Source: Zygnema circumcarinatum SAG 698-1b (taxonomy: Eukaryota; Plantae; Zygnematophyceae). Taken from it: a DNA stretch of 64,000 bases. Shown one piece after another: positions 1 to 64,000 of the stretch. The translations under genes and the position numbers were made by a program. The notes under the pieces are model-generated. The model searched no databases and had not been told where the DNA came from. It saw only the letters and a list, made by a program, of their open reading frames with translations. The DNA is taken from positions 2,170,001-2,234,000 of the forward strand of contig CM074808.1 of the NCBI GenBank assembly GCA_037447605.1, written 5' to 3'. Numbering within the stretch: the first letter of the stretch is position 1; the number at the start of each line of letters is the position of its first letter.

Positions 1-859
1 GCGCTTGAGTACTATAAGCACATTACTAAAGCACTTTCACTTGAAGGGCTCAAAGAACACAACGCCTAGGTTACCATTTGTATGTATAGATCAGTAATTA
101 TTGGTGGGGAAGTGGCTTTGATAGGAACATGATGAGGAGTTTAACGCAATGGGCCACCCATTGGCTATACCGTTTTAATCCTATTTATGGAGGAAAAATA
201 CTTTCTTTTTTTTCTGTTTTATCTTTTATTAAATTCTTTCAATTTGAACATTTCTTCACTAGAAAGGAATTCTGCAATTAGAAAATGCGTGACTTGTTCA
301 TCGACTCGAATCAATTTATTATTGTAATGTCATTCACTACGGTGGATGCAGCAAAACTACTGGATTGATTTCATGGTTCGGATACATAATGGTCGAACTA
401 ACTTCGTTGTGTTTTCATTAAGGGGAGAACACCTGCTTGATTGCACAGTTCCAGCGAATTGGGGCTGTACTAAGTCATCAGGAAAAGGACTCGTAAGATT
501 CATGGCTGGATTCATACGTGTAGGAACGGAGTGATGAGTTGGCCGTGCTGTTGTTGTGGTGACCGTGAATAGCCTTTGTTGCGGAGGGGAGGCTTGGAGT
601 GTTTTTTATGGTTTGAAGCATCACTATGCTGCGATAAGTGAGAGAAGGGATTGAAGGAAGGAAGGCTGAATAAGAAGGTGATTTGGACTAAGAATAGAGG
701 TGGAGCCTTCGACCGCCAGGATCTCCATGCTTAAATGGAGATCTAAAAAAATATAGAATCATGTATTACTTGAGTTGATGCACGAAGCACTTTCTGACGC
801 TGCATAATGCAAACAAGAAAACGGCAATGCTCAAGGTTGTGTATGTGTATTCTGTGCAG

Positions 860-3800
860 AAAGTACTTAAAAATTGGCTTATCGGCTCAAGCCGGTTGGA
901 GTTTGCAGCTCCTGCAGTATGGGACAATCTATCAGGGAAGTTTTATGCTGCTCTGAGGACTTCTCCAGGGAGCACAAGACTCGTAACTTGGAGCCTTACG
1001 GACACAGTACATTTGTGTGACCTTCCTGAACATGCAACCATTTCTTCAGATGTGCACTCTCTTCACCCTCTTGGTGCATCAGATAGTCGTTCTCAAGACA
1101 CAAACACAGCAGGTGAGTTCTACCTCCAACTTCACCGCTCACTGCCATGCCTGCGCCAGCTTAGTTCTCTGCAAATCGCTTTTTTGGACACAGCAGACAG
1201 ACTCTTTTCAAGCTTGGAAATGCATGACCATGGCTGAGTTGGAATAAGTTTGAACTGCCTTCTAGGACGGAGGCTATATTTTCATTATCCACAACTTGTT
1301 GTTTGTTACTCAGAACTGAGCTCGTTGCATTTACCTCTGTGTATCATACAGTTTTACATAGCTCTGGAGGCCTCTAGGTCCGTATAGACTGCTTGTGCTT
1401 GTTCCTGGCCCTATCTTTGGTACACAGCAGAACCTGTCGAAAGGACAGGAAGAGGGGTTTCTTTCCAGGCTCAACATAGAACCTCGCTCAGTTACACTTG
1501 GCTAACTGTCTACCTAAAGGCCTGCATTGTGGACCCGCCGTACACGTGATTCGCGCATGTTGGTTCCTTTAGACATTATCCCTTTAGACAGGTTTTTACT
1601 GTGTACGTGTGCATGCTTTGTCATTCCCCTTCTGCTCCGATGGACACTTATGCAGTCAGGAAGATAGTCTTTCTTAAGACCCTTAAGAGTGGTCTACATC
1701 CGCAAGCTCGAAGTATGCCTCACACAAGACATGGCTGCCAGCTCCGCAGGTGCTCAGTTTCAGGCGAGTGGTGGAGTTCTTGTTGTGGTCCCAAACGCTT
1801 CCGTCGCTGTGTACGACTCCTCCCTTACGCGGATTGCTTCAATAGCTGTGCCGGAAAATGGGAACCGGCAAGCAGTGGAAGCGGTGGCATTGTCGCGGCT
1901 GCCAATAGGAATGGGAATAGGGCACACCTCAGAGGGCCAATGGAAACTTGCTGTTCTTGTGGCAGCAAGGGCTGGGAATGGAAGTGTTAAAGAGACAGAG
2001 ATGGGGCTTGGAGACTCATCTGAAATGGTTAGGAGAGTGGAGTTTTTCTGTGGTGGGGGGGCTCGAATGGAGGAGGGCGCGGCGGGAAGGGAGGGGAACA
2101 CTTATCCAATGCAGCGTTTGGGTTCAACGGTGCTTGGAGGACAAGACCGAGGGAAAATTTTGACTGCGTCCTATAATGAGGAGGGGCATTTGACGGTAAG
2201 TGCTTGGGTTTTGGTATGCCACAGATGTATCACAAAATAGTACTCCAGAGATGCGCTTGAACCACTTAAACTGGAGCACTACTTGTGTCTGGTGGTCTCA
2301 TACAGTGTAGGCCTTATTTCTGGCTTTGAAAATGCCTGTCATTTTGCAGCTTGTGATGTTCCGCCATGTTGTGCAGGTCATGTGGGCTGACGGGACGTGG
2401 AGTGTGCACAAATCAGCCGATTGGGCACAACCGGATGACGTCGGCAAAGCTTCCATTGAGGCCTATTCACGCAAGTTAACAGCATTTAGTTTGAACTCAG
2501 GCAGCACCGTCACATCGTCATCCAAAAAATCAAAGAAGCGAACCACACCTGCCAGTGAGGATGGTCGATCCGACGCCCTTGTAAATGCAGTTGTTGCATT
2601 GGTCGCAGTTCCGGGGACCGCTTATGTTGCTGCAGTGGGGAGGTGTAGAAACCGCACAGAAAAAATAGGGCATGAAGTTGCAAAAACTGCGGACGAAGTT
2701 GAGCTTCCTTCAGAAGGACTTGCTGTTGCAATACTTGACAGCAAGTATGGATGCGTGCACCTGCTTCAAGATTTGTTAGGGCAGACAGAAGAGAGAGTTG
2801 AATCGGGCGTTGGAAGGAGAGAAGGTGTGAGTGCATGCTGGGTGGGAGGTGAAGATGGTATCCTTGTAGTAGGGAGCACAGTGGTGGGAGTGCTGCAAAT
2901 AGAAGTGAATCTGCCTCCTTTATCACTTGCGGGGCTGCTGGGCTCCATGGCCCTTTTTGGAGGAAGGGCTGCTGAATCATGGCCGGGATTCTCCACTCAG
3001 GCAGCACAAGCAGGGACTGTATTGCTCGGCGAGGAAGAGGGAAACCGGCTTAGACGACCCCCCAGAGTCTCTATGCTGCGGTTGGATTTGAACGAGGTAA
3101 GGCGTAACGCAGGGCAAAAGGAGGAAGAGGATTGTGCGCAGCCAATGGTGACGGCGGAGAATGGGAGCGGGGATGCACCCATGGAGGAGGTGAGTGAGGA
3201 GAGAAGAGGGGAGGGGGCAAGCAGTGGTGTGCAGAGTAAAAATGAGGCTGCCGACGGAAGTAAGGGGAAAGGATTCAAAAAGAAGGCAGTGAAACTGGTG
3301 CGGGATCAGGCAGGTCAAGGAAAAGGGAAAGTAGTGAAGGGCAGAAAGAACGAAGAGAGTGGAACAAGGAAGGAGGGTGTTGAGTTGCGGCGAAAAGATG
3401 AGCTATGGGAAGGGGTCGATATTAAGACATGGGAGCACCTAGAGAAGGACTTGATTGCTAGTATAGAAGGGTTACGGGATATTACGTCCTTGGATTCCCT
3501 TTTAGTAGCAGTTAGATCTTATGTGGAGAAGTGCAGAAAGGTGAAACAGGAGTTACGATTGGGAGCCAATGCCAGATTGCGAGAAGGTGGAGGTAGTGTT
3601 AAAGACGTTAGGAATAATCACAATAATGATTGTGAAGACGGAGGGAAAGTGAATGGCTTAGCCAATGGACGAATTGAGGAGGAAGGTGACAGTGATGAAA
3701 TGGTAGATGATGATCCAAGTGGTCAGGAAGGGCTTCAAGGAAAGGGAGGTCCGGAGAAAAGTAGTAGGCAAGGAGAAAAATGGGAACAAATAAAGCGGTC

Positions 3801-4770
3801 TCGAGATTTTAGGGCGGCTGCGGAGTTTATGTCTCCCAGCTCAGCTGCTGTGATCGCATCATGGTGCCTGCACATGAAGTGCTGGGAATTGCTCCGCATG
3901 TTGGTTGATAATGGCCAGCTGACAGCAATGGAGTGCCCAGAGCTGGTAACTGAGTTGGTAAAAAACCATCAGTTGGGCATTCTGGAAGCGTTGCTTCTCC
4001 ACTACCCCGACTTGCCGCCATCAGACCTTACGCAGATTCTGCACTTCATTCTTAACTTGGATAATAAGGGGGCAGACGTGGACATAAGTAAACTAGTGAA
4101 GCGAAGGAAACGAATTGCAATGTCTGCAGTAGAAGCTTTGAGGAACGAGATCAATAACCGGAAAGTAGAGAAGGCCGTTGAGCAAGCTGCTGAAGCTGAA
4201 GTCGGCACTGTATTGAGGGAGAGTGATGTGGCGACCTGCGAAGGTGGACCTGGTTGGAGCATGACTACTACCAGAGCAATTATTGGCTCTGCAGCGGTGG
4301 ATGGTTTTACGCCGTCTGAACTCAGCTTGCATGCCTTGATTGCAGTGCGGCAGGACGAGGTTATCTTGGCAACTGCAATAGCGGAACTGGATTCTTCTGA
4401 GGTCGCTGGGCTCGCTAAGTACTTGAGAAAATGGATGGAGAAGTTTACCAGTCGATTGTGTGCTGTCCCTTTGTCTGCCCTGCACGGAAAAAACCACAAG
4501 TTTCCTGTGCCCCGGTTGAAACAGGTGATTGCGTGGACAGCAGTGCTCCTAGACTGTCACTTGGCGCGGCTTGTGCTATTGCCAGAGGTTTTTCAAGACC
4601 TGATGAAGCTGCAGGAGTGTGTGGCAAGCCAGATGGCGATGGCATGCTCATTGGCTCCCTTGACAGGAATGCTTGATCACATTCAACGGGGGGCGCCTTT
4701 GCCAGAAAAGCAATCTGGGCCGAATAGCAGCGAGAAAATGTATTCGGTGGAGCTTGTGGACTGGAGCTGA
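860..4770 (+). CDS. NOL11: NOL11/Utp8-like small-subunit processome (UtpA) protein, 5'-partial; exons 860-1112, 1729-2195, 2377-4770
   Basis: C-terminus VPRLKQVIAWTAVLLDCHLARLVLLPE...MYSVELVDWS resembles the remembered human NOL11 C-terminus (PTLNQIMDWICLLLDANF...LYSIEVLELF); N-part QKVLKNW...PAVWDNLSGKF resembles NOL11 QKPLGSW...PAVCNFQTGEY. GT-AG introns 1113-1728 (phase 1) and 2196-2376 (phase 0) keep frame. Start exon not identified. Confidence 0.75.
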
Positions 4771-5244
4771 CGACCTTATTGGATGCCCATGAAGGGCTTA
4801 CACGTTTGACAGATGAGGCCATGCCGCCTTGTTCTCTCCATCGCCTATTCATTATGGCCTGTGGTATGGCGTCGCGGCTGCCCCTCTCCTCATGAAAACT
4901 TCAACCTGCTATTCCGGATGGGATTCAGAAAGGGTGCCCATTATCCATTTGATGCGAACACTTGCCATCAAAGGCCAAGAGGATCCCCGAGCATTTTTGC
5001 CTTGAAGTTTGCCCAAGATTTCCATTGACTGCCATCCATTGGCGTTCCATAACTAAGTGGTAGGGCCAGAAGGCCCAGAGATTAGGTCGGACGAGGAAAT
5101 GCGTCCAAGGCGCACCAGCTGAGCGTTCATTCACTATGGCTCTCTTATTGGTTCGCGCGTCTGTAACGTGTGGACAGACTGCACTGCTGTCACCTATGAG
5201 AGCTTCTTCCCAGCCGTGCCCGCAAGGGCAGAAAATTATTTTTT

Positions 5245-5640
5245 TCAAGTTTTAGTTTTCTCTCTCCTATATCTCACCGTCCTCTTTATATCTCTTTCTC
5301 TCCCTCTCTCCTTTTCTTTGTCTCTAGTTATGTTTCTTTCTTTGTGAATTTTCTTACGCTCCCCACTTGCCTCATATCTCTCACTTTTCTCTCTTCCTTG
5401 GTGTCCTCTATCTCGCTCTTCCTCTGCTCTCTCTCTCTCTCTCTTTTTTTTGCCGCCACATCTCTTTGTTTGTCCTCTCCCCCTCCCCCCCACCAATCAT
5501 CTACATCTATCTGTTCTTGAATTTTGCTCCCTACAACTCAATCTCATTTCCCATATTTCTCTCATTCTCTCTTTCTCTTTCTCTTTCCCTTTCTTTTTGG
5601 TAATTTGTCCCTCTGTCTCTCTTCCCACTTCTCCTCCCTT
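5245..5640. repeat. CT-rich low-complexity/polypyrimidine tract between the convergent 3' ends of NOL11 and NOP53
   Basis: About 400 bp dominated by C/T on the + strand, including (CT)n runs near 5428-5443. Confidence 0.8.
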
Positions 5641-6204
5641 CCCACCCCCATCGGGTGTACTCAACCCTGAGGCAGTTAAAAAATTGCAAAAGTCTTTCAG
5701 TACCTACCCTGTTTCACGTGCTTTGTGAATGTCTATGAAACTTTTGTCTTATGAGTTAAAAGCTACTCAGTACGTCGAACATGTGTTATGTATTGCCTGG
5801 TATATCCATCTATCAGCAACACCCTCCACAATAGAGGTCAGGACATAACACCACCACTGAATATGGGGCGGAAAATCTTAGGGCCCTGGTTTTCAAGCGA
5901 TTTAAATGTACATCGGATTCTTCACAGAGAAAGAGACTACCTGGTTTGCTCGTACTACCGACCCGTATCTCGTTCTGTCGCAAATGCTGCCTTAGTGTAT
6001 GGCTAAAAAGAACCTGAAGCACAATAGCTATGGCCAGGCGGAGTAGAAAAGGCATGGCCATAGTGAAAGATGATAGGAGCATAGATCCGGGTTAACCGCG
6101 AGGTGACTGAAAGTCGACCGCAGAGTTGTACCTTTCAAAACACACTTGTGCATTCTCCACATTTCGGAACACCATATTTGAGGATGAGGAAGGCCTCCAG
6201 CAAG

Positions 6205-9200
6205 TCATTCAAGCACTGTGAGCTGCACGCCACTCTTGGCGGCGCGTCTATCTAGCATCTCTTGATGCAGCTCGCGCTCCCGCCGGCCTCGGCTGCCCTG
6301 CTCCACCAATCGCCTGTTCTGTGCCTTTTTCCGCCTGCAAACAATTAGCCGTACAGTCAGTTACGAGCGCACAAACCATGTGAGAATGGCCTCTCCTGTC
6401 AGGCAATTTACTTTCTCTGGTAGGTGAAATGGGAGTGCAGCCAAAGGAGAATCCAAGATTCATATTTCACTCGTGATTTGAACCCAGAAAGACACGCCTT
6501 AATGAACTTTAACCGAAAAGGAGCTTCCAAAAACAGTGTTCCGCTAATAGCTTTTCTTTCGTTGCTAGGTCATTTGTGACTGTTTTTCCTTGGTTCTCCA
6601 TTTTGTTTTTGACTATATACATTTGATGCCATCGCCGTCGTGAGATCAATGCCAATTCATTTCTCTTTTCCGAATCCCAACGACTCTAGCTAGAATCACA
6701 TTTTTGCCTTCCCACCCCTCCCCACCCAAAAGACAAACTGATAACCACAAGCACAAAAGCGACCTGAAAATTGAACCACCATCAGAGAGCGCTTTCATGG
6801 TTGCTGACCTGGCAGGAAGTCGCGGCTCCACTAATCCGCGGCGCTGAAGGCTCTTAAAGCGCTCTCTCACAAGTGTGTCACAACCCTGCAACAGAAGGGC
6901 TCCACTCAGAGGATACTCCAACCAAGGAAGAGCTGATGTGCAGCCGACCTTCCAGCGACTCACCCTTAATCTCCTATAAAAGACGAAAGCTTCCTCATCA
7001 TTTTGAATTTTTTTGACCTTCCAATTCGATTGAAAGGCATTACGGGTCCATCTTTAGTTATTCAAGCTTTCAACTGAGAGGTAGGAATACGTCATGGATT
7101 ATCTTATATGAGAAGGCATATTGCAGACTCGGCAGACAGATATGGAGCCCACGCTGGGGAGCCAAAGGTGAACCCAGGAACAGCACAACAGGCAAAAGGA
7201 GCTAACTGACCTGCATGAGCACAGACAGCAGACAAGGGAGGGGGAGGAGGTGATGATGGCAGGCGATAGCTGAGAAGTAAGAATTGCCTGGGAGAGAAAC
7301 GACGATACCCACCTTAAGTGTGCGCAGCGATCCTGTCACCTCTTCTGTGAGGAGAACCTTCATTGTCTCAGGCTCAAATCTGCCACCGTAACAACACCAT
7401 TGCCACCTTAGCATACTTGCACAAAGACAACTGTCTTTACTTACACCAGAAAGCACGCCTAAGAATGCTTCACATGCTTCATCTGTCTGCACTGCAGCTC
7501 TGCCATGCAGACTCTCCAGAAGAGCAGGCGAGTCATCACCTGTGCCGGCCGAGTCTGGGCGGCACTGAGGCTTGCTTCTCCTGGCGAGCCACTTCTTTCC
7601 GTAGACATCGATTCTCCGCCAACTTCTTCTCGTCCTCCACCTCTGCTTCAAGCTCTTTTAGTCTGCCCATCACCATCACAATGAATATGATTAAGAGGCA
7701 GACAAAGGCAGCCTTTCTTAGATAATCTTCTCTATTTCGCGCACTTTGAAAGGCGTCAAAAAGCATTTTTTTTATCAGACATTTATATGTAAGGTTGTTA
7801 TTATGCACAAGGTCACTACCTGTCAACTTCAGTATACACCTCTAACTCAATGCTAAATCACAGGATGGCAGAAATTGAACTGATTGAACACCTAGCAATG
7901 TCGTTCCGCAGCTTCTTAGAGTCCGCTGCTTTCTTATGTGCTGCTTCTGCCGCGCGCTTTCGTAATCGCCGATTCAGATCAGCTCTCGTCAACTTCTTCA
8001 CGCGAACAGGTCTAAAGCCGCCCCCCAAAACGCAACACAATAGCTCCCGTCATCAGCAATTTCTAAGCTAGAGATGCAAAATATCATTCAGGAAAAGGCG
8101 TGGCTTGGGCCGCCCTCCCATAGGGCGAAGGTGCCACCTGGCAATCCCAGCCGAGGATGTGCCTTCTCCTGCCTCGTCCTCGTCCACATCCTCATTGTCA
8201 CCACCAACATCCAAGAAGAACCTCTGCCATCCAAAAAAAAAGCCCAAATCTCCCATTTGAAACCATCCCACAGAGGTCACACTACCACATGGCGAACAGG
8301 TGTCTGGCCCTTGAGTAGAAGCATATTCCGATTCAAAAAACTGCATTAGACTTGACGAAGTAGGCAAAATCGACTAAAGGTCAAAAACACTTGATCTCAC
8401 TATATGCAGGGCCATCCACCCCGCATGTTTAGGTAACATAAACGTGCTTACGACCTCCTATGACACCATTTGTTCACTAGTGAGCATTACAAACTCACCT
8501 CCCCCTCCTCCAGCTCCCTCCCGTCTGCCTGCAGCAGTAGTTGTGGAGCCTCAGGCTGCAGCTCCTTGGCATATTCTCGCCGCATTTCAAGGGCCACAGC
8601 CTCACCCAGAGCCTCCTGCATGTGCTCACACTACCATCTCTACATCAACTCTATTTCACAGAACTCTTGCCAAACCATCTTCTTAATAGACAACACTGTA
8701 ACCTACAGGCAAGGGCCATTGTTCAAGGACGTACTTTAAGAAAAGGATTCACAGATTCAGAGTGATGGCCCGTTTTTGTGTAAATTGCAAGGTTACATGT
8801 TTTGGTTGAAGTTCGTCAGATACGACCCCTTTCGAAGGTGATGCAGGTGGAAAAGTAAAAAGACTGCCAGTTCGCCATAAGTTTATTACTACTTCAACCA
8901 CTTACGTAGAACACTCTTCAGATGAAAAAACAAGGCTGCAAAACTAAAAAATACCGCATAATGGCTGCTAAATAGCAGAGGTTTGACAGAATCCTTTACC
9001 TGATGGTCGTGAAAAGTGGGATTGTAGGAGCAACCAGGAGCATCAATCTCCACTGCTGCTGCTGCCAAATGCTTCTTCTCTGTGCGTAACTCAGTTCCTG
9101 CCCTCGCCTTAGTTTTCTTTACCGGCTGCTAGACCATCTCCCGTAGAAACGGAATCGTCAATGGTGAAACTCTCAGTAACAACTTCCCTCCATTTTGCAT

Positions 9201-11096
9201 CAGCCCCACATAATTTTGGTCCTGAATCTTCAAAAAGCACATACGCACAATAGAGGAATAGACTCCCCTCTGCCTACGCTACATTTGGGGCCAACTGAGC
9301 AAATACAACCAAAATCACCTTTAAACCATCTTGCCGCGCTCCATCTCCACCTTCTGCCCCAACGACAATTCCCAATAAGCCATTTTTCTTGCTCCTCTGG
9401 ACATAACACAAATTGTAACTAAAACAGTACGTTCGTATCATACTGTACTTGGAAAATGAACATTCCTTTAAATAACCTCAGTTCTAAAGTTTAGAACGCC
9501 TCTAGGTATTCAGATTTGGAATCCACGATATTTGCCCTCCTTTTTACCCTTAAAATGAAGCCACTGAACTGTCTATGGAAAATGTGTCACTCAGAGCCAT
9601 CTTGTGATTCAGCAGAAAGTTCAAGCATAAACTCGTTTGGTACAAAGCAACATGCGCTTACGAGGCATTTGAAATCCTATTTGCATGGTTAAGCAAAGTT
9701 ATAAGAAGGAAGGGACAACCTGCAACGGACCAAGGATCCGCTTCTCTCTTCCTCTTTTCTCCACTAACCTGGTCCATTGCCACCAAACATTATGATAGAC
9801 CTGAAGAGAAACGCTTTCTTAAAGGCAGTCTGTTCCAAGGGGTGGTCAATGTTAGTCATTTCTCCTTCGAAATGGAGCCAATTTTGCCATTTGTATTTGC
9901 TTTTTTGGCGTGAAGTTAAAATGAATAGATTGAGAAATATGGAACGGTCCATGCAGTTGGCAGCAAAAGAGTCTTCATGGTTAAGGACGAGCCTGGTCAA
10001 ACTCCCCCAATTTAAATCGTCAACCAGAAGCAGAATGAGTGGGCAATGTATGTGCCCAACTTTATCACCTCCGCAATGCAATCCTTTGTTATTTGGCCGA
10101 TTGTCCTTTTACTTGAAAGTCTTTACTAAATATTGGGCACAATGGAAGTTCAGAAAACGAAAATTTGACAAAAAATGTTTCGACGTGGGAATCTGGCTCA
10201 TCTGAAGTGACAATGCAATTGTCAGGGCGTAGGGCAAGAGCAACCACTCAATTTTCGCCTTCTTATGCGCCAAATGAGTTTTTTGGCTATAAAGCCACAA
10301 ACCACATTCAACAGTATGTGAAATTACAATGCTCAGCCAGGCTATGTAAAATGCGTTCTGCTAGATAAATTGTCTTTTACCGAAACAGTACAGAAAACGT
10401 TCAATTCATTCGTAAATTCACGTCGACAGCATGGTCTGAAGTCAACCACTTCACCTGGCTCCTAAGCCTTGCAGTGATATGAATCTTGAGAAGCATTTCC
10501 CAACCAAATCAAGGCAAAAAGTTCCACATTAAAATTGAGCGCGGGAAATTCTCGTGTCTCCTGGAATGAGCTGCATAACCTCGGCAAAGGTACAGGCTAT
10601 GAAAATTACCTCTTCTGAAGACGTCAAAGTTGACTTTTTCAACTTTACGGCCTTGGGTGGAAGCGCTGTCTCGCCATCTGGCGCACCCTTGCGGCGTTTA
10701 GGCCATAAGACAGGGGGAACAAGAGAGCCTCGCTGGAATGACGCCTCACAGTGCAAAACCTTCTTCCGAAATCGATCAACTTTTCGTCCAATTCGGGCAT
10801 CTGCAGGGAGGTCCGCATGTCAAAACAACTCCCCTTCCTCCTTCCTGAAAGGGAGGCCTTTCAAGCGACGTTTCACCAAATGCAGAGTTTACATTGACGC
10901 AAGAGCAGCGGGAGAAGGCGGGGTGCGGGCCACCTGCAGAAGTATCAAGGAAGAAGAGCGCATCATCAGGGAGGCTGCGCAGAGGGGCGGCGGTGCGCTC
11001 TTCCGCAAGCAGCTGCGCCTGCGCCGCTTCGTCTTGCTCCGCTGCCGCCGCAGCGCGCTGCCGCACCTTCGCGCTGCTCCGCCGCGCCTTCCCCAT
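6205..11096 (-). CDS. NOP53: Ribosome biogenesis protein NOP53 (GLTSCR2); exons 11096-10934, 10800-10610, [unresolved exon(s) 9130-10600], ~9129-9000, 8615-8499, 8223-8138, 8011-7892, 7652-7540, 7379-7313, 6885-6809, 6334-6205
   Basis: Hallmark NOP53 motifs LFFLDT, VEIDAPGCSYNPTFHDHQ, LGRHRFEPETMKVLLTEEVTGSLRTLK and TLVRERFKSLQRRGLVEPR; the resolved exons join through phase-consistent GT-AG introns; stop TGA at 6205-6207. Confidence 0.93.
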
Positions 11097-11097
11097 G

Positions 11098-11312
11098 CCT
11101 CCCCTTCCCTCGCTCTCCTCCCTCTCCCTCCCTCTCCCTCGCCCTCCTCCCTCTCCCTCCCTCTCCCTCGCCCTCCTCCCTCTCCCTCCCTCTCCCTCCC
11201 TCTCCCTCCCTCTCCCTCCCTCTCCCTCGCCCTCCTCCCTCTCCCTCGCCCTCCTCCCTCTCCCTCTCTCCCTCTCTCCCTCTCTCCCTCTTTTTCCCCT
11301 CTCGCTCTCCCT
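11098..11312 (-). repeat. (GAGGGA)n-type purine microsatellite forming the NOP53 5' leader
   Basis: Imperfect CTCCCT/CTCTCC hexamer repeat on + (GA-rich on the NOP53 sense strand) ending just before the ATG at 11096. Confidence 0.85.
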
Positions 11313-11502
11313 CGCCGCCTGTGAAACGGCGGCGCGGAGAACTGCAGGTACCGTACCGAACCGTACCAAACCGTGCCATATCGTATCGTATTCATTGTGC
11401 CGATATGGTCAGTACGAAACGTACGGTACATATTCGCCCGAGCCGTACGGTTAGGTTTGAAAAGGCGCGGGGCGCGCTCTCGCGGATGCTCTCCGCGCAG
11501 CG
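11313..11502. promoter_or_regulatory. Bidirectional promoter core of NOP53/SWI3D containing seven GTAC cores
   Basis: Divergent ATGs at 11096(-) and 11503/11581(+); GTAC at 11348, 11353, 11363, 11412, 11421, 11426, 11445. Confidence 0.65.
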
Positions 11503-14500
11503 ATGGAGAGTGAGGGAGAGGGAGAGGCGGGAGAGGGAGAGGAAAGAAGGGAGAGGGAGAGGGAGAAGGAGAGGCGGGCCATGGAGGAGGGCGGTGGGGG
11601 AGGCGCGGCCAAGCGCAAGCGCAGCAGTAGCATGCGAGAAGGCTCCGAGGAGGACGGACGGGTGGCCAGGCGCCCGCGGGAGGGCGACGCCGCGCAGGAT
11701 GGAGAGCTGCAGCGCGACATCGGTACGGTTGTAGGGTTTGGTTCACCGGACTCTGTGATGAGAATTCGTTTATGCTGGGTTTTCTTGTGTATCTGCATTA
11801 TCTCTTGGACGCTTTCCTCTGATCGTGAATTTTTGGCCGCCTCGTTCAACTTGTTCCGATTGTCCTGCAGTGTGATGGTTCGAATATCATAAAGATATTC
11901 CTTTGTCGGATGTCTCGTATTTTTTTGTTCAAACTTCTTCCATGTAGTCTTGCCCATTGGTCATCGTTGCAGGTTTAAGGGTACGGTTAACAAAGAAGGA
12001 TGGAGTACTTTCGCTTGCTCGGAGCAGAGTTGACGGCGATTCAATGGCTGAGGGACTTAACGCTGGAGGTGCAGAGCCTGGAGGTCGGAAGGAGCTGGAT
12101 CGAGAATCATCTCAGGGAGGACCACTCGAAAGTAAGGAGGTTGTAGGCGATGGGCAGAACCTTCGAGAGGGGCCTGTTGATGGAAGGAAGGAGCGCGCTC
12201 AGTTAGCGGCTCCAGATGTAACAAAACCAAGAACTGAATCGGTTATTGGTGCCAAAGTAGTGAGCGGCGGGGAGGAGGGGGGCAGAATGCTCTTGAATGG
12301 CGGTGACTTCGAGAACATTTCTCAAGGGCAGCAGGTGCCGCCGACAGAGGTGCCAGGAGCGACAAGCCTTCCTGCCGCGATGGAGGAGTCTGCTCCTGTG
12401 AGGGAGCCTTCTCGTCTGGAGGTTTATCGAATTCCATGTCACGCAGGTATGCTCTTTGCGTGATTTTGGGGCGGCTGTACTTGATAGGTGAGGTTGTTGT
12501 TGGGCTATCCAGTAGCTCTAATTTTACTAGGGTGAACTTGTTCGCTACTAGTTCGCCTGGACTGTGCGGGACATAAGGGCATAGTCGAAAATGATGGAAT
12601 CCGCTTTTGTAACAGTGGTCAAGGCTTAACTCAACCGCTGAAGATGACCCTTCGTTCACTACCTGAGGATGTCTACCGTTCAGATCTATCTCAGTTTTAT
12701 CCGTGTTCGATCTGTGCAGGATGGTTCGCCTGGAATAGCATTCACAAGATTGAGAAACAAAAGCTGCCTGAGTTTTTCAATGGAAAATCGGCGGTAAAGA
12801 ATCCCAAAAGTTATAAAGAATATAGGGATGCCATTATCAACAAGTACCGTGAAAATCCATCTCGAGCTTTGACATTCACCGAGGTTCGACGCACGCTGGT
12901 TGGAGATGTGAATGCCCTTCGCCGCATATTTGAGTTTCTTGACCACTGGGGCCTCATTAATTTTCATGCGCCTACGAATTCCGAGACTGAGCCTCCCAAA
13001 TGGGCGGGCACTCCTCCCACTCTTGTAGAGACGGAGCCCACAGGAATTAGGGTAGTTGCCCCAGTCATCGACCCGACTAAGGGTCTTTTTGAATTCCGAC
13101 CACCAACAGCAGGAAAGGGGAGACACACAGCTGTGTCTACAGGCCAGGTGGCGGGGACACTGCTCCTGACGCGACAGAATGCTTATGGCCCATCGGCGGC
13201 AGAAGCGGCAGTTGCAAATGCAGCCACTGCGATGAAGGGCCCGAGAGCGGAGTTTCACTGCAATTCATGTGGAGCAGACTGTACACGGAGGCGTTTTCAC
13301 TGTCAGAAACAGGTTAGGGATTGCTGAATGCCTTCTATGCATTGCGGCTTGTTCTGTATGCGGCTCCCTCATTTGAAGGGCTTTGGAAGCTGGCGGGATC
13401 TGGGTGTGTGAACAGGCAGACTTTGATTTGTGCCCAAGCTGCTTCGCCAACGGCAGGTTTGGAGCTGGCATGAAGTCGTCCGATTTCATTTTGATGGATT
13501 CTCCCGAGGAAGGCCAACCAGCGGACAGTGAGGAATGGAGTGATCAGGAAACGCTCCTGCTTCTGGAGGGTCTAGAACTGTACGGAGATAACTGGAATGA
13601 GATAGCTGAGCATGTTGCTACGAAAACAAAAGCACAGTGCATCTTACATTTCATCCGGCTGCCAATAGAAGATCCATTTCTTGAGGATATGGAGGGCAGA
13701 GTATCTGGAACCACCAGTTCAAAGGCAGCTGAAGGAGGGAGCAATAAGACTGGTTTTACCGCAAATGGCGGAATTGGAGATAGTGGGAGAGTTGCTGGTG
13801 AAGGGGAAGGGAGGTCAGAATCTGTCACCAATGAGCAGATGAAGGAAGTAGAGGAGCAGTTGACGCCATTTGCAGATGCAGCAAATCCAGTGATGGCCCA
13901 GGTGAGCTTAGTGGAATTTTGACAAGAAAGCTGTATGGGTGTCCATCCTGTGATGGAGGCGAGGAAGCTAGCTATCATGATGAATATCATCATGTGGATT
14001 GTGGCAGTCATGCAGAAATGGGCATCAATGCTTGTGGTAGTGTTTGCTGCTTCCCCCTCCCGTGTGCTGCTGTGAAACGGCTGGAGGTCAGTTGACAGAA
14101 CAGGGAGTAATGGAGAAGAGAAGAACGTGAAAGGCATCCAGCACATGTGAGTGTTTTCAGCTGAGAGATGCTAATGGTGAGGAGGTATTCCCGGTAAGTT
14201 TAGAATGATTACTTTTTTGCAGAAAGCAATCATGCCAGCAAAGTGACAGATTGTAGTCGTTGGTCTCCTATTTGCGGCTCTGCAGGTAGCATTCCTTGCA
14301 GCCATGGTTGGCCCCCAAGTGGCGGCAGCTGCTGCACAAGCTGCTCTAACAGCTCTCCTGGAAGAGGACCCCTCCACAGCGGCGGAGCTGGAATCTGGGC
14401 TGCTCCTCGAGGATGCGCCAAATCCTGCACCTGCTCCCAGGCATGCCAGCAAAAAAGCTCAATTCGATCTCACGTTTGAAGGATATTGTCTTGCAGTGAG

Positions 14501-16384
14501 TTATGGATTACTGATGATCTCTTTAGGTGTATAACGACCTGTGCTTCAGCCACCTTCATTTTCAGTAGGTCCAACATAGCGCAGACTATTGGGTGCTCCT
14601 ATGCGCCGGAAGGACATGCCCTTTCAGTTTTTCTGTGCTAAGTTTGCGTAGGACTTGTGTCCTTCATACAAACAATGATGGCTCACCGTGCTCCACTTTG
14701 CGAGGTGGTGAACCTCCACTCCAGTTGGCAGCCCCTAATGCAGCTGTGATTTGCTGTGCAGAGAAGCAGCCTCTGCTGTTTCAGCTGTCGAAAGCAAAGA
14801 AAAAAGCCATGGGATCCTGCCAGGCAGCAGCGATTCTGCTGGACAGGATGGAATGGAGGTCGAGGAAGGTGGCAAGTTGGCTGAAGGAAAATTAGGTGCG
14901 ATTTTGGGGGTCAGCTTACTTTCAGTCTTGTTGGAACTTCATGAAGACAAAAAAAGTCTTTCGCCCTTCTGTGTTCTCAACATAAGTTAATCGACTTCTG
15001 TTTCTGAGTTTTCAGGGGTGTCCGCTTTGCTTTGGATGCTGAGAAAAATAAGATTTTGTCGACTGAATGGAGGTAGCTTTCCCCTTAGGACAATGCAATA
15101 GTGGGAGACAAGGGTAGAGCTTGAGAATCATACTGTACCTGGCTTCGTCTTTTGACTTTGACTTTGACTTTGGAGGTAATGTACCAATGCTAACATTCCT
15201 GAACATGACAAGCAGCATGTCATTCTGCATAAGTAGCCAGTCATAAAATGAAGCCGGGAATTTATATCTTGGGCATACGTCCAAGTCGTCGTCGACTTGG
15301 GAAACGGTGTGCAATGCATTCAACATGAGCAACTGCTGAGCATGGCAACACTGCGTGGCATGTAATGACAAGAATCAGGCGACATGGTCAAGAGTGGGTC
15401 ATTGTGGGAGCTGCTGCTGCCAGGAAGTGGAACTGCACCTGACTGCAACAAGGACCCATTGGACAAAGCGCAGCCCCCCACTGCAGCAGGTGGGGGACGG
15501 GGTCCTTCTGCTCTCCGGGTTCGAGCAGCCGCTGCTTCAGCCTTGGCGGCGGCCGCAGTGAAGGCAAAACTGCTCGCAGATCAGGAGGAGCGTGAGATTC
15601 AGCGGTTGGTGGCAAATGTGATTGAGAATCAGGTGAGGACATGTGTTGCTTGGATTAGGACTGGCTTCGTTCCGACCGATGTTTGTTTTCTGCCGCTCCA
15701 AATATGGCTATCTTTTGGTCGTTTGGTCGCCAAGGAGTTATTGCAAATGCTTGAGTTGGTGGCAGCTGTCCGAGTTGTGCAAACGGTGGGGTGCATGGAG
15801 GCTACTTTCAGTTACGGATTAATCTTCAGAATTCATGCAGACATGTTCATGGCCGAAAATCAAGGAAAAACACAGCTCAGATATACATTGTCTGTAGTCC
15901 TTTCATAGCAGCTGCCTGTCTGAGAAATAAATTCTGATCGTAAATTTGATGGGTTCATCCTAGACCGGTTACTCAGGGGACCCTCCATTGCCCTTATAAT
16001 CTCTTGTGAGGGGATGTGGGGAACTTTCAGTTGAAGAAACTCGAGCTGAAGCTGCAGCACTTTGATAGTTTGGAGGACGTGCTTCAAAAAGAGAAGGAGC
16101 AATTGGAGAGGCAACGACAGCAGCTTTATGCTGAGAGGGTCCGTCTTGCAGCATCCAAAGCCAGCACTGCTCCTGCGGATAATGCAAGCCTCCCTACTGC
16201 CATGCATGCTAACTCCGGAAGGCCTCTTGCCAACCAAGGATCAGCTGTTCCAGTTGGTGATGCAAACAATCGAGCAGCGTTCAAGTTTGGAGGGGGGATT
16301 CAGCCGGTACAGCAGGTGCAGCAGGGGCTGCCGGGTGGCGTGCTCCCAGGGGCTGCCGCAGAACGGCTCAGAGGTCTCCTGTAG
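11503..16384 (+). CDS. SWI3D: SWI/SNF complex subunit SWI3 (SWI3D-type: SWIRM, ZZ zinc finger, SANT/Myb, SWIRM-associated/leucine zipper); exons 11503(or 11581)-11722, 11973-12446, 12720-13312, 13416-13901, 14286-14440, 14762-14895, 15379-15632, 16031-16384
   Basis: SWIRM (IPCHAGWFAWNSIH...IFEFLDHWGLINF), ZZ (HCNSCGADC..RFHCQKQ/ADFDLCPSCFANG), SANT (WSDQETLLLLEGLELYGDNWNEIAEHVATKTKAQCILHFIRLPIEDPFL), PFADAANPVMAQVAFLAAMVGP, KAKLLADQEEREIQRL, LKKLELKLQHF; phase-consistent exon chain. Confidence 0.93.
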
Positions 16385-17352
16385 TACGGCCTTGGGCAAT
16401 TGGGTGACTCAGGTCCTTGGCGCCAGGGCCTGTGAGGGGGCCCTGCTGTTGCAGATGTGCAGCCGCTGGGCAAAGGAAAATTCAACGAGCTGCAAAGGCG
16501 CTGCATGCGATTCTTAGGGCTGTGTAAGGCAAGGTTTAGCGTTTATGTAAATGTCTCTCTACAGTGTGCACCTTCAGCACGGCCTTGTTCCTGGCCTCTC
16601 AGTGTTGCCATCTCTATCTGTCCTGGGGAGCATTTTTGTGCAGTTTTTCCCGTTGTCCTCCGTGTTCTTTAGAGAAAGCTTGCTGCCTGATCAAGGTACC
16701 TGTCTCTGCTTATGATGCTCGCTAGCACCCGCTAGTCTCAATGGAGACTTGAGGACTTCTGAAAGATGTGCAGTTTGGAGATGGAATGGCATGAGTGCAC
16801 TCACTGCAATGACAATGGCAGGGAAATGCTGCATGAAAGTGGACGTCCAGCGTGATCGTCACAAAATAGTAGTCATAAGCGCCCTATGCTTCCATGTCCG
16901 GTTTCTAGAAATTTTCATAATTTCGTGTGGGAGCCAATTTTCATGAATTCGTAGATCAAAGTTCGCCATTTGGACATAATGTATGTTTCAATGCACCGAG
17001 ATCATGCATTTGTATGTAATAATGGGGCAGGATCGACAAGGCAATTCAGCCAACTCGGCCACTACGCCACTTTTGGCTTCACTAACACAGAGTCTCATGT
17101 AAATGCCTAAGCCGAGCTTCACAAATGCGACTGTAAGCACACTAAGCTTGTAGAACCTCATGCTCATGCAGCCATTCATCAAAGCTAAACCCAATACTGT
17201 TAAAAAATGCCTCCCACCCCTAACGCGGGCAAAAGGGTTAGCATCTCTCGCAAGAGCTGCTGCTGGAGGCTGGCAGGCAATCGTAATGGGAGAGGGAGGG
17301 TGGAGAGGGAGAGTCTTTCTTGCTGACCCTCACATCGAGGGTGGGAGGGAGG

Positions 17353-17496
17353 TAGTGGCGAACCTAGACATACAAGTTGGGGGGCCTTTGCCCCCCCTCA
17401 GATTTTGAAAATTCAACTTTTCTTTATTTTATCTGGTGTATATTATGCCAAGAGGGTTTAGCCCTCGCCTCAGCAAAGATCCTGGATCCGCCATTC
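17353..17496 (+). mobile_element. hAT-like MITE, copy A (144 bp)
   Basis: Ends TAGTGGCGAA...TCCGCCATTC approximate CAGTGGCGGA TIRs; about 82% identical over the first 89 aligned bp to the reverse complement of copy B; no intact TSD. Confidence 0.7.
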
Positions 17497-17911
17497 TCCA
17501 GGTTCGCAAAAGGTAAGAAGGACGCAAAGTAAAACAACGAGAAAGCGAGGAGAAAGCCACTTGAGACGCTTGAGAAGCTCATCAACCTGAGACAAACCCT
17601 CGAATAAAGCATCGGCAACAAAACCACTAACATGAGATGAGGCGATAAGAGAGGGCCACCAAGAACGCGTATACCAATCGCACAAACACAAACAACACAA
17701 ACAAGTTCAAAGGGAAGGGAGAGGGAGAGAGAGAGAGAGAGGGGAAGGAATACCAAATTACCAATGGGAAACCGAACAAACCAGACAGTCATATTCATGC
17801 CACCTTTCAGGTCCAAAGACGCTGCAAAGCGACTTGTGCCTCACGTCCAAGAGCACTTTAAAATGGTCCAATTGCTGGTCTTGCTATTGCTCAACACCAC
17901 AGGGCAACCGT

Positions 17912-18056
17912 CGGTGGCGGCTCCAGGAATTTTGCTAAGGGGGAGCTAAGCCCTCTGTTAGCATACAATACATAAGATAAAATTAAAAAAAGTTGAATTT
18001 TAAAAATCTGAGAGGGGGTTAAGCCCCCCCAACTTGTCTATGGAAGTCCGCCACTG
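17912..18056 (-). mobile_element. hAT-like MITE, copy B (145 bp), inverted relative to copy A
   Basis: Ends CGGTGGCGGC...TCCGCCACTG; flanked by a degenerate 8-bp TSD GCAACCGT (17904-17911) / CCAACCAT (18057-18064), the TSD length typical of hAT elements. Confidence 0.75.
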
Positions 18057-18475
18057 CCAACCATTTCACGGAATACTCTCGGCGGAAACCTCGGCCTTCC
18101 TTCGCGGCTCTCTCAACCTCATACTCCGTCGATGCGCCTCCAGCTCCCACGGCACACGGCAGCCGCTTGCCATTCCTGTGAAACAAACGAACTCAGCTGC
18201 TGCGGAAATCCTGCGCAAGCTGCGACGGGATTCACGCAACGTGCATGTGCATGTGCATGTGCATCAAGTGCATGCCGTTCGTTTCCGTCCGTACATATGT
18301 ACGGGCGAGGCGGCGCGGCGGGGGCATAGGGCAGCGGCGGAGCCAGTCGCGGGTCGCCACGCGGAGGGAGGGATGGCGCGGGCGGGGGCGCGGGGGGAGA
18401 GAGGGGAGGGGAGGGAGGGAGAGGGCGAGGGAGAGGGAGTGGGGGGGAAGGGGGAGGGAGAGGGCGGCGGAGGGC

Positions 18476-20856
18476 ATGGACCGCGGAGGCAAGGGGAAGG
18501 GAGGGGGGCCAGGGCCGCCGGCCATGGCGCTGCCGCGTGTGCTGCTGCAGAAGATCCTCGCGTGGCTGCCGGGGGAGGGAGAGGGCGGCATCTGTTCGGC
18601 AGGGCTGGTGTGCAGAGAGTGGCAGGAGGCCGTTCGAGAGGCAGGGGACAGTCTGTGGCAGGAGGCTTTTCTCAACAAATTTGGTCCGAATGTGGCCTTT
18701 TGGAGTCTGATTGAACAGAGGAAGAATGCTGCGCCTGATGTGGACGCAAACGGGCAGTGCTGGGTGTGGCGGCGGCGGTACATGGAGAGGACCATTGTGG
18801 GAAGAAATTGGAAGGAGGGGAAATGCAAGCATATGCATTTGCCGGACGAGGAGAGTGTAGATATAGAAGGTGCGGTTCCTGGCGCGGGCGAGGGGGGCGG
18901 CGCAGGCTCCAGTGTGTGCGCTGTCACAGTTGACAACTCGCTCCTGGTCATGGGAATGTTTCCAGGTGATGTGGAAGTCTGGGATTTGGAAAGTGGGAAA
19001 AGCCTGTGTATATTGCGAGGGCACACAGGCTACATTCACTCCATTGACGTGGACATGCTGGGCCAGTTCGTGATGACTGCATCGGAGGACCGCACAGCTC
19101 GAGTATGGAGTGTAGCTACAGGGGAATGTTTGGCAGTGATGGACCATCCAGAGGCGTGTGCAGAAGTTTGGTGGGTAAGCAACCACGTGGGCGTGCATAC
19201 AATGACAGTTGACGGGAAGAAGTACCTTCAAGTAAAGAGCCGGCCGCCTGTTGACGACAGCTGTCAGGAACGTGTTCAGCAGAGTGTCAAGGAGGTGCCA
19301 TACATCATCACTGCGATGCGGTTGCTTGACGAAGATGAGGATGCAGAGTTCTTGCTGTGGGACACATGCAGTTTTGAACCTCAAAAGAGTAATCCAGTTC
19401 AAGGAACGATTCTCAGAAGGTGGGAAGACTTTTGGTGACTTAATGATGTTGGTTCTTGTTGCTTGAAGGTGCCGTCTATAATTGTACACACTTGGGTAGG
19501 AGAATGTCTATTAGAGACTTTCCACAATTGTCTCATCGTGCCAGGGCAGCCCTAAGTTATCCCAGAAGTCTTATTGCAGTCCTGCATGGCCTAATTTTTG
19601 CTTGTGGGGGAATGGAAACCTTGCTTGCAAATGGTCTGACTGTTTGCATCTCTCGTTTGTCACCTTCTTATCCAGATATGAGAAAGCTTACATGTTCGAC
19701 CAGCAAACGGGTGTTCTTGCTGTGGCTGGCGCTGACAAGCACGTGAGGCTTCATCATGTCTTATCTCGAGAAGATTTAGTAGAGCTCAAGCTGAGCATTT
19801 CCGGAAAGATTAAGGACGTGTTCTTTGGTCATTCGCATAAGCACGGCTGGCAGCTGATAGTTGGTTCAGACAGTCGGGAAGTCGTAGTTCTGGATATTGC
19901 AACGCAGGGCCTTGTATCCTCCTTCCGATACACTGCTGTGGAGGAAATGACTATGTTCTCCTTGAGTGAGCATCTCTTCTGTCTAACAGCTTCACTACAG
20001 CGGCCTTGGGTAAGCTCACCAAGGCAGTCTGCCTCCTACCGGCTCAGGAAGATGGATGGAGATTTGAATGTATTACTGATTTGACACCTTTGGCCTTCCA
20101 GAGCTAGTTATGCTGAAGTGTATGGCCCAGTTTAAGAGATAGGCTTTTGAAAACACTTTCCAACTTCGGTGGGCGATTTGGCAACCTGAGCATTCATGAA
20201 TTTGTAGCCTGTACGATTATGAACACCTTACTGAAAAGAATACTGGAAGGGGTTTACCACAGATACTTTGTTGATGGTGCTCATTTACATGCTTTCCTTT
20301 AACGTAGAAGTGGCATCGTTCTGCTACTGCTGCCACGTGATTTCAAGTCAATGACCCACAAACTTCACGCTGACAGCTCTTGGTGGCATGAGATGCTGCT
20401 GTTGCGCGATGGCATGTTATCCATAAGCAGTCCAGTAGATAAGGACCTCGTCTCAATGGTGTGATTCTACAACCGCCCTCCCTGACTCATTCAATGTCTC
20501 ATCCCCCTCATTATTTCGTGCAGCTGCCTCAGTCAACAGTGCGGACCGCTGGGTTTCGAGTCTGGGACGCCTGCAAGGGCGAGCGCATGGGAGGTCTCCT
20601 CGAGCTTGAAGTGTTCGGCACGCCCTGTGATGCCCTGGAATTTGACGCCCAGCAGCCGGGCCAGCCCAATGTGACAGTCGTGCTGGCGGGAGCAGATGGG
20701 AAGGTCACACTGTGGACCCTTCCAAGCGGAGAGGTGGCGGAGCTGCCCTGCAGAATGAGCATGGGCGAGCACGGCTACCTGGTGGCAGAAAGCAACTGGC
20801 GCTGGCTGGCCGTGCGGGACCACTCTGGAGTTCATGTGTTCGATTTCCTAGTCTGA
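18476..20856 (+). CDS. F-box/WD40-repeat protein; exons 18476-19419, 19676-20009, 20524-20856
   Basis: F-box-like LPRVLLQKILAWLP...AGLVCREWQEAV...LWQ; WD repeats VEVWDLESGKSLCILRGHTGYIHSIDVD..VMTASEDRTARVWS; introns phase 2 and phase 0 keep frame to the TGA at 20854-20856. Confidence 0.85.
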
Positions 20857-22398
20857 TGGTGCAGTTCATTTTTTGGGGTAAGTGAGGGGATTATGCACCC
20901 ATTCAAAGCAGCAGCATCGTGTGTAGCATCAGTGTCTCCATGCAGATGCCTCTCATAGTAATTAGCCACAATCTTGCACTAGGTAAAGCGTCGTATGCTC
21001 AATAGGTCACGGAGTCTTCCAGCCATCCATCTTCTTTGTGTATGGAGGCTCGAGGATATGCCAATAGCGGTGGAGCTCCGGTTGAAGCAGGTCAGAAGTA
21101 AATTATTTTTTCGTCATTTTTTGGATGTTCATCTGTGTGACGTCCTCCAATAATGTAAATGTTCTTCGTCGGCAGAGACGGACCTTGAAATAGAAGCAGC
21201 AATCTAGTAGCTTATCCGTCCCTTTCTAGTACCTTAATGAAACTTAGCTATCGTTCTTTTCCTCTGGAATGTCTTGAGCATCCAAAGAATGTTGTTTGGA
21301 GAGTTTTGTGCAATACTTGTGGGCCTGTATAAAAACACAGAATAATTCGTTCATTAATAACTCTTCTTATGTCATTATCCCCCTTTTATGTCAGTCCTGG
21401 CACTCCAAGAGCTACGTTGGAACTGGTTTTCAAGCTAGCTACTCTAGAACGCAAGAAAGAACTCACGAGAGCGTTAAGGGTTTTTTATCGGATGATTTTG
21501 AGAAAAAATATGGTACACAATGCAGCATCTTGGAAACAACGTCAACATTGTCACGTACAGGCCAAGTCTTCAGACCAAGTGCACTGGTAGTCGGCGGCTT
21601 TAAAATATTTGCCAACGCCAACTGTTCGCTTACAACAGAACCTTACTGTCTTTCACATTACTTGAGGAACATGTCGTCTACGCATCTACGTACAAATACA
21701 GGAAAAACAGAGACTGCTACAAGGCAGTCGACATTCTGCTGTAGAAAAAATGTACACATTTTCCTCCAATGTTTACAAACTCCAAAGTCTGATGCACTTC
21801 ATTGGCCAGTGGGATTCATCTGCTGACCTTCAAAGGGAAAGTCTCATACTCTGTTTAGTTGCAGTCATCGACCTGATAACTGCCCTCCGGTGTCCAATGC
21901 CCTACTGTACTTCAGAAGAAGCTGAAGCTCGAGTAGAGCTCTCGCTAAAGCACAATGGATGGGTGGTTCCCACCCACGTTCAGCCCAGCAATGATGGCTA
22001 CACCTGCAACCAATGTCTATCAGCTTCGAAAACCTCGCTTCCCCTTCTTGCTTAGAGCTCACAATGCTTAGTAACCGAAGTCAAAAGCCATCATAATATT
22101 GGTAGAAAAAATAACTTCCTATGTACAACTTGAAATTCAGCAGGATAGTGAACTCCGCCAAACCCATTATGGGGTTATAAAATCACACTGCCTATGCATT
22201 GAAAAGTGAAGCCTAAAATAGCCATAAGTTGATACATTGATACGAAGATCATTGGTTACTGTTCAATGAAACATTCGCTAACGGGTTTCCCGCAACCCAG
22301 ATGCGTGGTCAAGGAAATGGTCAGCTCTGGCACTTCCATGACCTGCACTGGTGTCACGTCTTGTCACATTACTTCGATATGTTGTGCGAGCATAATAC

Positions 22399-24006
22399 TC
22401 ATACCCACGCTGACAAAGGCTGGAAAGCAATGCTTATCTGAAGGTTGCCAGTATCGTCGAACAAGCACCCTACTAGAGGGTGGATGTAGCGTTGAGTTGA
22501 AAGGTCCCACATTAGCTCATTCAGCTTTGGACCAAAGTTGCTGAAAGAACTCTCTTTGGCAAGCGGGCCCCACAGCTTGCTGCCGACAGTAAGCTCTCCA
22601 AGATTGGGATTAGGATTAGGATTAAGTTTGGAGTCCGCTTTAGTTGGACTTTGAGAAGGTGATGGAGGCTCTCCAAAGCATACAAGCTGGCACGAACCCT
22701 TGGAAACGCGTGATCGAGATGGGGTGCCAACAGTGCAGCTCGCTTCGACTGCCCTCTTCCCCTTTATGGATGTGAACGGATGGCCTGGAGGCCCGCAGTC
22801 ACGCTCAGCCAGACGGATTTGGACGGTGTTGTCAAAAAGAGTGCCCAAACCTGTCTTGCGCAACTCAATGCAGTACCAGTTGCCACACACAAATACTCGT
22901 TCTGAAGACTCCCGAGTCTCCATGCCACTCAGCTCTGCAATCTCCTTCTCTGAGATTTGCCACATCAAAAGGGCAGGCCCGGCCCGTTTGCCAGGACGAG
23001 GAGTGTATGGGGGAGCCGAGCCGTAAAGGAGGCTCACACCGCGGGGATCCATTGTCTTAATGCGAATGGCTTCCTCTATCCGATTAACGTCAATCCATTC
23101 TGCCGCGTCTGGGAATTTGCGGATTGCCAAAAGACATTCCGCACTCATCTGGGGCAGCCTCACTAAGGCCCATAATCTTCGCAAGGCCTCAGCTCGTACA
23201 TCGTAATTGACCGACTCGCTGCTGCAGAGCTCTCCGCTGCTCTCATTTGCTGGCACGCATTCGCCCCCTCCGCTCTTGCAATTCGGGCAGCAACCTGCAG
23301 TGCCCTGCGTGCCGTTTGAGCCAGTCCCTACTGCGCTGCCACTGATTGGCAAATTATTCTTGGCCCATTCCATGATCAGGAAGAACACCGTGTCTTCCGA
23401 CTGCACCTTCACTCGCGGCGACGCCAAAAGACATTCCATGGCCTGCAATGGCAGGGACCAAAAATCTGCAGAGCCGAGCGCTATCTGCGCGTCAAGGTCC
23501 GGAAACGCCTTCTCCACGAAACGGCGGGCAAGCGCGATGAGACCTCTCGCTGCCTCGCTCTCCTGAATGTGCTGCGGCAGGATGAGCACCTCCACAGCCA
23601 GCGCCAAGTTCATGGTGGAGCGCTGAAGAGCCCTCGCGCAGCTGCCCATGACGGAAGGCACGCGGTACTCGTCTGAAAGCATGAGCACCTTCAGAAGCGC
23701 ATTGGTGTCGTCGCAGATTTCGGGCTGCAGCTGCCCTCCCGAGTATATGGCCTGCAGTAGCACCAGCATGCAGTCCCGGTCCTCCACAAGAATTCCGCGC
23801 AGGTCCTTGCTGCTTGAAACCTGCCACGTGTCAGCAAACCCACTGCCGAAGTAGCGGCGGAAGAACTCGGACTCCTTCCCAAGGATGGCCGTGTTCACGT
23901 AGATGGTCTCCGTCTCCCTCTCGCCATAGCGCAGCGTCAGCACGCGGTTGGAGTGGTCGCGGTTGTTGAAGGCGAAGGAGAAGTCGCAGTAGCGCTCCTC
24001 CGCCAT
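22399..24006 (-). CDS. Intronless BTB/POZ-BACK protein, POB1/LRB-like (CUL3 adaptor), about 535 aa
   Basis: MAEERYCDFSFAFNNRDHSNRVLTL resembles the POB1/LRB FAFNDSNFSDRLL motif; BTB core IYVNTAILGKESEFFRRYFGSGF...LLQAIY...VLMLSDEYRVPSVMGSC; BACK region LPLQAMECLLASPRVKVQSEDTVFFLIMEWA and VRLPQMS; single ORF; good ATG context. Confidence 0.88.
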   Translation of the reverse strand: MAEERYCDFSFAFNNRDHSNRVLTLRYGERETETIYVNTAILGKESEFFRRYFGSGFADTWQVSSSKDLRGILVEDRDCMLVLLQAIYSGGQLQPEICDDTNALLKVLMLSDEYRVPSVMGSCARALQRSTMNLALAVEVLILPQHIQESEAARGLIALARRFVEKAFPDLDAQIALGSADFWSLPLQAMECLLASPRVKVQSEDTVFFLIMEWAKNNLPISGSAVGTGSNGTQGTAGCCPNCKSGGGECVPANESSGELCSSESVNYDVRAEALRRLWALVRLPQMSAECLLAIRKFPDAAEWIDVNRIEEAIRIKTMDPRGVSLLYGSAPPYTPRPGKRAGPALLMWQISEKEIAELSGMETRESSERVFVCGNWYCIELRKTGLGTLFDNTVQIRLAERDCGPPGHPFTSIKGKRAVEASCTVGTPSRSRVSKGSCQLVCFGEPPSPSQSPTKADSKLNPNPNPNLGELTVGSKLWGPLAKESSFSNFGPKLNELMWDLSTQRYIHPLVGCLFDDTGNLQISIAFQPLSAWV

Positions 24007-24021
24007 GGCGCCTCCGTCTAC

Positions 24022-24108
24022 CGCTCTCCCTCCCTCCCTCGCCCCCCCCTCCCCCTCCCTCTCCCTCTCCCTCTCCCTCTCCCTCTCCCTCTCCCTCTCC
24101 CTCTCCTC
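24022..24108 (-). repeat. (GAGGGA)n leader of the BTB gene
   Basis: Near-perfect (CTCTCC)n on + immediately upstream of the minus-strand ATG at 24006. Confidence 0.85.
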
Positions 24109-25537
24109 CGTCCCGCCATATCTAATGGCTGCCTGCTGCCCTTTCTTGGCAGTTGGAACCTCCTCCCGTACGAACCTGTACGGATACCATTTGGGAGTTC
24201 GGGTGTCGTTGACACGGCACCTGTCTACGTGGCATACAGCCCACGTGGCACCATATCTATGTGACCAATGGCTGTGGGAGTCAACGGAGACTCCGACCAA
24301 TCAAGTACTGCCTGCGGTCCACGTGGTACTGTACGGCAGAGGGGCCGTCATGGGCGGGAGCTTTTGTCGTCAAGTGGAAGTCCGCATGTGTGAAGGCGCC
24401 ATTGAAAAGGGTGGTGGCCCTGGTGGGTGGGGTGAGGGGGGGGGGGGCGGCGGGGTCCCATCATCCCATGGTGGCCATGGCATGCGCATGGAGGTGGAGC
24501 ATACCGCATGGGCGCATGGCCGCATGGCGGTCGGATGGCATGCCATAGACACGATGGGTCAACATCATGTTGTGATGTTCGGCTTGGCATGACATGGCAT
24601 GGCATGGCATGGATGGCCACCTTGAACCATTGGAATGGTTCCCAGGACGCAGTAAAGGTGTGCGGTGTGGTCGGAAGGTGATGGCCTTCAGAGTACGGTT
24701 ACGGACCGTTCATTCGTGGAGGCAGTGTCCAAGACGATGTTGGGAAGGCGAGACTGGCTTCGTCACAGGGGTGGCGATTTAGTCGCCGAGAAGGTAGTTC
24801 CTGACTATACGGTCAATGACACCCTAACCAATAGTTATTACCTAAAATATGACTAATAAAAATAAGATGATAAATGTAAGACGCATCTAACAAGTAGGAT
24901 CGAGCATGAGTCACACGATACCGTGCATTAACTCATGAAGAATGGGGGAGGGAGGGGAGAGGGAGGAATGGGGAAGGGGGAGGGGGGAAAACGGTGGACC
25001 GCAATCATATGATGCTAATTGCATCTTATGATTAACATCTGGCACTGTAAATAATACATGAATTCTTACTTACAAAATTTCACATACAGAAAAGTGAATG
25101 TCTGTGCTACCGACCGAAGTGTTGGTCAAGCCTACCAGGAGGAAAGCCAAGAAGATTGAAAACAGCCGTGAAACCCAAAGTTCGTCTGCAAAGTCAATTC
25201 GGGAAATTAAAACGCTGATTGACTGTTCAATCTTGCTGCTGATGTCGTACAGAAGAAATATGTAGGCAATAAAAGAATGAAAGCTATCACTGCGTTTCCA
25301 AGGAGGGGTAAGAGGGACCGAAAACATCTACACAGAAATACAGACAGGATAGCTTGGAAGCTTGAAAATGAAGGGCTTGCGGTCTCACCCCAGAACTGCA
25401 CATCAGCTTCCAGAGCTTTAGGGCTTCCATCTAGGCGACGCAACTACCATAAAATACATAATTCAAAGCAAAGGGGAACTTTGTACAAAACCGATAGGAC
25501 AAGGCACAGGTGAACAAGAGCTTTTGCAGGCAAGGGA

Positions 25538-26216
25538 TCAACTGGAGCTTGCGTCTGACTTTTCCAGATTTGCAGAAGGGTCCGGACCAGCATCAGCAGG
25601 AAGAGCATCTACAGGATTCTGGTCTTGTCTCTTCTTTTCCTCGATGTATTGCTCAATCACTCTTTTCCAATACACACCGACGTCTGAATTCAGCTTTGCG
25701 TCAGGAGTTTGAAGCAAGTACTCATCAATTCCTCCCGCTTTGTCAATGCACCGTAGAGCATGAGTCGTCATTCGTATTCTCAACATCTGACCTAACGCCA
25801 AGCTGTAGATTCGCTTCCAATGTACATTCGGCTTCCATGTGCGACGACTCCTGCTCAGTCCCGCCAGCGAACAGCAACAAGAAAAGTAATCTCAAATTCC
25901 GGCAAATTACAGGCATTCTCGCTCTTAAGCCACCTGGCACCACTTGTCTACCTTACGATAGCCACCGGCTCCAAGGTCGCCTTGTATATATTAAATACCC
26001 TTTCACGTCTGCCCTGTTATTCATGCCCACTTTCTCCCACCCTTTCAGCTGCAAATTGCTCTGATTCCAACCCTAGCGCTTCCCGGGGGCTTACTTGTTA
26101 CCGCCGTCCTCGCTAACTTTGTTCCCGAAGCCGATCTCGCGCCCCGCGTAGAGGCCTCTCCTCACGCGCTGCATCATCGCGCGCCCCCGCGCCGCGAGCT
26201 CCACGCCCAGCGCCAT
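25538..26216 (-). CDS. MRPL28: Mitochondrial ribosomal protein bL28m; exons 26216-26095, 25850-25538
   Basis: Spliced product RRGLYAGREIGFGNKVSEDGGNKSRRTWKPNVHWKRIYS...RMTTHALRCIDKAGGIDEYLL matches the plant mitochondrial L28 pattern; phase-2 GT-AG intron 25851-26094. Confidence 0.95.
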
Positions 26217-26408
26217 GGCGGGCTCCTATCCGCCTCCCGCCCTCGCGCCGCCCCAACTCCCTTCCCCCGCCTCCAGCAGCACCCTGCCATGCGTCTCCAT
26301 GCGTCGTACCGCCGTCATCCACGACAGTTCCGTGGCACCTCAACTGGTCCCAGTTCGGACGGAACTGAATGAAACGGAGCGGAACGTAACGGAGCGGAAC
26401 GGAACGGG

Positions 26409-27423
26409 ATGGCCGTGACATGTGTACGGGCCCTGCGGCGCCCTCCTCTTGGAGCCGTCCTTCGGCCCCGCCCGCCTCAGAGCGTACGCCGGCAGCCGTG
26501 TGCCGCTAAAGGAAGAAGCACACAGGGAATGATACAAGCGTTTCTCCGATGGCGGCTCTGGACGAAAGGTCAAGCTTATGGAGAACATGTCGGATGCAGT
26601 ACTCTGCACGGGGTTCAAGTCTTTGACAAGCAGTGAGTAGTTGCACGAAGAAGAAGAAGAAGAAGAAGAAGGGCTTCATGCCTGCTGTGAACACTTCGTC
26701 TCATGTTAAACACAGACTTTCTGATGGTCCTGCGTTCCGCAAACATGGACATCAAGTCAGCAAATCGCTTCTTCTTAGCAGCACAAAAGTGGCTGGAGTT
26801 GCATGCCGATCAAATAGCAGTCACTGCACAGGCATACGTCACTCCAGTAAGTTCATATTTATCTCAGGACGCAGGAGAGAGAAAAAGCGAAACTTTTCAT
26901 ATCGCCGCCTTCGCCAATGAGGCTGCATCTCCATTCTACAACGACAACGACAAAAACGACATTTTTTTGCATAAAGGAGGTCGCTACGATCTATGGCAGG
27001 CTCTAAACCTTTCCGCTACATCGATTGCTATCTTCATATTTCTGATTTAACTTACAAATAATCCCTGAATAGAGCTTCCTTAGAACTTCCGTTAATGATG
27101 CTGTCCAATTCCAATCTGGGTCTCATACTGCTAAATGTGCCATTCTGGAGGTCGAAAGGGCTACAATAATCTCTACTGACAAATAATCGCCCAGATCTGC
27201 CTGTACACCTCTGGTCATCTGAACTCTCGAATGCGCTATGGAAGTGAGTAGCTGCCACACGCCTTGCATTAAAGACCTTCGGGCGAAGTGCTGCCGATCT
27301 CTCTAGGCTTTGCCGACTGCCCAGCAAGTGCCTACAGGCAGTGAATGTGCTCGTCATAAGCTCCGGGTCAACTTCGTCAAGTGTTCACAGCTGCAGGGAT
27401 ATTACAACCTGGAGCAGCCATGA
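26409..27423 (+). CDS. Candidate small spliced gene of unknown function; model exons 26409-26568, 26716/26761-26846, 27195-27243, 27338-27423 (about 125-140 aa)
   Basis: Head-to-head with bL28m (192 bp between ATGs). R/P/A-rich organelle-targeting-like N-terminus; strong donors GTAAGT (26847) and GTGAGT (27244); three introns phase-consistent; stop 88 bp before the RhoGAP stop. No recognised homolog, and alternative models exist. Confidence 0.35.
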
Positions 27424-27511
27424 TTCCCGTGCCACTGCTGTGACTTGAACTGGTCACAATTCTTACACTCGTTCGGCAGCCATACTTCAGCTCCAAATGA
27501 GAACAATAGGC

Positions 27512-30500
27512 CTATTCCTTGTGATGTTCTGGCTCAGTTGAGAAGATTGTGGTGTAGTTCTCGATCACAACGCGCACCGCCTGCAATATCGCCTTCAGTG
27601 CCTTGGGATCATCCGCTGATTCATCTGCGAATTTTCCTGGCCCCTCGATCACTGCAACCGACACCCGGATGGGGTAGCGATACAAAAACTGATGTTAGCC
27701 CGACAGAAGCAACACAAGCAATAGACGCGTATGCTGAAGATGTCAAGATCTGGTTAATGACCACAGCTGATAAGTCAAGAAGAGCTCGAAAACAGTCAAC
27801 TAATCGAATGTGAGGAGACAGATGAAGAACCAGTTAAAAAGGTGACATTACAGTATAGTCCTGGAAGTAAAAGATTATAGTTTCTGTCAATAGGCTCAGC
27901 AGAGATTGGTAAGGATATGCAATCCAAGTGACCATGTACCTGCAGCTGCGTCGCCATTGATCAGCTCAGACACTATCAGCTCATCCTCATTCGCATCTTT
28001 CGCCCCTTCACTTGATCCTGTTGTGGTTGCTTCAGCAGGCGACGATTCTTCTTTGATGCTCAGTTCGGATACGCCAGCTTCACTGACAGCAGTGGTGGAA
28101 GGAGCAGTGCCTTTCTTCCATAGCAGCACCGGAGCCCATTCATCTGCAAGAAATGAAGCATCCATCTGCACAGATGGCAGAACAGTCTTTGATTTCAGAA
28201 AAAGCAAACGATCTCACACCATTGTCTCCCTGCATACGTGTAAAACCGGATAGTTTCCGCGACTTGCAGTTTCAACTTCAACACCAATAACTACAGTTCA
28301 ACCCTACTGAGAACGGGCAACCCCACGAAGTCTCCAACTCCAAACAAGGTTTCATGAAAAACAGAGTTCTGCAAGAAGATGTACATACGAGCAGCGTCAT
28401 CCAATGCTTCTTGTGGTTGGGATGCGCCACAAACCTTTGTGAGTTCCACTTCCGAAGCGACCTTACTCAGCAGGGCAACCACCCTATCCAGAGTTGCAAG
28501 ATTAGCTGGAGGAAGAGTCATTAGGAGCTCCTTCAGTCGCTGCACGTTGCTGCCCCCAATGGCAACAATCTCATCGTGCAGGCTATAGGTCAAAACAGGC
28601 TCCGGAAGGCAGCGGAAGAACGCCAATAGCAGCTGCGCAACATCCCGTGGACTGTAGCCAGGTGGTATCTCCGACTGATCATCTGCAAATCCAATCCGCG
28701 AAGGTTGTCAGAATAGCCCAACACAGAGGATAAAATGCCGCCTTCACTACGTGAAAGTTGTTTGTTGCACTTACGTGGCTGAAAATGTCACCTTGACTTT
28801 ATGCACATTGAATGCTAGGCCGTCTATAGAGGGACCAATAACAATACTCTGGTAATCAGCATAAATGGCAAGTCTATCACAGACCACCACAAGTTTGCAA
28901 GCAAAGACTATTCAGCGACAAGGCCAACTCTCCCAAACCTAGGTCTACAGAACCACCCCCGTAGGAGTGCCCGCAAGCATTGCTCTGAGCACAGAGCGGC
29001 AAGTGACCATTGGACTCTTGCTGCAATCAGTGCGTTCATGTGAGGTAGAAATTATTAGGTGTCCTCCTAAGTCAATGTTTTGAATAACTACAAAGAGCTT
29101 CCCAGAGACATAGAACGTGGCACAAGATACTCTGAAGTGCCCTGTCACAACGGCAATTCGACACATGGAATGGACCAACAAGATTTTAAGCACACCAAAA
29201 ACATAACTGCGCAGCCATTTTCCGACAAACACATACTTGAAAACTGCTTTATGTTCTTTTGAAACTGCCAAGTACAAAGTAGAACGGATTGAGTCGGAAT
29301 GAACCAAAAAGACCGGAATAAAAGGCTTCTGTTGCCTTTGCAAATAGAATTTGGCTGCGGATTTAGGTGACTAAATAACAGAGTTGCCGAGCCCAAGGCA
29401 AACACCGAAATTCTTACCCCTTTCAAAGATCTTCATCAAACGGGTGATCATGGCAGGATCTCCTTCATCGTGAAAAAGGTATTCAGTCAACATTCCTGCA
29501 CAGGTGTGCATTTCAAAGTCAGAAGCCAGCATCCATCGAGCTACAAATGATTTTTTTTAAACCTTTTTTGCAAAAGAGGCCGGTTGGACTTAGCCGTCCG
29601 GGCCACCACACTAAAAAAGGCGACCCTTCATCATGCAAGGAATTGCTGTGCAGGAATGCTCATCGCTATAACAAAAGACGTTGCAACAAAACCGGCAACT
29701 CGTCTGATAAAGACAATACTAACCACACTGATTAGATCATGAGAAGAATAGAGCGATAGATACGATACACCAACAGCTCACCGTCTTTTTCAATGAAAGT
29801 TGTGCATGCCACAACAATGTGTGGTATAGGTACTGGTGAAGGGTGATACCCTACGACCTTCTCGAGAGGCACGCCAAAGACTGTCAAAAGAAAACCCATG
29901 CCAACGCTTTTTTATCACCAGACAAAACTGAAAGTTTACTTCTTCAACAAATTGTAGTGTATGCAGGCACCGTATAAAGCTATGTCGGAGTATATTGATA
30001 CAAAGAGGACAAAGGCAGGAGCACATTGTCATGAATGCAACAAAAACCTGAAGCTGAAGGGATGGGGAGTGGTCCTGATAAGGAAACTGACAAAAAGAAA
30101 GGTTGTACAACCTAGGAGTGGCAAGCAAGGACCTAGAAGCTTACCAGCTCTTGGATTTAACTCCTGCAGGAACCCAACACGAAGATTACCGATTGTGTGT
30201 CAGCAGTGTCCCTAATCGTATGCAAGCAAAGCATTTGCGAGCAAATTATCAAATGTGAATAACAAAAAAGCTCATTCAAGAAAAAAAGGAGACAGTGCAC
30301 CTGAACTTTCAGTCCACATGGTAGTCGGCTACTTAAAGTGGTAAGAAAAACAAAGAAAGCTTGAATGTGTGCAGTAATTGAACTGTCGCGTATCGCTACT
30401 TACCGGTGGCAAAATTTCCATTCTCACTAAAAAGCTCCTGCTGCGTTCCAAGGAATTCCTTGTTGCCTATAGTATCCTCCCCGTCACACCAAACAACAGT

Positions 30501-31678
30501 CAAGTACACATCGTTAAGAGTCTTGCAAGTGTGATACATTCGCATCACGAGGTCTGCCTGTGGCGACTTTACTCGGCATCCTTACCTCAGCAACACGTTG
30601 GCTGATAGTCCCAAAATGAACTTTATCCCGAGTTTCCAAAATACCCTTCTTTATCTTCGCACCCGTCTCTGCTGCCATTTTTGCTGCCAGTTCAACCTTC
30701 GGCTGCACTGTGGTCTGCCAGCCTTCTTTCGTTGATTGCAGTGTCGAGGTAACTCTTGGCTGCACATTTGTTTGCCATCCTTCTCTTGTGCTTTCCCATG
30801 TCGATTTCACACGGCTGCTTGTCACTTCAGCAGCCCCTGCGACTGCTGTGCCGGCTTTCACTGCCGCTTCCCTCAGTTTTACAGCTGCAAGGATTATCAG
30901 GAACACCTCGGATGAGAGAAAATAAATGTAGAATATAAGCCATTTAGAAAAAGTAAGGCAGTTCACCGAGGAATCAACATTACCAGCCATGGACAGAGAT
31001 TTGAGGCAATTCAAGTAGGACGCTTTTGAACTCACAGGAGCTATTTAGCATCGTCGTAGCTTTTTCCCTCCAAGCAGGGTTAGGTCCCTCAGATGGTGTT
31101 GAAGGCGGTGCTGGCGGCGGTGGTTGTGCTTCCTAAGGAACAAAAGACAAGGACCCCAAAGCCTTGGTGGTTGGCTTCCGCATGTAGGCCATTAGAAATG
31201 CCTTTCACCAAACGCCATGACGTTAAGCTTAACACAGTTTCTTCCAAAGCATACATTTGAACAAGATTCTCAGAACATTTATGAAGCACTGCTTCCTCTA
31301 CGATCTGCTCTTGAGTTCAGAAACGTTTGGAAACAGGTTTCGTCGAACGACAAGTTGCTAGCTTAAGCTGACGTCCAGAATTTTTGTAAGCAATGGCAAT
31401 AAGAATGGCACATTGAACTTCCACTATTAAATTGGTAGCTTGCAATCACCGACTCATACCGCTGATATTACAAATCTACAGCCAACTCGAAATGCAAGGG
31501 TCATGATCACTCTCGATGTCAAGGCTCAGTCACAGTACAATGCGCCAACCACAGCGCAGCATGCTCATGATGCCCTTTCCTACGCACTGCGTGCTCCATG
31601 TTTCCAACAGAAGGGTCTTAGGCCATGCCGAGGGCCCAGCCTTTGCCCCGTGGCGTGGCCATGCTGCAGTACCTCCAT
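27512..31678 (-). CDS. Plant-type Rho GTPase-activating protein (At5g61530-like); exons 31678-31673, 31132-31036, 30884-30586, 30466-30404, 30163-30145, 29880-29782, 29495-29418, 28682-28435, 28165-27940, 27651-27512
   Basis: WREKATTMLNSS, IKKGILETRDKV, VFGVPLEKVV..PIPHIVVAC, LFHDEGD, DVAQLLLAFFRCLPEPVLTYSL, MDASFLADEWAPVLLW and VVIENYTTIFS follow the remembered At5g61530 sequence in order; all nine introns are GT-AG and phase-consistent. Confidence 0.9.
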
Positions 31679-31914
31679 GACGAGCCTCTTGTTGATCTCC
31701 TCCGCGTCTCCTCCTCCTCCTCCTCCGCCCTCCTCCCCTCCTCCCCTTCTCCCTCCTCACTCCACCCTCCGCTCTCCTACTGCGAACGCGGCAGCCTCTT
31801 CTGGCAGAGAGGCCGCGGCACAAACAGGCGCGCAGGGGCCGCTGACGGGTGCCGGCCGGCCGGCCGGCAGAGGGGGACGGCGCCCGCCCGACACCGGCGA
31901 GCGGCCGCGCCGGC

Positions 31915-32053
31915 ACCGCGCGGTTACACGGGCGCCTTCAACCGCGCGGTTACGAGGGCGCCTTGAAACCGCGCGGTTACGCGTCCGCCTTCAAACCTCG
32001 CGGTTACGCGGGCCCCTTCAAACCACGCGGTGCCGTATCCCACCCGCGCGGTT
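31915..32053. repeat. 27-bp-period tandem array with palindromic core AACCGCGCGGTT
   Basis: Units start at 31915, 31941, 31968, 31995, 32022; consensus ACCGCGCGGTTACGCGGGCGCCTTCAA; a further CCGCGCGGTT at 32044-32053. Confidence 0.9.
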
Positions 32054-32322
32054 TGGAGGAATCTCCGCGGCTAGCCGGCGGGCGGGCGGGGTCAGAGCCT
32101 GCCTGCGCCGGGCGGCCAGGGCAGGGCGTACGGTTATCTCCGCGTGAGGAAAGAGAAAGTAATAATTCGTCGGGAGGGCCAAATGTGAAATTATCATCTT
32201 CCCGAGAAGAGGGAATGCCGTACGGGACCGCAAATGCATCTTGCGGATGCTGAAAAGGTGCTCGCGGCCGAGGGCGGGGGAGGGATCGGAGGAGATCGGA
32301 CCGTACGGTACGGTTCACGATA

Positions 32323-32891
32323 CAGTAGGACCCCGTCATATTTTCCACCATCAAAAGTGCGTCCCCAAGAAATTCGCCCCGATTTTGCCGAAACCACCTT
32401 TTTGTACGGTAACATGTGTTAGCCGTACTATTCGTACTAACCGTACTTCCCGTACTAGCTGTACTAGCCATCACGGGCTTACGCAAAACTCACCTATTCT
32501 CCCCGCCCGTGCCGCCGTAAGAGGCGCTCGCTCTTCTCCACTTCTTCTTGGTTTCGATACGATGCGATACACTCCGATACGGTACTATCCGTACTAGCCG
32601 TACGAGCTGTAGTAGCCGTTACGGGCTCGAAGCTTTTTGGTTTGCTGCCTCAGTAAACGCTAAGGCGTGCTTCATGTACTGTATGCTGTTAGCCACGATA
32701 CGATACGGTACGATGCGGTGCGATACGACATCAAACGATACGATATGGTGCGATACGATACGTACGAACCTACATGAACTCTAACATAATTCTGCTCGCC
32801 TATTGGTAACACGGACCTTATATTTGCCAAATACAATATTTTCGCCCGATTTCTGCCAAATGTAGGTGGAAAATATGACGGGGTCCTACTG
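32323..32891. mobile_element. Tc1/mariner (pogo-like) non-autonomous MITE, 569 bp
   Basis: Perfect 27-bp TIR CAGTAGGACCCCGTCATATTTTCCACC (32323-32349) and its reverse complement (32865-32891), flanked by TA at 32321-32322 and 32892-32893; interior is GTAC/GATAC pentamer repeats with no transposase ORF. Confidence 0.9.
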
Positions 32892-34252
32892 TAGTGATCA
32901 TTGTCAAAGTTGTGGGGAATTAAATGCACATTGGGACGGAGGCGGATGCATGTATGTATGTATGCATGTATGTATGTGGCATTGAGTTGACCTCGCGGTG
33001 GGGATGCATGCGTGCCATCCCATGTGTGCATCGACCACGACAACACCATGGAGAACCACGCGGCGCAAAGCAGGCTCTCATGGAACTCAGAAACGCGTCG
33101 TTGAAACTCTCGATGGAACAGCGCATGTGGCTAGCCTGCTTGACTTGTCACTTAGATGATAGGCTCTTTGGTTATGGTGGCCTTTATCACTTTCAATGGT
33201 GGCTGATTCAGCTTCTTTGATAAGTGTTTTTCTGTGTCCCAAAGTCGACATGGGGTGCTCCATGAGTCGGATTCGGTTGCTTCTCGCTGGTCGAGCAAGA
33301 CTCCCCCGATTCAGCCGCACCTCTCCTCCACACATCACACCTTCCGCATGATGTCCTTCACCACGCGCATGTCCTTCAAACAAAACATCGCTGCAACATC
33401 CCCTTTCTAAACATCACTACATTCACAGGGTGGTTCCTCCTTTTTTTTATTCACAAAATTGTAATCAGAGAAGGGAGGTAAGGCCAAGGAGGGATGTCGC
33501 ATTGATCTGACGATGGCGATGATGCCATCAAATGTACATGGACAACATCATCATGGGGAAGGAACCACAAAGAACTGGACCAATAGGACAAAGGACCTAA
33601 CGACAAAACAAGAGCTAGAAGCTGAAAGCTACGCCTAGGCTCAACAATCACATTCGTACACTTGCACATCCACCCGTACACCAAAGCGTACGGTCATTCG
33701 TACAATACATCCGACTTCGCCAATCCGTACGCCCTGGATTTTGAAAAATTACAGTACGAAGGCAAAAGTGACTGAATCTACCACGTTAGCACCCCCCACC
33801 AATCAGAAGCCGGCCTTGCCTGGCTGCCGGCGGGCGGTCCGGGGCAGGCTCCACGCGACGCCTTCTTGGCTACAGTATCCTTTTTCCGGCCTCCCTGCAG
33901 ATCCCTGCAGATCTCGTTTTCGTACGGTCTGCCGACAAAACGTTGCCGGTTCCAAAACAAAGTTTCTTCTGGCCGCGGCTCGCCAGAATTTTCTGTGTCC
34001 CGAAATCTGCCCGCCGCCGCTGAACCCCGCCCACATAGAACGCGCTGGAATGAGGCTGAACAGAACGACGCGAAACTGAACGGCGCGAAACTGAGAGCAC
34101 ATGTAAACTACATATGGAGCGGGTTTAGGGTTCGGCTGCTCTGGTCCGCGGCCCCTCCCTCTCCGTGCTCCTCTCCCTCCCATCCCTCTCCCTTCCCCCC
34201 TCCCTCCCCCCCTCTCTCCCTCCCCGGCCCTCCCCCCCTGGGGCATGCGGGG

Positions 34253-36315
34253 ATGATGTCTGCGGGCGCGCGGGCCGTGTGGCGCCGCGCGCTGAGCTCT
34301 GTGGCGGGGGCGGGGGCGGGGGCGGAGAGGGAGGCCATCAGCGCGGTGGAGCGTAGCGCGGGGGGGAAGATCTCGGCGAAGAAGGAGCGGCGCGCGGGGA
34401 TGTGCCCGAGCGTGGTGTACGAGCAGCGTGACGGCCATCTGGGCGGGCACAAGCGCCTCATCTCCGTGCCGGCGCTGCAGATAATGCGCCTCGTGCAGAA
34501 GTACGGCCGCTCGTTCTTCCTCTCGCGCCTCTTCGACCTCGAGATCTCCTCCCTGGGTTCAGAGGGGGAGCCCACTGTCACCCGCGAACGCGTGCTGCCG
34601 CGGCAGGTGAGGCGCGCCCCTTCTAGGCTTAAGAGGTCTCCTCCGCACCTCCTGCCTGCATGATGCTCGCCAAGAATCGACCACTGTCTGCATAGAATGT
34701 CGCTAGAATGTGTCGGTCCAGATATGGCTTCAACAGCATATATTTGGGGAATTTGACCTGCTGCTGGGCTGAAGGGCTTGTCCAAGTCCTTTTTACACTT
34801 GGCTGCGTCTTTCCTTGTTAGGGATTGAAGCAACGTTAAGTCCACAATTTTAATCACAGTGCATGTTATGTGAAGCTGTGAAGCTTAGATCATGTCCGTG
34901 ATTACTCCTTGGGCCAGCTACGTGGGCCAAAAAGTGTCAGCAAGGTGTAAGTTGGCTTTGAGTAATCGCGTTTCTTTTTTCTCTTAGTCCATCCATCAAA
35001 TTGCTGGTCCAAAATCAACGAGTAATATTTGTTAGTATTGGGATGATCGAGTTACAGATTATTAATAATATGTATCCTCGTCCACGATAACATAGTGCAA
35101 TGTTGGTGATTCGAGCATAGCTTTATTTGTTTTCTAGCGTGTTTAAGACATTTCAGTGCAAAAGCCAATGGTTTGGAAGGCCTTGTAGGCTTGAGAGGCA
35201 AAAGGGAAAAGAGCTCAAACCTAAAGGCAATTTGGTTTGTTTGTTTTTTGTTTGTTTTCATTGGGGATGTCAAATTGAAACAGTTGCACCTTCATGCTGG
35301 CAACAATCAACTTCTCAATGTGACCTTCTTGCGAGCACCGCCAGAGGCGCGCATAAAGGTTAACGTTCCCCTCGTCTTTGTGGGAGAAGATGCTTGCATC
35401 GGCCTTCGAAAAGGTACGAATGCTGTACTCCTATATGTTTTCTCCCTCTCTCTCTCGCCCCTCTCGGTCTCTCTCTCCTCCTCTCCCCCCCTCCCTCCCT
35501 TCCATCACATCCCTATTTTCATCAGCCTCTCCAGTCCAACCGTTGATCTCCGCTCCCTTCAACCCACCGTCCAAACACCTCTCCCACCTTTGCTTTCTGT
35601 CCTTGAGACGGCTCATCCTCTTCGGCACATGTTATCGCGCCCTCTTGAGGTATGAGAGGTAGGAAGTGAAAGGAGGCTCGAGCACTAAGCAGAGAGCTTA
35701 AGGAACATAACGAATGTAAGGTGTGGTGTAGAGGACATGGGAGGGGAGATTGCTGTATAGCTTAAAGGGGCAGGCAGATATGGTATGAGAGAAGAAATGG
35801 AGTGAGTAGTAATGGGGAGGAGACAGGAAGAGTGGGGGAGGCAGTCAGGGTTGAATCAAGTTGAATCAAGTCGTGAAGGAAAAGTATTCAGTTGGGACTT
35901 TTTGGGACGAGTTGGACGGTTTGGATATAGACAGAAGTGATAGGAAGGGTCTGAGCTTTCCTCAATCTCCTTCCTTTTTTTTTTGGGGTTCTCTACCCTC
36001 CTAGCCTCCTCGCTCCGTTTTCGTCCACTTATTAGCCAGCGATTCCCTGTGTGAGCTCCTTTGACACATAATGAAGAACTTTTGTTGTGTGCAGGTGGTT
36101 ATTTGAACACCATCTTGCGAACAGTGGAATATGAGTGCCCAGCAAGTGCCATCCCTCCTTTCATTGAAGTGGACCTCAGCCCCCTGAAGATAGGCGACAA
36201 AGTTTTGTTGAGAGATCTTCCTGTCGACAGCGAATTAAAATTAATTCAACAAGATGCCTCTCGCCCTGTTTGTAAAATAGGAGGCAATCCGTCCGTTGCG
36301 GATGAGCCAAGTTAA
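34253..36315 (+). CDS. rplY: Ribosomal protein bL25/CTC, probably mitochondrial; exons 34253-34606, 35284-35413, 36095-36315
   Basis: ERRAGMCPSVVYEQRDGHLGGHKRLISV...FFLSRLFDLE, VLPRQLHLH..LLNVTFLRAP..IKVNVPLVFVGED..GLRKGGYLNTILRTV..CPA..IPPFIEVDLS match plant bL25; presequence-like N-terminus; phase 0 and phase 1 introns. Confidence 0.93.
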
Positions 36316-36590
36316 AGCATTATTTTGCAGCAGATCGAGCTTCCTGCATTGAGCTAGCTATTCTTCGTCCAATGCATCCTTCCATGCGAGTTTTACCACG
36401 CAGTTCCTTCCATGTTGAAGTATTTGAGCAATGAACGATGGTTCCTTAGCACTCTTGAGTTTTCAAACCTTTGGCTTTTTGTCAGAGCACGCAGAATAGG
36501 CACAGCCTTTCTCATGTTGTTGCTGAATTTTGTCCGTCTATTTAGTTCCTTTCCCTTCCGCCCCTTCCTTTACGCCGCCCAAACTGCGGT

Positions 36591-36976
36591 GAGCTCATCA
36601 AATTGCGACCTCCTCAGATCCGAAGGAGAAGAAGGTCAGTACAGGTCCAGCACGCTCTAAACGGACGGTCGGGATGCATCCACCCATTAGGGGGGGTCCG
36701 ACCTTTGACCATCGCTTACGAAATTCTCGAATTCCTTATACTAAAAGTCACTTTTTTCGTGTACGAATTCCGGTTTGGGATCCGCGGCTTCGCCGAGCCC
36801 AGCCGTACTGAAATGCGTAGCTAGCCAACGCTTAATTTGCCCGACACAACTTAATTGATTTGGCGATGGTCAAGGTCTGACTCCCCCTAATGGATGGATG
36901 CATCCTGACCGTCCGTTTAGAGCGTCCGCGTCCGCGTCCGCGTCCGCGTCTGAGGAGGTCGCAATTTGATGAGCTC
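36591..36976. mobile_element. 386-bp foldback/MITE-like element with long inverted arms, followed by a deleted partial copy (36981-37088)
   Basis: Perfect 28-bp inverted repeat 36591-36618 / 36949-36976; second inverted pair 36653-36715 / 36863-36924 (4 mismatches, 1 indel); 36981-37088 repeats the element start fused to its about 36701-36792 interior; no TSD seen. Confidence 0.75.
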
Positions 36977-38987
36977 GGGGGAGCTCATCAAATTAACCTT
37001 TGACCATCGCTTACAAAATTCCTGAATTCCTTATACTAAAAGTCACTTCTTTCGTGTACCAATTCCGGTTCGGGATCCGCGGCTTCGCGGATAAAGGTAC
37101 TCATTTCGATTGCAGAATTCGGCTCGGAAACCGCGGCTTTCCCGAACCTGTCTGTCAACCAAGTCAATTATTGTGAGTTGTCTATTTTGAGTAGAGGCAG
37201 GATCCTCTAACCTCCTCCTTTAGATTCATTTTGTGAGAAAAGCAGAAAGATAACTGCAAAATGTGAGTAGCTGTACCACAACAAAAAGTGCACAAGGAAA
37301 TTGAAGGTCCTGTCGGCATTTAAGGACGCATATTTTGACTTATCAAGTGTCGGATATTTTGACTTATCAAGTGTGGGATATGCAAAGACTGTAGGGAAGG
37401 GAACTTGATAAGACAGGCATTACCATGACATGCACGCAATCATAGACGTATGACATGATATGCATATATATCATTCGTAAATGCTGATAGTGACTTTGAA
37501 AAAGTTGAACATAAGAGAGCAGTTATATGTAACAACAGAGAGAGTGGAGTGGTTTATTAAAGGCCCTCACCTTCCCCGGGTAGCTCCAACCAAAAAAAAA
37601 AAAATCACTTGTGGTGCGAATTAAAGGACACATCAGATTTTTCATAAAAATATCATCAAAAAACATATTAAATATTTCAATCGTTTTGGATAATTAAATT
37701 ATTTAAGGAAAAGCCTCTGAAGCAGTTCAACTCTGATAAATAGCCCTCAAGTCCTACTTGTCTACCACTACCGTGACTTCAAAATTTCTCAAAACTAAAA
37801 GAATCGATCAACTTTGTCTACAAAACGTTTTGGCCGCAAAAAGTGTTCCTTTCCCTTAAGTTATTTGCTTCACGCAAAGGGTGAGTCGGCAAGCAGCTGT
37901 CGGTTCAAAGCCTGTACGAGGCATTTCGGTTTTCCCAAATGATGTTTTTTCCGGTCTTTAACAAAAGTTGGTAAAATTGAAGGTGTTCTTGTAGAGACTC
38001 GTTTAGAAATTTACTCCTTCGAGTTATCTCTTTATTGTCCCCACTGCTGTGAGATTTGCGAACGAATTCTTTTGCTGTAAAGACGCATTTCACCCAAAAC
38101 CCACCATCACGTCTCTTCACGTTCAAACGCACATACTCTAATTCCCAAAAAAAAAAAACCAAAAGTGAAGGAACTGTAAAACCCCTAACCCGAAGCCTCT
38201 GAACCTTTTTAACCCTCCGAACTCCCCACTCGTTTCTCCCTCTCTCTCACACACACACAACTTGCCATGCTCCATGCTCTCCTCCGTTGTCGGTACATGG
38301 CTGGACCAAATGATGCTCAGCCAGCTCTGCGGAGTGCATCCGCCAGAGCCTACAGAGTGGCAGACTTGCATTAGCTAACTGGTTTTGGCTTGGCTACTAG
38401 CAGACCTGGTCATGACCAGGGAGCCATGCCCTGAATTAGCAGGACCTGTGGTCATGGCTACTTGGAGTCATGACCCTATGATCGGCTCTAGACCAAAACG
38501 CTCAATGGTGAACGGACCCCATCATGTACATTCTCGCTTGGAGGAAGATGACAAGCTCACAGGAAGGTCTCAAATTCTTTCAAGTTGTTGACATCAGAGG
38601 ATCCTGACGTCAGTGGCCTACCTAAGGTAAAAGGCAGTACAGAGCTGGTCCTGCTTACACTAGGCCTTGAGGGCATCTTCTGCCTGACTGCCTATGACAC
38701 GAAAATGGCTAGGAATACAGACCGCCAGTTCATCTGCGGGTACACAAAGTTCAACAAGGGCATCCTGCAGAAGGCATAAGTACAGCCAAGCCTGGCTGCT
38801 TCCTCACGATTCTTTAGTTCTGCCATTCTATTTGAAAGCAATTGCTCAGGCCCAGGGAGTAAAAAGAAGTGACACAAATTTCCGAATAAGAATCACTCCA
38901 GCTGGTACAGTGGCTTCTACATACCCTGGACCTGGAAATAGCAGCTCCTAACTACATGGTAAACCATTATGACACCTCCGAATGTTG

Positions 38988-41900
38988 CTAGGCAGCGTTT
39001 GTGACTGCTGCCACCTCGTCGGCGAAGTTACTAGACTTCTTTTCCAAGCCTTCCCCCAACGTATATCTCTTGAACCTCCTCACCTGAATGTTCTCACCTA
39101 GCGACGCCACTGTCTCCTTAATCAGGTCCTTAACAAATAGCTTATCATTTCTAATGTAAGGCTGCTCCAACAACGCAAACTCTCCCAATCTCTTCGCCAT
39201 ACGGCCATCCACCACCTTCGCTCGGATAGCTTCTGGCTTTTTTAGTAAGTCCTCCTCGCCCATAGCAATTTCTCTCTCCTTCGCAGCTACTTCTGGGTCA
39301 ATATCATCTACACTCACAAAGTCGACTTGAGGGCATGCAACCACTTGCATGGCCAGCTCCTTCACCAGTTCCTGAAACTTATCGCCCCGCGCAACAAAAT
39401 CAGTTTCGCAGTTGACCTCCACCATCACACCGATACGCCCGTCATGAATGTAGCTCCCAATGAGGCCTTCCGTAGCAGCCCTGCTGGACTTCTTCTCAGC
39501 ACTTGCAAGCCCCTTCTTCCGCAAAAACTCTGTTGCCTTCTCCAAGTTGTTATCAGTTGCTGCCAGGGCCTTCTTGCAGTCCATCATACCTGCCCCTGTC
39601 GACTCCCTCAGCTCTTTCACTAACGCAGCTGAGACAACCACCTTGGGGGCCTCTTCGGCAGCTGACTCTGCTGCTTCTACTGGAGACGGAGGGGGCACTT
39701 CTACCTTTGGAGCAGTGTTCACAGTTGCAGCAGCAGCAACTTCAGCGGCAAAGTCACTCGACTTCTTTTGTAAACCCTCTCCAAGATTGAACCTCTGAAA
39801 CCTTCGCACCTGAATCTTCTCACCAAGTTTCGCCACTGATTCCTTAATGAGATCCTTGACCAAAACCTTGTCATCCTTTATGTATGGCTGCTCTAATAGT
39901 GCGAATTTGTTCAGGACCTTTCCAATACGCCCATCTACAATCTTTGCTCTAATTGCTTCTGGTTTGCTAGCCAAGTCCTCCCTCTGCATTTCTATCTCCC
40001 TCTCCTTCGCAATAACCATAGGGTCCAGGTCCTCCACGGAAACAACCTCCACCTCCGGGCAAGCGGCAATTTGCATCCCAAGGTCCTCCACCAACTGTCT
40101 GAAATCATTCCCTCGAGATACGAAGTCCGTCTCACAATTTACTTCAACGAGCACTCCAATGCGGCCATCATGGATGTAACTGTGCACAAGGCCCTCTGTA
40201 GCAATGCGACTCGCTTTCTTCTCCGCACTCGCCAGACCCTTCTTTCGGAGAAGCTCTTTCGCTACTTCAAGGTTTCCAGCAGCTTCAGCCAAAGCCTTCT
40301 TGCAGGCCATCATGCCGGCACCGGTCTCTTCGCGAAGCGCTTTTACAGCTGCTGCTGAAATTCCTCCAGCCGTGGACTCTGCAAATGAATAGACAGGTTG
40401 TCAGAAAAACGAGCAAGAATGAAAGCAAGTAACTCTTCCTTAACCAAGATAACTTTCCATAGGCTGATTGCTGATACCAGACTTGTGATACTACTTAGAA
40501 GATCTACTCGACCTAGGAAGACAGTTTAAAGCATAGTAACTTAGAATTTTGTAGCTCTGCCATGTTTGGATAGAGAAACTGGCTAAGATAGAAACAAACT
40601 TACACTAGGACACCCATAACAACAGGCTTGTCTGTCGTTGTCAGTCCTATTATAATCATAAGCCACGACTTCATGACACAACCGTACTGCAACATAGGTT
40701 TGTCGCAAGAACCTGCAAACTCGATATGATGATACGAACTATTTACCAAGTTTATATTATGAAGGTTCATCTGCATCGTGCCTAGTGCGACCCGTTTCGC
40801 CCAGAAGATCTACTGAAGGCATAGAATCAGAAGGGCTTAGCCAATACAGTCTGATCATAATTATCTTCTAAACTTCTACATGAATTTACCAGGCTAACGC
40901 ACAGCATTCTTTCAAACCATAAACGACTACTGCCCTAAATTAGAGACCCAACTGATCCCACAGGTCAACTAACCTGACGTTGATGTCTCAGTTGCTGCTA
41001 CGGGCGGGGGGGCAGCAACCACCGGTTCTGAAGCTGAATCAACGATAGGCGCCACCTCGGGCACCTCGGGTTGGGCTTCAGTGACAGCGACCTCATCAGA
41101 TTTCACTACCTCAGGCACATCCTCTTCGGCAACTCCTTCAACAACAGCAACAGCCTCAACTGCTTCTGCAGATTCAACTGCTTCTACTGGCATCTCTGCT
41201 TCCAACTCTGCAGACTCAGTTACCTCTACTGGCATTTCTGCTTCCACCACTGCAGGCTCAGTCGTCTCAACTGCCTCCTGTAGTTCCACTGCGGCTACAC
41301 TCTCCGCCACAACAGGCTCAGGCTCATTCACTATTTCCTCTCCAATGGTTTCCTCTGCCGTGGGCGCATCGACTGTCACAACATCTTCTGTCACAGCAGG
41401 GCTTTCAGTTGGCGCGGGATCAGCGGCCTGCTCCTCCACTACATCTGAACTTTTCTGCTCAAGTGAATCCACACTTACAGCAACGATTGGTTCCGCTGTT
41501 TCGAGGACCTCCTCAGGTTCATCAGCCTTAACCAGAGTATCTGAAGCAGTGTCAGCCACTGCTTCAGCCTGCGTCTCAGGCTCAGGCTCAGGCTCAGACT
41601 CAGGAATCAGATTGTATCGCCTGAAAGCTTCCACAAAAGGATTGCTTGCTGCAGCTCCTCCAGTAGAGAGGCCAGAATTCACCCCCTTCAACTGATGAAT
41701 AACAGAAGGAAAGGAAAAGAAAAAAATCAGCGACGAGAGGGATGTTGACAAGATGCTTACTCGCCTAACTCTGACTACCTCGCATATTCATTCACAGCGC
41801 ATGACGAGCAACTTTTCTGTGGAATCCTTCAAACAGCTACGTCTGCAACTCCCATACATACATACATGACTAATTGCTGAATGAACAGGTTACTTTGCAA

Positions 41901-44900
41901 GGTTCGGTCCATTGTCTAGACCGTCTTAGTTGAAACAAGAGTGTGCCTTAAGGAGACATTGAGACTGGGACTGGGGAACGAGGGACTCACATCCACTTCT
42001 CCCTTCATCGACAAGCTGATCTTACCTCGCTGCAAGGGTGCAGAGAGAGCGACAAAAGTCAGTAGCTAAAAACGAATAAGCACAAATCACAGCAAGCGAC
42101 TATCACTACTTTGAATGATGCTCCACTTGAATGCATCATGGATGCTAGCCATGCCAGGATGAAATTGAAAACGTCTAACGATCCATTCATTCGTCAGGAT
42201 ATGACTTTCACAATGCCAATGTGCAAAATGGGAAACCCTCAGGACTCGAAGGTGGCTGTACAGAATGACAACAAGCAAGCTTCTGACATGTGAAATTCTT
42301 TGTTTTCAAATAGAATTGTACCTTCAAACGATTGTCTAACTGATGGACGTCTTACTGACCAACACATATCCATGAACAGTGTAATTTTCCCTTCTGACAT
42401 TACCTATTTGCTAGGCGACAAACTACTAGACATGTTATGCCTTAAACGAGTTCAGATTAAATAGCCCTTTCGGTGGACGAGGTGAGGAATGAAAGATACA
42501 TGGCTACCTGCAACGAAAATGGCTTTAAGAAAATAACAACGAGCAATCTTAAGCCGATTACCTGGTATTTGCATCTATCATATACAATAGTTTGGAATTG
42601 CCTAACTGCTTGTCGAGCCATCCTTCCCATTATCATGGTCCCTATGATAGCCTGTCCAGATAAATGTTCGAAGCAAGTGAGAGAATACATACCTCGACTT
42701 TGAGGATTCGAACTTCTACCTCCTGACCAACTGAGAGTTGACTTTCAAGCGGCAAGCCTGTCACAAAAAAAGAATGTGCTTAGGTGCAAAGTACAATTAC
42801 TCCTTACCAAACAGTTGACTGCAGAAACCAGACCCTCAAGATCTGAAAGTCCCAATAATCAAGGAAGACTTTTTCTAATGAGGACAGCATAAGAAAAATC
42901 GTCATCACTTGTTCTTGATTGGCCAACCGCTTCAGGTTAATGTACATGCAACTCACATGGAAAACGTCCCTTCATGCAGTTTTCCTGATCGCTAAACGAA
43001 TGCAAACATTGCCTCAAGTTCAGTAGGCAGTCACTATTACTTACACCGGATCAGCATCTTCTAACTCTGTACAGAAGTTAATGTCAAGGTTTTCGAGGAA
43101 GAGAACATGTAAGGAATCGTCAGTGGTCTAGGCCATTCCTTACGTTTTCTCGTACTCCAGAACCTTGACTTCCACGAGCGCAATGTTCATTTTCTTCGAG
43201 TGGGCCCAAACACTCTTGCGGCAGGAAGTACTGACCTAATTGAGCACTTGTAGAAAGCTTTGTACAGCACAGTATAGCAGTCGGACATTTCAAGTTCATT
43301 CTCATAGCAGGATACAGCTGCAAAATGCTCATCAAAATGCTATACAGTTACAAGAAAACAAACTAACCTCCATCAGCAACTTCTGTAGTATGGACAAGGC
43401 CCTCTACACCCGCCTGGAGCTCCACGAAAGCGCCGAACTTCGTTAAGCTCTTCACAACACCATTCACTTTCTGCCACCCAAGAAAAAGCTGGCTCAATTT
43501 TCTGATGCCTGCTAAGATGGCCCGTGACAACTGTAAACAGTATCAGACATAATAGCAAAAGAAACAAAATTTTGTTGTCCTACTTATAATTGAAAATTCT
43601 GAGTAAAACCTAAACCCAATGGACTCCTGCGTTCGTTTCAGCTCAAAGGGTCACAAGCTATTTACACCAGCTCAAAGAGCAGCTTTTACAACTAGAAAGC
43701 AAAACCTTCCCTTCGAGAAGAAATTCACCCTGAATCTCTAGTTGACACTAACTTCGCTAAACCAGCCATCGCAAGTAGAAGGATCCTCACGGCAGAACTC
43801 AGACCTGTCCCTTCTTGAAGTTATGTGTTGGGGCTGCATCGTCCTTAGGGGGTCTGCGATTGCCTCTTCCAGCCACCTTTCCCCGGTTGAAAGGCCTGTC
43901 TCCTCCAGCATTTTCATCTCCTTCCTGATATGAGCTTGATGATTTCGCTGCTTCCTTCTCCGCAGCGCGGTCACGCATAGACAAGGAGAGTCTACTTTTG
44001 TCAACTTCCTTCACCCACACAGTAACTGTTTGGCCGATGCTCACCACGTTCTCCACGTTATCTACAAATTCATTCTGCCAAGCGTCCCCGGTCCAACCAT
44101 CAGATTAACAAGAAGAATGAAAGGGATCAATAAGTGCCATAGGACAACAAGCTGGCGACTGTCAGCGTTCATAATCACAATTCCTGTTTCAGGGCAAAGT
44201 GTTGCTCTGTTTGTAAGTAATTCGCCTCAAAAATGGACGTATGATGGAATGACGAGGACGGCTATGCCAATTACTGCATGTAATAGTGGGGTCTTCAAAT
44301 TGTTCATTGATCCATGACTTAGACTATGCTCATACGAGGCGATTCTGCAATCTCATAAACTTGTGGAAACTTCTCATATTCAAATGAGGAATGCCCTGGC
44401 AATGAATTTTCAGCTTCTAGCTATCCTCAAGCCTCAACTTTGCTCGTCTGCTGGGAGCCAGGGAACGTCTGTCTCGTTTGTCTGTCTGCTGCTCGTCTGC
44501 TGGGAGCCAGTGGCGAACTTACCGATAACTCGGATATATGGACAAGGCCATCAGTAAATGTACCGATATCCACAAAGCAGCCATATGGCACAACCGTTTT
44601 CTGCAAGACCAGCAAAAAAGAAAAAAAATTGACGACATTACGAAACAGGCTTGGAAAAGTAAAACAGCCCTTTATAAACCAATGCTCAGCAGTTCTTCTA
44701 AATTATGCTCTCCACAGAAAAACAACAGTAGAAAAATCGATAATTCAACACTGGAAACATGCACCTGCTGGATACGCTACTGGCAATCAGCTCATCATTG
44801 AGCATGGTATCCAACACAAGAGCGCACCTTTCAGTCTTTAAAACTAAGTGCTTACCTGTCACAAGTGGTCACTGCACAATCAGAGGAGCTCCAATACTGT

Positions 44901-45479
44901 TAAGCTTTTGATTAAGTAAACGTCAAGTCAGAAACCTTACCACTTTGCCCTCATAACTTTGACCAACTTGAATGTCTTTCATATCCAATGTGACCCTGCG
45001 TCGTTGCCGCGAAATGGGTCCTCGCCGAGCTTTCTCAGCTTGGGGCTGTGGTGATGCTTCTTCGGATGAGGAGGGAGGCAGCGCTTCTTCAGCGACAGCA
45101 GGTTCTTCCACAACTGTCTCTCCTTCAATTTCCACAGCTGACCGGATGCTGCTGATTCCGGAGTTAAATTCCACAGAGGTCCGAGCTGCAGCAAGCCGAA
45201 GAGCTGCGGATCTCCATGTACCCAGATATGCAAGGGAGCCAGCTTGCCTCGCCGTTGCAACCGTCCTGCACTCGGCCGCCGCAGTAGCCTGGGCGTCATT
45301 ATCATTCTCTACTTTGAAGGAACAGACTCAGGATACACTCCACATCCAGTTGCTACAATGCACACCGCGCTGAAACGAAATCATATTGTAAAACCGAAGA
45401 GAAAAGTACCTCCAGGATCCACCCAAGGTAAGGCCTCGACATCGAACGCTGGAAGACGACAATGAGCCGTGGGACCCAT
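38988..45479 (-). CDS. PETs: Plastid polyprotein of EF-Ts (PETs: two S1 domains/PSRP-7, acidic linker, two EF-Ts modules); exons 45479-45410, 45308-44941, 44600-44523, 44074-43805, 43470-43368, 42757-42693, 42029-41991, 41691-40974, 40378-38988
   Basis: S1 motifs [30 protein letters not shown] and [24 protein letters not shown]; SNPFVEAFR; two copies of [55 protein letters not shown]; all introns phase-consistent; the first exon/start is less certain. Confidence 0.95.
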
Positions 45480-46048
45480 TCACCCTTCCCTGCAAAACTC
45501 CCCACCTCCGCCAACTCAGAAACGGATTCACTCTCAGCCCTTAACGTCCCGCCCTCAGACCACTCTCTTCAAGCAAACACACAGCAACAATCACCCGCTC
45601 CCAATCTCACTCCCCGCCTGCCACCCTCACCCTCACCCTCACCTCAATTGCCGCTGCACGGAGCTCAACCGCGGCGGGCGCGGCCTGCATTGCAAGCAGC
45701 GTGGAGAGGGGAGCCATGGCCGCCAGATGCCCGAAAGCGCCGAACCCTGCAGGGTTTCTGCGCCGGCGGAGAGAGGGCGAGAGGGAGAGAAAGAGCGAGG
45801 GGCGGCGGCGCGGCAAAGAAAGGGCCTCCCTTGGGGCCCCCCCGGGGCGATTGGGCCCGCCACGTGGGCGGCTCGCCATCCGACGCGTGGCAGGGTGGGG
45901 CAGATTGCGGGCCGCGACGTGGCGCGATCTGGGCCGTCGGCTGGCTGCCTTGCTTGGAGCGAGCGAGTGGCTGCAGGAGGGAGGGTGCCATGCGGGGGGA
46001 GGCCATGGCGCAGAGGCGACGCTGATCAGAGGGGGTGTGAGGCCGGCC
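45480..46048. promoter_or_regulatory. Bidirectional GC-rich promoter of PETs/TFB1
   Basis: Divergent starts about 570 bp apart; G-box GCCACGTGG near 45859-45867, ACGTGGC near 45916 and site-II-like TGGGCC motifs. Confidence 0.55.
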
Positions 46049-49000
46049 ATGGCGGGCGACAGCGTGCTCGCGTCGGTGAAGGCGAAGTACAAGGCCGGAG
46101 GGAAGGGCGCGGGGGTGGAGGGAGTGCTGCTTATGGTGCGCTACGGACATGGCCTGCCTGCCTGCACTGCCTCTACTCGCTCTTGATGTTTGGCTTTTAG
46201 GGTTGGGGTTATGGCATCGCCGTATCACTCTGAATTCCTCAGCCAGCGGTATGATGTGCTGTGTTGCGGCTGCATTGCTGAGGGCTTACCTGACCGATGA
46301 GTCACTCCTCGTCCTTTCTCAGAAACGAGGTGGTTTCACTTGGACACCTAATGATCCACGCGCAGCACAAAGTCTGAATGTGGATTTCAGCACCATCAAA
46401 TGTGAGTAAAGCTCAATAACCACTGGTGAATTGGAGCTCATTTGCTCATTCTCTTTTCCTCCCGTCCAATGTCTGTTCAAGGTCTACTTTGTTGTTGCAA
46501 TTTCGTTGTTCGTGCGGATAGAAAAAGCTGGCAATTTTTTCTCTCCCTTTTTGCTGTGAATTTTTTTCTCCGTTTCATATGAAAGGCCGCGAAGTATAGG
46601 CCGTTTCGTAGTACTAAACTGTACATGTTTCTCTCCAATTGAGAGTGACTTCATAATCTGCACAGACCAATATTTAAGAACAATGACGACATGGCAATGT
46701 TGGCGTGCTCGCAGCTCATCGGTGGAGTAAAGAAACGCCCACTGCTACAAGTGCGTTGCTCAAGTTTGGCGTTGACCCCGACCCCGCTGTTAGTCCTCTG
46801 CCTGCCATTCTATTCTTGTTATATTCTGCAACTACTTGTGCATTTGATGCGAGAATTAGATTCCACGGATTATGTCCGTCCTATTTGTGAAAGTCAGACT
46901 AGGACACTTGCGCAATGTGGGTAGGTGGTCATGTATTCCACATATTGCGTGCATCCATATCGCTAGTATTAATGACATTCTGTTGCAAGTGTTGACCTGA
47001 TTTAACCCTGCAATGCACAGGATGCTAAGCTTCGGGCATTTCGCCTCTTCAGGTGGAAGGTGGTTATATCTTCGTCTTTTCATCTTTCAAGGATCGTGAT
47101 AAATGTCGAGACATTTATGGTAATTTTGCGAACAACTCTGAGGTTCACTGGAAAACGATTGTAAGCATCCTAAAGGATTGCCACACTCCCTTTTTTAACC
47201 AAGGAATGATAAGACTTCTGATGACTTTCGACATATGACATCACTGTGGTGTATTTTCCACGTTAAAAAAGCGTCATTACAGCAGCCAAGTTGTCTATTT
47301 TTACTGAAGCTGGTAGTGCCTTGTTAGCAAAGGATTGACGAGTTCTTTCACAGAAAGCTCAGCTTGAGCATCCTTAGTTACATTTTGGGGGGTTAAATAT
47401 AACCGGTTGGGTACCCTTTTCTTGAGAATTGTAAACGCCATGTTGCATTTGATACGTCATCATTTTCAATGTTATCGCTGATCGATGCGGTAGAGTCATA
47501 AAAAATTCACACTGAAAATAGCCATGGCATTGCTGGTGCTGCAGCGTCATATCAACAGAGTCAGGGAAAAACTATGGGGAGTGCAGCCCCTTCTCAGGCT
47601 GCAAATACACCTCCCAAACCTGCACCGGTAGTCAGGGCAGTTGAGGGTGCTCAGCTGGACCCTGCGGAGATGCAGCTCCGTCAACAGCTTTTGCAGAGTG
47701 ATCTGTGAGTTAGCATCCTAGGGAATCTTCACAATTGGGATGGTGGCAACTTTCACAGGGCGCTTTCAAGCTGACAGTCACAGGAAGTAAATGCTGTCAA
47801 GCATTTGGAAATATTTCAACTTTGTTTTCAATCCTCTCTTCAGCGGTAGGCCAGTGACGATTAAGCTTGGGAAGTCAATTTGCTGCTAAGGCTGTGCTGC
47901 TTGACTTGCCTGCATGCCTGAGGCTTGGATGTGCGTGTGAGGATGAGGGAACAGCAACTTGCGGAGACTGCACCAGGATTTGGTCATCAACGGCATTCTG
48001 AAGGAGGAAGAGTTTTGGGCAACACGCAAAGTGAGCTGCCTTGCAGTAGAAATGCAATTAACCAAAAAACAATGGAGACCTGACAATTGAAGGGGATAGG
48101 AAGAAGTCGATGAGCTTGTAGATTTTCAGTGCCCTAGGGGAGTATCCGGTGAGGTGGAAATTGAGTAGCCGTGGTGAGGAAGGTTAGATGGGGAAGATAA
48201 TGGAAGGAGGGAGGAAGGAGTCAGTTTGCCACAATCCTTTGGAGCTTCCTTATGTTGAGCTCTCATTTCTTCCTTCGGTGTAGGCAGCGTTTCCTGAATT
48301 TGTCCTTTGTGACTTCATGCATGTTGAAGTGGCGCAGGAGTTGCTAGATGGTGAGATGAAGCGGAAAAAGCGCCAAAGGACAGGAATTGCGTCTGCCATG
48401 CTGGCGGATGTGAGGCCTGTCATGGATGGCCGGGTGAGCTTTGATAGCTGCATAAGTCCAAAAGCTTTCGAGTCAAACCTATGTCTTCAGACTAGGAAGA
48501 GCTGTGAAAGCAATGTTCCTATCATTGATGCGAGGCTTCAACGGAATTACAGTGCTTGCAAGGTTTGCAGGAGTTTCTGGCGGATATGCAAGCCTGTCAG
48601 GCCTAGGTATCTTCGAATGTATGTGCAGCAGGGATGACTCTGTTAGCTGTTCTAGTCTCACTCAAGCATCCTTCTGTAATAACTTCCTATGAAACCATTT
48701 ACATGCATAGCTGAGGTGTGGGGTGAGAAGGAGATTGTGAGATTGTAGCTGCTGCGCGGTTTTTCTCGCGGCATATATCCAAGATGCCTGCATTTACCGG
48801 AAGCAACGGGCAACATATGTTTGAAGTAGGCTTCGGAGGGTCCACAGGCTTAACGAAAGAGGGATATGTGGGGGTACATGGCAGACTAATACAGTTACAT
48901 TCAGCCTCACACCGGAGATAATAGCGCAGGTGAGCTGTCCCTCCCCATAAGATTTGGCGATAAACATTTGCAATTAACAGCTCTGAAGCTGCTGTAGTTT

Positions 49001-52000
49001 CAATCTTCTGTCCAAGATTAAAGACTGCTGAAAAACTCTCATTTGGTCTTCACCGAGAAAGGCAAGTGAGATTTCCAACTAGATGCTGAAAGCAAAGAGG
49101 GACTGAAATTGACATAAAGGTCAATCTTATTGTTGCTTGTGAGCAGATTTTTGCAGAGAAGCCTGCTGTTCTGAGAGCTTTCTTACATCGCGTGCCAATA
49201 AAGGTGGGTCATGGGTGGGCCATGGACTGAATCCCCTTTTTCTTTCTCGAACAAGTATGTGGTGCCATAGGATGCTGTGCATGCTCCTTTTTTGCATCCC
49301 TGTCATGCAAAACCTCGTGCACATTTGTCATTTCCTTCAAAATAATCAATATATGCGGCACCAGCCATGTCGTTCATCAGTCCTTCATTTTGGTCCAAAA
49401 TGCATGTGCGTTCTGAATGCAGTCTGAGTGGATGCCCCTGACTTGGATAGCTCGCCCTGCATAGTCCTGCAGATGAGTGAGAAAGAATTCTGGACAAAAT
49501 ACTGCCGAGCGGAGTACTTGTTCAGGACAAAGAATTCAGCTGCTGCTGCTGCCGAGGCAGCCGATGATGAGGACCTGGCAATGTTTGTGAATGAGGATAC
49601 GGAATTGGCCGAAGAGTTACGCCATAAGGTAATTCTTTGATGAAATGCTGCTATGTTGTCGCTGTCGTTGCCCTGCCTTTGAGTAATGTTCGGCCTATTT
49701 CATATGGTTTACTGAACTTCATATTTCTCAGCTGAATGAAACGAACTGAATGCATTATTCAGGCTGCTTGCAGATTCGGAGAATCGACCCGACTCTGGAC
49801 ATGGCTGCGGATGACGCCGATGACTACACAACCACCGGCGTAATAAATCTCCCTTACGAGGCTCCCAGAGAGACCATGTTCAGCCTAAACAAACATTTCA
49901 TCTGCAAAAGAGATGCTTCCAGTTTGTTGATCTTCTCTTTCTCAGCCGACTTGCCTATTGGTATCGGTCGCAGTGTCATGGGATTCTGCGAGACGGGGGA
50001 AAAGAGATGCGGGAAGGCGAGAATGGGATAGTCCCCAACAGGCGCACCATTTTCAAAGACATCAACCGCCATGCTGCTGTAGTCCTGCAGGGCCGTATCC
50101 TCGGTCAGTCTGCACTGCCTTCCAGGACAATAACTCTGCCTGTGACACGCTCAGAGAGTAGAACAATCAAACTCAGTCTGTTTGAGGCGGATGGGCCTTT
50201 TGACAGACTGCCCGCCCCTGTCAGGAGGAGGAGTGCATGCAGGGCATCCTGATGGGAGAAGGAGCAAAGGGTGCAGACGACGAAATGGCGGATGCGCGGA
50301 CTGTGGCGACCACTTTGGCTGCACGCGAAGCGGCTTCAGGTCCTCCCACATGCAAATAGCACCGACTGTTTCTCATTCATAGTGTCAGAAAAGGAACTGC
50401 AGAGCAATGTTATCATAGCTTGGTGCCTACTGGAGTCCCTGATTGGACGATTGCAAGATTTTTTTGTCGAAGTTAGGTTCACCATTCTCGGTGTTGGTGT
50501 TGCTAGGCATAGAACTGAGTGTGTGGTGAGTAATGGCTGGCATGACAGGGCAAAGTGAGGCTATAGGGCCCGAGGAGGAGCGGAAACGAGAGGAGAAGTT
50601 GCAGAAAGCAACGGAACTGGATGATCTGCAGGGGTCTGTAGCTCCTGCGGTGGTTCCTTTGCGAATTCAGGTGGGGCCCCTTGCTCGCACAGCTGTTTTT
50701 TGACGTCAGGAGATTTCTTGGCCTTGGAAAAAAAAAAGTTAATGTTTATTTGGACCAGAATTGGAATCTTGTAGAGCCTCGCGTATCTTTCTGTGATAAA
50801 GCTTTTGAGCAACCATGTCGATTTCTGCACTGCCCTTTCTTTGTTCGTTCGTCTGATGACATGATTCTGGGATATTACAGAAGTAACTTCACGTTCTCAC
50901 ACTCAGACCGTGAACCTCTGCAGGACCCCAGAAAGTACTTTGATGTGCAGTCAACAGCAATAGGAGAAGGGCAGCGTTCGGGTGGTTTTAAGAAAGGATT
51001 GGCGCCAAGATTGGCAGCACAGGCGATGAAGGACGAGGCGGTCAAGTTGGGATTGAAGCAGATATTGGACCCGATCATGGCACCTGCGGTTGCTTCCAAG
51101 GTAATCTGCAAAACTCTAGACAACGTCCAAGAAATTCAGTTCGCGTTGATGATAAAGGTTCAGTGAACACATACATGACGAGTGATGTAGGATAATTTGA
51201 TAGAGACTCTCGGATCCTTTTGGTTTAACTCACTGTTCAAGGCGTCAGTTTGATCTAGTCCTCACCCAAAATCTGAATTCTGAACCTGATTGGAACTTAG
51301 AATGGCAACTTAACTAGATTTATCGGCTCAGCCAATCAAATCAGACAGAATCGAGCCATATAAAATACTCTGTCATTTTCGTTCCTTGTCAAATCCAGCT
51401 TTGTCTTTCCTTGGAAGGTTTTTTCCTTGACTCTGTGCTCAATTGAAGAGCACAGCCCTTTCTATTTCCATTCTTTTCTATAACAATGAATGGTTATGGT
51501 GGGAGGTGCAGGTTCTGAAGGACCTGACCCTTAACATGGCAGCCACAATCCAGACAGAGGGCCCTGCAGCAGAAAAGGGGGTCCTGGCACCCCTTCCGGA
51601 CTCCATGCGCAGTGCCATCTTTGCGGTATTCACCAATGCTTAGAAATGAAATGAGTGCTTCTGGAATTGATAGGTCATCGTCAGAGGCAGAAGTAAAACT
51701 GATTCTTGGGGTGCCCAAAAATTGGGGTGGCAGCACGCCGAAGCTGCGAAGGAGCTGCTGAAGCACTTTTGGGGCACGTTCCCTATCACCAGCCAGTCCC
51801 TTCTAGAGAAGGTGGTTTTCTCAACCCTTCAGTCAGCGATACAGGTTAAGGACCAAGCTGCAGGGTAGCTTTTCATTGTGGACCTTTTGTAGGTCTGACA
51901 TTCGTCTATAAGAACAAGCCGCCACCCATAAAGACTACTGACATGGTGCTGAGATCATCTTTCTATTGCAGGCGGAGCGGCACAAGAAGGGTATTGACCT

Positions 52001-52702
52001 CCTTTATGATAGGCTGGAGGTGGGCCCCCGTCAGCCGCCCTGCCCCCCTGCAGCAAGACCAGCAGTGCAGCAGTGGCTTGGAGCAGCTCACCGCTGCCTT
52101 GAGACACATTGACGGCAGAGAGGGGTGTCCGGGGCAGAGGGCCAAAACAGCAGCTCCAAAGGAACACCGCCATATTGTGTCGCAGCTGCTGCAGCCCATG
52201 TTCCAGGTGGGCTCTCTCCCCCCCCCTCCCCGCCGCCCTTCCTCCCTCCCGCACTGAATGGGCATTTGAAAGTTTGAGGCCTAACGTGGTTTGGGATAAG
52301 GTGGTGGTTTGAGAAGAGGGCGTCATGTATTGCTGAATCAATGCCCTGCCACTGTTTTGCTGTACCTTCCAGAGTTGCTATCAACCTTACGCTAATCTCA
52401 GTAGGCATTGAGGACCGCCTGGCTTGTTTGGCTATAGGGAGGACCTGTTTAGCTGATGGCGTGAACATCTTTCGCGCTTCGAGTTTAGTCAGGACCAAAA
52501 CCTCTCCACATGATGTGAATTCATGTGTTTCCAGGCTCAGCAGACAGATAGGTGCCTCTGGCAAAGCTGAATAGACACATGTTGTGCTCCGATGCAGTCC
52601 CTGGATGCGGCATTGGCTCACCATGAGACGGAGGCGCAGAAGCGCTCCCTGAAGATGGCATCAAAGCCACCTGGACCTCTCCTGAACGGGTCGTTGGGGT
52701 AG
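46049..52702 (+). CDS. TFB1: TFIIH subunit p62/TFB1 (PH plus BSD domains), multi-exon (first exon 46049-46135, last 52598-52702)
   Basis: GGYIFVFSSFKDRDKCR, LVINGILKEEEFWATRK, TGIASAMLADVRP, IFAEKPAVLRAFL, MSEKEFWTKYCRAEYLFRTKNSAAAAAEAADDEDLAMF, RRIDPTLDMAAD, IFKDINRHAAVVLQG, ELLKHFW and RHIVSQLLQPMFQ/SLDAALAHHE match plant TFB1/GTF2H1 in order; not every internal boundary was verified. Confidence 0.92.
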
Positions 52703-54519
52703 GCTGCCCTCATTCCTTCACGCACAGTGTTGTGGCTTCTTCGCAGTCGTAGGACATTCTTTTGATCCCTTTGAGAGCATGTACACACCTTAACATACTT
52801 TTTATCCAATTTGACTTTTACCATTTTGGTGAAACGCGATTCACTAATTCCTTGTATTTGGTTCGCCACGGCATTAGCTGTCGCCTGTCACTGCAGCCTA
52901 TTCGTTTTTTTTTTCTTTTCCCTCTTTTTCTTCGTACACATCAGGAGCGTAATGAGACCATCAAGCGCGCTTGGCCTGCATGTCGCATGTGCTTTGCATT
53001 CAAAGGAGCATTTTCTATTCCATGCTCCGACTCTGATACTTGCAACTTTTGCACATGGTCGTTGCAACTTTGCTTGGCGGCTGAACACGCTGATCTAGAG
53101 GAGTCTAGCATCAAGCTTTGTCCACTTTGAAGCGAATCACATCGCCCCTTGTACGCTGTGTAGTGGAGACATGCACTGCTATTCTCTGCGGCCCGGGTCG
53201 AAGGGGGGCGTGGAGAGTTTTGGCATCCAGTTCACCCTGCACAGCAGTCGGTCCTTCTGCATCGCGTACAGTAACTGAGCTGATTCTGCCAAAAAATCCT
53301 CGTTCGAGCTCCTTCGAAGTAGTGCACTGTCTATTCAACTATTTCTGTTCATGTGTAAGGACAGAGGTTGTACTAATTTTAATCAAATATTTTAGTTTCA
53401 GGTAATTGCTGAAAGTATTCTAGAAAACACCGGCGGAGAGATGTGGCGTGCACGAGAATGCTTCAATTGTGCGACTGCAAGTGCCTTGTTGTTGCCTCAA
53501 AGTGTGAACTGTTTTGCGCTAAACCATGAATTCCCGTCCCCCCTCCTCCCTCCCCTCTCCCCCCCTCCCCCTCTCGCTCTCCCTCTTCTCTCTCCCTCTC
53601 CCTCTCCCTCGCCCTCCCCGCCCGTCGCCCGTAGTTTCCTCCCTCCCGTACCGCCGTGTTGTGTCGTGTGACTCGTGTCGTGTCGTGTCTCCCGCTCTCC
53701 CTCTCTCCGCGGTGGCCGACGCAGGTCTCTGCCACGTCAGCCCTAATTTCTTGCCGGCGTGCACGCCGGCTGCCTCGCGAGCTGCGGCGCGCTGTCTGTA
53801 CGATTCCGCAAAACGACACGAACTGTACCGTCAGAAAGAAGCCACTACCGTACGGCACCGTTGTTCCGACGTGGCGGCGTATGATTGGTCGGAGATGACC
53901 TGGCAGATGTCGTGACCAGCCAGGCAGGGGGATGACCACATTGGCCAGGCCGCGTGTTGCTTCTTCTCGCTCGAGCGAGCGAGCGAGCCATGCGCGGCGG
54001 GGTGGTGTGGGGCGTGGCGGCGGCAAGCAGAGGGAGCGCCGCAGCAGCTCGCGGCAACGCAGCTTTGTTGCCTCCGTCCCCGGGTCCCTTCAACCGCCTG
54101 GCTGGCCGGCGGGGCTGCTGCCGCTGCTGCCGTCCGTCCGTCCGTCCGTCCGTCCGTCCGTACGTGCGTGCACATTCGCTGCTGCCATCCATCCATCCAT
54201 CCATCAGCGTGCGCGCGTGTGGTATGCTATGCATTCTGCCGATCCCTCCCCCGCCCCTCCCTCCCTCCTTGCCGCGGTGGACATTGGAATCGAACCGACG
54301 GCCCACCAGGGTACCCGAGGGGCGGACTTGTACGGACACCGCCCATGCCCATGACATGTCCCGCATCCGCATCATGCGCTCGCTGTACGGCGGGCGGGCG
54401 CGAATATGCGCGGTGACCGCGGTGACCGCGGTGACCGCGGTGCCCGCCCAGCGGCACGTCCGGTCGGTGGGTGCGCATCGTCCGTGCCGCCCGGACTCCG
54501 CCGGCCGGCCCCACCCAAC

Positions 54520-55100
54520 GCGCGCCACGTGGCCCGCGCCCGCCAATGGCCGCGCCGCGCCCCCCTCATCCGCTCCTCCCCGCTGGGCCCGTACCGCCGC
54601 CCGCCCGTCCGCCCGCCCGCCCGCCGGCTGGGCCCGTACGGCCGCCCCGCTTGCTAAGGAAAGCCCAGCGCCGCCATGCACGCGCGGGTGACACTCGCCA
54701 CCCGCGCCACGTGGCGGGCCTACGGAGATCTTTCCGGCGCCTGTCACTTGCCAGCCAATGCCCGCCGTCCCGCAGATGCCGGCCTGCGAGCGGGCCATTC
54801 CGCGGCCGCCACGTCTCCCCACCCGTCACGTGGCATAAAGCGTCCCACGAGCCACCAAAATGCGGCGCGTTTCGCGCAATGTCTCCGTCCGTACCGTACG
54901 GCTGCCGCATCAACGCGAATGTGCGGTCGTACGGCGGAGCGGCCGCGCGGCTGGCTCGAGACCGGGCGGCAGGGAATCTGCAACCACGTGGCGGCGATGC
55001 CCTGGCGGCGGTGGTCCACGTGGGCGTGCCGGCCGGTCGCAGCGGGGTGGGGGCAGCCACGTGACGGCGGCGGAGCGGAGGCCCGCCATTGGCCCGCGCG
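54520..55100. promoter_or_regulatory. G-box (CACGTG) cluster upstream of the bHLH gene
   Basis: CACGTG at 54526, 54708, 54827, 54985, 55017, 55058, plus GCCACGTC at 54808 and CCAAT boxes near 54542, 54754 and 55086 (reverse). Confidence 0.7.
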
Positions 55101-55373
55101 CGCCAGCGGCTTGCGGGGCGGACGGACGTGACGGACGGACGGAACGCGGGGGCGCGGCGGTCGCGGGTGCGGGGCCCCTCGCCCCTCCGTCCAGGTGCGG
55201 CGCACGGCGCCGGCGGGTCGCCTGTAGCGCGGGGCTACGGCCGGAGGGAGGAGGCTACAGGCGCGCGCCCGTTTGAGATCGGATGAGGCACGGCAGGGGG
55301 GCAAGGGTGAGACGAGGCGGCGGGCTGGAGGGGGAGGGCCGGAGGGAGGAGGAAGGGAGGACGAGGAGGAGGA

Positions 55374-55421
55374 GGGGCAGGGGCAGGGGCAGGGGCAGGG
55401 GCAGGGGCAGGGGCAGGGGCA
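55374..55421 (+). repeat. (GGGGCA)8 perfect hexamer repeat whose last A is the A of the bHLH ATG
   Basis: Direct reading of 55374-55421. Confidence 0.95.
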
Positions 55422-57123
55422 TGCAGACGGTAGCGCCACGAGCCATAGCCGCAGCGCCTCTTCAGACGGACATGCAGGTGGGCGCGCTGCCCGCGGGGGG
55501 CGGCTTCTCCTTCGGCATGTCGGTGCCGCAGTTCTACCAGCCCGGGTTGGCCTTCTCCTCGCCTGCACACCAGCAAGCGGGGCGGAACGCGGTCAACTCG
55601 TCCCGCACGGGCGTGTGCGCCTCGCGCCACATGGCGGCAGAGCAGAGACGACGTGCTCGCATCAATGAAAGGTACGCTGCGATTGGGGACCTTTTGCCAT
55701 GGCCGCCCTGCCATGTCACCGCCTTAGACCTTCGAACAGTGTCGCCGCTGCCTGCTTCTCGTGAAGTTAGGTTTGGTCACGAGAGCTGGCGGGATCGTCC
55801 TTGAGTTTCTCGACTGACAGTTGGCTTTGCCCGGCTGCAGGCTGGAGGCTCTCCGAACTCTGGTTCCGCACTCCGCCCGCGCCAACACTGCCGCCTTCTT
55901 AACGGAGGTTTTTGACTATATCACAGTCCTTCACAAGCAGCTGGAGAAGCTCGGTGGAGGTGTGATTGATCTAAACATTGCAGCCACGGAGGGAAAGGAA
56001 AGGCGCAAAAGTAGGAAAATGCATCATGCCGCAAAAGCCTCCTCCATCAGTCAAAAGCGTTCTCGCAGCAGCAAGAGTGATGAAGACGACGAAAGCGAGG
56101 TAGAATCTGAGTCAGAAGAAGGAGCTACCTCCCGAGATGTTAGTGAAGAAGATGCAGAACACAAACTTACGTTGAGCACTGTCTCCGTGCCCTCCCTCTT
56201 CGACCCCTCGATAAAGAAAGCTTCTCTATCCGAGAATCGTGCTGACACAACATTTCAAATCACCCAGGCGTCTGACACGAGTCCAAGGGCATATGGGCTG
56301 GAGTCGTCGAGCCGGTCTGCTTTCTCGCCTACTTGCTCCGCTGTTGCGGCTACTGGATCCGCAGCAGGTGGCAACATTGTGGGGGGGGTTGGATCTCTGA
56401 ACCCTAATGGCGACAACGTACAGAAGCGGATCAATTCCTGCGGCACCTGTGACACGCAGATGAATCTTGGAGTTGCGCCTCCGCAGGCTCTGGGCGCAAA
56501 AATCACGTGAGTATTTTAGGAGACTTCTCATGCTAGGCATGCTTCTTTCAGGAAAACTACGAGCTCCAAACTTGGAAATGCTGCATAGTCATGTCGAGTA
56601 AGGTGCTCTCTATTGTGGTTCTTCAACTGACTGCAGCGCTACTCCAGTCCGGGTTGTTGGTGTTCTTTTCCTGCACGTACACTTGTGCAAATCATTTGCT
56701 CGGAGGTTGAGCGACGGCATATGACGCCTCTGTTGTGAGCTCCTGTGCAGGCCGCGAGCCATCCATCCTGCGCCATACTCTCTACTCTCTGCTCTGCATC
56801 CTGGCGCCATGGCGGCTGCGGCAGCGGCCATGGCGGACGCGGCCGTGGCTGCGCAGTCATGGGGGATGGCCGCAGCGGTGGCGCAGGCGCAGGCGCAGGT
56901 GGCGGCGCAAGTGCACGCGCAGGCCATGGCGCAGCAGCAGCAGCAGCAGCAACAGCAACAACAACAACAACAACAGCAACAACAGCAGCGGTCCTGCGTC
57001 GCAGGGGTGGGGACAAGGAAACGCCGCAGGTCGGCACCGTTGGAGAACTGCGCTGCCAACCGTTCGGTATGGCGCTGTCTCTGCTTGCGAGCGGTGAACC
57101 TTGTGGAGTTCTTGCAGTATTAA
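55421..57123 (+). CDS. bHLH transcription factor, BIM-like (subfamily Va-like); exons 55421-55671, 55841-56506, 56751-57123 (3' end uncertain)
   Basis: SRHMAAEQRRRARINERLEALRTLVPHSARANTAAFLTEVFDYITVL resembles BIM SKHSVTEQRRRSKINER...DTASFLLEVIQY; phase-2 introns; donor AC|GTGAGT (56507) joins in frame to the poly-Ala/poly-Gln exon at 56751. An upstream in-frame ATG exists at 55283. Confidence 0.8.
56932..56988 (+). repeat. CAG/CAA repeat encoding Q19 in the bHLH third exon
   Basis: 19 consecutive CAG/CAA codons in frame with the spliced bHLH. Confidence 0.85.
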
Positions 57124-58817
57124 ATGCGTTTGGCAGGCATTGTTATCTTCTGTAGAGCCTTTTTCGTGACTCTTTAGGGTTACTGGTATTGTAGTGGATT
57201 GACTAGTCTTGTTTGTATTTTATGCCCTTCGTTTTCTTGCTTTTGAAGTCGGTTTTGCTTAGCATTCTTCTCCTGGATGCCCGTTCTGGAGGTATTGCGC
57301 ACTTGTTCGAGTGGCAGCGTGAGCACGACCTTGACCCTGGCTGTAGTGATGCGTGCAGGGTGTTGTGAGGCCAATCGCATTGAAGCCGCAACCCTAAAGT
57401 TTTCTACGTTAATCACAATTTTGGCGGAGACATCAGGACAGGAAGCATTTTGGATGAGGATTCAACAGTTTTGCGTGCAGCCCGCCAGAGGCGGCAGCCA
57501 ACCCTTTTGACCGAATGGGAGGAGTTCCCTGCGCAATTTTGCAGAGCAGCTGTTGCCAGCCCGGCCCCATCTGGCCGGGGGCGGCCTGCCGCGGGATTCA
57601 GTACAAATGCATTTTGAGGTGCTACTGCACAAGCAATTTTCATATTGGAGGTTTGCTCCTTTAGGATGTGACTATTCGAGTGTAAAGCAGCCTTTGTAGG
57701 CAAACATTTTTGTAGACCATACGCTGCTGAGTTGGTGTGCAGAGAAGGGAGAGACTACTGTGGCGAATGTTTTTAATTCAGGGAAGTTTTGTGAGCTGCT
57801 ACGTAGGCCTGCGTCCACATTTCGTCATCGCAGAAGATCTGGGAGGGGGCAGAGCAGCAGTGGAGAGGACAATTTTTGTGTGCAGGAGACAGCTTTAATG
57901 GGCTTGTGGAGGCTTTGATTTAAGACCAGGACACGTGCAGGGTTGTGAGAGACGACGGACTTTGGAAGTGAGAGATGTAGAGGGTTTTGGTAGTTCACAT
58001 CGACTTCTGCTGTGAATATTCGAGTTCAGAGAATAAAGTGGTTTTTTTTACCGAAATGTTATGTCCCGATCTGTTTTCTGTTACGGTGATGGTTACCATT
58101 GAAATGGTGATTTTGGAAGCCTGCTTGGACGAATGTGGCTGTGATGGTGCTGACTGACTGCAAGCTGTGCATCTGCTCTTTGCTATTTCGATGCATGTCC
58201 CCACTTTGCAATACCGACCTGCACTGTGGAGAAAGTTGGCGATCTCAATGTTGAAGGGTATGCAAGAAGATGTGCTAGCATCTGCGTGAAGTTCAATGCT
58301 GGGGCCTTCCAGTTTCAGGTGGAAACCGTCTGATCCCTCACCCGAGGGTGAATAACGCTTTGTCATTCCACTTTTTCAGTTGTAGTCCCAACTAACTCCG
58401 AAGGGAGAAGGGTCCGTGATGAAGCCACGCCAACCTAAACTGCAGTAATAGAAAACCCTATTCAGGCAAATGGTTGCTCGTGACTGTACAGCAAATGCTT
58501 GCAAGCGCAAGTGCTTTGTTGAAACCATACAGCAAAGCCGCTCACTCGGACTCTGAGGATCCATGGTCCAAAACGTCCAATGTCTAAAGGAGTTCCCATT
58601 GGGAAACATGTTGGGGGTCATGCACTCACGCCATCGCGGGCAATGCCATGCTCCGCTAAGGGCGCCAAGCGCCAAGAAGACGCGGGGCCGCGCCAGCAGC
58701 GCTGCGCAGAGGGCAATACCGCAAGCGCACTGAAGCAGAGAAGAGGAAGAGTAGAGAAAAGAGAAGAGTAGAGAACGAGGGACGAAGAAGAAGAGTGAAG
58801 GGGGCTTCCGGGGTGCC

Positions 58818-61800
58818 ATGCTCGCCCACGCGCTGCCCCTCGCGGGAGACCCGAGCGTGTTTTTCGCCATTGCATCTCCCGTATCCAGCATCGACGGGAG
58901 CGTCTTCCTCGCGGGAGGTGCTTCTTGGCAGACAGTTGGACCGGGGAGGAGGCGGCTGTCACAGCCTGCATATACATATTTCAGGGCTTACTGCAGCCAG
59001 GAGAAAAGCAATCGCAAAGACAGGGTGTTGGAATCAGACGTTTCGTCAGGGTCTCCCAGCCATGAAGGAAAAAAAGATCCTGAATTGAATAAGGCCACCA
59101 TTAGCCGAAGAAAAACAATATCTTCTCTTCCTGTGGCAGCGGGGGCCTTCGCAGGCGCGCAATTGTGTGGTGGTGCTGCTATTTTTAAGGCAGGGGCAAC
59201 AGGAGTAACTACTGCGAGGGAATTGGAGGTTCAGCGTGCTATAGGTACGGCTGTGGACGGACTGCGGAGCCGGCTAAGTTCATTCACGTTGTCTAATGGC
59301 ATGCGCTGGGTGGTGGTGGAGCGCCATAACGCGCCTATTGTGTCCTGCCACACATACGCAGATGTTGGTGCTTCTGATGAGGTGGATGGCCTCACAGGGC
59401 TTGCACATCTGCTGGTGCGTGGTGATTGCCTTCACCTTAGAAATTCTCCATGTGTTCTTGGAGATATTTTCGGTGGCCTGAATGACCTGTGCAACGCATG
59501 GCACACCTTTTGCTTTTTCCACAAAGTCTTTGCATTGTTTGGTTCATTCCTCTCTTTAGCAATGTAGGCTGCATAGCTGTCAGCGATGAAGCTTGATGTC
59601 TATGTTGAAAAGCATAAGAGAAAAAAAGACTTGATTTTGACATGACCATGCTTTCTAATTCCGGCCATTGAACAACATTTTGTTAGCTTTCGTGCAAACT
59701 TGCTAGTCAATGGATGCTACATGCATTTTCTGAGATACAAAACATCACGAGTGCTGATTGAAAATTCTACACATTGTTAACGAAAAGGAGCTAGGCATTT
59801 GTTCCACTGTTTCTTAGGTAGAATCTTGTTGTCACTTTGTTTCCTTTTATAGCTGGAGCTAAGAGCCCAAAAGTATATCCAATATCGAAAATGAGGTGTT
59901 TTCCTTATATTGATTTAACAACTGATTCGTTTCATAAACGCTGATTGTACGTCCGACTTCCCTTCACGCTGCACTTGCAGGAACATTTAGCGTTTAAGGG
60001 GACAACTCGAGTGGGGACGCGCGATCCTGTGGCAGAAGCAGCTGTGCTTGATCGCCTTGACGAAGGTGAGACAGAGGCAACGGATGGGCAAACTTCGCTG
60101 CCTTCTTGTGGCAGACCAAGAGCAAAGAAAGGCATACTAGCTGTACGCTATACACTGCATGCTATATACAGTTCAAAGAAAGTTATGATCCAGTTCGACT
60201 ACACGGGCTAATGCTTCGTTGGCACTTCCTTTAGCACTTACAGTTTAGTTTACCGAACCATGTCATTGGCTTTGTCAGCGTTCAGGGCCTGTGTTTGGCT
60301 AAGGTCAGCTCCTGCCATTTAAACCACTTTGACTGAATGAAGTTTGTATCACCTCATTGCTCTTTTTCTTTGGCCACCTTTGTTTCCTTATTAGATTTGA
60401 TTCCTCATCCCGTAGACTCTCTCGCTCTTTCCTTCCCCTCATCAGAGCACGTGGATCCCTTTCATCAGCATTTCCAATTCATTCCTAAGTCATATAGTTT
60501 TAGCCTTAAGTCAACGTAGGACTCACCAAGGAATGCCAGCAGCATTATGATACCTTTACAGTTTGGACAGCCGGCCAGAAACTGCCATCTCCCTTTCCAG
60601 TGCATAGCTATTGTCAGCTAACTAGTACGCTTTCAATGTTCGAGAGCTTTCCTTCATTGGTTAAAAAATGGTTAATGGTTATTAAGGCAAGGAGGGTCAG
60701 CGATGGAGTAAGTTGTGCTTTCCACATGGACAAATTCATAAGCATATTAGATGCAAGTTGACCTTCCCATATTGCTCGTTCTGTGAAGATTTAATGGTTT
60801 GCCTCATAATACAGCTCGATCAGAAGTAGGTTGTTTTCAGGGCTGTGCATGTTTTGCGTGCATTGGCTACATTATGTCTATCGTAAGGAGGTGCCATGTT
60901 GACAGAATAGGGCCTGCTCTCCTCGAGATTTTGACAGGGTGTGGTAATGTTCTGCTATCTTGTTGTACCAGTGTTCTATGAACGCCAGGAGGCACTCGCA
61001 AAGGGAAATTCAGCACTTGCTCGACGACTTTCTCAAGAGTTTGTGAGAACTTACTTGAGCCCTTCCGAACTAGCTGGACTGCCACAAGATTTGGAGGCCG
61101 CTTTCTTGAAACTCTTCTTAGAAGTCTTGTTTAGACTTCCCCTACTTTCTCCCTCAAAGTCGTGGTTACTGAAGCTTTCAGCCTTTCCACAACTCTATCC
61201 ATTTCTCTTCTGCACTGTCATTTCCTTCTATACTCTAATTTACCCGCTCTGAAGACTATTTTTGGAGCTTCTTCCAAGTCGCTGCTGGGAAAGGAGTCCC
61301 TTCCCGTATTCGGGTTGTTGGGAGCACTCTCTGAATTACCCCATTGCTTGGGTGACTAACGAAGCAGCAGAACAAACTGCATGTATTGAGCTTTCTGTCC
61401 TCTTATATGCAGTATATATTTTAGCCGTCCGCTGCTTGGTTGCTGCAAACTGATTTGGAAGTTGCCTTTGCCTGTTCTTGTGGTGGCAACATTCTGCTGA
61501 TTTAGAGAAGAGGACATGCTTGTGCCGATGAAGGGCCTATCCAGCCTTTACAGCGTCGTTCCCTGCACTGTGTGATGGACTGCAGGAGAAGCTGCAAGCC
61601 ATGGCTGCGGAGCTGGCCATTCCCAACGAATATGGAGCCCTGCTGGCAAGGCAGGGAGGGGTGGGCCTCAACGCACAAACGTCACAAGACTCCACCGGTG
61701 GGCACCTGCTCTCCCCTCTCATTGCTTACTCCAAAGCGTAAATGTTGTGAGCGGGCATGGGGTTTTTTTGTTGTGGTATCTGGCCTGTTAGTGGCTGGCG

Positions 61801-63863
61801 AGATACTCTGCAATAACGTATCTTAGTTTTACACATTGACAGTGCATGCTGTTGTTGGGAACATCAGCCCAATGCCTTGACTAGGCTTCGTGCATTCTGC
61901 AGAGTATTTTGTCTCTTTGCCCAGCAATAAGTTGGAGCTTTGGATGGCCTTGGAGAGTGGTCGATTTCGTCGCCCTGTATTTCGCCAACTATATGCTGAA
62001 AAGGAGGTGCTGCCTTCTCTCTGTGAGCGCTGCTGCTGGATGGCCTCTGTCTGGGAGAGATGAAGAGTTTGAGGAGTGAGGGGAAGGGTTTAAAGCAAGT
62101 GAAATGAGTAAGAAGAGCTCAAGCATAAGGAGGTGAGTGGGGTTGCGGCGAGCTTCTCAATAGCCGGTTATGTATTTGAACTGCCAGAAGCGAGCTCTAT
62201 CTCCACCGTAAAAGTGAGAGTACAGCCATGACAATGACAGTGACATTGTCAATAATGACTAGTCAAAGAACCTGATGAATCATTCAATCCTAATCCTTCG
62301 AACTCCTCTTCCTCTCAAGTCACTTGCTTGTTCAGGTCACTGTTTCACGAAGTAGACTAGTGCTGAATCCCGTTGTCACAGAGTTCTTTTCAGCTGATGT
62401 AGTGCTTGCTTGTCGTTTACGCCATATGGTGATGCTCACTCTCTCGCATCAGGTGGTGAGGGAGGAGCGTCGTCTGCGAGTGGACAATGCGCCGCTCGGC
62501 CGCTTCACTGAGGCCTTTGCAGCGACAGCTTTCCCCGGAACTGCCTATGGCCGACCTGTGATTGGCTATCGTATCCATGGATCCGATGTGATGTGCATGA
62601 GCGAGTGCTTAAGGATAGTGAAAGAAGTGAGAAAAGTTAGGTACTCAGAAAGTTTGTTCCTGCTATTGCAAGCTACAGCATTAGTGATCCATTAGTTACC
62701 CATTCATGTAGAAAGATGTAGAAGTATGGTTTTCTCGTGGCATTTGTCCAACACGCACTGCTGCTAGCAACGTCCACAGTCTTGCAAGAACCTTCGCCCC
62801 CCCCCCCCACCCTCCCCCTCATTGTATTCGTCATGCACAGGATAGAGGGCACAGTTTCTCTGTTGGAATGTATGATAGAAGACACGAGTTTATGCGTGTG
62901 CACATTCTGCACGAGTCATTCATGTGGGCTGCCTTGACCATCCGCTCTGCAGCGAATGACTTTGACAAGATTGGACGGCGAGAAGTGGACTCCTTCTTTC
63001 GCCAGTTCTACAATCCAATGTCCCTCATTTGTGCTGTGGTACAGCCTTCATTCTCTACTCTTCATTCTCATTCTTCTTCATTGGCGGATTATACAGTTAT
63101 GCACGCTTTTGCATACTCCCCATCACTGCCTTTCCTGACTTTCTCTTTCATCGGAAGTAGTGTTCGTCATTTCTGTTTCAAAAATCCCCTCAGCTCTCGT
63201 CGTCGTACTGCATTCTATCCCGCTGATATCCTCTTATTTTGCCCGTTCGGGTGGTGACCTTGTGCGGGAAGCAGGTGGGGGATGTGAATCCGGCAGAGGT
63301 GAAGTCTTTTAGCACCATCGCAGAAACTTTGGAAGATTCAAGAAGCTGAATGATGCCCCCCTGCAGCTGCTCATGGCGATGGGAGGGAGGCTGCAGGTGG
63401 AACGTATGGCTGTGCGCTACTTTGGGGATTGGCAGCCATCCATGGCTGCCCCCCTGCCCCCCCTGCAAGCTGTGCAAGAATGGGCGGGGCCACCTCAACG
63501 ACCTGCTGACGTCCCCAGTACGCTGCGAATGTCGCTTCCTGCCAGTCCCTTTTACATGGAAGGTGCGATTGCTTTCTCATATGGTCCACCAATAAACACT
63601 CTTAAGGATGAAGATGAGGGATGGAAGCATTTGCAGGGGACAAGTTAGAGCAATCCGATAGAAAATCCGGCGGAATTGTGTGTGTCCAATCCCAATCTCT
63701 ATTCTAGAAAGTTTCCATGCGCAAGGTCTTCCTGCTGACAGACATATCCTGTGCCTGAGCCGGTGCAGGATATTACCGTCCCAGTGCCGCATCAGCCGAC
63801 GACCCGGCGCTCTCTGTGCTCAGTTCCGTTCTGAGCGGCAGCCGCACCTCGCGCCTGTACAAG
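58818..63863 (+). CDS. Cyanobacterial-type M16 (insulinase/pitrilysin family) zinc peptidase, 3'-partial; exons 58818-59414, 59981-60065, 60972-61042, 61586-61697, 61903-62006, 62453-62570, 62953-63038, 63275-63298, 63397-63562, 63769-63863
   Basis: FTLSNGMRWVVVERHNAPIVSCHTYADVGASDEVDGLTGLAHLL|EHLAFKGTTRVGT (HxxEH zinc motif), GGVGLNAQTSQDST.YFVSLPSNKLELWMALES.RF..PVFRQLYAEKEVVREERRLRVDN, AVVGDVNPAEV, GYYRP...VLSGSRTSRLYK; nine phase-consistent GT-AG introns; continues past the window. Confidence 0.92.
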
Positions 63864-63916
63864 GTGCCGCGAGGGGCCGGGAGAAGAGGGGGGCCTCCTG
63901 CGGCACCTGCTGGCTG

Positions 63917-64000
63917 AGGGAGAGGGAGAGGGAGAGGGAGAGGGAGAGGGANNNNNNNNNNGGAGAGGGAGAGGGAGAGGGAGAGGGAGAGGGAGGGGGA
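63917..64000. repeat. (GGGAGA)n microsatellite interrupted by a 10-N assembly gap (63952-63961), in an M16 gene intron
   Basis: Direct reading of the sequence. Confidence 0.95.

Follow-up and report, generated by a model that had tools for sequence, protein, structure and literature searches.

A Zygnema gene that probably encodes the catalytic subunit of a two-subunit, cyanobacterial-type M16B peptidase predicted to reside in the thylakoid lumen

The gene that starts at position 58818 of the DNA stretch analysed here (64,000 nt; the window) encodes a putative M16 zinc peptidase with a long N-terminal extension. Zygnema is a green alga that stands near the land plants. The locus raises the question of which kind of M16 enzyme is encoded, where its product is delivered, and whether it acts with a partner. 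The answer that we regard as probable is that this nuclear gene specifies 'A', the catalytic subunit of an M16B zinc peptidase that works as a heterodimer. The enzyme would derive from a cyanobacterial operon, and A would be routed through the twin-arginine (Tat) pathway into the thylakoid lumen. Deg, CtpA, and the thylakoid processing peptidase cut proteins, and we know of no enzyme that removes the lumen peptides that result. If the reading is true, a conserved Tat-signalled M16B heterodimer would fill this gap.

The gene lies on the + strand, comprises 10 exons, and extends past the end of the window. All nine introns (9/9) are supported as GT..AG splices by transcript contigs from four runs of three studies. 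The gene is expressed, being both transcribed and spliced. The exon order is collinear with that of orthologs, exon by exon, in tblastn searches with those orthologs. Placement among relatives was based on exon-wise tblastn together with full-length orthologs. The features are as follows.

58586..58817, + strand: 5' leader of the mRNA (transcript contigs start at 58586, 58601, and 58622, all unspliced to 59413)
58608, 58620, and 58643, + strand: upstream ATGs in the 5' leader (open reading frame list)
58818..59102, + strand: aa 1-95, presumed stroma-targeting part and charged spacer (translation)
59103..59198, + strand: predicted twin-arginine-type lumen-targeting domain (sequence and ortholog alignment)
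59280..59414, + strand: start of the M16 N-domain, up to H-L-L of HxxEH at 59406-59414 (phmmer; ortholog tblastn)
59981..60065, + strand: exon 2, opening with E-H of HxxEH at 59981-59986 (GT..AG splice 59414/59981 in four runs)
60972..61042, + strand: exon 3, part of a family-specific insertion of about 50 aa (splices in four runs)
61586..61697, + strand: exon 4 (…GVGLNAQTSQDST) (splices; ortholog tblastn)
61903..62006, + strand: exon 5, last residues E-K-E, with E321 at 61998-62000 (splices; ortholog tblastn; spacing)
62453..62570, + strand: exon 6, opening with VVREERR, with E328 at 62465-62467 as the presumed third zinc ligand (splices; ortholog tblastn; alignment)
62953..63038, + strand: exon 7, with which the M16_C domain begins (splices; ortholog tblastn)
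63275..63298, + strand: exon 8, a micro-exon of 8 codons, VGDVNPAE (both flanking splices in four runs)
63397..63562, + strand: exon 9 (splices; ortholog tblastn)
63769..63863, + strand: exon 10, last residues …SGSRTSRLYK (weak Pfam M16_C match; contig ends past 63863; A/B alignment)

Exon 10 ends at 63863, and the gene goes on past the window. Transcript contigs continue past 63863 with letters that encode NLVVPGKALS. The exon 1 open reading frame (58818-59414) encodes 199 aa. Transcript contigs cover 58586-59413 with no splice inside, and M1 is the sole Met upstream of the M16 core, so the N-terminal extension must be translated. The initial annotation had described an extension of roughly 150 aa ahead of the M16 domain; about 155 transcript-backed residues precede the core, which starts near aa 155 (SFTLSNGMRW).

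The layout that had been proposed for this extension, namely RR, a hydrophobic Ala/Gly stretch, a basic K, and A-G-A, is present in full. S-R-R-K occupies aa 96-99 (RR at 59106-59111). It is followed by the uncharged Ala/Gly stretch TISSLPVAAGAFAGAQLCGGAAIF (aa 100-123; 24 residues; 59115-59186), by K124 (59187-59189), and by A-G-A (aa 125-127; 59190-59198). The maximum 12-residue Kyte-Doolittle mean of this h-region is 1.57. The residues at +2/+3 after RR are T and I, where the consensus is F-L. The first 95 residues are no textbook transit peptide, and nine acidic residues are found among them.

The initial annotation had named loss of the RR/hydrophobic segment in orthologs as a point against it, and the segment is kept from glaucophyte to ferns. 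RR followed by a weakly hydrophobic uncharged stretch is exhibited by 30/30 eukaryotic orthologs with a usable N-terminus. RR comes after 40-220 non-conserved residues in the orthologs. RR is the sole invariant pair of the presequence part in an alignment of 12 orthologs that range from alga to glaucophyte. Conservation of this kind is far more than chance would give. The h-regions of the eukaryotic orthologs are less hydrophobic than those of the cyanobacterial signal peptides (1.85 against 2.43, p=1.7e-9), and only 16/85 of the cyanobacterial signals, which are mostly Sec-like, have RR. Small residues at -3/-1 follow the h-region in most orthologs, and a basic residue before the AxA-type site is common. 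The land-plant orthologs have ARAL, AQAL, or SRAL at this site. From these features we infer the Tat route and the location in the thylakoid lumen, and lumen residence is a well-supported prediction.

Two other readings of the same segment were weighed. The RR and hydrophobic segment may be an uncleaved signal anchor that is inserted by Tat, similar to that of the Rieske protein, which would tether the peptidase to the thylakoid membrane from the lumen side. The 24 uncharged residues of the h-region suffice for a membrane span and cyanobacterial relatives are often found in membrane fractions, but this h-region is rich in Ala and Gly and of low hydrophobicity (1.57), and AGA (AxA in most orthologs) after it is the pattern of a cleaved lumen signal. 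We consider this anchor unlikely. The segment may alternatively be a Sec/ER-type signal, with export to the envelope intermembrane space, which is equivalent to the cyanobacterial periplasm, or out of the cell by the secretory path. This is consistent with the first 95 residues being unlike a classical transit peptide, with the Sec-like signals of most cyanobacterial orthologs, and with reports of cyanobacterial homologues in periplasm, extracellular fractions, and thylakoids. However, the hydrophobic segment is internal in all eukaryotic orthologs, 95-230 residues from the N-terminus, whereas an ER signal would be N-terminal, the invariant RR is left unexplained, and the plastid Tat machinery has been described in thylakoids. 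Such an export route is likewise given a low probability, and a cleaved Tat signal for the lumen is the preferred reading.

The zinc motif HLL|EH is divided by intron 1 and is joined by the transcript-backed splice. The zinc-site residues are H197-L-L-E-H201, E321, and E328. The E-x6-E pair in EKE|VVREERR aligns with EKEV(I/V)xEERR in all members of the A family. Between the second His and the ligand Glu the spacing is 127 residues, which is the same in cyanobacterial orthologs, whereas it is usually about 76 (PMC12731061). In phmmer, aa 155-199 match PDB 4nnz and 3amj_C. The best solved relatives of a full-length ortholog (P0005) are also 4nnz (E 6e-40) and SPH2681 (3amj_C, 'active subunit'; 3e-38). 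The full-length orthologs have both PF00675 and PF05193. The exon peptides of the window, which are short pieces with the C-terminal third past the window, gave a single weak M16_C match, and the Pfam and NCBIfam searches with nine exon peptides gave no significant match because the pieces are too short.

The initial annotation had assigned the catalytic part to the cyanobacterial M16B type rather than to the M16 enzymes of Arabidopsis. This assignment is borne out, as outside the eukaryotes the closest relatives are single-chain M16B proteins of cyanobacteria that carry export signals. Identity with the mitochondrial processing peptidase (MPP), SPP, or PreP was rejected on sequence distance, and the length and architecture are also unlike SPP and PreP. 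A stromal or mitochondrial processing-type enzyme of the MPP, SPP, or PreP kind, in which the RR and hydrophobic stretch would be incidental, has in its favour that every M16 enzyme characterised so far in organelles belongs to one of these kinds (PMC12731061). However, MPP-beta and core 1 match far more weakly (E 1e-9 to 1e-6) than bacterial M16B proteins (1e-40), the RR and h-region are kept in all 30 of the eukaryotic orthologs above, and the closest kin are cyanobacterial proteins that are exported. We regard a processing-type enzyme as highly improbable.

Orthologs of A were identified in streptophyte algae, liverworts, mosses, a lycophyte, ferns, chlorophytes, Prasinoderma, Cyanophora, and a haptophyte. 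The next closest are from cyanobacteria, with 42-45% identity over the full length. The long fused gene models of Closterium are fusions with unrelated neighbours (NOT2, PAXNEB). The trees of A and of B, the partner subunit described below, each exhibit one single split between eukaryotes and cyanobacteria, the A tree having one real outgroup sequence. Both the nearest relatives and the single split in each tree agree with the endosymbiont origin that had been proposed. Loss in angiosperms had been put forward as possible; no seed-plant ortholog was found among the best 120 matches of the lycophyte query, where ferns, bryophytes, and algae are present. Seed plants have apparently lost both A and B, an absence that rests on two lists of best 120 matches.

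A partner gene elsewhere had been only a guess, and such a gene does exist. A second M16 gene lies directly downstream of A in 74/80 cyanobacterial loci. Its product (B) does not have HxxEH and carries GGRLFNEVRSRQGLAY, the R-x6-Y motif, in 58/60 cases. At the position where other M16 proteins have that motif, the window protein reads SRLYK|NLVVPGKALS, without the R and the Y of the motif. In the A/B alignment, the A family has LYK(S/N)LV..ALSA at this position and the B family has LFNEVRSRQGLAY. Judged by gene order and motifs, this pairing is the predicted layout of an obligate A/B heterodimer. The two-subunit arrangement, with A followed by B, is new relative to the initial annotation, whose observation is confirmed and whose interpretation is supported.

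Eukaryotic B genes occur in the same lineages as A. One is the head-to-head neighbour of A on a haptophyte contig (L083), and orthologs were identified in Marchantia, Adiantum, Klebsormidium, Closterium, Mesotaenium, Spirogloea, chlorophytes, and Cyanophora. The B gene adjoins A in Mesotaenium and lies near A on the same scaffold in Spirogloea. In the window, tblastn with eukaryotic B gave just weak cross-matches to the A gene. No second M16 gene was found within 10 kb of the A genes of Chlamydomonas and Marchantia, nor within 10 kb of A on a Prasinoderma-like contig. A word search with cyanobacterial B, in which cyanobacterial matches dominate, gave no eukaryote among the matches listed. None of the eukaryotic B proteins has HxxEH, and most have the RY motif. 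In most of them a presequence is followed by a hydrophobic domain, and in most B subunits a single Arg (often Q-R) precedes that domain, so A and B may travel by separate routes or the RR rule may be less strict. Jointly with the reading of A as the catalytic subunit, it is probable that the enzyme goes back to a cyanobacterial operon of two genes with exported products.

The proposed mechanism would proceed as follows. The first ~95 residues would take the precursor into the plastid. S-R-R, the Ala/Gly stretch, K, and A-G-A would then act as a twin-arginine signal that brings folded, zinc-loaded A through the thylakoid membrane to the lumen, where the signal would be removed after AGA. In the lumen, A and B would form a closed clam-shell chamber to which B would supply the substrate-anchoring R-x6-Y motif that is missing from A. 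Its task would be that of other M16 'peptidasomes', the breakdown or trimming of short unfolded peptides. The likely substrates would be signal peptides cleaved off in the lumen and the fragments that Deg and CtpA leave behind.

A broader scenario is possible, and we put it forward tentatively, as it may well not hold as a whole. The plastids of algae, bryophytes, and ferns may keep the full cyanobacterial two-subunit M16B peptidasome as the lumen counterpart of stromal PreP, where it would clear signal peptides and fragments from photosystem repair. A would have moved to Tat after endosymbiosis while B kept a Sec-like signal. The two genes would still be neighbours, A then B, in some of the algae most akin to land plants, and the system would have been discarded in seed plants. 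As an evolutionary case, the family offers a likely Sec-to-Tat signal change following endosymbiosis, operon genes that have stayed linked in certain nuclear genomes after their transfer, and an apparent loss of both A and B in one plant lineage.

Since no copy was seen in seed plants, proteomics and genetics centred on Arabidopsis would miss A and B, and the gene may be unstudied for the same reason. No functional study of Cre10.g443850, sll0915, or a thylakoid-lumen M16/insulinase was found in the literature. A review on M16 peptidases published in 2025 (PMC12731061) mentions neither thylakoids nor the lumen nor cyanobacteria. The A/B system is open to direct testing in Chlamydomonas (CHLRE_10g443850v5), Marchantia (P0173 and MPTK2_7g09700), and Synechocystis (sll0915 and slr1331).

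Among known systems, SPH2681 of Sphingomonas sp. A1 (PDB 3amj) ranks second among the solved relatives, behind 4nnz, which is uncharacterised, and is the best match with a known characterisation. SPH2681/SPH2682 and Thermus TTHA1264/TTHA1265 are half clam-shells of about 50 kDa with HxxEH in one subunit and a partner without it (PMC12731061). A/B has the same division of HxxEH and is predicted to share the half clam-shell form. Adjacent genes are a feature of the bacterial SPH2681/SPH2682 type (PMC12731061) and of cyanobacterial A/B. However, the A family differs from the SPH2681 type by the insertion of about 50 residues and by a His-Glu distance of 127 against 76 (the latter from PMC12731061). 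A/B also differs from SPH2681/SPH2682 by export signals on both subunits, and its eukaryotic versions are nuclear with predicted bipartite presequences.

The exported M16 proteins of cyanobacteria (pqqE/Sll0915 and ymxG/Slr1331; 'periplasmic processing proteases') have the insertion and signal peptides, as does the A family, but are mostly Sec-like with more hydrophobic h-regions and are encoded in an A-B operon. Two exported M16 proteins of this class, one of the pqqE/sll0915 type and one of the ymxG/slr1331 type, are among the most enriched in the lumen proximity proteome of Synechococcus 7002 (PMC7880944), which is the one indirect line of support for lumen residence. Proteins of the sll0915/slr1331 type have been found in the periplasm too.

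MPP alpha/beta is similar to A/B in having a catalytic HxxEH subunit and a non-catalytic partner in one chamber. It is a distant relative (E ~1e-9), has another origin and compartment, and cuts targeting sequences off whole precursors. PreP, an M16C enzyme of stroma and mitochondria, is the likely functional analogue, with a closed chamber that clears free targeting peptides. It differs from A/B in being a single M16C chain of ~1000 residues that works outside the lumen and is present in seed plants. Known lumen substrates of the thylakoid Tat/delta-pH pathway, such as PsbP and PsbQ, resemble the predicted precursor of A in the bipartite presequence, S/T-R-R, the weakly hydrophobic h-region, the basic c-region residue, and AxA. 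A differs from them in its metallopeptidase passenger and in K-T-I after RR, which deviates from x-F-L.

At 58818-63863 (+) lie exons 1 to 10 of a gene for an M16B peptidase of the HxxEH-bearing family A:

58818-59414, + strand, exon 1 (199 residues)
59981-60065, + strand, exon 2
60972-61042, + strand, exon 3
61586-61697, + strand, exon 4
61903-62006, + strand, exon 5
62453-62570, + strand, exon 6
62953-63038, + strand, exon 7
63275-63298, + strand, exon 8 (micro-exon of 8 codons)
63397-63562, + strand, exon 9
63769-63863, + strand, exon 10 (ends in SGSRTSRLYK)

The nine introns between these exons all have GT..AG borders and are all spliced out in contigs of four public runs, which come from three studies. 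These runs are therefore transcriptomes, and they confirm both the expression of the gene and the modelled exon joints. The transcript contigs begin at 58586-58622 and are unspliced up to 59413. Beyond 63863 they continue with letters that are absent from the window and that encode NLVVPGKALS; thus the gene extends past the window end and past the N gap at 63953-63962. Inside the window the gene has 486 codons, which include H197-L-L-E-H201, which is interrupted by intron 1, and E321-K-E|V-V-R-E-E328-R-R, which is interrupted by intron 5. As far as the window reaches, the gene is an expressed and intact putative catalytic subunit.

Several other features were observed in and around the gene. 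The mRNA leader (58586-58817) contains ATGs at 58608 and 58620 (both with a stop at 58731) and at 58643 (stop at 58771), which are possible upstream ORFs ahead of the main start at 58818. Intron 3 (61043-61585) has a minor alternative donor in one run, X2 (61382 to 61586), by which exon 3 would gain 340 bases, and low-depth contigs of unspliced intron sequence occur in several runs. One contig, in run X1 only, joins 62393 back to 58730, which reflects either chimeric assembly or back-joining. Intron 6 has a poly-C tract near 62797-62820. In intron 10, a (GAGAGG)n microsatellite (63900-64000) flanks the N gap on both sides. Upstream of the gene lies a very GC-rich block (54001-56510, +; GC 0.71 at 54-56 kb). 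Pfam assigns an HLH DNA-binding domain (22.7 bits) to its ORF 55283-55801, and the ORF behind that one, 55821-56507, carries on in bHLH style; the two ORFs probably belong to a bHLH transcription-factor gene split by an intron, located just before the peptidase gene. Long CAG/GCA-type trinucleotide repeats follow at 56600-57150, with poly-Q on the plus strand and poly-Cys/Ala ORFs on the minus strand.

The separate exon peptides were too short for assignment by Pfam or NCBIfam, so exon 1 was searched against a representative library. This search gave 640 matches, the best of which cover the M16 core and reach back to residues 73-95, through the twin-arginine (RR) segment. Full-length matches were identified in streptophyte algae (Mesotaenium, Spirogloea, Closterium), bryophytes (Marchantia, Sphagnum), a lycophyte (Diphasiastrum), ferns (Ceratopteris, Adiantum), many chlorophytes including Chlamydomonas (CHLRE_10g443850v5), Prasinoderma, the glaucophyte Cyanophora, and the haptophyte Diacronema. 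The eukaryotes are followed by a long series of cyanobacteria, whose full-length identity is 42-45%. The best 120 matches, from a collection that includes NCBI nr, contain no seed plant. When the orthologs were matched to the window exon by exon, the top summed scores belonged to a streptophyte-alga transcript, Marchantia, and Spirogloea. The maximum-likelihood tree exhibits the eukaryotic sequences as one group next to cyanobacteria, with one real outgroup sequence; a long-branched metagenome sequence meant as outgroup fell inside the eukaryotic group. Similarity and an insertion common to both groups give good support to a cyanobacterial origin of family A, with non-cyanobacterial phyla sparsely sampled.

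The M16 core of the window protein begins near residue 155, within exon 1, and is preceded by the following parts:

about 95 residues, + strand, non-conserved first part
59106-59111, + strand, RR of the motif S96-R-R-K
residues 100-123, + strand, h-region (24 residues, uncharged, Ala/Gly-rich)
residue K124, + strand, basic residue
59190-59198, + strand, A-G-A

The exon 1 translation reproduces exactly the RR, Ala/Gly stretch, lysine and A-G-A from which the initial annotation had proposed a lumenal peptidase routed by the twin-arginine (Tat, delta-pH) pathway. The extension belongs to the protein, since M1 is the sole methionine ahead of the core and the ORF list has no in-frame start upstream of it. 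When the window protein was aligned with eleven orthologs (algae to Cyanophora), nothing ahead of the core except the two arginines was invariant. RR and a following uncharged stretch are kept in 30/30 eukaryotic orthologs with a usable N-terminus; their absence from orthologs, which had been named as grounds for rejecting the proposal, is thus clearly not observed. These orthologs share the consensus [S/T]-R-R-x-[A/L/V]-L, and the stretch usually closes with a basic residue plus a site resembling AxA. The mean hydrophobicity of the h-region is 1.85 in eukaryotes compared with 2.43 in the signal peptides of A from cyanobacteria (Mann-Whitney p = 1.7e-9), and RR stands beside the hydrophobic core in only 16 of the 85 cyanobacterial sequences. 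Thylakoid Tat signals are told apart from Sec signals by this very combination of an invariant RR, a weak h-region, a basic residue in the c-region, an AxA site, and a variable N-terminal part ahead. Judged by its residues, a twin-arginine-type signal is conserved among the A orthologs, and the family shares its descent with exported cyanobacterial proteins; a stromal or mitochondrial enzyme with an MPP-like role is very unlikely. One of the two main alternatives is that the signal stays uncleaved and serves as a signal anchor on the lumenal face.

A second M16 gene lies downstream of A on the same strand, a few to about 300 bases away, in 74 of 80 cyanobacterial loci. In locus L019 the downstream gene seems to be broken into two ORFs (7744-8835 and 8780-9319), perhaps through a frameshift. 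The product of this gene (family B; about 495-525 codons) has its own signal peptide and lacks HxxEH. Of these products, 58/60 contain GGRLFNEVRSRQGLAY, the R-x6-Y (RY) motif, which belongs to the non-catalytic half in other M16 enzymes. In the joint alignment, HxxEH and EKEVxxEERR mark family A, eukaryotes included, which shows LYKSLV..ALSA in place of the RY motif, and family B is the reverse. The window protein reads SRLYK|NLVVPGKALS there and therefore also lacks the R and Y. As read from this alignment, the complementarity is the division of labour of heterodimeric M16B enzymes.

For eukaryotic B, a cyanobacterial B query was rejected, its matches being swamped by cyanobacteria. A second M16 gene was identified head-to-head with a haptophyte-type A gene (L083:2261-5742) on a Diacronema-like metagenome contig, L083, where genes for a homeodomain protein, PP2C, and Rubisco activase are also present. 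The protein encoded by this second gene is of B type, without HxxEH and with GGRLFNEIRTKEALAY, and was used as the query. Orthologs were identified in Diacronema (on a scaffold common to A), Mesotaenium (ME000301S05093, consecutive with A, ME000301S05092), Spirogloea (scaffold s38, 12 kb after A, same strand), Klebsormidium, Closterium, two Marchantia species, Adiantum, many chlorophytes, and Cyanophora, and no seed plant is among the matches listed. None of them has HxxEH, and most have the RY pattern. A hydrophobic domain follows the presequence, mostly with a single Arg (often Q-R) before it; Marchantia polymorpha and one Micractinium are the sole cases with RR. The B tree exhibits a single eukaryote/cyanobacteria split (SH-aLRT 97), and its internal groups match those of the A tree. 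A complementary partner family is conserved alongside A. Nuclear A and B genes are neighbours in the L083-type haptophyte, Mesotaenium, and Spirogloea; they are unlinked in Marchantia, and Chlamydomonas has no second M16 gene within 10 kb of A. The linkage may be an operon relic or selected co-regulation. The whole 64-kb window contains no B gene, and by analogy with Mesotaenium and Spirogloea that of Zygnema may lie just downstream.

We predict that the A precursor would be imported into the plastid, that Tat would carry the folded zinc enzyme into the thylakoid lumen, and that the signal would be cut off after AGA. A would then pair with B, and the closed chamber would degrade short peptides, by analogy with other M16 'peptidasomes' (PMC12731061). 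In lumen proximity labelling of Synechococcus 7002, two M16 peptidases, pqqE (sll0915 homologue) and ymxG (slr1331 homologue), candidate counterparts of A and B in either order, are among the most enriched proteins beside PsbU, Psb32, and CtpA (PMC7880944). Older fractionation studies put peptidases of these types in the periplasm too (PMC7880944), and export of A to a location other than the lumen is the second main alternative to the lumenal reading.

Database labels for the A and B proteins are 'hypothetical', 'zinc protease', and 'peptidase M16'. In the literature, no paper was found on any eukaryotic member, and cyanobacterial members were found only in proteome listings; a 2025 review of M16 does not mention thylakoid, lumen or cyanobacteria (PMC12731061). 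The distribution is informative, from glaucophytes to ferns with no seed plants among the matches listed. The partner subunit of A is newly recognised here. Among the solved relatives of A, SPH2681, the 'active subunit' of the Sphingomonas heterodimer (review PMC12731061), is best characterised. A and B would represent a known kind of enzyme, the heterodimeric M16B peptidase, in a new predicted setting.
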